A stretch of 64,000 bases of DNA from Rhizodiscina lignyota. Lineage: Eukaryota. Made by a program: the position numbers and the translations under genes. The stretch lies in assembly GCA_010015805.1 (NCBI GenBank), contig ML978122.1, positions 2,886,453 to 2,950,452 on the forward strand. Direction: 5' to 3'. The stretch's first letter is position 1. Every line of letters starts with the position of its first letter. The notes below the pieces were generated by a model. It was not told where the DNA came from, searched no databases, and saw only the letters and a list, made by a program, of their open reading frames with translations. Of this stretch, positions 1-64,000 are shown piece after piece.

Positions 1-1409
1 GCAACCCTCATGGCGGACACCACGCAGCCTTCCAGAAGTACCATTCCATCCCAACACCAGCCTCCGACTAACCAAATCTTATCGTCGCCGTTCCTCCAGG
101 AAGATTTTTTTTCGTCAAGGAGCGGACTGCTGAGGTTCTCGCGGAATATGTCGTTAACCACACGCCTGCTGCGTGGAGTGCGGAGGACTCGAAGGAATTT
201 TACGGATGTCAGCACATTTTGTGCTGATGAGATATCGTTAAACGGACATGTTGTCACCATGGCTCCAGACGGATGGACGTGTATGGATTCTGTTTGCCCC
301 AGACTGACTGAGGTGCGAAAATGTATCGTTTGCGCTGCTCTTGCCCTTTTCGATGCGAGCCCGTTGGCCGTAGTGTCATTCGTGGCACGCTTCATACCAT
401 CACCTTGTACAGTGCTTTCGACCATGGTTGTTGGAATCTGTGCCGTGGCTTTTCCGAGAGGCTGGAAGATCCTTCCAGCAATATCAGGGGCTACCGCCAA
501 AACTACCTGGTCGAATATCTCTTCATTAATTTCCTTATCCAATGTATTCCACACAACCTTAAGTCCTTTATTTTGGAGCGCTTCAACCTTGGTGACCGTC
601 GCGGAGAATCTAGCTTCCAATCCACATCCTAGCGTTCTTTGCACTTCGTGCAAGCCAGAGACCGTGTAATGCTCCCCGCCTGCCGATTGTCTTTTATATT
701 CGGTCAAATCCCTGGCCGGAAACTGAAGAAGAGCTTTGTGTGAACAAGTTGCAACGCTCGCTATGAGAGGAAGTAGATAGAAGTTCACAAAGTGGCGGGG
801 AAGCATAATACGTTGGATGTATTGGTCCAAAGATTCGCACATAAGAGAGTTTGTCGCGGGTATTGGTGGGATCCAGAAACAGCAAAGCGACCACCAAAAG
901 TAGCAGACTGCCACGTAAATGATCTCTATGAACCAGGAGGACAGACTAATACCCTCGGGGCGGATTGGCGGAAACCGATGGTTGTTCGAGGAATAGATAA
1001 AGTAGCCTTCCTTGCTTCTCTCGCCCAAAGTCTCGTTGGCTGCTTTTTTTCTGAAGCTATAAATGAATTGCTGTGAATGGTATCGTACCCTTAGGTATTT
1101 GTACATGCTGATCAGATTTTTGTAATAACCTTCTGCGAAGGCGCGCATAGGAACGTCAATGCGATCGACTATTTCGCCTGATTGATCTTGTATAGATATG
1201 GACGCAGAATCGAGGGAAAAGGATCCACCCTAATGGAGCCATGTTAGACTAGCGAACGGAAGCATTTGAGACATACGTACGCTTTCAAAGACAGTCACAG
1301 AGTACCGCTGATGTAGATCGTGGTGGAGAAGGTGCGCAGTGACCAAACCTGCCAGGCCGGAACCAACTATAGCCACTTTCTGCTTCGCTTTGCTCTTTGT
1401 GAACGTCAT
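1..1409 (-). CDS. FAD/NAD(P)-binding oxidoreductase, amine-oxidase/COG2907-like (3' end runs off window)
   Basis: Manual minus-strand translation: ATG at 1409, MTFTKSKAKQKVAIVGSGLAGLVTAHLL (Rossmann GxGxxG); intron 1280-1230 (GTACGT...CTAAC...TAG); then IDVPMRAFAEGYYKNLISMYKYL; C-terminal IWLVGGWCWDGMVLLEGCVVSAMRVA at the window edge. Absent from the ORF track because the stop lies outside the window. Confidence 0.85.
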
Positions 1410-1713
1410 CTTGACGATGCTCTACATATACCAATGAAAAACAGCTTGCAGAAGAGTGGCAGGTCTTCCGATTTCTGTGGGAATAAATGACGTATGTAAA
1501 GCATTGCACAGCAAAACCAAACGATAACGGTCCAAGAGCTTGATTCCACAGGAAGGAAAGAATATCGGTGGCTGAGCTTTGCAAAATAAACAGGACCGGC
1601 GAGATGAAGGACTAGCCAGGATATTGCCAAGCTGCGACCCCGATCAAAGTTCGTCCTGGGACTGCATTCCATGTTGATGATTCTTGACTGACGTATCAAG
1701 CCCGCTCAGTAGG

Positions 1714-2011
1714 AATTTAGTGTATGCAAGAGTTGCTAGAATCTTGGCGACACTTGGCAATGGAAAATAGAGTAACCTAAAGAAGCCCGTACGCAAGTCT
1801 TCACGGGAACTGAAAAATCTCAAGAATTTAAGACAGACTATAATTTAGTACCTTTCTTAAGAGTTTTTCTTAAAAAATTTTATACATAGAAAGTACTGAA
1901 TACAAAGTATAAGTTTATATATTCTTAACAACTACATAAGCTCATAAAAAAGTGAGGAGTGTTTTCTGCTGGAGCGTCGCTAAGATTCAAGCAACTTGCA
2001 TATCCTAAATT
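1714..2011. mobile_element. degenerate MITE-like element with imperfect ~40-bp terminal inverted repeats and AT-rich core
   Basis: 1714-1754 (AATTTAGTGTATGCAAGAGTTGCTAGAATCTTGGCGACACT) matches the reverse complement of 1973-2011 (AATTTAGGATATGCAAG--TTGCTTGAATCTTAGCGACGCT) at 34/39 positions; the interior is AT/TpA-rich. Confidence 0.6.
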
Positions 2012-2451
2012 GTCACGATAATTAGTAATTAGCCGAACGAGGAGCATCCATGTTTGTGCCTGTTGTGAATGCGATTAAAGCGACCGACCCACAACCAAAC
2101 CCGAGAAAGGCCGAATCACGATATATGTTTCAAAAGCAGGGTGCATGGCTCCGTCTCCAATCATACAAAGACACCAGATACAGAAGATCCGCCCTAGATT
2201 GTCAGCAAGTGCCTAGTGCGGTATAGCGCCTGAACACGTGCACTCGTGTATTATAGCTTCATTCTCTCCTTCGAAGATCTCTCTCTTCAATCAACCCACG
2301 AGATTTCTCACTCCTGCTCGCTCTATGCTCTGACAGAGATCTACGGTGAGACCACTTGGTTTGTTGGGTTGGCTCTGCCTCGAACTGAAGGGGCTAAGTT
2401 TGTGGGTCCCATATATCCCGGATAAAGCTTGTTATTGCTGAGGAGAAGAGC

Positions 2452-3550
2452 ATGGATTGGACGAATAAATGTTTTCTGGGTATTCTAACGGCTGGGTTAA
2501 TGATTCTTTTGATCAAGCGATTAGTCGAGAATCGATGGAATGGAAAGGTAAATAGAAGAACCGAGAAGCCTCTATATAGATCCGACCACGGTATACTGAA
2601 CATTCCACTGCCACCCCAGTCGATGTGGATGAACATGGGGTTCTGGAAGGTGCGAAATGATCAATTTGAGATCTGATGTCTCCTGCTGATGACAATAGGA
2701 TACCGAGGATTTTCAAACAGCTTGTTCCGCTCTTCTCGAAGAAGTGTTGAAGTCTGCACAAGTTCTGCAAGACGGAGTCTCAGGTGGCGACAAGAACGTC
2801 ATCAATACGTTGAGTATCATTGACCTAGGTTTTGGATGTGGGGACCAATGTCTATATATCAAAGATGTCTTAGAGAATCGAAGACAGACGAAAGGAGATA
2901 ATCCGCGGAAGAGGCTTCTCAAAGCTTATATTGGCATCACGCTGGAGAGTGCTCATTTCCGCATTGCCCAAGAGCGACTTGGTCGCAAACCACCAAATAC
3001 CAACGAAGTGTTCGAGATCTATTGCGCCGATGCCGGAAGGCCCGCATCTTGGACTTTAGAGATAAGGAATGCTGTTACTTTGGCTTGTCAGACCAATGAC
3101 GAGAAGGAAAATCATGAAAACTGGCTCCTCGGACTTGACTCACTTATTCATTTTCAACCTTCCAGGTGGCCCGTTATCGAGTACGCGAACAGAAAGTTGG
3201 GTGCCTCACTCATGGCGTACGATCTCTGCATTGCTGATAATCTTTCGGTGAGGCAACGCGTTATCCTCAGATTGATGGCCCTTTTTGGCCAGAGTCCGTT
3301 CGCGAATTGGATTACAATTCAAGAATATCGGGAACGACTTGTCATGGCTGGCTACGCACGAGAAAACATCGAGATCCGCGACATTTCAGAACACGTATTC
3401 GGCCCATTAGCTGGATTCCTGAGGAAAAGGGAAGTTGAACTGAAACTGTATGGCCTGTCGATTGGACGTTTTCGGTATGCGGCGGGGATGTTCGCTTGGT
3501 GGCGCAAGACAGGCGTGGTCAGAGGTTGTATTGTCGTCGCGAGGAAATAG
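2452..3550 (+). CDS. class I SAM-dependent methyltransferase with N-terminal membrane anchor
   Basis: Exon 1 MDWTNKCFLGILTAGLMILLI...SMWMNMGFWK; intron 2650-2698; exon 2 DTEDFQTACSALLEEVL...IIDLGFGCGDQ (SAM motif I), YIGITL, IEIRDISEHVF. Confidence 0.85.
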
Positions 3551-3738
3551 TCCCCAAGTGTCAAGCATCACCCTAAGTATAGTCGTTTGCGCAATGCCTT
3601 TTCGAATATCTATCGCCCACGATGATCATATCTCGTGTACAACTGATCTTTGCCCCCAATGGCCTGCCTGCGTAATTAGAGGGTTTCCAGCTATATATAA
3701 ATTAATCAATCCATGAGTCCACCCTGCAAAAGAGCAGC

Positions 3739-4593
3739 TTATACCCCTTGCGACCCTCGACGGGGCGCGCTAGCTATCTTGAAAAAAGCGAATATGGCAA
3801 CAGCCAGTGACACAGCACTCAGATATGCATCTGCAACAGTCCCGATGCGATTTGAAAGTAAGTCGTTATTTATCGCATCGCGCGGTATTAGATTGAATGT
3901 TGTTGCAATCGCCGACCATCCTGCAACCGCCGGAACAACCAATGTATCGGCCATTCCAAAGCAATACTCGAATGGAAGGTTTGAAGTCGACGACAGGGCG
4001 AACGTCAGAGTGAGAGAGTACAACTCTAGAAGACGATGCCGGCGTCCAGACCCAAAACGGGGCAGTGTCAAAAGAACGAATCTGTAGATCGCGTGTGCGA
4101 ATATCCAAGATTTGCTGACGGCAGTGAAAACGAACAAATTGTCGTGAAGAGCGATTGTCTTCCATCCAGCACGGTGCCCTTGTTGGACGATCCAAATGAA
4201 GAGTGCAACGCAGGCGACCTTGGTACACATTCCCCGAAGGGTGCCGTCGGCGGGAGTCCCCACCATCATGCCAATGTTGCCATACACCGCGAAATTAACG
4301 TAGGTCGTAAAGGCAGGTAGATATCTGGTCTGAAAGGATCGATTCGCAACGAGGAATGCCAGGACCGAACCGAGACCGAGGGGAAGTACACACATGGTTT
4401 TGGTCATTTCGCCAACAGTAGACGTATTGTCGAATACGACGATAGTCACGCTGACCCCAAGGACCACGAGCAAAAGCAGGCCCGGGTGTCGAATAGCACA
4501 CTCGTACGTGAGGATGAGAATGATACTGAGCCATGCGTTGAATGGAATATCAATGTACGACTCAAGCGCTGCATGTAGTCGTGAGAAAGCCAT
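3739..4593 (-). CDS. uncharacterised multi-pass membrane protein
   Basis: 284-aa intronless ATG ORF with several hydrophobic segments; no family recognised. Confidence 0.7.
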   Translation of the reverse strand: MAFSRLHAALESYIDIPFNAWLSIILILTYECAIRHPGLLLLVVLGVSVTIVVFDNTSTVGEMTKTMCVLPLGLGSVLAFLVANRSFQTRYLPAFTTYVNFAVYGNIGMMVGTPADGTLRGMCTKVACVALFIWIVQQGHRAGWKTIALHDNLFVFTAVSKSWIFAHAIYRFVLLTLPRFGSGRRHRLLELYSLTLTFALSSTSNLPFEYCFGMADTLVVPAVAGWSAIATTFNLIPRDAINNDLLSNRIGTVADAYLSAVSLAVAIFAFFKIASAPRRGSQGV

Positions 4594-5047
4594 GAGATGG
4601 GCTGCGCAATTCTGTTCTGGAACTTTTAGGTCAAGCTCCCCTGGCTACCGTGACGGTGACAACTCCTGTTGCGGCCACGCCTCCGGAAACTCTCACAATT
4701 GCATTCCACGTGCGTCTTGTTCAGCTTGTGGCCGGGTCCAAATGCAAGGGGCTCGCGTAAACTTAACGATGTTCGCTCGTAGCTGATGCTCGTACAAAGG
4801 GGCGCCAAATTCGTGATACGATATCCCGAGAGAGATTGAGTAGGCCTTGAGTAGCTTGAGGCGGGCTTGATTAAAGTTTGAGCAAGACTGAGGCGACTAA
4901 GTAGTGAGCGTGAGTAGTGGCGGTGCAAACCTGAGAGAAACTGGGCTGAGGTGGAGCCGAGCGTATCTCTGCTGACGTAATACAATAAAAAATCTTAACT
5001 CTGCCTTTATTATTGTGCAATCAATAAATTTTGACATCGCTCTCATT

Positions 5048-5147
5048 CGAAGTGTACGGGACATGACTTTCGCCTGTGCCTCAATCGTCAACGTTGTCGC
5101 TCAATTTGCTGTCACCTTCACTATCCCGTACTGCTGTACGCACCATA
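5048..5147 (+). pseudogene. fragment of an MFS sugar transporter gene
   Basis: Reads RSVRDMTFACASIVNVVAQFAVTFTIPY, then a 1-nt frameshift to LYAPY; resembles the late TM segment of fungal sugar porters; no flanking transporter sequence. Confidence 0.55.
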
Positions 5148-6218
5148 TTGAAGGGGACAAGTATGACGCATAGAGGAAATTTTATCACAACGCATTCGCA
5201 AACAATGTAATTGTACAGGAGGTGAAGGTCTTTGTTATCACACACCGATATCCACTAGCGCCGGATTACTTTACCCTTGGGATAGTATGTTGATTAACCT
5301 CTTACGTTGAACTAACAAGCTGTTGTTATTAGTTGGGCTTCAGATTCGCTAGCATGTATGTATAACTCCTCTCTATATTGAGGAAAGTCCTTGTCTAAAG
5401 TAAATGACAGTGAGGCTTAGGGGATTCTGGGTAACGCTAGAGAAGATGATGCTACAGCACTGCTCCGACAAACCGACTTTGCCAACTACTGTTGGTAGTG
5501 GAAGAGCGCTCCGCTGGGAGTTGAGTGATTTCCCTGAATGAGGCTTCATTCGAGAATGGAATCAATGGATGAAGAAATGTCGAGGTGGCTACGATCCCAA
5601 GTGACAAGCGGTGACGGTGCGGATTTCATTGGCGAAGGCATTAGGTATGAATTCGAAATACCACAGATTCGGAAAGAACGATAGATTGCTGTCGGTAAAC
5701 GGTACACCTACCGTCTATATTTCCTGAAAGTGAGTTACAACTTCCTTTGGTAACACTGTTGTGTCCATTACATGGGAAGGGGCATCTGCGCTAGCGTTGC
5801 TTGTGCATCGGTCATGGTGTCTCGTGTTAGGTGCCAGGAGATCTCATATTCGGACTTTCACATCTTTCATTCACCAGGTCGCTCGGTTTTCCCTCAGACA
5901 AGTGGCTACATTACACTTCATCAATCCCCATCTGGATTATCTGCATGCAACGCATTCTCCCCAGTCTACCTCTCGCTCAACCGTTCGATGACCCCCTCTT
6001 GCCGCTGAGCTTCTTTCGCCAATTAAACCTATTGCTCAGTAGTGCCGGGGTGTTTCACCTTTGGCTGAAACATTCACCGACTCCCTACGACGAACTGATA
6101 ATCCTCGTACAGTTGAGCACCAGTTTTGCTCTCAGGTATGTATATCACCGTTCTCTGCTGGAGAAACGCCTCTTGTTCTTTCCCAAATGACTGACTGTTT
6201 CCTTTACAGTAGCTCAGC

Positions 6219-6905
6219 ATGGATTCTACACGAGATCGATCCTATCCAGAGGGACATCAGTACCTAACACCCAACGACGTCTTGCGTCATCGTCCTGGTG
6301 GGCAACCCGCCATGGGCGGAGCTGTCTATGCTTCTGCAGGAGATGCTTCCGGCGCAAGTTCCGCTGGATGGGCTGCAATCAACTCGGCGCCTGCAGTACA
6401 GTCGCCTACACTTGGCACCCAAGGACAGGCGTACATAGATCCAAAGCAGTTACAACACCCTAACAGACCAGCGGCAATCGATCTTTGGAGAGACCTTCAG
6501 CGCATATTAAAAGGCGGAAATGCCGGCCGAGTCAACGAGAGTGACATCAGGCACTTCGCGACTCCGCTACTTGAGCTGGCGTGGGAGTGGCTCAACGACG
6601 AACTACGCGTGGTATTGTGGAAGAACTCGATTTGTGACACGAATGGAATGGCGAAATTGGAGGGGCCTGAGGGGGACAGGCAGATCGATCTCCGAGCTTA
6701 TTTCCAGTTTGTGATGGAAATGATGGAGAGAAGCTGGAGTCTGCGCGAGAAGAGCGTTGAGTGGTTCTCAAGGAGGCCACTCCCACAGGTGGAAGATCCA
6801 GAGGTCGTTTTAAAAGTGAAGAGATTGGCTGAGAATCTGAACGAAAGGCATCCTGGCTGGGGTATTATTCAGGGTCTGCGCAATGGCGGAACGCCGGTCG
6901 TTTAG
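6219..6905 (+). CDS. hypothetical protein (orphan paralog A1)
   Basis: 228-aa ATG ORF with a low-complexity N-terminus and a helical C-terminal domain sharing ordered motifs with 7348-8250. Confidence 0.65.
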   Translation: MDSTRDRSYPEGHQYLTPNDVLRHRPGGQPAMGGAVYASAGDASGASSAGWAAINSAPAVQSPTLGTQGQAYIDPKQLQHPNRPAAIDLWRDLQRILKGGNAGRVNESDIRHFATPLLELAWEWLNDELRVVLWKNSICDTNGMAKLEGPEGDRQIDLRAYFQFVMEMMERSWSLREKSVEWFSRRPLPQVEDPEVVLKVKRLAENLNERHPGWGIIQGLRNGGTPVV

Positions 6906-7347
6906 TCGCTGAACGAAGTTAACAAGTATGCTACCAGTGAGGTTTCCATAGAAACGAAATCACCTGTTTGCCTTGGTTACGCAAGGTGACCTTGATCCAT
7001 GCTTCATCGTCGTAGTATCCACGTGAAGACAACCACTAATAATGTCTCCACCCTTTACGTAGTTTTGCCTCCATTTCCACAATCAAGCCTGATGTTTGAA
7101 AGCATCAAACTGTATGACTTTGGGCTGCTACGTTGGTTGGTGCGCTTACGCTGAGCAAAGAATCCGAGGTAGTTAGGCTGCCGCTATTGGGCTCTGCCTC
7201 CTGAGCCTGCTTCCAAACCTATATATTACCTTTCTGTGCTGGGAAGACTAAAGTTCATTATCCTCATAACAAACGTAGCTTGGACGGACAATGGTGACAT
7301 AAGGTAATTGGTTCGTTCTTAGATCCGATTATCCTATTTGGCAGGCA

Positions 7348-8250
7348 ATGAATCAGCAATTCAATACAGAGCATGCTGGGGCAGGAAATGCTGTTGATCC
7401 TGCTCTAGACTCACTCCACTGCCCATTTACTGATTATCTTTTGGAATCTGCAGACAACATGGATCCTCTTGCGTTAGAAATGGATCCTCTTGCGTTGGAA
7501 ATGGACCCTCTTGCGTTGGAAATGGAACTTTTTGCAATGGGAATGGATCCACAGAGTGCCACAGCAGATGCCTTTGCTAGCCAGAATGAAATCCAGTCGG
7601 ATCCGGACAGTCTATATATGGCTCCAGCTAATACCACTTCAAAAGCAGCTGGAAAGCAACCAGCACAAATTACCGGCCGGGGCAGAGGCATCGAGCAAGC
7701 TAATACCACTTCAAAAGCAGCCAGAAAGAAACCAGTAAAGAATACCGAACGGGCCAGAGACATCGAACAGGCCCAGCGGTTTACACTTGAGCGCTGGAAA
7801 GATCTCCAAGCAGTGTTCAAGGGGAAGATGAGAATCAAAGGCATCTCCGTTATTGGCGCGAGCCACCCTCCAAATTTCGCCAACGGTGAAGTACGTGTAT
7901 GGACACTGCATTTTCCCATCAAGATGATCGCACTCGGGAGACGTTGGCTTGAAGACCAGGATTTCTTGTCCTGGTTCAAAACAGAGTATCCAAAGACAAG
8001 TGGCATTGCAAACCCCTTTCTCGAATCTCTTTTCAAATCTTTCGAAGAATTCACTGGGAGGTACTGGGGCCTGGTCGAGAAGAATATCTCGCAGGTTTGC
8101 GAGGATGAACTGATATGGAGGAAGGGCGTACAAACCTACGAAGATGTTATTCGTACAGCGAAAGACATGTGTCGAAACCTACATAAACGCAAGGTCCTTG
8201 GATGGGGAGTCATTTCGGACGAATTGCTCATGGTTGAAGCGAACGAATAG
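7348..8250 (+). CDS. hypothetical protein (orphan paralog A2) with internal repeats
   Basis: 300-aa ATG ORF, TATA-like CTATATATT at ~7219, MDPLALE repeats, C-terminal domain similar to 6219-6905. Confidence 0.7.
   Translation: MNQQFNTEHAGAGNAVDPALDSLHCPFTDYLLESADNMDPLALEMDPLALEMDPLALEMELFAMGMDPQSATADAFASQNEIQSDPDSLYMAPANTTSKAAGKQPAQITGRGRGIEQANTTSKAARKKPVKNTERARDIEQAQRFTLERWKDLQAVFKGKMRIKGISVIGASHPPNFANGEVRVWTLHFPIKMIALGRRWLEDQDFLSWFKTEYPKTSGIANPFLESLFKSFEEFTGRYWGLVEKNISQVCEDELIWRKGVQTYEDVIRTAKDMCRNLHKRKVLGWGVISDELLMVEANE
7459..7542 (+). repeat. 21-bp in-frame tandem repeat (MDPLALE x3 plus one degenerate copy)
   Basis: ATGGATCCTCTTGCGTTAGAA / ATGGATCCTCTTGCGTTGGAA / ATGGACCCTCTTGCGTTGGAA / ATGGAACTTTTTGCAATGGGA. 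Confidence 0.95.
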
Positions 8251-8384
8251 CTCTGAAAGTGTAGTTATTTCTTTGTCTGTCATCAATCATCACATCAGTA
8301 TGGAATATGCTCATAATTCTGTCCATCCACTGGGCTCTGTTGATGTGCATGGGCTCCAAATCGACAAGAGCGCACAATTTCTCG

Positions 8385-8789
8385 TCACGCGAGCCGACTG
8401 CAATCAACATCGCCCTTTGCAATTTCGCCATCCACAGCCCACGTCCTCTCCCCATTCTCGCCTGTTATAGAGCTGCTCGATGGCCCTTTCTGCCCACTGA
8501 GCTTCCTCTTCATCCATCTGAACGGCTTGAAAGGATCGTTCGGCGCGAACTCGCAGCTGCCCTTCTGGCCACCCCAGTAGTCGTTTGCCATGGATCTCTC
8601 CTCTGCGAACTGCATGAGTAATTTTTCCCGCTGCGCTGCTGTCATTGGCCTGCTAGGCCTGCGCTGCGTTCGGTCTGCAGCTGAGCTACCTCTGGGCGTG
8701 GCGGTTGTTGCATAAGTGGGCGGCTGATGATTGGCAGCATGGCCATATGCTGGAGGTGGCCCTTCGGCTTTGGTCGGGGTTGGCTCCAT
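8385..8789 (-). CDS. small hypothetical protein with PPAY/PPTY motifs
   Basis: 134-aa ATG ORF, MEPTPTKAEGPPPAY...QPPTY; PY motifs are common in small fungal proteins. Confidence 0.55.
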   Translation of the reverse strand: MEPTPTKAEGPPPAYGHAANHQPPTYATTATPRGSSAADRTQRRPSRPMTAAQREKLLMQFAEERSMANDYWGGQKGSCEFAPNDPFKPFRWMKRKLSGQKGPSSSSITGENGERTWAVDGEIAKGDVDCSRLA

Positions 8790-10481
8790 TGGAATTCCGA
8801 TATTTCGTTCTGCTATTGTAGGCTTTTGCGGGGGATGAGCTCTAAGCTACTGCTTGAGTCGTCAGCAGATTTTGCGCGATAGAAGAGGCGAGCACTGCGA
8901 TGGGCAGTAAGGAACGGTTCCGGGGCTAAAAGGAGGCCTTTCGAAATTTCGATGCCACCAAAGAGTGATGCTTGCTGCCGTTTTGTTTGACAACAAATTT
9001 TTCGAAATTCAGCATCAGCTACTTTAGTGCCCTTATTATATCCTGAGTAGTGTGAACCGCGTAGTGCCGTGAGGCAGTTACGAAGCCATATCCGAACTCC
9101 GTAGAGAGATAAATCGCGTAATGATCCTTCTCGCTTCGGGACGTATGAAAGTGGGAAGAGATTGCAGGCTTAAGCGAAAGTGAACCGAAATACTGGAGAT
9201 TTGGCCACGAGGCCGCTTGTTTGGATTAGCATCGAGGATCTACATCAAGCTCTATCAAGCTTTTCAGAGCCTCACGAGGCCGTCGAGCGAGGACCATAGC
9301 GAAAACTCTCCTGGCCATTCGATGACCGTGTATAGCCACGGTACGTCTTTTACGCTAGGAGGACAGGTGGAACTTGCCAAAGATGTGCTTGTGAATAGTC
9401 TGAGCTGCAAATAATGACTAGAGGTGTGCGGATGTATCCATCAGTGTTAGAATGCTTAATAAAGTCGTTGCGCCCTTGGGCAACTCCGTAGAGGTTGAGA
9501 TTAAGTTCTGAGATGAGTGGCAGTAGGGAAAGGGGGCGGCCACCAGGGGTCATGCCAAGCACCCGAACGACATTGGCGGAGTTTCTTTCAACATCATCCT
9601 CTGGGGAGCACTGTTCCTTTACCACTACAACTCACAACACGACTATTAACAGGAGCTGTCACCTTGCACACGGTCTCACTTGTTATGCATTCATGCAACG
9701 CCCACTTTCCCGTAGCTCGGCAAAATTAGAGCCATTGCTCAGTTTCCATGATACCACGCTGGTTACATCTGGAGTGCCTGCAGCACCAAATTGCCATTTC
9801 TCCTGATTTTCTCTCGGCCTGTGACCTCTGTTCCGCGGAATGGCTTGACTTCCCCTCATTCCTCTTGGAACTGTGCAACAGAAACTGTCCCAGTCCAATG
9901 GGAATCCACTGAATCTCCGATTGCCCGACGCACTGGACAGCGACTATCGACTTTTGGATCATACCTTCGGCGGCCGCTGCGTCTATCCTTTCTGGATTGA
10001 GGCTTCGCTGTTCTCCCCGACGTATAGGTATACTGCTATTGAGGCATTGAGGCACTTAAAAGGAACATGGCTAAATATAAGGGAGCTGTACATGAAAGGC
10101 GAAGGCCCAATCAGCGACAGGATAGGGGAAGATCGACGATACAAGCGCCTATGAAACCTAACATACAACTATTTTCTGGAGCTCTGGTCATGCAACGTGC
10201 AAAATTTGACAGTCCTTGTGTGGAACCTGTCCACGCAACTGAGATGGATATTTCGGTAGTACGGCAGGTTTCTGCCATGTCGGACATCACCACCTTGGAT
10301 ACCGTTTCCTTAACAGTTCCAAATGACGCACCAGTGTGCTGAACTGAAAAGGTATATCTTGTGGCTCGCGCCGATACCGAAAGCGAAACTCATTTATATT
10401 CTGGCTGTCTTTGCTTGCTTTTGAAACCTCACTCAACTTCGGTCAATCAGTTTCTGCTAGTGGCTCTTCGGCCCATCAAAC

Positions 10482-12242
10482 ATGACTGGACTCATTCAGC
10501 TCCACAGCATCAGAGATATCAGCGGTCTTGCTTCTCTGTCAGCTGCTGTCATTGGATTGGTAAGAGTGCTAAACGCCAGCCCTATTGCGCGGCGAAAACC
10601 ATGTCAAAGCTGACATTAAATCTAGTGTATAATCTATGCAGTCGGCTCAGTATGCTACAACGTCTTCTTCCATCCACTCGCGGCTTATCCAGGACCCAAA
10701 CTTGCCGCCGCCTCTCGAATCTGGTATTGCTTTTACGCTTTGCAAGGACGCGTTCCGTTTGTCCTTTCTGAGCTACACAAAAAGTACGGAGATGTCATTC
10801 GCATTGCACCAGACGAGCTTTCCTACACGGCTGTGGAAGGCTGGAACCAGATATACGGCCATCGCCCTGGTAAACCCGAGATTACAAAGGACCGCCTCTT
10901 CTATTCTACCTTTGCCTCTGGCCCACATAGTCTCATCACTGCTGACCGCTCTCGGCATGGCCACCTACGAAAGCAATTGTCCTATGGATTTTCGGAGAAG
11001 GCATTGAGAGGGCAAGAGCATCTGATTCGCAGCTACGCAGACCTTGTGGTGGACCGCTTGAAGGCTACTTGCAAGGGAGGGTCGGCGCCGGTTGACATGG
11101 TTCGATGGTACAATGCAAGTTGATCATTCCGATGCGCATTCGATATCTTACAGTGTCCCAGTTCTTCACCTTCGATACAATGGGTGGCCTTGTATTCGGT
11201 GAGCCCTTTGGGTGTATTGAAAATTCCGATTGGCATCCTTTGGTACGAATCGTATTCGACTCTGTTAAATTCGGCACTTTCGTAAGATGCGCGAACCACT
11301 TCCCTTTTTTGACGATGATTGTGCGATCCTTGGCCATTCCAGGAGACTTGAAGCGCCGTCGTAAGGACCAACGTCGAATGACGAAGGAGAAAACCGATTA
11401 TCGAAAGTCTTTGGAGACTGAGAACGCCGACCTGATCTCGGGGTTGCTGAAGGAGGATAGCGGCGCGACTGACGATGAATATCGGTCGACTTCCGAGACG
11501 CTTATCATTGCTGGCGGCGAAACAACAGCGACCTTATTGTCCGGTGTGACATATTATCTTCTCAAGAATCCCAACTGCATGAAGAGGGTCGTCGCGGAAA
11601 TCCGATCATCGTTCACCTCTGCCGATGAAATCAACGTTGTGAGCGTTAACAAGTTGAACTATCTTCTTGCTTGTCTCAATGAAGCTCTGAGGGTGTATCC
11701 TCCAGCTTCCGACGGGTTTCCTCGCAACACTGGGCCGCATACCGAAATGATCTGCGGAAAGGCTGTCCCGCCAAATGTAAGTTCAATCAGTCATTACTTG
11801 ATGTGTTTCTCGTCTAATACGACTGGCTCAGACTGTAATTCGAATGACCCAATACGCCACATACCATTCCCCTTCCAATTTTGTAAGGCCAGATGAATTC
11901 CTACCGGAACGCTGGCTCGATGAGGAGAACAACAAAGAATCAGAGTTCTCGCAGGACAAGAAGTCAGCGCTACAGCCGTTCCATGTCGGCCCTCGAAATT
12001 GCTTGGGGCGAAAGTAAGTTCGGTCGTTGCGGTCGATCGTGTGTATAATTGCTACCGGAGCTAACTTTTGTGACAATTGTAGCCTCGCATATTTTGAAAT
12101 GCGCCTCCTCATGGCGATGCTACTCTGGAATTTCGATATGGAGCTCTTGCCGGAATCTGAAGACTGGATTGATCATCCGATATACTTGCTATGGGAGAAG
12201 CCGCAGTTGATGGTCCGCTTGACGCCACGTTCCGACATTTAG
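10482..12242 (+). CDS. cytochrome P450 (CYP65/Tri11-like), 5 exons
   Basis: FFHPLAAYPGPKLAA, LHKKYGDVIRIAPDELSY, WYN|FFTFD, I-helix AGGETTAT, K-helix EALR, PERW, heme motif PFHVGPRNCLG; introns near 10560-10625, 11115-11161 (GC-AG), 11777-11831 and 12014-12082. Confidence 0.93.
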
Positions 12243-12347
12243 CATGGTGCTTGCAACGGCTGAACTAGGGCCCAACCCTCTTCCAACCTGAGCAATCTTT
12301 GTGTGGGAGCGTCAAATCTCCCCCCCTTTTTTTTGTACCTGTACTAA

Positions 12348-12998
12348 ATGCGACTGTCTAATGAGCGTCAGTTTGGTCATGCGCAGAGCTCGCTCGCGCA
12401 ATTTGCTCCGAGAAAAATTCGTATCCCCCTAATAAACTTCTCCGTAGCTGAACTGGACGGGGTGAGTCGTCCGAGCTCACCTTTGACTAGATGCTCTGCT
12501 CGTCGCCGTCGTCATCACTCGTGAAGCGGAGAGAGCAATCCATCGGCCTTGGCAAAGGAGACCGGTGTTCCCATGCATCAGTCCTAAAGTAGCCCTGACG
12601 TCCATCCTCTGCCATCCACCTTTCCAGAAGACCCGGGCGATGTCAATGATTGGGTCTCCAGAAGATTTGCTGGTCCCAGGTTACGTAGACGACCAGCATT
12701 TCATGTTGGCTTGAATTACCCTATTGCACCATCGAGTCCCCCAACCCCTCCCGCCGCACAAGTCCCAGAACCGGTCGAGTCACTTGCCACCCCAAGTGTT
12801 CGAGCTACTGGGCAGCTGGGAAAAGCTGCCGATTACGAGGAAGATGATCCTGATCCTTCGAGCGTTATCCAGCTTAGCTTGGCCGAAAGCGAGGAACAAG
12901 CAAGGACACGCACACTGAATGGCACTGATATGGAAGAATTGGAGCGAGTGCTAAGGATATCAGAAGTAGAGAAACGAGCAAGACAATTGCTTGTTTGA
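12348..12998 (+). pseudogene. disrupted reading frame ending in UIM-like helices
   Basis: Single frame from ATG 12348 to 12998 interrupted only by TGA (12522) and TAA (12585); C-terminal SSVIQLSLAESEE and EELERVLRISEVE resemble ubiquitin-interacting motifs. Confidence 0.35.
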
Positions 12999-13752
12999 AT
13001 GCTGCATTGAAAGGATTTTGAATGACTCCCAAATCACAATGGATGAAGTGGCAGGTATGTTCAGGAGGCTCTGGCGTCTTGGATCAAGGTAGAAAGGCGG
13101 GATTCTGAGTTGGCGTTGAGCGCATATGTCACCATCTCACGCGTACTTGTAGAGCTCAAGATATATGCAGAGTCAAAGTTTGCATAAATATGGATTTCCT
13201 TTCTACTTGGATTTGATCTCATATTTTTCTAACAGTACGATAATCGACCACCCGCGGCAAGATCCTACTCTACTATTTATAATGAACGATGTACGCAAAT
13301 TATTCTAAAAGTTCCAACACCTCTCCAATGAAACTCGCGCACAAGAAAATTCCTTGGTTGCTTCACGCTAGCCCTCTTTGTAATGCCAGGGGGTAGAGAG
13401 CCGCACCCTTGAGCCATTATTAGGTACGGAGTACTTACGGAATAACGTGACAACCTTTCTCCAGGGGCTCTCGGCTGCAACATCTTTCTCGCATCGTCCA
13501 GCACGAGCTCGAGTCTAATCTTACTAGACGCTGTAACGCCATATTGCCCGGATAAGCCATTGTGATCAGGAGAAGATCATACGATGAATAGAAGCGTGAC
13601 GATATCGGGCTATGCGTCCCACTACAGGCGGCGACAGCCGATACTTGCTAGCTAACAGGATGCACTAGATATAAGTCGCCCGAACCTCTTGTCTCATATC
13701 GACTTCTCTAGAGTATCACTTATCACCATCTCAATAACTTACAACCAGCAAA

Positions 13753-14181
13753 ATGAACGGAAGCTGCCAATGCGGCTCTGTCAAATTCACGACTCCAACG
13801 ACGCAACCTATTCGACTTTACTGCTGCCACTGCCTCCACTGTCAGAAGCAATCCACTTCCGCCTTCGGTACCTCGGCCATATTCCCCGCCTTCTCACTAC
13901 CCAAAGACGCCCCAGTGGGACTATGGGTGAATAAAAAAACGGATTCAGGGAAGGCCATGAATTGCTACTTTTGCAAAAACTGTGGCAGCAGGATAATGCA
14001 TGATCGTGGGATCGGGACAGTGAGCGTCAAGGGTGGACTGCTTGACGGGCTCGATTGGAACGATGGAATACATATATGGACGAAGCGCGCGGTGGTACCG
14101 ATACCTCAAGGAGCAGTGACTCACGAAGGTCAGCCACCGAGCAATGAGAACAAGAAGCCGCTGCACCAGGCTAATTATTAG
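13753..14181 (+). CDS. GFA/CENP-V (Mss4-like) zinc-binding protein
   Basis: GSCQCGSV...YCCHCLHCQKQS...YFCKNCGSRI...HIWTKRA cysteine pattern. Confidence 0.92.
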   Translation: MNGSCQCGSVKFTTPTTQPIRLYCCHCLHCQKQSTSAFGTSAIFPAFSLPKDAPVGLWVNKKTDSGKAMNCYFCKNCGSRIMHDRGIGTVSVKGGLLDGLDWNDGIHIWTKRAVVPIPQGAVTHEGQPPSNENKKPLHQANY

Positions 14182-14650
14182 CATGATGCAGGAGAGCCTC
14201 CTGATGATTGAACATTTCACAGCGTGAGAGGAGATCGGTTCGATAGATCCCGGGTACAGGTGTACAGATGTACAGGTGTACATATGGTCAAAACACAGGT
14301 CACAATGCGAACACTGAATTAGACAATATTAGCAAGTCTATTGCTACGGTTCTCGAGTATTCTGTGTGTACATCTGGGCCAAGATAACAAGAAGTGCATA
14401 GGGACGCCGTTGCAGAGGCTCAGTAGCCGTGGCCAAGCTCGTTGAAACCGCTTTTCACAAAATTGAAATGATATCGAGAAATGCGTTGGCCAAGTTCGGA
14501 GTGTTCTTCAATAAAGCGCCGCACATAGCTCGAGCTCTTGCGATTTTGAACGAAGATTTCACACATGACGACTGCCAGCGAGGCAAATGCAGCTTTTTTT
14601 CACTTTCAGAATGGTCAACTCCAGCTGTCCACCGGATCAGGACGGTCCTC

Positions 14651-15605
14651 TCACGCAGCCTCATGAGCTTTCTCTTCCGCCTCCTTTCTCATCTGAATAG
14701 CAACCGCCCTGATCTTCATCAACGTATCCTCCTGAATTTCCTCCTCGCCTATAATCTCTTTCACGCATTTCAGAAGGACAGCATCTTCGACCTCCTTAAA
14801 CCTACCCTCAGAGGAATAGATGAGCTGCCCATTCCTCCCAGAGTCCGCCATCAGCAACGCGACAGATCTGGCCACCGGCTCCGGGTACTGCAATGCCGCG
14901 CCTGCCTTCTGGAGTACAAAGTCCGGCACCAGACCAGTTGCGGTCCAGCTTGGTGCGATCGCGTTCATGCGGATAGGGACGCCAGCCGCCTTCATCAGAG
15001 GTACCATGCCACGCATGAAGCCGAGTACACCGTGCTTAGCGGTAGTGTAGTCGACAGTACGGAAGCGCTGGAAAGATGATGCCGAGGCCGTGACGACGAC
15101 GCTGTTGCTCTCGCTTGCCAACTTTCGCATGTAGTGCACGCCCAGAGTGCTGGTATTCAACATGCCTCTCAGGTTAACGTCGAGTGTAGCATAGGTTGGT
15201 TCCAGAAGATCCCCGTTCTCATCCAAGTTCTCAGCGAGATAGTCAGCCCGGGCCCCGATGCCAGCGTTGGCGAAGACGTGGTCGATAATGGGACGATGCT
15301 GAACTGCATGCTTGAACAATGAGGTTAAAGATTTCCAAGACGTGACGTCTGTGATGGTGAAGCTGAGATTCGTGTGTTCCAGTGGGATTGCGTTTAGGTC
15401 ACCAGCGGTCACGAATGCCCCATGCTCAAGGAGAAGTTTGACTGTTGCGAGACCAATTCCGGAAGAAGCGCCTGGGAATGATCAGCCAGAGCTCAATATC
15501 TGATACAAGCCCGACAGTCGAAGACTGTTGCCTACCTGTAACAATCACGTGCTTGTCTTTTAATGGCCGAAAGTCCTCATCATCTTGGATTAGGAATTCG
15601 GTCAT
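14651..15605 (-). CDS. short-chain dehydrogenase/reductase
   Basis: ATG 15605 MTEFLIQD...VIVTG|GASSGIG (intron ~15536-15472), VFANAGI, catalytic YTTAK. Confidence 0.92.
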
Positions 15606-16218
15606 GTTGGAGTCGCGTTTGGGAAAGTTGCGGTGCTTCACGAAATTGAATCTCTACGAAATGCTCAAGGTAATTGACAACGCTTTGTGTATTTTGATGA
15701 GCTTGCGTCATGGTTTTATTGCTTGGACAATACGAACTAAGACTCCGAAATTCGAGATCGACCTGCCGAGGCCTGCGTCCTCATCTTCAATAAGAAAGGT
15801 GAGGGGCAGTGAGACACGGCAGATGAGCGCTTCAAATGATGTCAAATTTTCCAGAGTTAATTTATTATCTCTGCGTTTTACGTGGCTGTTGAAGTAGTCG
15901 AGTAATTACATGATTGTTCCAGCGTAGAAGGTAAAAGATTTCCGAGGCTGGCTTACGAAAAGGCTGCGGAGAAGAGTCAATCTCACAACCTCCATCATCG
16001 AACTACCTCTAGCATACAATAGAACAGGTCTCTTCAGCCACCTTCATAATCTGAGTGAAGCTTTTCGGTATACGTTCAATTCAGCCTGAGTCCTCCATAT
16101 ACTCCATATATCTCACATCTCATAACCCGACCAATTGTTTCACTTTCGTAGAGGTTGATCCGTTATGTATCGTACAATGCTCAGGGGCTCCCAAGAACTT
16201 CAAATACGTGCCCATTCA

Positions 16219-16773
16219 TTAGCTATTCAGATATGGATCATTCGTATTCCACAAAGCTGGCACTCTGGTTCTGGCGGCCTTGATGCTGTTAACCAGATCT
16301 TTCAGCTCAGCAATGGACTGGTCGTGATTCTTTACTGGGGATATATACGTGCTGATATAGGCTTTGATGTTGAGCTGTATGCACTCCCACTGCCGCCTAA
16401 AAGACGCAGATCTCTGCTCAAAGTCCGCTCGAGCCATCTCCCTGAAGGCTTTCTTGCCTAGTTGATTGCCGATGCGTGCGATTTCAATGCTGGCAACCAT
16501 GTTCTTATAGATATAATTCATATCCTCCAGCCACATCACACTGAGGTGGACTAGTCGTGGACACACTCTGGTTCTCAGAATCAGCTGGTCCTGGTCAAAA
16601 TCAAATCTAGACCATGCAAAACGTGGTTCCGTGCTGGGGAGGTGGTATTGGTCTACCAAATACTCCTGGAGCTGCAAGAAGCCAACCCGGCATTGTTCAT
16701 CAGAAGCATTGTCGGTGTTGGAAACCCATCCGGTGATGCCGTCTCGGAGCAATTTCTCTTGGATATAATTCAT
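16219..16773 (-). CDS. hypothetical protein
   Basis: ~184-aa frame from MNYIQEKLL; helical composition; no family recognised. Confidence 0.4.
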   Translation of the reverse strand: MNYIQEKLLRDGITGWVSNTDNASDEQCRVGFLQLQEYLVDQYHLPSTEPRFAWSRFDFDQDQLILRTRVCPRLVHLSVMWLEDMNYIYKNMVASIEIARIGNQLGKKAFREMARADFEQRSASFRRQWECIQLNIKAYISTYISPVKNHDQSIAELKDLVNSIKAARTRVPALWNTNDPYLNS

Positions 16774-16955
16774 TCTGCTAATAGATGTGAGAGAGATGTG
16801 ATGAAGCGGGCAGATTGTGTAAAGACGTCGGTCCGTCGATACAAACAAGACATAGGCATTTCAAGAGAAAAGGAGCACGCCAAAGAGTTGAGAATACTCC
16901 ATTATTCGGGGGACACAATTTCGGGCGCCATTTCATTCACCAGAGGCCCCAGACA

Positions 16956-17723
16956 TCATGAGGTCTCGATACGCGCCAAAGCCGGGTGACCTGGAAGCTT
17001 CCCTGCGTAGTACAACCACGTTACAAGCAGCGTTTCAACCCAATTCACAAATTTTCCCCATACCCAAAAGATCTTCAAATGGTCTACATTCGACCATTTG
17101 TCCTTCGGGTTGGATCTTGGGAATGCTGTCTTTGGTATATTCTTCTTGCCCAGGAATTCGCACAGCTCTTCCCATCGGAGCCCGTTGTCAATACGGAGCT
17201 CAAGCAATCGATGCGGTTGATCCTTGAAGAATTCACGGACGCGGTCGTTGTGCGATCGGTAAATCGAAACATATGTCTCCTTGTTGCTCTCGTTGGCGAA
17301 CTGGGAACCGTACAGCAACTCATGCCCAACCCAGCCATTGCGATTCGTGTGCGCATGGATGCTTCGCCACCACTTTTCCTCGTCGTTCCTTAGCGTCAGG
17401 ATAAATTTTGCGTCGGGGTACATTGTTGCCATTTCTTCGTATAGAAATGTCCAAGGCAAGTCCTCAAAAGCATCGTACGTCCGAGAGAGCCCGATCAGGT
17501 GCTGTAAGTTTCCGGAATACCAGTCGTGAAAGAGTTTACGGGAGAGTAAGTCTTTCCACCCCAGGCGCTTGTAACCAAGAGTTGCAAGCGCATCGCCCAA
17601 GGAGGTAGTGCCGGTTTTATTGAGTCCGACAACGAAGACTTTGGGCTTGAAGCGAGGAATCGACCAGATAATTGGAAAGATGATGAAAGGAAGGAGCAGC
17701 GCAATATAGAACATTCGATTCAT
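16956..17723 (-). CDS. sulfotransferase-like P-loop protein (Sulfotransfer_4-type) with N-terminal hydrophobic anchor
   Basis: KVFVVGLNKTGTTSL, YDAFEDLPW, YPDAKFILTLR, HNDRVREFF, WEELCEFLG, FPRSN; intronless. Confidence 0.85.
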   Translation of the reverse strand: MNRMFYIALLLPFIIFPIIWSIPRFKPKVFVVGLNKTGTTSLGDALATLGYKRLGWKDLLSRKLFHDWYSGNLQHLIGLSRTYDAFEDLPWTFLYEEMATMYPDAKFILTLRNDEEKWWRSIHAHTNRNGWVGHELLYGSQFANESNKETYVSIYRSHNDRVREFFKDQPHRLLELRIDNGLRWEELCEFLGKKNIPKTAFPRSNPKDKWSNVDHLKIFWVWGKFVNWVETLLVTWLYYAGKLPGHPALARIETS

Positions 17724-19734
17724 ATTGGATGACCTTTCTTAGGTAGTAACGACTGAGAGATCGAGAAAGGAATATGAAAGAGGTGCCTGGCCTTACTTGT
17801 AATTGATATCAGAGGCAACCGGGGAGTTCGCAGGACAACGCGCACCACTTTCGCACCAGCCATACGCGTCCATTCCGTGAACCCGTTCTTCCACCTGCAT
17901 CGTTGATCTGCCGCCATTTGCGAAATTGCAGGCGACCTGCCGAGTCTTGACAAGAGAACCTCATTTCCTGGCTGTATTGCGTGTGCGGTTGTGTGCGAGG
18001 TGGCGTGAAGGATGGAGTTGGAGCATCGTGTTGGCGCGAGAAAAGTCAATTGGCGCGCTTCGAAAGCGGCTTATCGCGTCGCATGCACCGACTAGAGGCC
18101 CACCGTCCCCTGCCTTCGCTTCTTTTTTCATCCACCTGCCAGGCATGGTGCCACGCGAGGCACCCTTTCCTTCGCAGTTTACTCCTGGTGTTGTGATTGG
18201 TATAAGTGCGCCACCTCCTCACTCGTGCTCGTCCATGGCGCCGGAATTAAACATCACGAGGGCTCGTACGCCAGCAGGAAGTGCGGCAAGGCGTAAAGGA
18301 TAGCCAGATTGCCTTGGAGAATTTGGCAATTGTGTTAGGTGAACTTTTCCATTATTTCATTCAAAGATTCATCTCAAAAGCTTCAGCGATAATGATACGT
18401 GGGATCAAGACCTGTTAATCCGGCCCAGATGCCGAACATGCTTCCTATTATCGAGGACAGTACTGCATCGCCTGGTTTAATCGACCATTACTCCCGGGAA
18501 CAGACCTGGACTAGCCAAATCCCGAGTATATAGAGTACAAGCGCTGCTTCCCGACTCAATGCATCAGCGTGTCATTCATGAAGTCACAGAGGTGATGGCC
18601 GAAGAGGAGGAAGACGTCATTCGCCATCAGCCAACGTTCTCGGACGGATTGCATCCACAGCATGAGGCGTGGGTGATGCGACTCCCTACACCATCAATTT
18701 CTTCTTGGTTCTCGAGCTCTTCGGAAGGAACGATGATCAAACCATCCACGTATCAGCCCTCCTGACCTCAAACCCCACTCTGGGCCACGTAGAGGTCAGT
18801 GAAGTTGCATTTATCTGAGGACTTCCTGAATGGACAACCCTCTGGCTTTAGGAATGAATTTGATGTGGTTTGTACTGAATGCTGGCAGTGTTCGTAAACG
18901 CCTGTTCAAGATGTGAGGCGGGCCATTAGTGTTACAACTCCATGAGCAAGTTGATAATGCAAAAAGCGATCCAGTTCATCGGAAATCTTGAATTCTATCA
19001 TCATCCACCTACTATACACCACGTCCAGACTGGTTCCAGCTCCACACAAACCCGTACCCCACCAAGATCGGTGCGTCCGTGCCGTGAAGACAGGAAACGT
19101 CCATCGTACAACCACCTCCTCTCGGCCTCCACCACCACAGAACGAAAGTAAAGAAAAAGGTCAAGGGGGAATGGAGTGCATTATCTACACACCACGACGA
19201 AAAGAAAAGAGAAAAGCCACCACCACCTTTTTCTCGCAGAAAAACACAGCAGTTCTATCACAAACCGCGAAAATGCCACCTGCATATCCCGGCGCGCCAT
19301 CGCTTCGAGATACACGTCGAACAGGTTCCTCCGCAACCGTCACCGGGCTGTGGGCGCTGCCCAAGCACGGAAAACAGGATGCCTCGCTTCGCTAAACTCC
19401 TCGATCGTCTGCCGGTATCGCTATCCTTCGACAACAATGTTGTCTGCTCGTTTTGCATGATGGGGTATTGTATTGGGGAATCGGGACCGCTAGAAAAAAA
19501 ACAAAAAGGTTGCAAAATGGGGGAAGGAGGGGAAGAAAAAAAGAAAACGCCGTAAATGCTTGGGTCGTAGCTTCGCATGCGAGGCGAAAAGGCTCTTGAT
19601 AAAACAGTGGAAAACAACCCGCACGCCCATTATGCTATGCTTCCGTGGAAAACTCTCGTGGATCGGATCGTGTGTGTGTAAAGCGCTCTACCTCGCTCTC
19701 TGTGTAGGAGTAGTCAGTCTTCAGGCATAATGGG

Positions 19735-22700
19735 TCACAACGCTATCCCTACCAAACTCGCCATCGCAGCAGCACTTGCAAGATCTCCTCCCCTTCCCTG
19801 CTGCCCACCGATATGCTCTCTGCTTCCATGTCCAGTGCCAAGCTGTCCGTGGCTGACACTCCGGCCTCCCTGGCCCTGTGGATGACTCCCGCTCGCGGCT
19901 CGCGGCAGGTTCGTGCCGCTCACGTTCGGACCGCTGCCGAATTGGCCGACACCAGCACCACCGACAACGTGGCCGTTGCTGGCTCTCTTGACACCGATGC
20001 CGCTTCCAAGGCCGTTCACGGTGCTGTGACGACGTGGAGGATTGCCGGGCTTGACAGGGCTAGCTGTCGAGTTGCTGGCGCTAGAGACCGCCACACCGTT
20101 TCTCAGGCTCGTAGCTGGAGGCTCAGGCAATGGCCTTGTTCTCTGTGTCGAGCTCGTTGTGGCCGATTGCGCATGTGGTGTCTGCGTTGCGGTGACTGAT
20201 CGCTTGGCAGGCGTTGCGCCACCCGACATCGCGCCGGTCGCGGCTGCGGCGGCATGGTTTGCGTGAATGCCGATAGCTTGGCCACTGCGAACCCTAGAGC
20301 CTGTGGAAGGAAGGGCACGCTTGATTCCAGTGATGAATTCATGCTGCATTGCCTCGTCCGGTCCCATGCGCCTGTCTGGGTCCCAGCGCAAGCAGCGAGT
20401 GATGAAGTCGAGAAACGAATCGTCGTCGCACTTGAGCGCTTGCTGGAGTGTCTTGCTGCTTGGTCTCCTTCTACGGCCCTTGCTCGACACTGTGACGCGA
20501 GGCTTGCCGAGCGAGTCGAAGAACAACTTCTTGCGGGAGGACTTCTCGATGAGATGTTTCTCTGGCGGGCCAAAGATCTCCATGATGCAGGCGAGCTGCT
20601 CCTGTTCGTTTTCGCCAGGGAAAATGGGGTATCCTGTCAACAGTTCTGCGAGAATGCAGCCCAAGGACCACATGTCAATTGGGATGCCATAGCTCATTCC
20701 CAGGATGACTTCCGGAGAGCGGTAGAAGCGCGACTGGATGTAGGTGTACACTTTCTCATTCTCGAAACAGCTTGATCCGAAGTCAATGACCTTGATCTCT
20801 GAGTGTAGAGGATGCGCAAGCAAAATATTTTCCGGCTTAAGATCGCAGTGGATGACGCGTCGTGATTTTAGCAGGGTCAGCGAAGAGAGGATTTGCTTTC
20901 CGAAGCGCCGAATGAGAGGAAGCGGGAAGCCCTTGAACTCGTACGCTTTAATGAACTCGTAGAGATTCATTCCGAGAAGCTCGGTAGAGATGCAGAGATG
21001 GCCACGGAAGTAGAAGGATTGTGTGAAGTTGATCATGGAATGCTTGTTGTCAGGATCCTGGACACATGTCAGCATCATGTCGCCCAACATCGGAGACTGC
21101 AACGATAGTCGCGCCAAATGTAAGACAAAATACGTACCCATTCCCTCAACTTCTGCAGAATGTTGACCTCTACGAGCGCCTGCTGATGGAATCTCTTCTT
21201 GTTCCGGATGATCTTGACAGCGACCAATCCTCCAGTCTTGTGATCGACACAACGCACCACTTGTCCGAAACTGCCCTTTCCAAGCACATCCACGACTTCG
21301 TATCGATATGCAAGGTGATCACCGAGGACGATGTTGTAGTCTCCTCGGTCATCATCGTACCCGAAGTTTGCGCCAGAAGACGAATTGAGATCGCCAACAT
21401 GCTTCTTGGCGTTCTTCGTGCCGCAGAAGAATATATCCTTATAATCAATGATCTCGCCTCTCTCGAAGATGTTGAGGTTCACCATCTGCAGCGCTTGCGC
21501 AGGTGACACCTTCTCCTTCGGATGCGCTCGCTTGCGCAGCTCATCAACGTCCTTGGCCGCAGTTTCGAAATCCTTCCTCTTGCTCGACAATTTCTCCATG
21601 ACCTTATCTGCGGCAAGATCGTCTTTATCAAGATTCGTATCCAAGTTTCTTGCCTTGAGCGTAGATACTGAGCTACGACTCCCGAGCATGCGTTGCATTG
21701 GCGTCAACAGGCTATTTGAGCTCCTCGACTGAGTACGCTCCCTATTAGTCATAGGCTGTTCAGAGTATGCGGGCGGAGGTGGATGCGTGCTTGTCCTTGC
21801 TGGACGTTGAGAGTGGAGACCGTTTTCTCCAGAGCTACGGGCTTGATCCATGCTAGTTCTAACAGTCGCCACCGAGCTCTTTCTTCTCCTGCTATCAAGG
21901 CTTGGTCGACCAGAATGCATGGACGGGGAAGGGCTAGACGTCATATTTCCATTCCAAGTCGCAGAAGCTGGCAACTTAGGTGGTGGCATACCATTATGCA
22001 TTGAATTCTTCTGCACGTCGTCCTGGTGGGGCTTATTGGATGCTTTAGAGGAACTCCTCTTCCATCCGAGACTTAACTTCCTCCTCAAACTCGATCCGCT
22101 AGACGGCGTTTCAGGCTCGTCGTTCGTGCTGGCCGATGTGTGCGCGCTTGACTGCTTCTTCTCGACTTGTGGAAGCTGAGGCGCAGTTTGCGTTCGTGGA
22201 CTGATCATGGATCCATAATCTGGGGCATGCTCAGTAACGGCGCTCTGCGGCTCTGAGTCTTGCTTCTGCGACATGTAGTAATGGAAGTCACCCTCCTTTG
22301 GCAATGAACCTGAAGAAAAAGGTGTTGTCCGAGCATTCGGTGGAGGCATAACAAGTTCCGGAGACATATCCGTTGGATGATATAACGAGCCATCAGGATT
22401 GAAATTGAAGTGCGAGCTCGCGCTGCGAAGATTGAACGCTGCAAACTCTTCATCGTCACGTAGACTTCTCGAAAAGGTCGCTTTAGATGCAGTCATTGGC
22501 GTGCTTGGAGTCTTCGTGTTATTCCGCTTGGGAGGTGTGCCTGCGCGACGATCTACCTCAGCAGAAGGAGCGGGAAAGGCTGCAATCCTATTGGCAGTAG
22601 GAGTGTTCAGTGGCAATACATTCAGCGGTGGAAGTCTGATCGGCTGGACAGTTGTTCTCTTTGGGTTTTGGGTCACCACCGCTTTATCGGGCTCAGCGCC

Positions 22701-24818
22701 CGTTCCGACAGTAAGACCTCGACGGTGCCTTGGGTTCTGGCCTGGAGCATATGATCGCTCCGTATTAAGCATCGGCTGCGTACTAAAAGTCGGCTCTGTA
22801 CGCTTACTTTCCAGACTAGGTCGCCCAAACGAAGTGCGTGCAGGTGGTGGCTCATTATTGGCTCCACCATGAGGATCTTCCAGTCCAGCCAATCGTGCCC
22901 TGGCCTCTGAGAGCGTCCTGGACGTATTTATCGTAGGTTGGTTCGTAGGTTGGTCAGAGAAGAATGGCTGTTCCATCTGTTCCTTCGGTGACTCATATGC
23001 CTTTGGGATTGCTGGTACCGGTGGTACTTCTTCCTCGACAAATCCGGTAGAGCTATGCACATTGCGGGCCTTCGGTGTGGGAAGTCGAGAAGAGGACAGA
23101 ATCTGACTGTTCCGCGCAGACGAAGGCATTGGTGGATGGACGTTATGCAGGGAGCTGTAGCTCGAGCTCGTGGACAAAGTTTGTTGTGTATTAGGCAGGC
23201 TTGGCTTTCGTCCAGCCTCTGGTGTCGCACGAGCAGAGGATGGCGTGGGAGCTTTCCTCGGCATCGCCGGAACAGGCGAATGTACTGGTAGGCGAACTCC
23301 CTGAGGAAAATCTGGCTGCGGTGTCGGTGGAGTGTTCGGCGCTGGAGTTCCAGTTGGCATCTGCGACAGTCGTTTCAACCTCCTAGCATCAGTTGGACTG
23401 ATTGTCCGAGCGCCAAGCCCTCCAACATGAACCGACTGGCGCTTGCCGCTGCCGGTGCTTGGCGTATTCAAATTCTGGCCAGAACTTCGCGCTGGGGATT
23501 TAGCTCCTCCTCCCAGGGATGGAGAGCTCGTGTTGATAGGAGTAATCGATGTAGTATTAAGAAACTGTCGCGCCTGCTGCGCTTGCTCCGATGTTGGCTG
23601 CATCGACTTTGCTTTGATAGCACGACCTGCGGTGGCGAGCTTCGGCCCCTCGGGTTGCGTTGGAGCAGGAGGTTGTAACGTGCCACGCCTCTGCCGATTG
23701 ATGGATGTAGTGCGATTTATGGCACTCTGCGTTGCAAATGACGTGTTGGAAGACCCGCTGTCAACCGAGCTCCTCCCGCTGTAATTCGTCGTCACTCCCG
23801 GTCCTATTGACTTCCTCGGTGGCTTCGAAGTTATGGTTTCCTTGGGATTGCTTGTAGGCAAGGTGCTCTGTCGTCGGGTTCGAGCAGACACGGGTTGACT
23901 GGGAGGTGGCATGTTCGACGAGCTCACGGAGCTCTGACTCGGTTGGCGGCGTGCATTACTCAATCGTCGAACTAAAGACCTGCTGCGAGACACTGCTCCT
24001 TCCACCGACTTTTCCTCGGTCTTGTTGCTTGAAAGACTTGTCGTGCTCGTAGAAGTGTTTCGGGATCTCGCCACTCGCTCACCGAGACCAGACACTCTCG
24101 GTCGTATCTCCGCGGTGTGACCTTCGTTCGGCACCTCTGTGTCTTCTCTGGTAAGCGAAGTATTCGGGTTGATGCTCGCGTGGAATTCATCGAAATTGAC
24201 AGAGGGCAAGAAGTCGAAGGTCGCGTTGTTCATATCATCCAAGGTGGTACGAGGCTGGCGGCTGAAGCTGAAGCGCGGATTGTTGGAAGCCTTGGGTGGA
24301 GGTTGCATGAGGACAGGCTCGCTCGTGTAAGAAGGGAGGTACGACCGAGAGCCACTATCGGTAACCGCGTGAGTATCGCTGATGACCCTGGAAGCTGTGT
24401 GTTAATAAAACCAGTGTCCGCTCGTGAAGTAATATTAATCTATAGTGCATACCTCTTTGTCTGCGTGAGCTCAAGAGGTCGCGGTCCGAGCAGTGGGGCC
24501 TTATTCTCTCGCAACGTGCTTCGTCGCCTTGCAGTGAATCCAACCTTCGACTCTCCGATACTTGCATTATTGGTGTGCTTTCGTAGTGTGTTTTCGTTCT
24601 CGCTGGTGGTCCGCTGGAATCGTTTGCGGGCGCGTCCTTCGGCTACATATCGTGTGTCAGTGTGAAGTGTTCGAGCTGATCAAACAAGCTTTGCCGAAAC
24701 TGTTGCCCGGCCACAAATCTGCGCCCACGTGCATCATGAAAATAAGTTAACACATACCTCCAGAGCCTCCGGAGTCATCTACTGTGTCCATCCGCGGAGC
24801 ATATGGCGGAGGATCCAT
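19735..24818 (-). CDS. pom1: DYRK-family dual-specificity protein kinase, Pom1-like
   Basis: GKGSFGQV, VAVKIIRNKKRF, HCDLKPEN, DFG, VYTYIQSRFYRSPE; long Ser/Pro-rich N-terminus; intron 21137-21058; two further 5' introns join to ATG 24818 (MDPPPYAPRM...LRENKAPLLGPRPL). Confidence 0.93.
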
Positions 24819-26187
24819 TGTTCGGTGTCGTGATATCCCCAGCATAAGGGGGGTTCCTTGTTCCGCGACACGGTGACGGAGTGAAGCGGCCTCGAGTCAA
24901 CAACACCGGCAAAAGCAAATCGAACTTCATCAAACTCCTTCAATATAAGTGTCGTGATCGCGTTCCTCCCCGCAAGTCCCTCCAATGCTCCCGCTTGTGG
25001 AGTTTGGCTAGAGCTGGAGCGTCGGCATCGCTAGGGAGACGGTAGCGGTGACCAGAGCTCGGGGCCGGCTCCTGGAAGGTCGACGATGCGAGAATTGAAT
25101 CAATGGGCGGCCGTCGATGCGTGATGGAGCGATGTGGAGTGGCGTTGAGGTGCGGTGTTGGGGTGTGAGTGAAGCTTGAAGTGGGACGCAGTGTCTTGTG
25201 CGTTCTCTTGTGGGAGGTTCGTTGTGGCTTGCGACGGGCTTGTTTTCGAGCCAGACGACGCATCCGCCGGACGCAGGGGCCACGCCGATCTCATTAATTT
25301 ATAAATTATAGGCCAGTCGTATCCACGCCTCGCCGCCGAATATCAATTTCAAAGGAGATTTCACGGCTTCATACATTTCACGCCTGGCATCTCACAGATC
25401 CGCGCGACGGAAATGATGCTTGCTTCCAGTCGTGTCACCGCAGCCGGCAGCTTTGGGCACTGACTGCTTCGTGTAACTCGAATCTCCAGCTGCATTCAAT
25501 ATCAAGACTCCACAGTTTCATATTAGTCGATTCTCGTCATGGCTTGCATATTGTCCTCCTTTGTACTGGCGCTCCAACTTGCCTCGTAAGATCACAGTCG
25601 GCCATTTGAAGGACCATGGCTCTACTATTCGAACTACTCATTTTCCATTGAGACTTAGAGGCCGGGGCTCAGAGCGGGACAGAAAACGAATGCCCCCATA
25701 GACTACCCATCTTACCATTACTTCGTAATTAAAAGCTAGATTGAAACTCTGGAGTAGCCTTGTACTCATGTACTATCAGCCACTCGTGACACCAATCCAA
25801 TTTTACGAGTTATATTGTCGAGCTCAGCTAGGAAGCAATCCATTCACAGCGGGGATATTTCGTCGAGAACTAAGAGTAAGAATGTAAGATTTTCATCTCT
25901 CAAGTTCGCCAAGTTCAACGAAAGACTGTCACTGCTTGAACTGTTCTCCAACAACGCGTTCAAACCCAGAAGAGAATAGCTTGATCTCGGCGTACAGGCT
26001 GAATTACTTCGACACTTTAACTAGAGCCAAGCTCCTTATCGATAAACTTGATAGCCGCGTTCCGCGTCACGCGTGTCGTTGTGCACTAACCCAACGTCGT
26101 CATTCCTCATAGGTAGGCGTTTCTCATGCTCCGCCAGTGCACAATGAAAAATGTTCTCATAAGACTGTTAGATTCACATGGACCGTT

Positions 26188-27911
26188 ATGGATGAAGGAA
26201 CCGATGACGCCTTTGTGAACCGCAACTCGCCCATCCCCATCCTCATTGTCAATCCCGAGGATGATACCCTCACGCCTACGGACAGCGAGCCCTCCGAACG
26301 ACGCAGAGATGCTTTCAAGAATAGCATGTCTCCATCGCGGCTTAAAGAGAACATCTCTCCCTCTCGCCTGAAAGAGAAGCTGGAGCAGGTCTCGGAGAAG
26401 AAGTCAGCCTCGTCCAGTCTCCAGGATCGAATGTTCACAATGTAGGTTGCAGCGTTCTCTATACCGCTCTCAGAAACATCTATCTAATGACATGCTCCCT
26501 ATCCAGGCTTCTCCAGCGCATAATCCCAAGCGACGACTCCCCCACTGACGCTCCCTCTTCCGACCGACGCAGCCGCCCGGCCGTCGAGCGCCCAAACTTC
26601 TCCATCCCGCTCATGTCCAACAACTTTCGACGCTTCAACGCACGCATCGGCGTGGCATTCGTCTTCCAGAACCGACTAATCCGCCTCTTCACCTGGCGAC
26701 GGCCCACGCACACCCTCTCCTTCCTCGCGTGCTACACCTTCATCTGCCTCGATCCATACCTACTGGCCGTCGCGCCCCTCGCCGCAACCATCTTCTTCAT
26801 CATGGTGCCAGCGTTCCTGGCACGGCACCCGCCGCCGCCAACTTCGAACGTCGATCCGGTCATGGAGAAGGAGATCGAGCTGTACGCATATCCGCTGCAG
26901 GGGCCGCCGCTGGCGCCGGCAAAGAAGATTAGACCGGCGCCGGACCTGTCGAAGGATTTCTTTCGGAATATGCGAGATTTACAGAACTGTATGGAGGATT
27001 TCAGTCGCTTGCATGATGCGGTCGTGTCAAGTATTGCGCCGCTGACGAATTTCTCGAACGAGGCAGTGTCGTCTGCGCTGTTTCTTGCGCTGACGGCGTT
27101 GGCGTGTCCACTGTTTGTGTTCTCGCATCTACTGCCATGGAGAACGTTGTTCCTCGTGGGCGGCTGGGTTGCGATATCCTTGGGGCATCCGAGCGTTATA
27201 AAGAGTCTGCAGCAGTCCGGAGCAGAGAAAACAGTGAAAGAGGAGAGGAAAGAGGCGGAGAACTTCGCGCAGAAATTCATCGCAGATGATATCGTGCTGT
27301 CCTCTGCGCCTGAGAAGCGCGAAGTCGAGATTTTCGAACTTCAGCAGCGTGTCCGCGCTACATCATCGCTGTTCTCCTCCTTGGGATTTGGCGTCGACGC
27401 AGAAGATGAGCCGGAGTACGAACTTGTCATGTACTCAGCAAATCCATTCACGCCGCTTGATCCAGGCAGGGTGAGTGGTGCACGACCGAAAGGCACTCGC
27501 TTCTTTGAAGACGTGCAGCCTCCGCGTGGATGGACATGGAGCGAAAGCAAATGGCGCCTCGATCTCGGTAGCCAGGATTGGGTGGGCGAGAGATGCGTAA
27601 GCGGTGTTGAAGTCGAGGTGGAGGGGGAGAGATGGGTATGGGATATTGAGTATGGCCCAGAACAGGACGGAGGAGCAGAAAGCTACGAAGAGTGGCTAGA
27701 ACGAGGCGGACGGTTAAGAGGAGATAGTGGAGGAAGTGTGAGAAGTAAAGAAAAGGGGAAGGCCAGGGGGAAGGGGAAAGGTAAAGAGAAGCTGCCAAGT
27801 TGGGAAGAGGGAACGGCGGCTAAAGGAAGAAAAGGGGAGTGGAGAAGACGGAGATGGGTGAGGCTTGTGGAAAGAAGAGTTGTTGAGGAGGGAAAGGCTG
27901 ACGCGAAATGA
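26188..27911 (+). CDS. PEX29: integral peroxisomal membrane peroxin (Pex24p domain, Pex28/Pex29-like)
   Basis: NFSIPLMSNNFRRFNARIG, SKDFFRNMRDLQNCM, dysferlin-like REVEIFELQ...WRRRRWVR; intron ~26442-26507. Confidence 0.88.
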
Positions 27912-28037
27912 TTATGGATGATATTGCATTTTGATCTTGAGATACCCATATATTAGGATTCCTTCCACTAGCAAGCATATCTTCTTGCGGTGCTAATTGA
28001 AGCTTTTGAAGCGCTTTCAGATGGATCGTCTATATGC

Positions 28038-29928
28038 TTATTTCATGGTGATTCCCAGGTCTTCTTTCATCAAATCTGCCACCCGTTCCGCCATTGCGTA
28101 TATTGTCGTCGTGAACGGTCCTTTCGGAATTATTGGGAAAATGCTCGCATCCACAACGCGCAGATTCGTCGTCCCATAAACTTTGGCTCTGTCATTCACC
28201 ACACCATCCAACTCCTCGCTCGCCATGGCGCATGTGCCGCACGGGTGGTACTGTGTCGAGGCAGCTGCTTTCGTGAACTCCTTGGCTTCTTCGAGCGTCT
28301 TGAAGGGTGCGTTTTCTGGATCTCTGGCGCCATTCGACTTAATGACGTCGCTCATCGGCGCCGTTTGCGCTATCGTCGTAAAATATAGTATGTGTCGTGC
28401 AAGAACTTCGAGATCTAACGGATGCGAGAGGTATCTGGGATCGATCCTCGGCATGACTGCTGGGTCTGTGGAGGTGATGTGCGTAGAGCCGCGAGAAAGG
28501 GGGTGTGTCACGCAACCGACGAGTGAGATGCAAGTATATCCTTTTGCACTCAAACTCTTTCTTATATCCATTGGAGTAGCAGAATAGAATACAGACGTAT
28601 CTTTCGGGTCTTTGAGGAGGGATCGAATGTGGAAAGCCTGTTTCTGCTGTCCTGGGGATAGCGACGAAATATAGCTGTCATCAAGGTACCTCGAGAACAG
28701 GTCATTCAGCTCGGCTTCTCCTGCTGGCGTGCTGGTCAGGTCAATCAGCGGCATGTAGCCCATCAGATTGAAGGCCATCGCGAAAGGTCCACTTTGAGAA
28801 GTTTGGTACTCCAGCATTGCTGCCTCCACTCTTTTCGGATCGCGAAACGTGTCTCTGATGTGGTCGATACTATACTTCTCGTCGGTCGCCTCGAAAGGAA
28901 CGAGGCAGAAAGGGTGATCCTGGAGATTTTCACCTACGTGAGGATTGTTAATAATGACATCAATCCCCATGGACTCAAGCAGCTCTCTGTTGCCAATGCC
29001 AGACATCTCAAGCAATGCCGGACTGTTAAAGGCACCGGCTGAGAGGACCACCTCTTTCTGTGCGTGTACCACTTTCCGCTGGCCGTTTGTGTTGTATTGC
29101 ACTCCGGTGGCAATAACTGAGCCATCTGTGCCGTTAGAAACGAGTATTTTCTCAACGAGAGCCTCTCCACGAAAATGCACGTTCGGCCGCGAGGCGATTG
29201 GCTCCCAATAAGCCTTTCCAGCGTGACTCCGTGTTGCAGTGGTCGGATCCATCAGCGTAGAACAAGCAAAGGGTCCGACCATCACGCCTTGGATCGGATC
29301 GCTGTTTGATGTCATCCCAAGGTTTTTCCAGGTGTCCCACCAAATATCGCCAAGTGCGGTTCGGAATTCCACAACGGTCGTTTGAATAGGCCCGTCGGTA
29401 CCATATAGATCGAAATCGTAGTATGAATCCATGCCCAATGCCGCGATGGTTTCTTTGCTCGGACGATGGAATGTTTGAAACTTTTTATAATATGGTTTCA
29501 TAGTTTCAAAGTCCCAGCCCTCGTTGCCAGCTTCTGTCCAAGCATCCCAAAGGCCCCTTCCGGGATACATGGCTGACATTGCGTTAATCGCGCTCGTGCC
29601 TCCAAGAACTACAATACCTTATGAGCAAGCCTTCTCCAATAAGAATTCAATGAATCGAAGTAATACCTTTACCGCGCGGATGAGATATCTCTCTGCCATT
29701 CAAATGCTCTTGAGGCACAGTCTTGTAGATCCAGTCATACTCTGGTTTGTTCCAACCTTCGTGTATCAGTGCTGGTATTGTGAGAATCGGGTCATCATTT
29801 CGATTTTTGCCCGCATCCAGAACAAGCACTTGTGTATTCGGGTCTTCAGAGAGACGGTTAGCAATCACCAGACCTGCAGTCCCTCCTCCAATGATGATAA
29901 TATCGAATGTGTCCGATAAAGATCCCAT
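28038..29928 (-). CDS. GMC oxidoreductase
   Basis: DIIIIGGGTAG, RGK|VLGGTSAIN (intron 29666-29609), VGENLQDH, YHPCGTCAM, LRVVDASIFP. Confidence 0.95.
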
Positions 29929-32039
29929 GTTTGCTCCGTTATTGTTGCTCGTGGAGGGAGAGGAGAAAGAGAGTCTGGAATTTGAAATGGAATATGTGAG
30001 AGTCAGAGATCTCGGAGTGCGGTGCAACGTAACACCCACAGGCATTGCTCTTGGGGACTAATATACACCCGCTCCCATGTCATCCGGCGTAGAAGGGTCA
30101 TGATGCTATATCATTATTTCCGTGGATTACGTCAGAGGATGCTGTAGAATTCTAACAGGTTGAGGATGATGTTAACACCTTCATATGGTAAACATAGCGA
30201 CGTGACTCTAGGAGCGGAAAGCGGTATCAGCTTCGCTTGAACTTGATAGCGAGAGCCAATGATCTGCCAAGAACAATCTACTGCTACAGCTCCCCCTTGG
30301 CGACGAGTCCAACAGAATCAAATAGTCGGTGGATATGCAGAGTCTGGGACACCTAAAGTCCGTCTCGCATGACAAATGTGGTCAAGGATACGGCCGAGGG
30401 ATGTGTTACTACTGAAGCCCGTAGCATTTTGATTTATTTGGATTTCGAAAATTGCCAGAGAACATGTTTGGCTCTGGGTGTATGTAGAAAGAAGTGGATT
30501 ACCGCCACTCGTGCGAGAGATCAACCAGTTCGGCCCAGTTGCCTCGAGGAACGTGCTATTAAGGTCGTTCATACACTATGCTATACATAGCAGAATCGTG
30601 GTTTCCGGCTGCTCTATGCGGAGACGCCGGAAACATATTGTCGCAGAAAGTTAACAATTGCAGATACCAGCCTCGGGGTGAAGGTGAAGATTGCGTTGGA
30701 GCCGTCCCGTCTGACTCAGCAGGTGTGGGCTGCCCTGCTGCACGAGATGGAAGCGGTTTTATCCCAAACTATCGAGATTATGCGAACTTCTCCGAATTTT
30801 TTCTTTCTTAGAGTTTCATTCACTAGGTCTGAAATAGGCTATTCCTCAACATGTACTGTCCCGCAATCATGCGTCGAAATATACTGGAAGTCACCTTGCT
30901 CCATCCCCTTGCATGCTGAGATTTGGAACGAGGTGCATAATTGTAGATGTCTCGACAACTTGCTACTACGCTGAAAAAATCATTCCAGTTGAAGGTTCGA
31001 TATTAAACAAACATACCTTACAATTCACGGTCGAGAACCATTCAAACTCTTAGAGACTCTAATAATAAAGGTAAATCTACGATATCGAATCGCGGAACAC
31101 CGCCATTTGCGTTGTACAGCTGTATCCTTTTCCAAGTCTACCAAGCCTTAATAAGCCGAGACCAGCCCTTGGCTCTATCTCGGCTTTGTTTCTTCAACTT
31201 CAGCTGAGGAAAAGGGGTTTCGCCTATGTATGAACGTGATTTGAGAGCTCCTTCATAAGCGAGGCACTCATCTTAATGAAGCTTGAACAAAATCCAAGCT
31301 CGTTACGCCCGAAGTTCGCTTTCAGCTGTGATGTGACCGCTCTGTACAGTCAAAGACTGTCACTGCAGCGACGTATCTGAGGTTATCTTTTAATCGACAG
31401 GTATCCTTAAGCAAGTTGAACAGGTCTTCTCTCCAGATGCACTGCCATGAACGAATCAGCATATATCTGTCCAATGGCCAGCCTTTCGGCATATTAACCC
31501 TTCCATTCGACGACCATGACATTTCATAAAACACCAAGTCGCTCGACATCATATTTCACCTGAAAGAAGAGATAGACAAATACAGAGATCCCAATAAGGA
31601 ATTGGCGACGGCCTGGCTCCAGTCCATAAGTGTTTTGCTCAGTTCTCGTCAGAACGATGCTGATCTGGTAGATGTGATGAGCAAGAAGAGATTCATTGAG
31701 AGCTGGCTGTACGAGACGACTGTTGAAGGCGGAGTAAGGACAGACCACAATGAATATGCTATGCAGCTATATATCCGGATGGTATTGATGATCATCAAAT
31801 TTCTTCTCTTTTCTTACTGCCAGTCGTTACGGACAAGCTGTTTAGTTTACGATTCAATTTTAGCAAATAATATCGTTTAGTGTTACGGGAGAATAGATTT
31901 ACCATGTTCATCCATAGTTTCACGGATCTGATATATATAGATCACGTGCTAGCACTAAGATCTAAAATATAGAAATCTGTTTATTTCTAACCTACCCCTG
32001 TACTACTAGTGCCTCTATGAAATAATAAGTATTTAAGCT

Positions 32040-32159
32040 CCCAAGCGGCTTGCTTATTTAGAGGCTAAACAAGCCGCTTGATTATATAATAGGCTTGTCT
32101 TGTTTGGCTTGTCTGACGTGAGCCAAACAAGCGCTTGATTTGGCTTGTTTTCCACACTG
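32040..32159. mobile_element. probable DNA-transposon terminus relic (hAT-like subterminal repeats)
   Basis: Dense CAAGC/GCTTG motifs in both orientations ending in ...TTTTTCCACACTG (reverse complement CAGTGTGGAAAAACAAGCC); preceded by AT-rich sequence. Confidence 0.35.
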
Positions 32160-33581
32160 GCACCAGTAGAGGCGTTGGTAGAGCTATTCGTAGTTTCTTA
32201 GATACACGGCCGTGCCCATGTTCAATCTGTATAAGGGTATTCGGGGATATGCTCAATTCGCACGTCGGATCGCTGGTGATACGCCGGTGGTGGTGAGGAT
32301 CTGGGTGCAAAGTTTCTCGAATGTTGCGCGCTACATCCTTAATAAGAAGCGGACGTCTGTCAGACATGAATACAGCTGGTAGAGCCCCTATGTTAATGCG
32401 CTTGTCCCTGTCCATGAAGGCCAAAATCCCAAATACTCGTTGAGTCGGTCGGACAGCGGGCTTAGGTCAAAGCCTACGTAGAATGTAAAAGTAAGAAAGG
32501 GAAATGTGGTATTAGGAAGTGAAAGCAGAAAAACAACAGCGCCCTTCAGGTTAGAAGGAAAATGTTGTAAACCGTGGCAACACAAGGCCGGTGCACCGAG
32601 AGGATTACGTTGTTGACTATATATTTAATTTCAGATGTACATCTCTCACCATTCGGTCATTGCACATTGGCCGAGTGGTAAATAATCTTTGTGCGTTTCG
32701 AGATCACCTGAAAAGAACATCTACACGTTAACCTCTTACAGAGCGCTTGAGCAACGCCACTATCCCACTAGTCAGAGGTTTCGCATCCCAGAGGGGGTGC
32801 CTTTTTTTTTCTCTTTTTTTTTCTTCTTATTTTTTTCTCGTCTTCATTCTGCAAGTGCACTAAAGAAGCAGTGAGAACTTACTTTGTGTCAAGCCGACGG
32901 AGTACACTAAGACCGATATTGATGAAGCTGGCGAACTGATGGCCTCCAAAAGGGGCAGGCTACGCTTCCGGCTCGGCAACATCCAGCTGGAATTTGAGGA
33001 ACCCATTAACGAAGATTCTGTGGTGCTAGATGCCCAAGAAGACCAAGCAGTTAGCTGCTGGAATGCAGTCGTCGGGATTGTCGATGGCTTTGCATTGCTC
33101 CTTCGGTCACCATCGGCAGTTGTGTCACAGCGGTAAAGTTCAACCTCTGACCGTCCGCAAGGTGGAAGCTGAGTGGGTATGCTTGATATATGCGTGTGAG
33201 CCGTAAGTTGAGAGCCAGCATATAATCGAATCGAAACTCGACCACCGTGGGCAAGGTAGGAGCTAAGGCAGCACTTCTAACTAAATCGATGCTCAACCGA
33301 CCTGTGCAAAGTGTTAGTATATACTCCAACAAACGTACAACGGAACCTTCTGAGATACTCTCGCTTACTTTGAAGAACGAGAGATGGCCGCCCCTGGGCA
33401 TTACAGCTTGCCGGGCGGTCAACTACTTTCACATCCTCGAACCTAACACTATGGACTCGAACCTCAGTTACTATTGCCCATGCCTCAATACCAAACCTTC
33501 CGCCGGCCCGTGCGCCATCTATATAAACAACGCTAGGCCGCAGCACACAAACCTTCTTACACTGAACAAACGCTAACCAAA

Positions 33582-34071
33582 ATGGCACCATACATCCCGC
33601 TACTCCCGCTACCCTCATACGCCGCACTGCTCAAGAAGGTATGCATAGTCGCCTGTCACCACTCTATTGCATGAACAGAATAACACCTTATAGGCACGAA
33701 GGGCCTTCAAACACGTCAGTTATCGTGCCGGCGACGCGATCTGCACGGCAATCATCCACGACCCCCGCACACCTCTCCCCATCCTCGTCGGCGCCCTCCT
33801 GCTGGCGGCGGAGATGAACAAGCTGAACGACGGACCGAGTCACGTCTCGGCGGCGATGGAAGTGGTCGACCATATGGAGGCGGAGGGCATGACGGACGAG
33901 GCGAAGATCTGGCGCGGTCGTGTCGAGGAGGTGAACAACGAAGTGAGGAGGGTGGTGGACCCGATTGACGAGCTGCTGGGCACGGTGGAAGAAAAGCAGG
34001 GAGAAGCGGTCCGCCTACGACTCCTGGGCATCCGCCCTACACTCGGCCCACGTCGCTCCCAGCTTTCATAG
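33582..34071 (+). CDS. small helical hypothetical protein (2 exons)
   Basis: TATA (CTATATAAA, ~33519); MAPYIPLLPLPSYAALLKK, intron GTATGC...TAG, then ARRAFKHVSYRAGDAICTAIIHDPRTPLPILVGALLLAAEM, continuing into the 33814-34071 ORF. Confidence 0.7.
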
Positions 34072-34314
34072 TCTGCCAAAAGGTTATCGGTCGGGGAGTA
34101 CAGTGTTTACGAAAGAAAACGCCGGTATATGTATTGCAATGAAAATTGAATTGGGTGGGATACAGCAAAAGCCGCACTGCAATGCTAGGTGTATAAATGT
34201 GAACCCAACGCCACAAATGCGTCCGCTCGAGAGACAAGCGCACGAGATATCTAAGGTGAAACTGAAATTGCATAAAAGGAAAGGTCGCTCATGCCTGCCA
34301 AGATACAAATCCAT

Positions 34315-35586
34315 CTAGTCCTTGCCCAGTCTCCTCCTTAGATTCCTTGTCCTCCGCATTAGCTTCTTATACTTGTGCTTCTTCATCTTCAGCTTCCTTT
34401 GTCTCTTTACGCTAATTAGTAGCATGTCATTCTCCTTCTCCTGCCTTCGTTGCAAGCTCTCCTGCTGCCGTAACCACATCCGCTGCATAAACGGCTGCTT
34501 CCATTTGATGGTCTCGCGAGACAACCCAACGTCCTCCATCTCTGTACTTGACTCCGGCTCTTCAATTACCGTGGAAGGATAGGTACGCATTCTCGACGGC
34601 GTGGGAATCTGTACTATGGGAGTGTTCGTTGCTGCATACTGCTTGTAGCCATGGGCGTTGGTGATTTCGGTTACAATGATCGTTGTGCTCCATGACTTGC
34701 GCTTGATGGTGGCGCGGAACGACTTCTTCTTCGACTGAGCAGGAAGGAGAGTTGAGTGGAGAGAGTTAGACTGCTCTTGAGTCGTAGATTGGGCAGGAAG
34801 CTTTCTCGCCTGCTGCGCGGAACCTAGGGTTCCTGGTTCGGGCCTGGGAGGAGGCTGGAAAGGTATTCTTCTTGCAAGATGTTGATTCACAGTTTGTTCA
34901 TTCAGCGCCGGATACTGGAATGGAGCTCCATCAAGGTGCACAGCGCCGCTGTTACTGCCGACAGATTGAAGGGCTTGGGAGCCATGGCCCTGGGAGAGGG
35001 AGGAGAGGTTGTCGAATGTTTGGAGGGCTAGTCTCATTTGACTGGAGAGATTCCGTTGTTTCGTGAGCTCTGCGGAATCCTGCTGCGGGTCGAAGAGTCT
35101 GTCGAAGGATTGGCTGGGAAGAGGAAGGCCAGTAGTTACGCTGATGGGTCGGTGTTGGGAGAAGAAGCACGAGAGCGCGACATCTAGCTCAAATTAGATT
35201 ACGCTGGGTATCAGCAACCCGATCTATATCATACCATGATAATCAACATCCTGCGTCGATGGGACACTCGGGAGATCCGGTAATGTCTCTTCTGCCCTAG
35301 ATTTCGACCGTTTTGCGATAATTCTCCCACGTTGTACCAAGCCTTTTTGCTCTTGCTGCCCGTGTTGTTGGGAAGGCAAAGAGCCTCTCACAACCTTTAT
35401 GCCATCGGGCGATCTCGACGTCTTCGAGCTCGAATGCCGTCTTTGGTGAGTCCTCGGATTATTGCTGAGTGGCCTTGTTGTCGCCGCCGCAGCTCTTGCA
35501 GCTGCCGGACAAGTGGAGGAGGCGACGGCGGGTGAGGTTGCTGGCCATGTTGCTCGGATAAAGCGACCGAGAGAAGAAGATATCAT
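34315..35586 (-). CDS. COX24: mitochondrial small ribosomal subunit protein mS38 / Cox24 (DUF1713)
   Basis: N-terminal presequence-like RRHSSS, LPSVPSTQ, FFSQHRPIS after the intron (~35233-35186), C-terminal SVKRQRKLKMKKHKYKKLMRRTRNLRRRL. Confidence 0.9.
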
Positions 35587-36299
35587 GGCCAGAGGGGGAA
35601 TAGGGTATCACGAGTGACGAAGAGGTTGAATTGACGTCGACTCTTCGGGTGATAAGATGGGCGGCTCGTCGGTAGTTCTTCCTCGACCTGCTGATCTCTT
35701 CGCCGCCGCATCGGAATGAGCCGTTCGTTTGCATTACATAAGCACCGCCTGATGTCCGAACGTTCACGCCGTTACATTTATCTGCCTAGCGCATCCACGT
35801 GAAACATTATTGACGAAAATTCACTAAGTTCTAAGAGCACTTCCTTCCGATGAACTGTGCTGAAGTTATGCGTTTGCGTGTAGCCAAAGATTGTAAGATA
35901 GCAATGGCAGGTAGCCTGCCAACTACTCTATCGAGCTTGTATTAAGGTACTATTGGCAACACAAGCCGATTTCGACAGGGAGGAAGCTCCAACCAGTAAT
36001 GGAGGGCGTATTGAACGGTTCGCAGGAGCTCTCTTTCTGTTTACCGGAGCCAGTTAAAATTTGCATGACCGTAGCCTCGTCTCATCCGTATTCACTGTTT
36101 CATTTGCTCCACCAAGGACCAACATTCCGAAATCAGACCAATGACTGCCGCAGCTATTATGCAGAAGCCTGCATGCTTTACTCGGTTCATCCGCACAAGG
36201 CTGAGATGTATGGCGATGGCGCCTGACAGCCTTGCCTCTCAACCTCACATCAATTTTTAAAAGTCATCTTCACGATCCCAAAAGTTGTTCACAGTATAT

Positions 36300-37393
36300 G
36301 TTCTTCCTTTCTTGTGTCTTCCTATGTCCGGGCTAGAGATTAACCAGGCCTTGCATCCTTGAAAGACGAGAACGGGAACACACTGCTTTTTGTAAGTTCC
36401 GTTGTTACTAGCCTCGGAAGTTACAGAACCTAACTATATTATTTTAGGCAGTGACTGCTTGTATGACACATCCTTTCTACTCATATGTCCAGGATGAGAT
36501 TTTCGACACTGCATTTTCACACATTGTGAACGCCCTTGTGCGTTATGGTGTTGATAAAGATGCATGCGTCTCCGGAACGTATCCGTGGGAGCTTAAGCCA
36601 CGCTCTTCCTTGGAAAAGGCTGTAGACTTTGTATTAAACCCTGTCAACAGAGGTCTCAGGCCAGATGTCGTTCTTTTAGAAGGGGGATGTTGTCCGCCAC
36701 CATCGTCCACGAGTTTTGAAAGTAGGGAGAACGGGGTTGACATCAAACGCATACTTCCTATCCTAGGACAATATCCAGATTATGAAGAAGGTGACTATTT
36801 TCATGATATTGACTAAGTTCATCATCTTGCTGAGTCTTTGCAGATCTAGGTTTTGGACCATTGGAAATTGCAACTTTGCAAAGGTCAGAAACGAAGGTCC
36901 AGATGTTGCTAGCAATGAAAGCTCCACCAGACGGTACGATGTTATCGCATAACATATCAACAAACAGAGTGGATCTAGAGCTTTGGGAATTAGACAAAAT
37001 TCCATCTACTCCATTGGAATGTGCCGTAGGATGGCAGAAAGGAATGGGACTTCTCCTTCGAGCAGGTGCGAACGGATTCTTCGCCATAGGCAGAGCAGTC
37101 GATTCATCCGATCTGGAATCATTAAAATTGCTATTGGAAAGCAACTGTCCACTTTTCGGTCATTTAGGCCCAGACGACCCATACGGAGACCATCCTCCCC
37201 CACTAATAACTAACCCTAGTGTGGATGATTGGGATCATTGGACTGAGGCGTTGTTCTACCGATTCGCAAGCTTTTGGCATCGTGAAGATCCTTATCTCGC
37301 CTTTTGCATTGTGCGAGCCGTGGTTGATCGCCGTACGAGGCTCAAAGAGCTTGCAGAGTCTTACTTGGATGCACATGATCAGCGTGCACTGGG
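36300..37393 (+). pseudogene. N-terminal half of an ankyrin-like/Cys-motif protein gene (truncated; 5' end approximate)
   Basis: DENGNTLLF, intron 36392-36447, ...DYEE, intron 36792-36843, DLGFGPLEIATLQRSE, TPLECAVGWQKGMGLLLRAGA, VVDRRTRLKELA...DQRALG; family resemblance stops abruptly at ~37393. Confidence 0.7.
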
Positions 37394-37887
37394 CAGTCGA
37401 AGACTACGATTGTCGGTGATCAAGGCAAAAATCCTCTGCGACCAACGATTCTATCCATACAAATGCGACCCTAACTGCTTCGAGTCGGATCGCGAAATCG
37501 GTAGATTGCAAGAGTGGTATTCCTTCTATATCATCCGGACCACGCCTTGGAATACATCCCATCCGTGGGTTCATTCGAACCGGTGCGGTCTTCAATGCAA
37601 AGATAGAATTACTATCGGTGTGTCATATGCATCCAGGCTCAGCACCGCACCGATTGATGTGGATTATTGTTTGTGTTGGTGAGAAAGGGCGTGCTATGTC
37701 CAACAATCACAAAACTAGCTGCTCAATACACCAAACACAGGCACCTACCCCCTGAATGTTTCATGACCACAGGCAGCAGAGATATGCAGTGCACTCACCT
37801 ATAAATTTCTCTCGAATCTAAATCCCACTTCCTTTCTCTTTGTCGTTCGATCTCTTGAATTCTCTCTACCAACCCCCTCTTGAAGCC

Positions 37888-38533
37888 ATGGATACTCTCG
37901 ACGACATCACCTTCGCCTCAGCAGAGCACAAAGCACACTTCGTCAAGAAGATGGACGAGTTTGCCATGCGGTGAGATCTTTTACAACATCAAATCAGTCA
38001 GAGATAGCGCTACTTCTTAATCCAACCCCAGCGGCAAAGGCATCCTCTTCGCCCTGCCTCCAGGAAACGAGTACGGTGACTACGCGCTGTACCCTGGCTA
38101 CACCTGGAGCTCCGCCCAGGCCATGAGCTGGCACGCCAGGCGGACCATCCCAGCGCAGCTCCGCGACCTCAATCCCTCCATGAAGCTGCCAACCATCTTC
38201 AAGTTCGTCCACGCCCTGCTACCCGCCGGCGGGCTGGACTACCGCATCACGACGGCGAGGTTCGAACAATTCGATGCGGCGCCTCGCGCCTCGCTGGCCC
38301 TGCTTCCGGCCGCGAATCACGACGCGCTTGTCCTCAGAAGCGACATCACCATCGGCGAGGCGCAGAAGAGGGCGTACCGCAACGGCCTCATCCCGGACGA
38401 GGACGCGCCGACGTTCGACGAGTGCCTGAAGCCGCACGCCTACCAGGACCACTACGTGGAGATGCGGTTCCGGAGGGGCACGCCGATGCCTCGAGTGGAC
38501 GAACTTCTTTGGAGCGCTGGAGGTTTTTATTGA
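37888..38533 (+). CDS. hypothetical protein (2 exons)
   Basis: TATAAA at ~37800; ATG 37888 MDTLDDITFASAEHKAHFVKKMDEFAMR, intron GTGAGA...CAG, then GKGILFALPPG, in frame with ORF 38123-38533; strong C/G third-position bias. Confidence 0.7.
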
Positions 38534-39286
38534 GTGGGGGTGGAGGGGCCATGGGTCGGAAGTGACGAACAAAGTTGCAAGGGCGTGGCGTTAGAAGCGG
38601 CGGGAGGGAGGTGGCGGAAGGTTAGAAGGTTCTTTCAGGCGCAAGGAAGTAGAATTTGGATACAGCAATTGCGGCAGATAATCGATGCTCGCACATCAAG
38701 ATCATAGACGTGCCGAGCCTTCTCTTCAATTCTAATGGATGCAAGCGTGTCGTGAACGTGATATGCAAAGCGAGTTCTCTTGTTCCAGCACACAACCTTC
38801 GTAGATGGCTGCCTTCTCATAGGATATCGCGCTTGCGCGCCATGAACACGGTCCGTGGCAAAGCTTCTCTGGTTTAAGCTTTTAAACTTCGCGATTGTAG
38901 CGGACAATTCGTCCCCCTTAACACAGTCAGAGGGTGTTATCTTCGCTATAGCTTCTGTAACACCAGATTGTATATTAGCTTTTCTTCCCGCTCGTAGATT
39001 GTTCTCTCTTTCAATCAACCCAGTCAACACACCTTCCCGGGCTTCATTAGTGTCGTACTCGAAGGAATACAAATGCACCTACGCCAAAAACACACGAACA
39101 GCTAGACGACAAACGGAGTTCGGTGCTTCGAGTGGAGCGCAATTACGACACGCATTACGCGATCAAAACACACTGCTACGTACGCGAGCAATCAGAATGA
39201 AGGGAGATCTGGTGTAACTGAAAGAGCACGCAACATACAGAGTATATAAGAACCTCCACTCAACCAACGACCAACCTCATCGATCC

Positions 39287-39845
39287 ATGACAATGGAGGA
39301 CCGCGAGCGTTCTGAACAACTGCGAAAAAACACCGAGATGATAATGAAATACAATCGGCAGCGACGGCTGGAAGAGGAAAAGCGAATGGACGGCATTGTA
39401 AAGTTGGTGGAGGTAAGATACAGGTCGGAAGTGTTCCGTCTGAGGGTTTTTCATTAACATGATCCAGATCGATCGGCTTTACAAAGACCAAGAGTACGCG
39501 CGGTGCGCCGACGAATGTCGTGCGACCTGGCTTGCGGTGGACGGAAACGTCGGAAAGTACCATGACAATGTCAGATTCCGAGCGATAATGCGTGCGGTGA
39601 CGGCCGCCGCTCAGCAAAGCAATTCTGCGCAAAAGACGTTCGAGGGCGTATGTGAGTACTTTAGAAAGGCGAAGGCTTTTGGTCTTATGGACATACTTGC
39701 TCCTTACATCGCCAAACAGACAGCGTCGGAGGTGGCTCAGATCATACGAATGAAGAGAGAGGTACTGACCTCTGAAGAGGCCGAAGTGTGCGAATGGTTG
39801 GATGACTTTGATTGGATGCGAGACATTGTGGACACTGAGGACTGA
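39287..39845 (+). CDS. hypothetical protein (orphan paralog B1)
   Basis: TATATAAG ~39243; exon 1 MTMEDRER...GIVKLVE; intron 39413-39467; exon 2 IDRLYKDQEY...FDWMRDIVDTED. Confidence 0.75.
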
Positions 39846-40287
39846 AAGATAGATAAGGTTCACGAACCTCGCAGACTCGTATCGACCATGAAAAGCAAAT
39901 GAGAGGTGTATCTGGCAGCTTGACTATACTCCCTATGAAAAGCGACTTCTATCTGTGAAACAATGAAGCAATCTCTCTTGCCTGGGCCAGTCCTCTACAG
40001 AGGGCTCCACAGGCGTAAAAGACACATTTTCTGTGTGTTAATGAACGCTCGTGTATCTTGAATTCGCCACGTGAAGAAACCTCTGTGTGGGAAGGTGTTA
40101 GCTGGCAACCCTGCTGTACATAAACCATTTCTCCATGGGCACTTCTTTAACCAACAACTCACGATTGTGATCCGGCACTCTACCGTCCAAACACCAACTA
40201 CAGTAGAGAATCCTCTCCACTCGAAACTAAGCGAAAAGAAACACCAATTTGATATTGAGTCAGCAGCAGAGGTTGTTGAAACTGAAG

Positions 40288-40805
40288 ATGTCGTTTGCAG
40301 ATGTCCAAAAGGTGTGGCAGGTAAGATATAACTCAGAAACATTCCATCTGTGGCTTCTCCACTGACATGGGTGATAACTCAGGTCGATGAGCTTTGCATG
40401 AACCGAAAATACGCTGAGGCCGCCGAAGGCTATCTTGAAATCTGGAACGCGGCGGAGGGCGTCTTCCCCAACGAGATCCGATTCATAGCGCTGAGGGGTC
40501 TGCTCAAGGTCTTTGCTACGGACAGCACCGCTGTGCCAGTACCCTTCAACACCCTCTGCGATTACATCGCAAAAGCGAAGCGTAATGCTCGACCGGGGGA
40601 TAGGCTTGACCTTTTAGGTACCAAGATAACGGCGGATGAAGTGGCTGAGACTGTCCAGAAGAACCCGAGTTCCAATCAGGAAGTGGAATGGAAGCACGGC
40701 TTTGACTGGAGTCAAGACTTCATCGACGCTGGCAAAGACTGGATGCGTCTCGCGAACCTCGTATGGACCGTGAAGGAGAGCAGCGAAGCCGAGCTCCAAT
40801 CCTAA
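40288..40805 (+). CDS. hypothetical protein (orphan paralog B2)
   Basis: Exon 1 MSFADVQKVWQ; intron 40321-40382; exon 2 VDELCMNRKY...FDWSQDFID; aligns with B1. Confidence 0.75.
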
Positions 40806-40852
40806 AGGCCCCAATCCTAAAGGCCCCAATCCTAAAGGCCCCAATCCTAAAG
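40796..40852 (+). repeat. 15-bp tandem repeat CCAATCCTAAAGGCC (~3.8 copies)
   Basis: Perfect repeat directly visible, overlapping the B2 stop codon. Confidence 0.95.
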
Positions 40853-41924
40853 CGGATCACCGTGATTGGACACAAGGTACTATCGATGCTGGTGATGGAC
40901 GGAAGGCTGTCAAATTTTGGATGGACTATGAAGGAAAGAAATGAGAGGACAGACGAGAGGTCTCAGAAAGGTGCATACCCCCGGTTATCCTAAGGCGGAG
41001 CGCTCGATCAGCTTCAGTTCAATAAGACACAAGACTTCGTCGAGCCCATGCAGTGACGCTGACGTCCCAGTGATGCTGTGATTTTCTGTCGTGGGAGATG
41101 GCTGGCGCTGCCATTGGCGTGCTAGCGAGTCTCAAGAATGTGCCGCTTTCCCCTTTCTGGCAAGGCCGCTGGCCACATGGTGTCTCTCCTGGAACTCGCA
41201 CCTCAACTTCTCCATCTTCACTTCACCTCCTGCCGAATACTGGAAGAGCGGCCGGCAGATTGAGGCGAGAGTCCGGCAGCCACTCCGTCTCGTTGATTGA
41301 TGCTCCGCTTCCCGTGCAAATGCCCTTCCCGTCACGCGGCGATAGCTCGTCGCCGTGTGCCATGCGCGCTGCCTCTCAACACCACACGTGCACGAGAATG
41401 CGCGCGCAAATGCCCAACACCGCCAGGGACGGAGCGTCTCGTGCGCGCATAGCGCAATAGCAGGTGCGCCGAATGCCATGATCATCCGCTGGAGCAGCCG
41501 TCTGCAATATGGCCAGAGGGCGAGAGTGCTGTTGATGCGCACCAATCAGCGCGCGCTGCCGAACTCGTGCGATCTATCTTCATTCTTTCTCGAGGCTCAG
41601 CACGCAACTGCGTAGTCAACCCCAACAGCCCTCACGCGCTCGCATTCAAACAAAGAAGCCGGCTCACTCTGTCATTTGCCCCAGTGCCCCTGCTTCCTCC
41701 GACTTTTCCTAAAATCCTGCCGCATGAGGTGGTCGTTGCTGCACCACCTGCGTCGACAAAAGCGTAGGCCTTCCCTCCTCCGTCGTATTGTCAGCCCCTC
41801 CACCCCACCGCACACGCAACACTGTGGCCATTCTGTTCCCTCGCCAATTCTCGCGCTCTGTTGTCCCTTGCATCTCATTCTCTCTCTCTCTCCCTCGTGC
41901 TAGCTCACACTACAGGATAGCACA

Positions 41925-43320
41925 ATGCGCATTGCTATCGTGGTTGAAGTCTTCCTGCCGAAGCGCGACGGCGTCACCATCACCGTCGAGCGCGTCCTCA
42001 ATTACCTTCGCTCGCAGAACCACGAAGTCCTCATTCTCGCACCTGGTGCCTCAGTTGCGACATGCGCGGGCTACGAAGTCGTGTGCGCCGGCGGCTTCCC
42101 CCTCCTCTTCTACCCCGGCCTTCGATACAACACATTCGACATCCCCATGGCTCGCAAATTGCTGGATTTCAAGCCAGACTTGATCCAGCTCTTTGATCCG
42201 ATCATGCTGGGCCTGCAGACCTACTACTTCGCGCGCTTCTTCATGCCCCGCACGCCGCTCATATATACATACTGCACAAACATCGTCATGTACACATCCA
42301 TCTTTGGCTTCCCCCAGCTAGCCAACATCTTCTGGGCTATGCTCAAGATCCAGCATCGCAATTCGAGCCTCACTCTCGTTCCGAGCGCATCCATAAAGCA
42401 CGAGCTCACATACCACGATTTCAAGGGCGCCATCACCGTTTGGCCCCGACCTGTCGACAGCCGTCGTTTCCACCCATCGAAGAGACGGGAGGACTTGAGG
42501 GTGAAGTGGTCAGGTTGCGACTTCTCAAGGCCTGTATATCCGGAGAACAAGATCATTCTGCTTTTCGTGAGCAGAATATCTTGGGAGAAGGGACTGAACA
42601 CACTGAGGTTGGCGTATGAAGGATTGGACAAATCGCGCTTCCATCTTGTCATTGTGGGAGACGGACCAGCGCGCGCAGAATTTGAGCCGGATTTCCTCCC
42701 CGGTGATGTCACATTCGTAGGCTGGCGCCAGGGTGAAGACCTCGCCGAAGCCTATGCCTCTGCCGACATGTTCATTTTCGCATCTCTTACGGAAACTTTT
42801 GGCAACGTGCTCCTCGAAGCAGCGTCATCCGGGCTTCCAATTGTTGCATGTGACGCCCTCGGCGTGCGAGATTTGGTCGTACATGGCAAGACGGGTCTTC
42901 TGGGACCTCCAGCAGACTCAGATACGATGCGACAGAACATCCTTAGAATCGCAAACGACCCGAAACTGATGACCCGAATGAGCACGGAGGCGCGAGTCTT
43001 CGCAGAGAAGTACACGTCCAAGTTCTCTTTCGACATAATTAATGAATCGTACAACACCGTATGTCTTACTACAGCATCATTAATACGTCCTTGCTTACGC
43101 GCTCAATAGGTCATGGCACAAAAAGCAGTCACGCCCAAAGCGCCCTTCCTCTTCCGATGTGTTGACCTCCTACGTCTGGCGTTCCTGAACAACCTCATGA
43201 TCATCGTAGGCCTTCTCCTCTGCGCCTATAAGATCATAAGGTATGGGAGGGCGCGGCCAATCCCAAGCCGCGATAGACCTATTTTTGCCTAGCTGTTCAC
43301 TCGCGTGTTGCATTTTCTAG
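41925..43320 (+). CDS. glycosyltransferase family 4 (GT-B; MgtA/SqdX-like); 3' end uncertain
   Basis: MRIAIVVEVFLPKRDGVT, VDSRRFHPSKR, LFVSRISWEKGL, VGDGPAR, YASADMFIFASLTETFGNVLLEAASSGLP (EX7E); intron ~43059-43109 leads to a hydrophobic C-terminal exon. Confidence 0.9.
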
Positions 43321-44332
43321 CGTTCGGGGTCTAATACCTATGGAAAGCTTTTTTGCTTAAGGGAGACATGGATCGGCGTTTACCGCACTATAATACCTAT
43401 TTGTCGCGTAGAGCGAATGAGAGCTTGATATCGTATTGTGCGAGTGCCTTGTAATTGCTGCACGTAGATACCATGCTATGTAATGAGCCTACATCATTGG
43501 GTGGGAATGAGATATCGAAATCTATCAATCGTCCATTCGGACATTTTGCCGGTTCATGCTCCTCTGCTTGAATGTCCACGTGTACTATGGTTGCCGCACT
43601 CCCTTCTATCGAAATCCCAACAGTTCGCCGACCACCTGCGAGACCCCGGATTCACGGTGCTCCGCTAATTGGACATGCATATTGCTAACCTAGTTGGGAC
43701 TGGACATCATTGGGCGCTCCGAGGTAATTTTTCCGCCATCTACGGAGTGCATGTCAAGCTCACGGTCTATTCTGACATTATCAAGCAAGTGATTAGCGAC
43801 TAGAAATCGAGCTAGAACATCTGGTGCTTGTCTTACGGCTTCTAATGCCTGGAACGAGGGCTAAGTATTTAGGATCGGTGTCTAACCGGCAATTCTAGCA
43901 ATTGATTTTAGAAAGATTATGCATCGTGGCAGCGGAGAGGCCGATGCTCGTGCTCATTACGTGAGAAGCCTTCTCTATACACGCATACATACATCCTCAG
44001 ATTTGCTCATCTAGCATTAACGATGATGGCTAATATCATCGACCGCGAAGAGACGCTATCGTAATGAGATTTGGACGAGTTGCTCATCAGTAGAGCATAT
44101 GGGAGCTGGCAGCGATACTGAATTGTCTGACGGCCAACTCCCCCAAGCGCACGCGGCACGCCTGAAGCAGCGTCTTTCGATATGTATTCAATCTCAAAGC
44201 TGTGGTACCTGAGAATGCATAGACTCTTCCAGCATTAAAGATAGTCCTCCAAAATCGCATTAGTTGGAAACATACAGCTTCGTCCGCCATTGTACTTGAT
44301 CCCGGTTCGGTATTCCTCGTTCCCGTCCGAAC

Positions 44333-45432
44333 TCAGCTTTGTGCATTCTGCTCCTCAGAAGAATCGGATGGCCGAGAAGAGAAGTCTTCTTCTTCTTGAG
44401 CTACATCGGAGGGGTCGAAAAGCTCCCGCAGGATGACCTGAATGAATTCTTCGTTTTTGTACTCCGGGCGCGGGAATACGGAGTCTTTTCTTCGGACTTC
44501 CCACCCATCCTCCCAATTCTTGACGTCCCAGTACGAAGGCCTATCCTCATTCTCTGGGAGTATCCGATCAACTTTGTTCCACCAATCATCCCAGAAATCA
44601 ATAATCGTCCCAGAATGTCTCTCAAGGGCCTGTGCATACGCCGACATGATGAGCTCCAGCTGTGCATGTGCATATGAATCCTCCGACTGCAACTCCTCGA
44701 TGTCCGCCTCATTCAATTTGAATTCCCTTTTTGTGCAACAAGTGTGAGCCATGTCTAACCGATTAAATATCTCCAGCCTGCAAGCTTCCTGATAGTGTAA
44801 TCTTGCATCATGCGGTTCCAGTTGGAATGTCTTGATCCAGTCATTCGTGACTTGACGGCCCGTAGACAGTGACAGAGTCATCGAGAAACGAGATACTACT
44901 CTCCTCTTCAAATACACATTGAGAGCAAGGCATCCTTTGGTCGAGCAGTAGCAGTTGCAAGTATCTGTCTTCAGCACTTCATTTTGTACCGCCTCAGATA
45001 ACAAGTTACCAAGCTCTGAGAAGTAGAAGTCCGGCATCGCTGTAGTAATCATGTGTAGATGAGTCCAAGAAGACGGCGTTGAGAAATACTGAATTGTTGC
45101 ACCTTTTGAAACAAGCCAGTTGAAGCGTTTCAGATGGGATCTGTCCCACCCGGGGAAATGTCCATCCCAAAAAGAACCGGTTGGTTCGATGTTATGAAGT
45201 TTATGCCAGAAAACATCAAGAGGTGTTCGTCCTTCATAGTCGAGGTCATTGATTCCATAGAAACCAGCGTCATACAAAGCCTCCATATATTCGTACGACA
45301 AATCCGGAATGTGATATACGGACATTTCTGGTCCAGGCCATAGCGATGGTGGAATAGTGACATTTTTTTTGTAATAGGGCTTGATGTACCGAAAATGCGG
45401 ATGCATCCAAGATTGGCGTTTCGAATATCCCC
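44333..45432 (-). pseudogene. C-terminal half of the ankyrin-like/Cys-motif protein gene
   Basis: GIFETPILDASAFSVHQALLQK, frameshift in an A8 run, NVTIPPSLW..SVYH..LYDAGF..D.EGRTPL..WLVSKGA..DTCNCYCSTKGC..HTCC; no credible N-terminus on this strand. Confidence 0.75.
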
Positions 45433-45737
45433 TCGCTCGAATGTCCATGTGGCCTGTCCTGAAGTCACAGTTCTGGGTAAATGTGTGAAATTTTCAAAGT
45501 CAGTGAAATTGTTTGAGAGGACTCTACGGAATATCGAATGTACGCAGCGCTAACGGTTAGCAGCCGCTGCATAATGGAAAGTTGAATAGACAGCGGACAT
45601 AGTGGCTGGAGAACCACGATGGAAAAATTTCATATTTCGTCTGTGGAGACGCTTACTACTTTTGCCTTCCACACTAATTGAGCCTCCCAAAACGCCATTG
45701 CTATGCATGCGTCCTTCCTCCTCAGCCGTGCGCTCGG

Positions 45738-46776
45738 TTAAGGGTCAAACTTCGGTGTGTATCTCTCGCACGCCTTCTCAAATTCCTCCTTCTTCTTCGC
45801 CCAGTCGGCCAGTGCCTGATATTCAGGGTGAACTTTGGCGAGCTTCTCCTTTGCAGCCTTTGCTTCGTCTACTTTCCCAAGTATGGTATCCAGCACTACG
45901 CTATTTACGAGCAGGTCTGGGTTCTCAGCATCGAGATCGCGAGCTTGTTGTAGCGCTGCCTCTGCCTCTGGCAACCGACCCAGATGCAGCTCAGCGACCG
46001 CTTGGCCGATCAGCGATTGTACCGATTGAGTAGCGGGCGCTTGTGCGAGCTCTTCAAATACGTAGTAAGCGGCTTGGTACTTCTCTCCGCCCTAAAAAGA
46101 ATGGTTAGAATTGTGCTTGTATTGCTGCCGAGACGTTAAACGCTTACCTGGCGCATGCCGACCCAGCTCTCAGCAATATTCACCAACAAATTATCCTGCG
46201 CCCACTTTCTCGCCTGTTGGGCCTCCTTATTCGCCAAATCCAGCCTATTCTGCTGTAGATGAATCTGCACAATCAGCGCAATAGCATCCAAGCTGCCCTG
46301 ATGCTTGCCCAGCACCTGCAGCGCCTCCTCGGCCATCCCAGCACCCGCTAATACAGTCCCACACAGCACCTGAACATTCACATTGTCACCGTCAGACTTC
46401 GCGAGCTCCTCCGCCGCGCTTGCATTGCCGTCGAGCGGCTTGCCGGCATGTTGGGCTTTGGAGTACTGTGCAAGAATCTGGACGGCTTTGAGGTCGGGCG
46501 TGGACTTGTTCGCGTCGGAGGAGATTTCTGAGAGGGCCTCATCGACCTGGCTCAGTGCAATTTTCGCGCGGAGTTGGAGGACGCGGGCGGGGAGGAGGTT
46601 GCTGGATGAGAGGGCGGAGGTGTCGAAGTCGATGACCTGGGCGTATTGTGCTTGGTGGAAGTAATTGTGGAGGTTTACGAGCTCTGGGAATATGGTTAGT
46701 ACTACGACTCATGGCTGAAGAAGCTAGGAGACTGTGGTTTTTGAAACTTACCCCCTTCTGCCGAGTATGGATCCAT
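45738..46776 (-). CDS. SEC28: coatomer subunit epsilon
   Basis: MDPYSAEG|ELVNLHNYFHQAQY..., HQGSLDAIALIVQIHLQQNRLDLA, WAQDNLLVNIAESWVGMRQ|GGEKYQAAYYVFEELAQ; two introns. Confidence 0.93.
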
Positions 46777-48546
46777 GATGTGTGAGGTCTCAAAATGTGG
46801 GATGCTACTCGGTCGCTCGATGGTAGAGTGAGTGAATTGCTGCAGTGACTCGGGATTTCCAAGTGACCTCTTGTATAAATTGAACGGAGCTGCGCAATTT
46901 TTGAGGAGATAATGTCACAACAATTGCTTCAATCATTCGTCCCCTTGTGGGTGATGTCGGTATTTCTGACCACGAATTACTCGGCTAAACTTCGGTTGGA
47001 CAAGCTGTCAGCATTGACAAGGTCAGATCAGTGGCTATGGCGATATGTATGGGATATCGAGAACATCATGCTCATATAAGATGTAAATTTGTATGTTGAC
47101 GATCGTATTCCATCACTAGTAGCAATTGTTTTCTGTAACCCATATCCTCGTGTCTAGTCGGTCCATTCACAGCCTCAATGATGCCGCTCGCTGGGACTCA
47201 AACCGGTTATTTTACATCTCGATCACGAATATCTGAATTTGTCCAGGGCCGTAGACACTGGAGAGTCGCGGCTTCTGGATCTCTACGGGCTCACTTATCT
47301 CACTCGTGATTGGCTCTCAAGGAAGAGCCGAGGAATTAGGGCGCTTCCTTGAATGGAATGGACGGAGAGAAACTGACAAAGAGCGGTCATTCCTAGTTCC
47401 TTGGGAAAGCCTCCAACACGGCGCCAGATAATTATGGGTTTCTCATGGAATGTAAATGGGTCTGACGACTCGAAAGCAAAATGGACAGTATCAGCGCAAC
47501 GACGTGAATTTGGAAGCAAGAGGAAACAGGAGAAATACGGGTCCTCCACAGATCGGGTAGAATGTCTAGAATTGAATAGAGTTAACCATAATGGAGAGTT
47601 GCCACCCACAATGTCCACGAAGGATGGCTGGTGGTGGCAGCACGCCTCAATGCTGCAGGCCGAAGAAGTTTTGAGCTGAGAAACCACGCGCCCCCACTGG
47701 GACGGCAGCACGGTGGCCTTCTCATAACTCATGATGCGTTGAAGGTGCGCTAGCTTCCTCGCAAGCCATGGCGAGAATCGACTATTCAGCGCTATCTTTG
47801 AAGCTTCTGCTGCTCCTTCTCCAGGTGAGGTGGTACGGAGTGCTGTCGTTACGTCGTCTTCCAAGTTTTACTTTTCGGTCTATGTAAGGGTCCAGGCTCT
47901 TTTAGGAGCCCCGGCCTCAGCCAAACAAGGGGCAGCATGAAAGCTTCCAGCCTCCCCTGCGAGGGCTTGCTCGGCAGCAGCGAAAACCTTGTCCAAACCT
48001 GGGAAAACAGGGAGCAAAGTGTGGCTGATACATCGGCTGGTGGCTGGAAGGCTAGCGAAATGAATTTGCATGTGGTCGGCGTGTCCGTGGAGAATTGCTG
48101 TCGCGTGGCAGCTGAAAGACGCGAAGACGAGACCGCTCCAATGGCAGCAAGCAGAGGACAGAGGTTGGCAATACATCATAGCGGGACGAGCGATTGGAGG
48201 CACAGGAGGCCCAATATATGCTAGTGCCTGGCTGGAGCCGTGCCGTGTGTGAGATCGGCGCAGATTCGACCACATCGCGCGCATCGACGCGCTACAAACT
48301 GCGCCGCTGGGGCTGCTGTGGTTGGCTCGCTTGCTCTCACGCCACAATACGTCACACCTTTGCTGGTGATCGGAGCAGGAATTGGGCAGGCGCACGGAGC
48401 ACCTCAGATCTGTTTAGATTGCATATTGCTTCCAACCTTGCTGCACTTCACCCTCAATCACATTCCTCCCTACGACACCCTTCTTCCTTCTTCCCTCACC
48501 CTCAATTGTTCGCCAGACAGCTACCTGAGCGTCTTTCTTCGCGAAG

Positions 48547-51327
48547 ATGTCGTGGTTGTCCTCGGTGGGCACGGGGACCAAGGTCCTACTGCCCAGAGTC
48601 GTAAGTTCTCCGCCAGCGCAATCCTGACGCCCAATTGACCGTTCCTGAAGGACCAAAACAATGATTCGAATATTGGCTCTGCGCGCTCTTCAAACTCTCT
48701 CTCTACCCTCCTGAGCACGCTTGCTCCTGTCGCCATCTTCGCCGCAGTATGGTTCGCCCTCTTCCTGCTCTTCAGGAGCAAGTTTGCTCGCAACTACAGT
48801 CCGCGTACCTTCCTGGGAAGTCTGCGGGAAACAGAACGCACTCCGAAGATGTCCAGCTCCATCTTCGGCTGGCTGGGCGACTTTTATAATATCCCGGATA
48901 CCTACGTATTGAACCATCACACGCTGGACGGCTATCTCTTCCTGCGCCTGCTCAAAATCAGCGTCGTCTGCTGCCTCGTCGGTTGTCTCATCACGTGGCC
49001 AGTCCTCTTCCCGGTCAATATAACTGGAGGAGGAGGCCATTCACAGCTGGATATGCTTACCTTTGCAAATGTCACGAACAATTACTTCAAGTACTTTGCG
49101 CACGCTGGCTGTGCCATCATCTTCTTCACCTTCATCCTCTGGATGATCACGCGCGAATCCATCTTCTATGTCAACCTCCGTCAGGCCTACCTTTTGTCGC
49201 CTCTTTACGCGAGTCGCCTCTCGTCACGCACTGTCCTTTTCACCTCGGTCCCTCCAGATTTCATGAACAAGGAGAAGCTCCACCGCATGCTCGGACCTTC
49301 AGTGCGCCGCATCTGGTTGGCAACCAACACGAAGGACCTTGACGATCTTGTTGAACGGCGTGACAAGGCCGCAATGAAGCTCGAAGCCGCCGAGACAAAG
49401 CTGATTACTTCTGCAAACGGATCGCGACTGAAGGCAGAGAAAAAGGGTAACCGTTCCTCTTCTACAGACGCAGCCATTGCCGACGGTGGAGAGTCTGGTT
49501 CTCTCGCAGGCCGCTACATCAAGCCAAAGCAACGTCCAACCCATCGCTTGAAGTTCCTCATTGGCCAGAAAGTAGATACGATCGACTGGTGCCGAACAGA
49601 GCTTCAGAAGCTGATCCCGCAAATCGATGGGGAACAGAATAAGCATAAGATTGGCGACGCCACGATGCTAAATTCTGTCTTTGTCCAGTTTGCAACTCTG
49701 TCCGAAGCTCAGGCTGCATATCAAAGCCTCACGCATCACAAGGTCTTGCAAATGGCACCGCGTTTCACTGGCATGACTCCGGGAGACGTCATTTGGTCTA
49801 ACCTCCGCATCCGGTGGTGGGAGCGTGTCATTCGCCAGTTTGCGACACTTGCAGCGGTCGTTGCATTGATTGTTTTCTGGTCTGTTCCTGTAGCCTTCGT
49901 CGGCGCTATCAGCAACGTCAACTATCTTATCAAGGAGATCCCTGCGCTTGGCTTCATCAACGACATCCCACAGGTGAGTTCCTCCGATTAATGCCAACCG
50001 TATCGCATTTGAAACTAATCATATGATAAAGGTTATACTGGGTGTAGTTACTGGACTCTTGCCTTCAATCTTGCTAGCAGTGCTGATGGCCTTGCTGCCG
50101 ATCTTTCTCCGTCTCATGGCCAAGATAGGCGGCGACCCAACGCACAGCGCGGTTGAGCTTACAGTCCAGAACTACTATTTTGCCTTCCAGGTCATCCAGG
50201 TATTCTTGGTTGCAACTCTTGGATCTGCAGCGTCTTCTGTTGTCCAGTCAATCATCGACGATCCGACTTCAGTTACGACACTGCTGGCGAATCATCTCCC
50301 GCTGTCGAGTAATTTCTACCTGTCCTACTTCGTCCTACAAGGCCTAGGTATTGTGTCGGGACTTCTTCTCGGCCTCAGTGGTCTGGTCTTGTTTTACGTC
50401 ATGGGGAAATTCTTCGACAAGACGCCACGGAAAATGTGGAAGCGCTGGATCAACCTCTCCGGGCTCGGCTGGGGCACGGTTTTCCCCATCTACACGAACT
50501 TGTTCGTTATTGCCATCTGCTATGCTGCCATCGCACCTCTGGTCTTGGGCTTTGCTGCTATCGGCTTGTATTTCTTCTATTTCGCGTACCGCTACAACTT
50601 CCTCTTCGTCTCCAACGCCGGTATCGATACGAAAGGACAAGTATATCCACGTGCATTGCAGCAGCTGTTCGTCGGGCTGTATGTCGCAGAGGTCTGCCTG
50701 ATCGGTCTCTTCGCTATTGCAACCGGCACCAGCATTGGAGCCCTCGGTCCTCTCATTCTCATGATCATCATGCTCATCGTCACTATCCTCTATCATATCA
50801 GCCTTAACGCCGCCCTTGGTCCACTTATCAAATATCTGCCAAAGTCTCTGGATGCCGAGGAGCGTAGCTTGCTGGCTGCCGAGATGGGTGTAGATATGGA
50901 GCACGCACAGGATGGGACGAACGGCATGGGCGAGAAGGGTAGTGTGACAGAGCATCAGCAGCCAAAGCACGCTGCTTCAGATCTTGGCCCGGCGCCACAC
51001 AAGAAGCCCAATTTCTTCGTGAAATGGCTACGTCCGGATGTCTACACCGACTACGCGACGATGCGTCGCCTGGTACCAAAGGAGATTGCGATCGAGTACA
51101 CGCCAGTAGTTGAAGAGGATGCCTTCTACAACCCTTCCATCACCAGTCAGGCGCCATTGCTCTGGATCCCGAGAGATCCTATCGGTATCAGCGCGCAGGA
51201 GGTGAGGGATACTGGCAAAGTCATACCGATTACCGATGAAGGTGCGAGTGTTAATGCGAAGAACAAGATCGAGTGGGACAAGGATGGCGGTCCACCTCCA
51301 ATTTATGAGCAGGGCGTCTACTACTAA
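48547..51327 (+). CDS. CSC1/OSCA/TMEM63 (DUF221, RSN1/PHM7-like) calcium-permeable channel
   Basis: YSPRTFLGSL, LDGYLFLRLL, LRQAYLLSP, SSRTVLFTSVP, DVIWSNL, YFAFQVIQVFLV, DTKGQVYPRALQQLFVGLY, PLLWIPRD; introns ~48601-48650 and ~49974-50031. Confidence 0.93.
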
Positions 51328-52464
51328 TTCAAGAATACCCGAGTTCGAGAACTCAATCTGTTTTCTTTGCGTCCTTTTCTAGTTTGTTTTGATAGCTTTT
51401 GACCCGGCACGGCCTGATATGGAAGGCTTGGAACATGCTCATTTGTCTCGATAGCATTGCATACCCAGGCAGAAGGTAGCAATAATGAACGTTTGAATGA
51501 AAGATTCCCTCTTATGTCCCCCAGGTCCTCGGACGATTCGGTCGCCGCGCCTGTGAACTCGAGTCTACACTTCCGTTTGCACTGCGACGATCTCGCTCTT
51601 TGAGCGGTAACGCATCAGTGAACTCGTAATAATGGCCATAAATTTATGCATAATCATCATTTACAGCAAGGAAGGTATTCTATAGCTCTTTCCTCTTTGT
51701 CAAATACGAACGCGGTCACGTGCCTCGAGGCACATAAGGTACCTCCCAACTCGCAGATGTAGCTGGCTTCTTACAATCCACCGCCTGATACTTCATTCAA
51801 CAAGTACCGGTAACCTTGATCGTATCTTTGTATCCTAGCCGAATGAAGATCTCACACAACTCGGAGCTGACAGGCCGCTCAGGCCCAATTGGATCGCAGT
51901 CGCAGTGTTTCCCCCTTCGAGTCACACTTTAGCTCTGACAACCTCTACGACAGCGTCGACTCCAGGAGATGACCCGAAGTACTCTGTAACATCTGTATGA
52001 AAGGAGCCGTAGCCGACAACAGAGGGAACCTTGGCCCCAAAAATTAACTGGCCAATCCGCCCGCCCGTAGTTCAACGTCGAAGCCCTGTGTTCATCGGGC
52101 ACAGAGAGTGCCGTTCGCCGCTGAAGTACCTCTACTTCACTAAGTCGCTCGAATTTTCAATCTTTTACATCTCATCTCATCTCATCTCTGAACATGCTGA
52201 TAAGCTCATTCATCTATTGACTTCCCATTAGAGCGTGTCTGCAGAGTTTTCTACCTCGGAAACGTAATCATGAGGGTTCAATCCTCGCCTGTTGCGGCCG
52301 CCTCGCCATCAGTTCCACATTTCATAGCTGAAGGTTGATGCTTTGATCAGCTGGTTTCGCAATGTCCACATCTTTATATATCTTCTACTTCTGCTCCGCC
52401 GATTTCCCTTCCAACATTCCTCTATCTCCTTTCTACCTTAACGTGGGACGACGACTCAATTGCC

Positions 52465-53867
52465 ATGGATCCCGTCACAAGCTCGTCCAATGACCCCATG
52501 GTCCTCATCAGAACTTTCGAAGATCTTTTCGGCCAATTGAAGTCGTTCAACTCTACTTACGGCCGAGATCCGCGTGGTGTTGACGATGAAACCCGCAAGG
52601 AACTGCTGGAGGCGTGTCGAAAGGCATCAGCTGTTCTAGAGACACCGTTCGAGACGATGCAAAGGGTCAATTATTCTGTGAGTTTCTGGAAACCATTCAA
52701 GTATACATTCTCAGAGAGATGCTCATTCGTACTTTGGCTAGCCATTCACGCTCATTGTTCTCCGAGTTGCGACCGGATATGGCATCCTCAATTTCTTGGA
52801 CGAGGCGAGATTGAGTGGAGTTCCGTGCAAGGTCGTGCATCTTGCAAAAGAAACGGGCATCGAGCATGGAGTTCTTGTCGCTCTCCTCGATCGTCTGTGC
52901 TCTGAATTCATAGTCAGAGAGGTATCACCAGATGAATACATGGGTACTGCGATCTGCAAAGATCTCGCAACGCCAGAGATGATTGATGCATTTGCAACTT
53001 TGTAAGAGCTCAGGTGATTAGTATTCCCCAGACGGAGAGCTGATATTTGCAGTCATGATCTTCTTCTGCCCGTATGGTCTCAACTCTACAAATCCCTCGC
53101 TCCGGGCGAGACAAGAACCGGATGGGAGATTGCTCACAATACCGAGATACAACCTTACCAGTGGTGGGAGTCTCATCCGGAAGATGGTGCCCTCCTACAT
53201 CGATATTTTACCGCTCAATTCAAGGACTTGCCAAGCTGGCTGGACGGCATTGACTTCGCAATTGGGTTCGCCAAGGGTGCCAGTTCGGAAGATGTGCTGC
53301 TTGTCGACGTTGGAGGTGGAAATGGCCAGGAGAGCGAACTTCTGAGAAGCAAGTTCCCGGATTGCCTTGGGAGAGTGATACTCCAAGACTTGCCAGCAGT
53401 GCTGGAAAGAGCACCAGAGCTCAAGAGAATTGAGAAGATGGCTCATGATTATTTCACAGAGCAGCCTGTCCATGGTGAGCTGAAGCCGAGGCAATCCAAA
53501 CGCTCCTTCAACCTAGAACTAATTCCGTTCAGGCGCTCGAGTATACTACTTCCGGCAGATCTTTCACAACAACTCTGATGAGAATTGCATTGCGATACTC
53601 TCCAATCACCGTCCGGCCATGACTTCCCATTCCGTCATTCTGATCGATGAGAAGGTACTTCCGGACGTCACCGATGCCTCGCAACTGTACACCTCCGCCT
53701 TGAGTCTGAACATGTCAATCAATTTCAGAGGCCTAGAGAGAAAGAAGCGTCAGTGGTTGAAGCTCATGGAAGCAGCTGACTTCGAAATACGAGATATGAG
53801 GCGATATACGGCGTTCGGTGACTGCATAATCTCCGTAGTCCCAAGGACAGCTAACACCCAGGCATAA
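52465..53867 (+). CDS. fungal O-methyltransferase (Methyltransf_2, OmtA/OmtB-like), 4 exons
   Basis: LVDVGGGNG, VILQDLP, AHDYFTEQPVHG|ARVYYFRQIFH, ILIDEKVLP; three GT-AG introns restore a continuous frame. Confidence 0.9.
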
Positions 53868-54075
53868 ACTATTCTGCTACCCCACCACCGTGTCACAAAT
53901 TTCCTTGTTTATGGTCCGCGATTGTTTTGCCCGCTCAACCGCACAACCAGGCAGCCACACAACGCTAAAACGCGTTAGCGCCATCAACGAACACCTGCCA
54001 CTGGTATATATACAACCTTTCTTCTCATTCAAACCTTCACCTTTTCACTGCACTTTCTATTTGTGTTCTCCAACC

Positions 54076-54749
54076 ATGGACGCCAACACGATGGACACCA
54101 GAGTTAGCACCATCGCTGACATCGTCCATGAGATCCTACACGGCTCTGCCAATCGTTCAGCTCTCCCCCATCATGTCCACAGTGCGAGCCTCGATACACA
54201 AAACACTCAGCCAAAAACACCCGAGCTCACTCGCCCTCTGTCTCTGTCGTCCGTGCCACGCCTATCAGCAACGCCACCAAGTCCTCTCCCAGGTCTGGGA
54301 GCAACCCCGCGTCGCCTCCATGTGACGAACCCAGATCCTCCATCGAGCGGCAATAATGCCGACGATTTCTGGAAGGCCCCGCCCGGAATCGGTATGACAC
54401 TTTCTCTTTTACACCATGAAAAATTTGATGCAAACATACAGGAAAGAACACCACCAGCAGCACCCCTACCACCGCTACCACCGCTAACAGCCCTGCTCCA
54501 AGCCCGGCGATGTCGAGAGAGATTCTGGAGGTTCGACGCCTGCGCGATGAGATGGAAGCCGCGGCGGAGCACGCGAGATCGGAGAGGCTGGCGGCGGTCG
54601 AGTTCCGGCTTCGGTGCCTGGAAAGCGAGAAGGATGACCTGGAGAGGAGGCTGGGCGACGTGAAGCATGAGATCGCCAAGGCGGAGTTGGAGAGGTCGGC
54701 GGTGGGTGGTGGAAGGATGGGTGGACGGCCGCGTTTGCGGTTCATGTAA
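54076..54749 (+). CDS. hypothetical protein, disordered N-terminus and C-terminal coiled coil
   Basis: TATA ~54005, ATG 54076; intron GTATGA...CAG (~54392-54441) joins to the frame of ORF 54510-54749 (RLRDEME...LESEKDDLERRL). Confidence 0.6.
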
Positions 54750-56037
54750 CTACTCTGGGAGATGCGATTGGCGGTGATTGCTGGATGGGAGCACGCGCTC
54801 CAAATAGCTTTAAATGAACATGATGGTGTCGGCTCTCTCGTGTCTACTTGGTGTGCTTGTTCTGCACGTTATTGCCATTGCCTCGTCTCGCTTTGCAGCC
54901 AATTGACAGTCTCGACCGTGTCGAGTAAGTCAACGTGGAGGTATGACAGATACGCATATTCAGAGCATAGTCACCACAAGAAAGAGGAAATTTAAACCCT
55001 ACTGAAACCGTACAATCTAGGTAAACACTGGCTAATATCTTACACCTAACTTTCAGTGATGCTCTCAAACAGAAGAGCGAAACTTATATGTGCCGTGTCA
55101 TTCCAAGATATATGCTCGCTTGGCCTAAAGTGTAAGAGCTACTCGCTTTTATGTTACAGGTTATTGGGCAGCAAATGTAATCTTATCCCCCTTATTACAA
55201 AGAACTTATACGCTAGGCTTTCGCGAACAGTCTCGCCTACCTTTTAGTGCATGTGCTACTCGCTATTTATTGTTTCATGCTTGCCTTGTGACTAAGTTGT
55301 TTACACTCCGAAGAGTTAAATCCGACTTTCGGCGATTGGCATTGAATAGCGAGAGCTACCCTCAGATGTTCCAGCTTGCCTGACAGCCAAGATATATTCG
55401 CTCCAGAGAATGCGGACCTGAACTTTCAACGATACTCTCACTGGTCCTGAAGGTAGTAGCTGCCCGTCCTTGCGTATACTCGATCTTAGTGCGCAAGCTA
55501 GAAGCCAAGCACCAACGTATAATCGCATTGAAGTTTAACCTCCGTGTGCAAGCTGTAAGCTGAGTGAGCACTTCTAACCAAGGCGATGCTCAATCTATGT
55601 TATAGACTGGCCTCTGCCTTCTTAGGCATGGCATCCCAATGGGATCCTTGCACGCGCGCCAAATCACAAGTGTTAGATCCACGCTAGCTGCATGAACCAC
55701 CAAAAAGGCAACAATGTCTGAACATCTAATGTTTAGACGTAAGAGGCGTATATATACGACCCTGACAACAAGCCTTAAAATCAAACTCTCCCACTTGTAC
55801 AACTCTTTCAAACACCAAAACTCTCCACACATTTTAGCAAACATTGCAGCTGTCATGGCCGCTCCAAATGTAACCATGACCAGTAAGTTGATGCGCTTGA
55901 CTTTACACGCTATCCCAATGAGATCCTACCTTATAGAATCCAGCTTTCAGCAATGCTCTCATTTGAATCGAAGAGCATAAGCTAACTAGCATTAGGCGTT
56001 ACAGCTTATCCGGTGACCCTGTGATATATGCTCTTGA

Positions 56038-56256
56038 GAACGTAGAATTGAGCTTGCGGAGATAGTCTCGTAAACGTTGAAGAGCAAGAGCTTACCGCAC
56101 CTCAGTGTTCCGGTTTCCCCGGCAACCGTAACGTATAGTCTCTATGCCTAATACAGTTCAAGTTTTCCTGATAGTTTTGCTATCAGCGTATACACTCCAA
56201 CGAACGTAGAATTGAACTTCCAGAGGCGATTTCGCTTGCCTCGAAGAGCAAGAGCT
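56038..56256 (+). repeat. two degenerate 55-bp direct repeats, 164 bp apart
   Basis: 56038-56092 vs 56202-56256: 41/55 identical, with perfect 14-nt ends (GAACGTAGAATTGA...GAAGAGCAAGAGCT). Confidence 0.7.
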
Positions 56257-56788
56257 GCTCACCGTTACGCGTTACAGCATAGCTTACCCGACAGGAGTGC
56301 AACATAAACACTGGTTCCTACGTGTTACATAAACATCGATATGAATATTCGTAGAGTCCACTCATACGCCGTGCGCGGAGTTGGGCAAATATCACCGCTT
56401 CCAAGGGCTAATTACTTGCATTTCACTCCATAGCGGCAAGCATTCCATCACCCAACAGTTTTTTCGGTTTTTTTTTTTTCGCAGCGTTACACAATCATCG
56501 CTTCAATTCTCCTGTGGGGGTGTATTATTAACGAGTCACGTTGTCTGTTGGCCCCTTCAGGTTCCTTCCGCACCAGGCGGCCGCAGTCTGCTGCGCAATC
56601 CACACCGAACTATAGAGCAGCCTTTCGGCTCTCTCATCATTTCTTCTGCTCTCTCCTCAACTAAATTGACCATAACGATAGCCTTGCAGTGTTTCGCTTT
56701 GTAAGCGGTAGTTTATATTTGTCGCCCCGCCTCTTGTGCTACCTCCAAGGAAGGTGAACTTGAACGTACCGTACTTCAGATTCGCAGC

Positions 56789-58494
56789 ATGGATCAGCCG
56801 ATGCAGAACAGCTCTGTCCCGTACAATCCCTTGGATATGGTCAATTCGAACAACCTATACGAGTTGATTGCTGTTGTCTTGTTTACTTGGCTACTCTACG
56901 CCGTAATATTTGCGCCAAAGAAACACAATCTCTTCCCTGTCTGGGCAACAATTGAAGTCGCGCTCACAAGTTTAATCATCAGCAGCGGCGGCTTCGCTCG
57001 TCGCATCCTGTGAGTGGGCCTGTTTAAAGTGATTTATGCTAACCAAGCTACTGAAATTGATATCACTATAGCTTGTCTATACGACGATATGGAGGCTCAC
57101 TTGTCGGCCTTACCTCGAAACATCAAGTCCTCGTCAACTTCCCAGGCGCAGAACGTCTCATGTCACAGTCGTATCACAGTATCAGTGCCGGACCAGTCCA
57201 CTACACCCTCTTCACTCGTGTTTTTGGAGCCAATGATTCCCCTGCGTTGAAGAAGAAGTTAGAAGAGTCTTACAAAAGTCTTCTCGCGCCAGTCGAGCGA
57301 ACATATCTCAACGAAGCCGCAGCAGGAGCAGTCATAGAGAAAGCTGATGTTCCCAAGATGGCAGCCTCGTTTGTCACCTTTTCTTCCAATCGGAAGAGCA
57401 TGATGCGGTGGGAACTTTCTGCAGCCATCCGGGTCATCACGCCCGACACGCCAGATAAGCCAGGCGTAGTCGAGGCCAACCTTCAGAGCTTGGTGCGAGA
57501 CTTTGGGTTTTGCATTTCTACTCCTCTTCTTTACGGACAGGACTTTATGGATCGCTATCCACAACTTCTCGACGACTTTTGGCGATTCGACAATGATCTC
57601 TTCCCGCTCCTAATGATCGGGCTTCCGAAATGGGCTCCCTTGAAGATTATGAAAGATGGATTGGCAGCGCGAGCACGTCTACTTGACCAAATGGAGGCTC
57701 TGTATCGACGTATTGACCAGTATCAACGAGGAGATTCTGCGGACTTTGGTGCAGATATGTCAGATATCAGCAACACTGCCCTTGAACGAAATAAAGTCTA
57801 CGAGCGCGAGAATTGGTCAATCAAAGACCGTGGAGTGGGTGACCTGACGCTTCTTTGGGGCCTAAATGCCAACACCCATCCGGTGCTCTTTTGGCTCCTT
57901 GCTTACACCTATTCCACACCTGGGCTCTTGGAAAGACTCCGTGAGGAAACCGCACCACATATCAAACTGTCGCAGGCACATCCTCCGGAGATCAAGTCGA
58001 TGGATATCGCTACTCTGTGCCGCGATTGCCCACTCCTGAAGGCATGCCTTTTCGAAACTTATCGTATGAGCGTCGAAGCAACTTCGATCAGATATATCAC
58101 AGAACCTATCAGCATCGAAGACGGCGGGTGCAAGCGCGAACTGAAGTCCGGAATGTTCATATCCGTACCACATTCGATCATTCAGCGAGATTCATCCGTA
58201 TACGCCGACCCAGATACATTCGTTCCCGAGCGCTTTCTTGAGGCTGATCCAGAGACTGGTAAACCGGCCGTTCGCTATGGAAAACTCAAGCCCTGGGGAA
58301 TGGGGACTGCTATGTGCAAGGGACGAAAATTTGCAGAGAAAGAGATTGTGTCTGCAGGTGCGGCGATACTTAGTCTTTGGGATATTGACCCGGCAAGTGG
58401 GACGTGGAAGTTGCCTGCAATGGCACCTGGCACTGGGGTGAAGAAGCCTGTTGAGGATATTCGCGTTGTTATCAAGCGAAGGGTTTCATCATAA
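56789..58494 (+). CDS. cytochrome P450, CYP7/prostacyclin-synthase-like clan
   Basis: N-terminal TM; intron ~57010-57071; I-helix WGLNANT, K-helix ETYR, FVPERF, heme motif PWGMGTAMCKGR. Confidence 0.92.
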
Positions 58495-60180
58495 TCTTTC
58501 TGTACGGGTTAGCAGGCGCAACGAGGTCCAAAAGCAAAGGACTCCGAGCGGACTTGGTTTGCTCTTGGCGATGCAGTCACTGAGACATGTAATGAAAAGT
58601 TGTTTGAGGCTCATGCTTTCAGTTAGGTACCTCGAAGTCCTTTAGCAATTATAGCTCGTACGCTTCTCGATTGTCGCGAAGCCAGCGAAGATGGTCCACA
58701 TAGCCAAGGCCCTTGTCGTTTCATGTTTCTGCCGAGCACCTTGACGTTGTCTGACTTGCAGTCTGCGCGCGGCAACAAGGCACCTTTCTATGCCCTTACC
58801 AGCTAGATCGACTGCTCTTCCTGATTCTTATTAGCTTCACAGGAGATATCGCTGCCTGGAGGTGCCATGGAACTGTTGACCGCTGCTTCGATCAACGCAG
58901 TGTGACAGCGGGTCATGGACCTGAGAAATGACCGGGGATGCTTGTTTGGAAACACATCTTGTTTCTTGATACGGAGATATCTTCTCGGCCCAGATTTGCA
59001 TCTTGGCTAACGCTAGGAGAATGTGATTCTCTCATACTGTATTCGTGGACTCCATCGACATAGTTGAAGCGGTGAAATGGAGGCTTATCACTGATCAGCG
59101 CGGCCTCATCTTATCAGCTTAAAGGGGCAAGCGGAGAGGTCCAGGACACGCATTGCGCTCATTTCGACGCTTTACTATCCCATTTCCGGAGGCCCATTGA
59201 TCGAAGCAAGCAATGCTTCGAGCGAGCCTATCCCATTCGAGGATGCCACAAGCCACGCGGGACCTTGTCCGAATGTGAAGCATCCGGTTTCTTGTGCCGT
59301 CCCCACCGAATGGCCTTTGAAGCTTTGTGCCTGACCTCGGCCGACACCCCCGACGGTAATGGTGTCGCGCTACTGGTCGACAAAGGGGATGAAACAATCT
59401 GTCCCTCGGCTTGGCGTGACTTCATACCCAGACAACCTCACCACGTCAAACCAAAACGTGCGCATTCCATTCCAGCTCGCGTCGCTCTGCCCTTCCCGCT
59501 CGCTGGGAGACGCTGGCCGCCGGCTGCCAACTATCGTCTCTCGACCTTCTTTCCTGAGGCAAAGAACAGCACACCTTCGGGCGCGCGGATAGGTCCAGCT
59601 CAGCCTTTCCCGTCATCTTGCATCTCAAGCACCATCTCATAGACTCATATCGCTCCAGCTCATCAAGCGCCGGCCGTCATAGCGCCCACGTTGTGCTCGT
59701 GCGCGCTTCTGGATCTCCCATTTCGTGACGAAACGGCCATCGCATGAAACAATCTCTCCTACCTCCACGCCCGCTTCCCTGAGGGCTCGGCTTGCGCTCG
59801 CCTCGTGCAGGAACCATGCTTTTCGCTCGTGCTCTTCAGCATGTGCTCTCGGCGTCCATACAGGGCCTGACAGGGCCCTACGCCGCAGGAGTAGCAGGAA
59901 GTGGCAGTGGTGAGTACATAGATACCTTGTACACGCCTGATTTGCGACAACTCTTCGTTTGTTTCCTGTATTTTCTGTTTGGTCGTCTCATACGCCTACG
60001 AGAAGCTTGCTTCTCACCCAATAATTTGAGTTCCGTCCTCGTCACTGACTTCTTAATTCTCGTTGCGTCCCCACCATTCTATGCACATCACCCTCTGTAT
60101 TGCTGCACGTCTTTCTCATATTGGATACCAAATATTATAATATTGGATCTTAATTCAAGATGGATTTTACATCTAAACAC

Positions 60181-61446
60181 ATGTCGTGTTACCACTTCCT
60201 TACGTCCTTATTGTTAGTATCAATACCGCAAATACCTTTCGTCCAGTCGTCGACCCACATAGAGAACGCTCGCAGCGCGACCGTCACTCTACAAGAGACA
60301 TGGTACAACGGCAATACCGGTCTCTATAACACCACGGGTTGGTGGAATGCTGCAAATGCGCTCACAACCCTTGCCGACATGACTGCCGTCGACCCGGAAG
60401 TGCTGGACCGCACCACAAATGGCATTTTGAAGAACTCCTTCAATCGAGCCCAACAAAACAATCTCGGCGTACTGAAATTAAACGCCACCTACCAATGCGA
60501 CGGCATTTCTGATCTCTGCCCAAAGGACCCAACAACGGTGTATTCCAGCAAAGGATGGCTAAATGGCTACTATGACGACGAGTCGTGGTGGGCGCTTGCA
60601 TGGATCACTTCCTGGGATCTCACCAAGGATGACGACTACCTCGAAGCTGCCACCGACATCTTTGAGGACTTGGTCAGCACCGGTCTCAATGCTACATGCG
60701 GAGGCATCTGGTGGGACAAAGCGCACACCCAGGTCAACGCGATCGCAAATGCCCTCTTCATATCCGTCGCCGCGCAGCTTGCGAACCGCGCTTCAAATAA
60801 AGACTACTATCTCGCCTTTGCAAAGAAGCAGTGGAATTGGTTCATGGAGTCTGGCTTGATCAACAGCGCCGGTAACATCAATGACGGTCTCGATCTCGAC
60901 ACATGCAAGAACAATGGAGACACCGTCTGGACGTAAGTCTATCGCGCACCTTTCAAACCACACATTTGGCTAACATTCCATAGCTATAACCAAGGCGTTA
61001 TCCTCGGTGCCGCTGTTGAGCTCGACAAGGCCGACCCTGGTACCGGTATCTACATCCCCAAGGCGCAAGCCATCGCTGACGCCGCACTGGCCAACACTCA
61101 ACTGGTCGACAGCAACGGCATTCTACACGACGTCAACGAACCGAACCTTGGCTCTTCGGGCGTCAACTTCAAGGGCATCTTCATACGCAACCTCGGCATC
61201 CTGAACCAGCAGGTGCACAGCGACAAATACGTCACCTTCATCCAGAAGCAAGCGGACGCGATCTGGACCAAGGCCCGCGGAGTCGGCGATGAGCTGGGGC
61301 CGGTGTGGAGCGGCCCTGTGTACGCCGATCTGACGAATGCGGGGACGCACAGCAGCGCGATGGATGCGCTTGTTGCGGCGTCGAATCTGCAAGAAGGTGT
61401 CGGTGGCTACATTGGCGCGTTTAAGAGACACTTGAGAGAGTATTGA
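60181..61446 (+). CDS. secreted glycoside hydrolase family 76 (alpha-1,6-mannanase-like)
   Basis: Signal-peptide-like N-terminus, GWWNAANA, catalytic YYDDESWWALAW, CGGIWW, NAIANALF, WT|YNQGVILG, FKGIFIRNL. Confidence 0.92.
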
Positions 61447-61893
61447 GAGGATATCTTCTAATACCCATGGGCTGTCAATATGGGAGGATAGAGGTACATA
61501 TACTGTTTCTCATGCCATGAGAAGGAGTCGGCGTTTGGGAAATGATACCACTGGTTAATGTTTGGGTAATCCTTCGGTTACGACTTGATGACTCTAGAGA
61601 GGAGGGAGACAAGAGAAGGATCAATCAGTAACTTAACTAATAAGTTGTATCTATGATCAGTAGAATGTTGAATAGTGAAGCTCTTTTTTGCGATACTCCA
61701 CCTTTCCATGATGGACATATTTTGATCGGGACTCCGCTGTCTTCAATGCTTACCATGCGGCTTTTTGCTGTTTTTTTCGGTATGTATGGAGTACAGCTAC
61801 ATGACAATTCAACATCAAAAATTGTGTAGTCCATCCCAATTTCGATGAAGCTATAAGCCCTTCTGTTCTCTTGCTTTTCATTCTTAGTGATGA

Positions 61894-62214
61894 ACGTGGA
61901 CACAGGATCTCAGCTTCATCACATACCACAATCGCAGCGAGTTCATTGCCGGGCAAACCGCGGACACAGTTGGGTCGACCAACACATTCACGGTGTTGGA
62001 GACCTTCCACAACTGCGACAACGTCGTGTTCCGACGGAGCTTGAACCTGATACCAGTGCCTGTAGTCGCCATCGACTACCTGATCCTGGAATTCACCCAT
62101 CACGGAGGTGTCGATCGCTGGCGTGTGAAGGAAAGCTTCTCGGAGTTTAATACCGCGACTACTCTGTTCGACGCCGGTTTCCCTGAATGCAATCAGTCTT
62201 CTAGCTCAAGCTGA
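61894..62214 (+). pseudogene. 3' remnant of a fungal NTF2-like protein gene
   Basis: TYHNRSEFIAGQ..FTVLETFHNCDNVVFR..PVVAIDYL..WRVKESFSEFNT; three in-frame stops immediately upstream and no start. Confidence 0.45.
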
Positions 62215-62309
62215 TTTGGTAGGAATCAGTACAGTTGGAAAGACCTTCAGGAAGCGGCGGAGAATGGTAATAAAGAGACATGGACAAGATGTGTATCATG
62301 TATTGCGGC

Positions 62310-62468
62310 CATCATCCAATCCTGAACTTCAACCGAATCTTTTGAATGAGAAGGTGTACTTCTTGTCATTCAAATCCCTGGCCCGTGCATCATCATCAAA
62401 TCCTGAATGTTTAATCGAGCCCCTTGAATGAGAAGTTGTTCTTCTTGCCATTCAAATCTTTCCCGCGA
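62310..62468 (-). repeat. diverged tandem duplication (period ~82 bp) of the JIP5 3' end
   Basis: TTGAATGAGAAG at 62342 and 62424; the downstream copy reads RARDLNDKKYTFSFKRFG* versus the real end [18 protein letters not shown]. Confidence 0.8.
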
Positions 62469-63781
62469 TTTCGTCTCCTCTTCTTCCTCTTTTGCTTCGG
62501 CTTCTCATCCTCGCTGCTATCTTCCTCGTCGTCATCATCATCCTCGCTATCATCGCCCAGGCCCCTCTTGCCCACTCCATTCGTCTCTGCTTCCTCCTCC
62601 TCTTCCTTGTCCACTTCTCCAACTTTCTCGCCCCATACTTTGACCACCTGCCCACCCCCGCTAACCATCCTCCCACCAACATCGAATCCCAATCCCACGA
62701 CACCCTCAATCTCATCATGCGTGCACTCGCCAACCACCTTATTGGGGCCTAATCTCACAAAGCGCACAAGCCCACCACCCATGCCAACTGCAACCGTCTT
62801 TCCCATTGCCATCTCCTCTGGCACCTGCACCATGCAATCCAAGCTCTCTCCTCCCATGCCGCCAACTCCGCGGTCAACGATAATTCTCTCATCTTGGTCG
62901 TCCCACTGCCCCTTCTCCCAAAGCGTGATAATACCATCGCCGCTTCCAATCAGCGCCTTCTGCCCAGTGGAAGTCCCACGCGCACTTAGTCCTGTGACGA
63001 AACAGCTGCTGAGTAACTCCTCCTCTTGGTCCTCGCTCTTAACTAGTACGCCGCGGCGGAGATCTGTGATGGCGATTGTGGTGCCGCCAGTTGAGAGCCA
63101 TTGCTTGGGTAAGCCAGATGTGGATGCGTCGGTGGGTGGAAGTGGGGTTATGGAGGAGATGTAGTCGTCGTGTGGGCGATATGTCGAGTTTGGTTTCGAC
63201 GCGATTGTCGCGGGAGACTTCTTCGATGACGCACGCAAGTCATAGATATGAAGAGCTGATGAATCGGTTGCAAGGAGGAGTGTCTGCGGGGTAAGAGCGT
63301 GGAGGACGACCGGAGAGTCTTCTGAGCCAGACACACTATTCTCGAATTAGCACTGTCGACAATGTGCATCCAGCATGAAATGCCTAGCTCAATTGCACAT
63401 AAGAAATACTTACGGATCACCTGGCACCGCAATCTTTGTCTCCACAACCCCCGACTCGCTCCGCGCGCCTTTCACCAGCCCATCCGTCCCCGCGCTGAAT
63501 ACCAGCTGTCCATCCCAGCTAAACGCAAGACTACGACAGCTTCCCTTATGCCGGCGCGTCTTCCACGCGGTTTCTATCTGCGCGCGGCCATTGGAGGCCT
63601 CCGACGCGTTGGTCGCAGCGCTGGCGACAGACCCGTTGCTGTCGCTCGGAGGTGGGGGAGGGAGCTTGTAGCATTGGACGTGTCCGGAGGAGAGGCCGAC
63701 AGCGAGGATGGGGTCGGAGGGGTGGAGGGAGAGAGCGAAGAGGTCGGAGGAGAGAGGGAGGGTGCACAGCGTGTCCAACAT
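62411..63781 (-). CDS. JIP5: WD-repeat protein Jip5 (WDR55-like)
   Basis: [57 protein letters not shown], acidic/basic C-terminal tail; one intron (~63412-63336). Confidence 0.92.
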
Positions 63782-64000
63782 TGGAGAGAGTTGAGGGAGA
63801 GAGAGGTGGAGAGTTGCTCGAGTAGAGAAAAGTTTTTGTGGGGAGCAGTAAACTATATTCCACATGAAGTTAGTGTTGTCTGGGACTTGGTGTGGCGCAT
63901 TTAGCGTGCCAAGCAATATAGAAGACGTTTTAAGGAGGGGCTTAGTGGCACGTCGCCCAAAAATTCCGACGCGGCATGGACACGCCAAATTTCTAAGTTC

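Follow-up and report, generated by a model that had tools for sequence, protein, structure and literature searches.

A fungal gene in two opposite-strand halves, parted by a probable single 8-kb inversion, in Rhizodiscina lignyota

The stretch of 64,000 nucleotides analysed here (the window) carries two pieces of coding sequence on opposite strands that resemble successive parts of one protein. This raises the question of whether they are remains of a single gene and, if so, what parted them and what ended the gene. A preliminary description, made from the letters of the DNA, had proposed that a microhomology-mediated inversion of about 8 kb, perhaps recent or polymorphic, split and killed it. 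The features of the locus are collected in Table 1.

It was confirmed that the two pieces are opposite-strand halves of one gene. With the full-length homolog P0002 as reference, residues 469-484 were matched on the plus strand at 36344-36391, 507-604 at 36502-36813 and 598-797 at 36846-37394, and on the minus strand residues 801-819 at 45422-45363 and 809-1118 at 45394-44414; the halves (plus strand to 37393, minus strand from 45431) adjoin at P0002 797/798 with no residue gained or lost. Both halves match the same homologs (E 1e-29 to 1e-62) and abut exactly; hence, the split gene is not a chance resemblance. P0002 and P0003 were the best full-length matches for each half, and in separate trees of 31 rows each half was sister to this pair, with weak support for the N-terminal half (86/49) and an SH-aLRT value of 99 in a quick tree for the C-terminal half. 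The closest relatives are thus shared, while bit scores of the two halves over 125 proteins were correlated at a rho of only 0.28. Each of five paralogs elsewhere in the genome is colinear on a single strand. A word-based search with the N-terminal half alone as query, which is weak evidence, returned no longer homologs among 854 candidates. The start at 36324 is the sole match to the motif MSG[LVI][ED][ILV] in the six frames of the window, and the same start motif is common to P0002, P0005, P0006 and P0007. Both introns of the 5' part are of the GT-AG type (56 and 53 nt), and the 3' part ends with a stop codon at 44333-44335 on the minus strand.

Table 1. Features of the split gene, the inverted segment and the neighbouring genes
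Feature	Position	Strand	Remarks
Left flanking gene, COX24 family	34315..35549	-	PF08213 E 5e-12; start read from sequence; outside inversion
Broken gene, first six codons (from the start codon), family-type N-terminus	36324..36341	+	MSG[LVI][ED][ILV] motif
Internal deletion junction	36341..36342	+	next homolog match is P0002 residue 469 at 36344
Remaining 5' part	36344..37393	+	P0002 469-797; exons without stops
Exon 1, end	36344..36391	+
Intron	36392..36447	+
Exon 2	36448..36790	+
Intron	36791..36843	+	exon 3 follows, to the break
10-bp repeat, copy 1	37364..37373	+	30 nt before break
Left breakpoint zone	37391..37396	+	GGG, then C, A
Inverted segment	37394..45429	.	8,036 bp; both limits can slide jointly by a few bases
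Orphan gene A	37888..38533	+	ORF 38021-38533; start read from sequence; inside inversion
Orphan gene B	39287..39845	+	ORF 39444-39845; inside inversion
Orphan gene C, tandem paralog of B	40288..40805	+	inside inversion
GT4 glycosyltransferase gene	41925..43292	+	PF00534 E 6e-32, PF13439 E 5e-18; 3' end read from sequence; inside inversion
3' part	44333..45431	-	P0002 798-1118; degenerate ankyrin repeats and Cys-rich C-terminal domain
Run of eight A, +1 frameshift	45363..45370	-	22 codons into 3' part
10-bp repeat, copy 2	45402..45411	-	18 nt after break in ancestral gene
Right breakpoint zone	45427..45432	-	GGGG, then A
Right flanking gene, coatomer epsilon (COPE)	45738..46778	-	PF04733 E 1e-27; outside inversion

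On undoing a single inversion of 37394-45429, it was found that the anchors on the two sides of the junction regain the homolog spacing of 47 codons, one extra base being set aside. The same spacing is present in P0002, P0003, P0005, P0006 and P0009 and in nine of the 24 proteins having both anchors (151 were examined), and the homologs need no extra or overlapping residues at the junction. The register that restores it has a start and end summing to 82823, which 37391-45432 satisfies equally, and six cut pairs, from 37391/45432 through 37396/45427, yield an identical protein junction. Genome comparison, the usual means of locating inversion breakpoints, gives only rough positions; the broken gene of this locus serves as a ruler that fixes both ends within six bases from one genome, at ends free of repeats. 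A single inversion of about 8.04 kb, as first proposed, is therefore upheld, but the proposed limits of 37394-45430 were one base off and out of frame (143 nt between anchors rather than 142), and the minus-strand frame beginning Gly-Ile-Phe starts at 45431 and not near 45432. The orientation of the segment is deduced from the split gene alone. From parsimony and from the left junction, which is exact to the base, we infer that the whole 8 kb was flipped in one step; the ancestral right junction bears no marker. A second gene broken at the ancestral right junction was considered and rejected, no frame being long on both sides.

In a public run, contigs at about 152x continue through the A run, the deletion junction and both breaks, with no other letters, gaps or joints. 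Record 3 (32708-40825; 8,118 nt; depth 152.8) crosses the left break and record 7 (40823-48878; 8,056 nt; depth 151.6) the right one, so that each breakpoint lies over 3 kb from either end of a separately assembled contig. This run was the sole one found to hold the stretch and may be the assembly's own source sample, and hence is not an independent isolate, which is the one point in favour of an assembly error hiding an intact gene order. Misjoins require repeats, however, and none is present; since the contigs cross both breaks without difference or joint, an error of this kind is extremely improbable. The suggested polymorphism finds no support in this run, with its single arrangement, and no RNA data set was listed for the stretch.

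The inversion is one of three lesions of a pseudogene, together with a deletion in exon 1 and a +1 slip, all present in the sequenced DNA. The plus-strand piece, taken earlier for the N-terminal half, is not whole: from the start at 36324, six family-type residues are followed by an out-of-frame jump to homolog residue 469 and a stop at codon 13. The deletion, which the preliminary description had missed, covers about 430-460 codons (about 1.3-1.4 kb; 462 residues by P0002, 431 by P0005) and took nearly all of exon 1, with the helical, putatively HeLo-like domain, the coiled coil and the beta domain. Among the best candidates scored in the genome, N-terminal matches lay only at paralog loci. 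A match to the lost exon 1 on contig C11 (E 0.92) was set aside as a separate short ORF. In the 3' part, the A run is one base over the homolog spacing (142 nt between anchors, that is 47 codons plus 1), a point that the preliminary description had likewise overlooked, and the part is free of stops for 21 and 343 codons on the two sides of this frameshift. The earlier statement that both halves are largely open holds in that the exons have no stops, but the C-terminal half is not a single open frame.

No stop occurs in the 682 remaining codons, and the probability of this falls below 5% once divergence reaches 3-4%. The count suggests a neutral divergence of under about 3-4% since the death of the gene, and the event may be called recent on an evolutionary scale. 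The dinucleotide indices, set against thresholds for RIP, are flat over 35-47 kb and give no sign of RIP as the cause of decay. The exon-1 deletion and the +1 shift would each have been enough to kill the gene and the order of the events cannot be read; hence, the claim that the inversion was the killer went too far. In our judgement the inversion may have been the first or joint-first hit, at chances somewhat short of even.

Most probably the gene belonged to a multi-copy fungal family, was dispensable, and has recently been pseudogenised by the deletion, a one-off inversion and the +1 slip in the A run. The inversion is intrachromosomal, 8.04 kb long and has its left break within exon 3; two chromosome breaks would have been rejoined end to end with no bases lost and an overlap of 0-3 bp. 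Classical or microhomology-assisted end joining could have made these joints, and template-switching repair would look the same. It presumably survived because the left break fell in a dispensable or already dead gene and the right break between genes.

As the preliminary description had noted, G runs lie at both breaks (GGG at 37391-37393, plus strand; GGGG at 45432-45429, minus strand); their density there is not above the window mean. Microhomology-mediated end joining works with 2-20 bp of microhomology, often with deletion. Neither deletion nor templated insertion was seen at the inversion junction, where the overlap, according to the ancestral codon, is 3 bp at most and falls to 0-1 bp for the equally parsimonious cuts 37395/45428 and 37396/45427; an overlap of at least 3 bp arises by random joining with P = 0.051. 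The label microhomology-mediated is weak on these figures. A narrower account would let the inversion alone, driven by the GGG microhomology, kill an intact gene, the deletion and frameshift being later decay. It can point to the overlap of 3 bp possible at both ends without loss of a base and to a precedent in which a fungal rearrangement that broke genes had 3 bp of microhomology (PMC3302566). Yet 5.1% of random joins reach such an overlap, cuts with 0-1 bp give the same protein junction, the codon-13 stop left by the deletion already ends translation, and nothing places the events in sequence; we regard this account as rather doubtful.

Somewhat more plausible, though still tentative, is a sub-case of the preferred explanation that differs in timing: deletion and inversion as one complex event, in which 1.05 kb was kept between them. 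It would have come about when a broken fork went through serial template switching or when clustered breaks were repaired, with an intact gene killed and the +1 slip following later. Two kb-scale junctions (36341/2 and 37391-6) separated by 1,050 bp, in a gene whose 682 codons are free of stops, speak for it, as do the facts that point changes are usually commoner than kb-scale ones and that deletion-inversion events are a described class. The break also lies between two copies of a 10-bp repeat, at -30 and +18 nt. This repeat is the longest inverted match within 300 nt of the breaks, off the breakpoints themselves, and random pairs reached 10 bp in 11 of 2000 cases at a half-width of 50 nt, in 61 of 2000 at 100 nt and in 522 of 2000 at 300 nt; the repeat is therefore unremarkable in wider windows. 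Against the single event, templated insertion is absent from the inversion junction, the disappearance of the deleted DNA leaves its junction unreadable for microhomology, and the locus was chosen for one rearrangement, which leaves only one extra large lesion to explain. Far less likely is an extension in which one template-switching burst would have taken a putative cell-death domain out of a live gene and inverted what was left of it; the null haplotype would then segregate within the species with an intact allele, as at a non-self recognition locus, and the inversion would keep the GT4 gene and orphans A-C locked to the null allele.

The genes inside the segment bear on a further alternative, by which inversion or relocation affected just the C-terminal piece, and the GT4 gene and orphans A-C came to lie between the halves through insertion of one block. 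These genes do look accessory: no Pfam family was found in orphans A-C, and the GT4 gene is patchily distributed, with two close fungal relatives among the 120 matches listed. Orphan A has one paralog (33% identity, on contig C3). Orphans B and C are 29-30% identical (BLASTP E 3e-11) and alike in their intron regions (repeat D2), and an Atlas search with orphan B gave only matches below 0.9. In the tree of the GT4 protein its branch is long, and no donor stands out that would point to a horizontal origin. Insertion of a block would require two or more events whose ends coincide to the base, however; no terminal repeats, target duplication or transposase/recombinase ORF were seen in 30-52 kb, and the flanks are single-copy, the regions 35600-38000 and 43200-45800 matching only themselves in a genome search for dispersed repeats or transposons. 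Insertion is thus unlikely. No tRNA was found within the window. As regards an uninverted relative, none of 80 metagenome COPE loci (39 of them at least 8 kb long) shares a neighbour inside or to the left of the segment, the closest being only 60% identical. In one of the 80 (L062), a fragment of the family lies on the other side of COPE at a distance of about 8.2 kb, which was taken as chance.

A reversible, programmed inversion, or trans-splicing that rejoins the halves at the RNA level, would fit the absence of stops in both halves, and reversible gene-truncating inversions are described for fungi (PMC3574095). In Sclerotinia sclerotiorum, a 3.6-kb inversion at MAT is regenerated at each meiosis through inverted repeats of 250 bp (PMC3574095). 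The two cases are alike in that a kb-scale inversion truncates one gene and flips others. Here, in contrast, the longest inverted repeat is 10 bp, only 3 bp match at the segment ends, and a single arrangement was seen in the one run, although contigs can drop rare forms. Moreover, no consensus splice donor or acceptor was read by eye at the breaks, the paralogs lack an intron at that site, and the exon-1 stop and +1 shift would persist after rejoining. Because there is no long inverted repeat, the inversion is presumably not reversible, and rejoining at either level is hardly credible.

The family of the broken gene has a helical, putatively HeLo-like N-terminus, a coiled coil, a beta-sheet domain, a degenerate ankyrin solenoid and a Cys-rich end, and numbers 752 representatives at E 0.001; no functional description was found in the literature searched. 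Weak N-terminal Pfam matches were to PF17111 in four of 32 members and SesA in one, the model of P0002 is helical there, and the Atlas labels the family 'fungal N-terminal domain'. Ankyrin Pfam matches occur in five of the 32, the repeats being degenerate and central to C-terminal, and profiles match solved ankyrins at E 3e-17. A fold search with the P0002 model gave nothing at E 0.001 or better, ankyrin proteins ranking highest, and no NTPase match. NACHT or NB-ARC was found in none of the 32 members and a Walker A pattern in two; as there is no NTPase domain, the family is not an NLR family. The weak PF17111/SesA matches at the N-terminus and the ankyrin repeats recall fungal NLRs, as do the several paralogs in each genome and the broken copies, which are a mark of birth-and-death evolution (PMC4986451; 10.1101/2022.03.16.484565), whereas the beta-sheet domain and conserved Cys/His clusters, like the missing NACHT/NB-ARC, set the family apart. 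One paralog on C6 also carries two in-frame stops, which indicates that the family loses members; the paralog on C10 is open.

The inversion is an ordinary one of Dothideomycete type, resolved to the base, and the nearest named relatives of both the GT4 protein and the broken-gene family are Dothideomycetes. Mesosynteny in this class is attributed to intrachromosomal inversions (PMC3516569), and the present one likewise lies within one chromosome. Simple repeats are over-represented within 500 bp of the breakpoints there and in Sphaerulina musiva (PMC3516569; PMC12778737), and S. musiva inversions are not major sources of gene loss (PMC12778737). Here, in contrast, one break lies in coding sequence, and the only tandem repeat within 500 bp of either break is one of 19 nt (37223-37241, score 31). 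Another parallel is the chromosome 3/11 translocation of Cryptococcus neoformans H99, described in PMC3302566 as gene-breaking, with 3-bp microhomology (here at most 3 bp), and read as end joining; in silico reversal gives homolog spacing in both cases. The genes broken there are otherwise undamaged and the translocation is strain-specific, whereas two further lesions occur here. Of six inversions in var. grubii, five span no more than 2-4 genes and three interrupt a gene at one breakpoint, but most lie at repeats or transposons, unlike the repeat-free ends described here (PMC3302566).

The importance of the locus is modest, and a dead copy tells little about the function of its family. The inversion does explain the annotation of P0010, a spurious protein of 330 residues that consists of the C-terminal half alone.

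The locus is a real, cleanly resolved but ordinary inversion within a thrice-broken pseudogene; the window covers C2:2886453-2950452 of a 33.4-Mb fungal assembly of 33 contigs. The preliminary description had proposed that two stretches on opposite strands are halves of one gene, and this was borne out by mapping the full-length homolog P0002, on which they meet at residue 797/798. The junction spacing was measured in bases from a conserved Arg-Arg anchor in the first part to a Pro-x-x-Leu-Trp-Pro anchor in the second. A single inversion of about 8 kb restores this spacing, as proposed, with one limit corrected: inverting 37394-45430, as first suggested, leaves 143 nt between the anchors, whereas 37394-45429 leaves 142 nt, or 47 codons plus one base. 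Both anchors were found by pattern in 24 of 151 family proteins, with a spacing of 47 in nine, 51 in nine and 44 to 54 in six; it is 47 in all of P0002, P0003, P0009 and the same-genome paralogs P0005 and P0006, which are among the best matches. The extra base sits within an eight-base run, where the homologous frame changes. On grounds of parsimony, the whole 8 kb is taken to have flipped in one step. At the ancestral right junction, which falls between genes, a frame scan found no second broken gene. Beyond the break, the frame of the N-terminal half stays open for 96 codons.

Positions of features in the window
Feature	Position	Strand	Detail
P0002 (1149 aa) residues 469-484, 507-604, 598-797	36344-37394	+	homolog mapping
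P0002 residues 801-1118	45422-44414	-	homolog mapping
Start codon	36324
Open frame beyond break	37394-37682		DNA from the segment's other end
Eight-base run	45363-45370
Orphan A	37888-38533
Orphan B	39287-39845
Orphan C	40288-40805
GT4 gene	41925-43292
Run contig, 8,118 nt	32708-40825		depth 152.8; 0 other letters, 0 gaps
Run contig, 8,056 nt	40823-48878		depth 151.6; 0 other letters, 0 gaps
10-bp repeat	37364-37373 / 45402-45411		exact
19-nt inverted repeat	36266-36284 / 37271-37289		one mismatch, 986 nt apart
Hairpin-like inverted repeat	45546-45571		short, by eye
15-bp tandem repeat	40796-40852		perfect, 3.8 copies
Multicopy element	32706-32845		short, depth up to 686

The possibility raised earlier that the two halves have different paralogs as best matches did not hold up. 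Compared with 152 family proteins, both have P0002 and P0003 as best full-length matches, P0010 (the C-half itself) and P0013 (an N-only fragment) being set aside. In separate trees, built with 30 homologs picked for matching both halves, each part is sister to the P0002 and P0003 pair, with weak support for the N-part (86/49) and strong support for the C-part (SH-aLRT 99, quick tree), and in neither tree does it cluster with P0005 or P0006. The bit scores of the halves are weakly correlated (rho 0.28, 125 proteins). In five paralogs (on C10, C12 and C17, and two on C6) the parts are colinear on a single strand, and the C10 copy has one open frame through the junction region. Judged by sequence comparison, both halves derive from the same gene and not from two paralogs.

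One public run contains the stretch; it may be the genome's own source sample, and its contigs were assembled independently of the window. Between them, two of these span both breakpoints by more than 3 kb, and the matching contigs likewise cover the deletion junction as well as the eight-base run; no joints were seen in run contigs among 8 of the 10 records listed. An assembly error was rejected on these separately assembled contigs, which carry the present arrangement across both breakpoints at a depth of about 152. Contigs drop rare forms, and their support concerns the arrangement in that run's DNA, not in other isolates. The run contigs break at a tandem repeat spanning the orphan C stop codon. 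The multicopy element resembles a tRNA-related fragment; ARAGORN found no tRNA in the window.

With the register restored, the ends align as G G G C A (left) and G G G G A (right, minus strand). The ancestral sequence comes out the same for all four cut pairs that fall within the three shared G, with a 3-bp overlap, the proposed GGG microhomology; two further cut pairs, 37395/45428 and 37396/45427, give an identical protein with 0-1 bp overlap, and an overlap of at least 3 bp arises in random joins with P = 0.051. Zero bases were gained or lost at the coding junction. Such a junction is compatible with end joining of two breaks, assisted by the G run or not, and points to no microhomology pathway in particular. 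A genome search with the breakpoint flanks found no dispersed repeat at either break; no RIP-like shift was seen, G runs are not in excess at the breaks, and the best inverted repeat nearby is a 10-mer. One copy of this exact 10-bp repeat precedes the break by 30 nt and the other follows it by 18 nt (a 48-nt period in the ancestral gene), both encoding Leu-Asp-Ala; of 2000 random pairs, 11 had a match at least this long at half-width 50 and 522 at half-width 300, and the repeat is listed as unexplained. Of the 19-nt inverted repeat, one arm precedes the start codon by 40 nt and the other falls in exon 3; the hairpin-like repeat lies about 115 nt beyond the right breakpoint.

A reversible switch was rejected because there is no long inverted repeat and rejoining would leave the other two lesions unmended; trans-splicing of the halves was rejected for the latter reason too. 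The programmed MAT inversion of Sclerotinia requires 250-bp repeats (PMC3574095), unlike the present one, which has none. Other reports name intrachromosomal inversions as the main mode of chromosome change in Dothideomycetes (PMC3516569) and record, in Cryptococcus, small inversions of 2-4 genes, intragenic breakpoints and a translocation with 3-bp microhomology that breaks a gene (PMC3302566).

P0002 residues 1-468 have no match within the window. After the start codon come the first six residues of the family, the sole match to this pattern in the six frames of the window; three bases further, homolog residue 469 begins in a different frame, and the frame from the start codon stops at codon 13. 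The deletion amounts to about 431-462 codons (1.3-1.4 kb). Genome searches with P0002 (13 candidates scored) and an N-terminal protein (8 scored) found the lost region only at paralog loci; a lone N-terminal match (E 0.92), considered as a copy of the missing exon, was rejected as a separate ORF. Three lesions therefore affect the broken gene, any one of them lethal by itself: inversion, exon-1 deletion and extra base. Their order is unreadable in a single genome, and the earlier statement that the inversion killed the gene is therefore reduced to one of several possibilities. The two kb-scale lesions, separated by 1,050 bp and lacking any nonsense change, give some indication of one combined deletion-inversion event, which is nevertheless judged less likely than not. 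No stop occurs in the 682 codons of the six coding stretches that remain, and GT-AG ends are retained in both introns. Simulated neutral substitution left these codons free of stops with probability 0.10 at 3% divergence, 0.037 at 4%, and 0.043 at 3% with threefold bias at G and C. Gene death is therefore recent, below about 3-4% divergence (where the simulated probability falls under 5%), as had been suspected.

A search with P0002 gave 752 representatives at E 0.001. Among 32 long members, Pfam found ankyrin families in five, PF17111, named HeLo-like elsewhere (10.1101/2022.03.16.484565), in four, SesA in one, and NACHT or NB-ARC in none; two have a Walker A pattern. Clusters of Cys and His are almost invariant. 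The N-terminus of the P0002 model (mean pLDDT 69, pTM 0.53) is a helical bundle; a long helix, a beta-sheet domain (345-421) and a helical solenoid are also present. Sequence-profile matches are to ankyrins, and a fold search of the model gave weak ankyrin matches only. A central NOD is the defining feature of fungal NLRs (PMC4986451), so the family, though its ends resemble those of NLRs, is not an NLR. A literature search on the family gave NLR papers and none that could be linked to a HeLo-like/ankyrin/Cys architecture; a role in non-self sensing is possible, though less likely than not. A second member, on C6 near 1.627 Mb (L011:3951-4400), carries two in-frame stops toward its 3' end and is thus decaying, and the C12 copy has a TAG that may act as a stop; both fit birth-and-death turnover.

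The nearest named relatives of the broken gene are in the Dothideomycetes Bathelium and Trypethelium. The split locus is flanked by a COX24-family gene and the coatomer-epsilon gene COPE. In 80 loci scanned around COPE (39 of at least 8 kb; at most 60% identical), none carried COX24, GT4, any of the orphans or the gene to the right of COPE. In one distant fungus, COPE has a fragment of the family (L062:1393-1929) about 8.2 kb upstream, on its other side; this fragment is not found in the near-identical locus L063.

The GT4 glycosyltransferase is encoded within the inverted segment. Just two of its 120 listed matches are close fungal relatives (71-72%), the next being at 38-48%, where named ones are Ktedonobacteria and Mucorales; its nearest named relatives are the Dothideomycetes Coniosporium and Aulographum. 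This patchy spread may reflect horizontal acquisition; in the tree, GT4 has a long branch and the donor is not evident. Orphans B and C, with no Pfam family and Atlas matches all below 0.9, are tandem paralogs (29-30% identity) with a similar intron region. Orphan A has a GC3 of 0.84, against 0.41-0.69 in its neighbours, and a single 33% paralog on C3.
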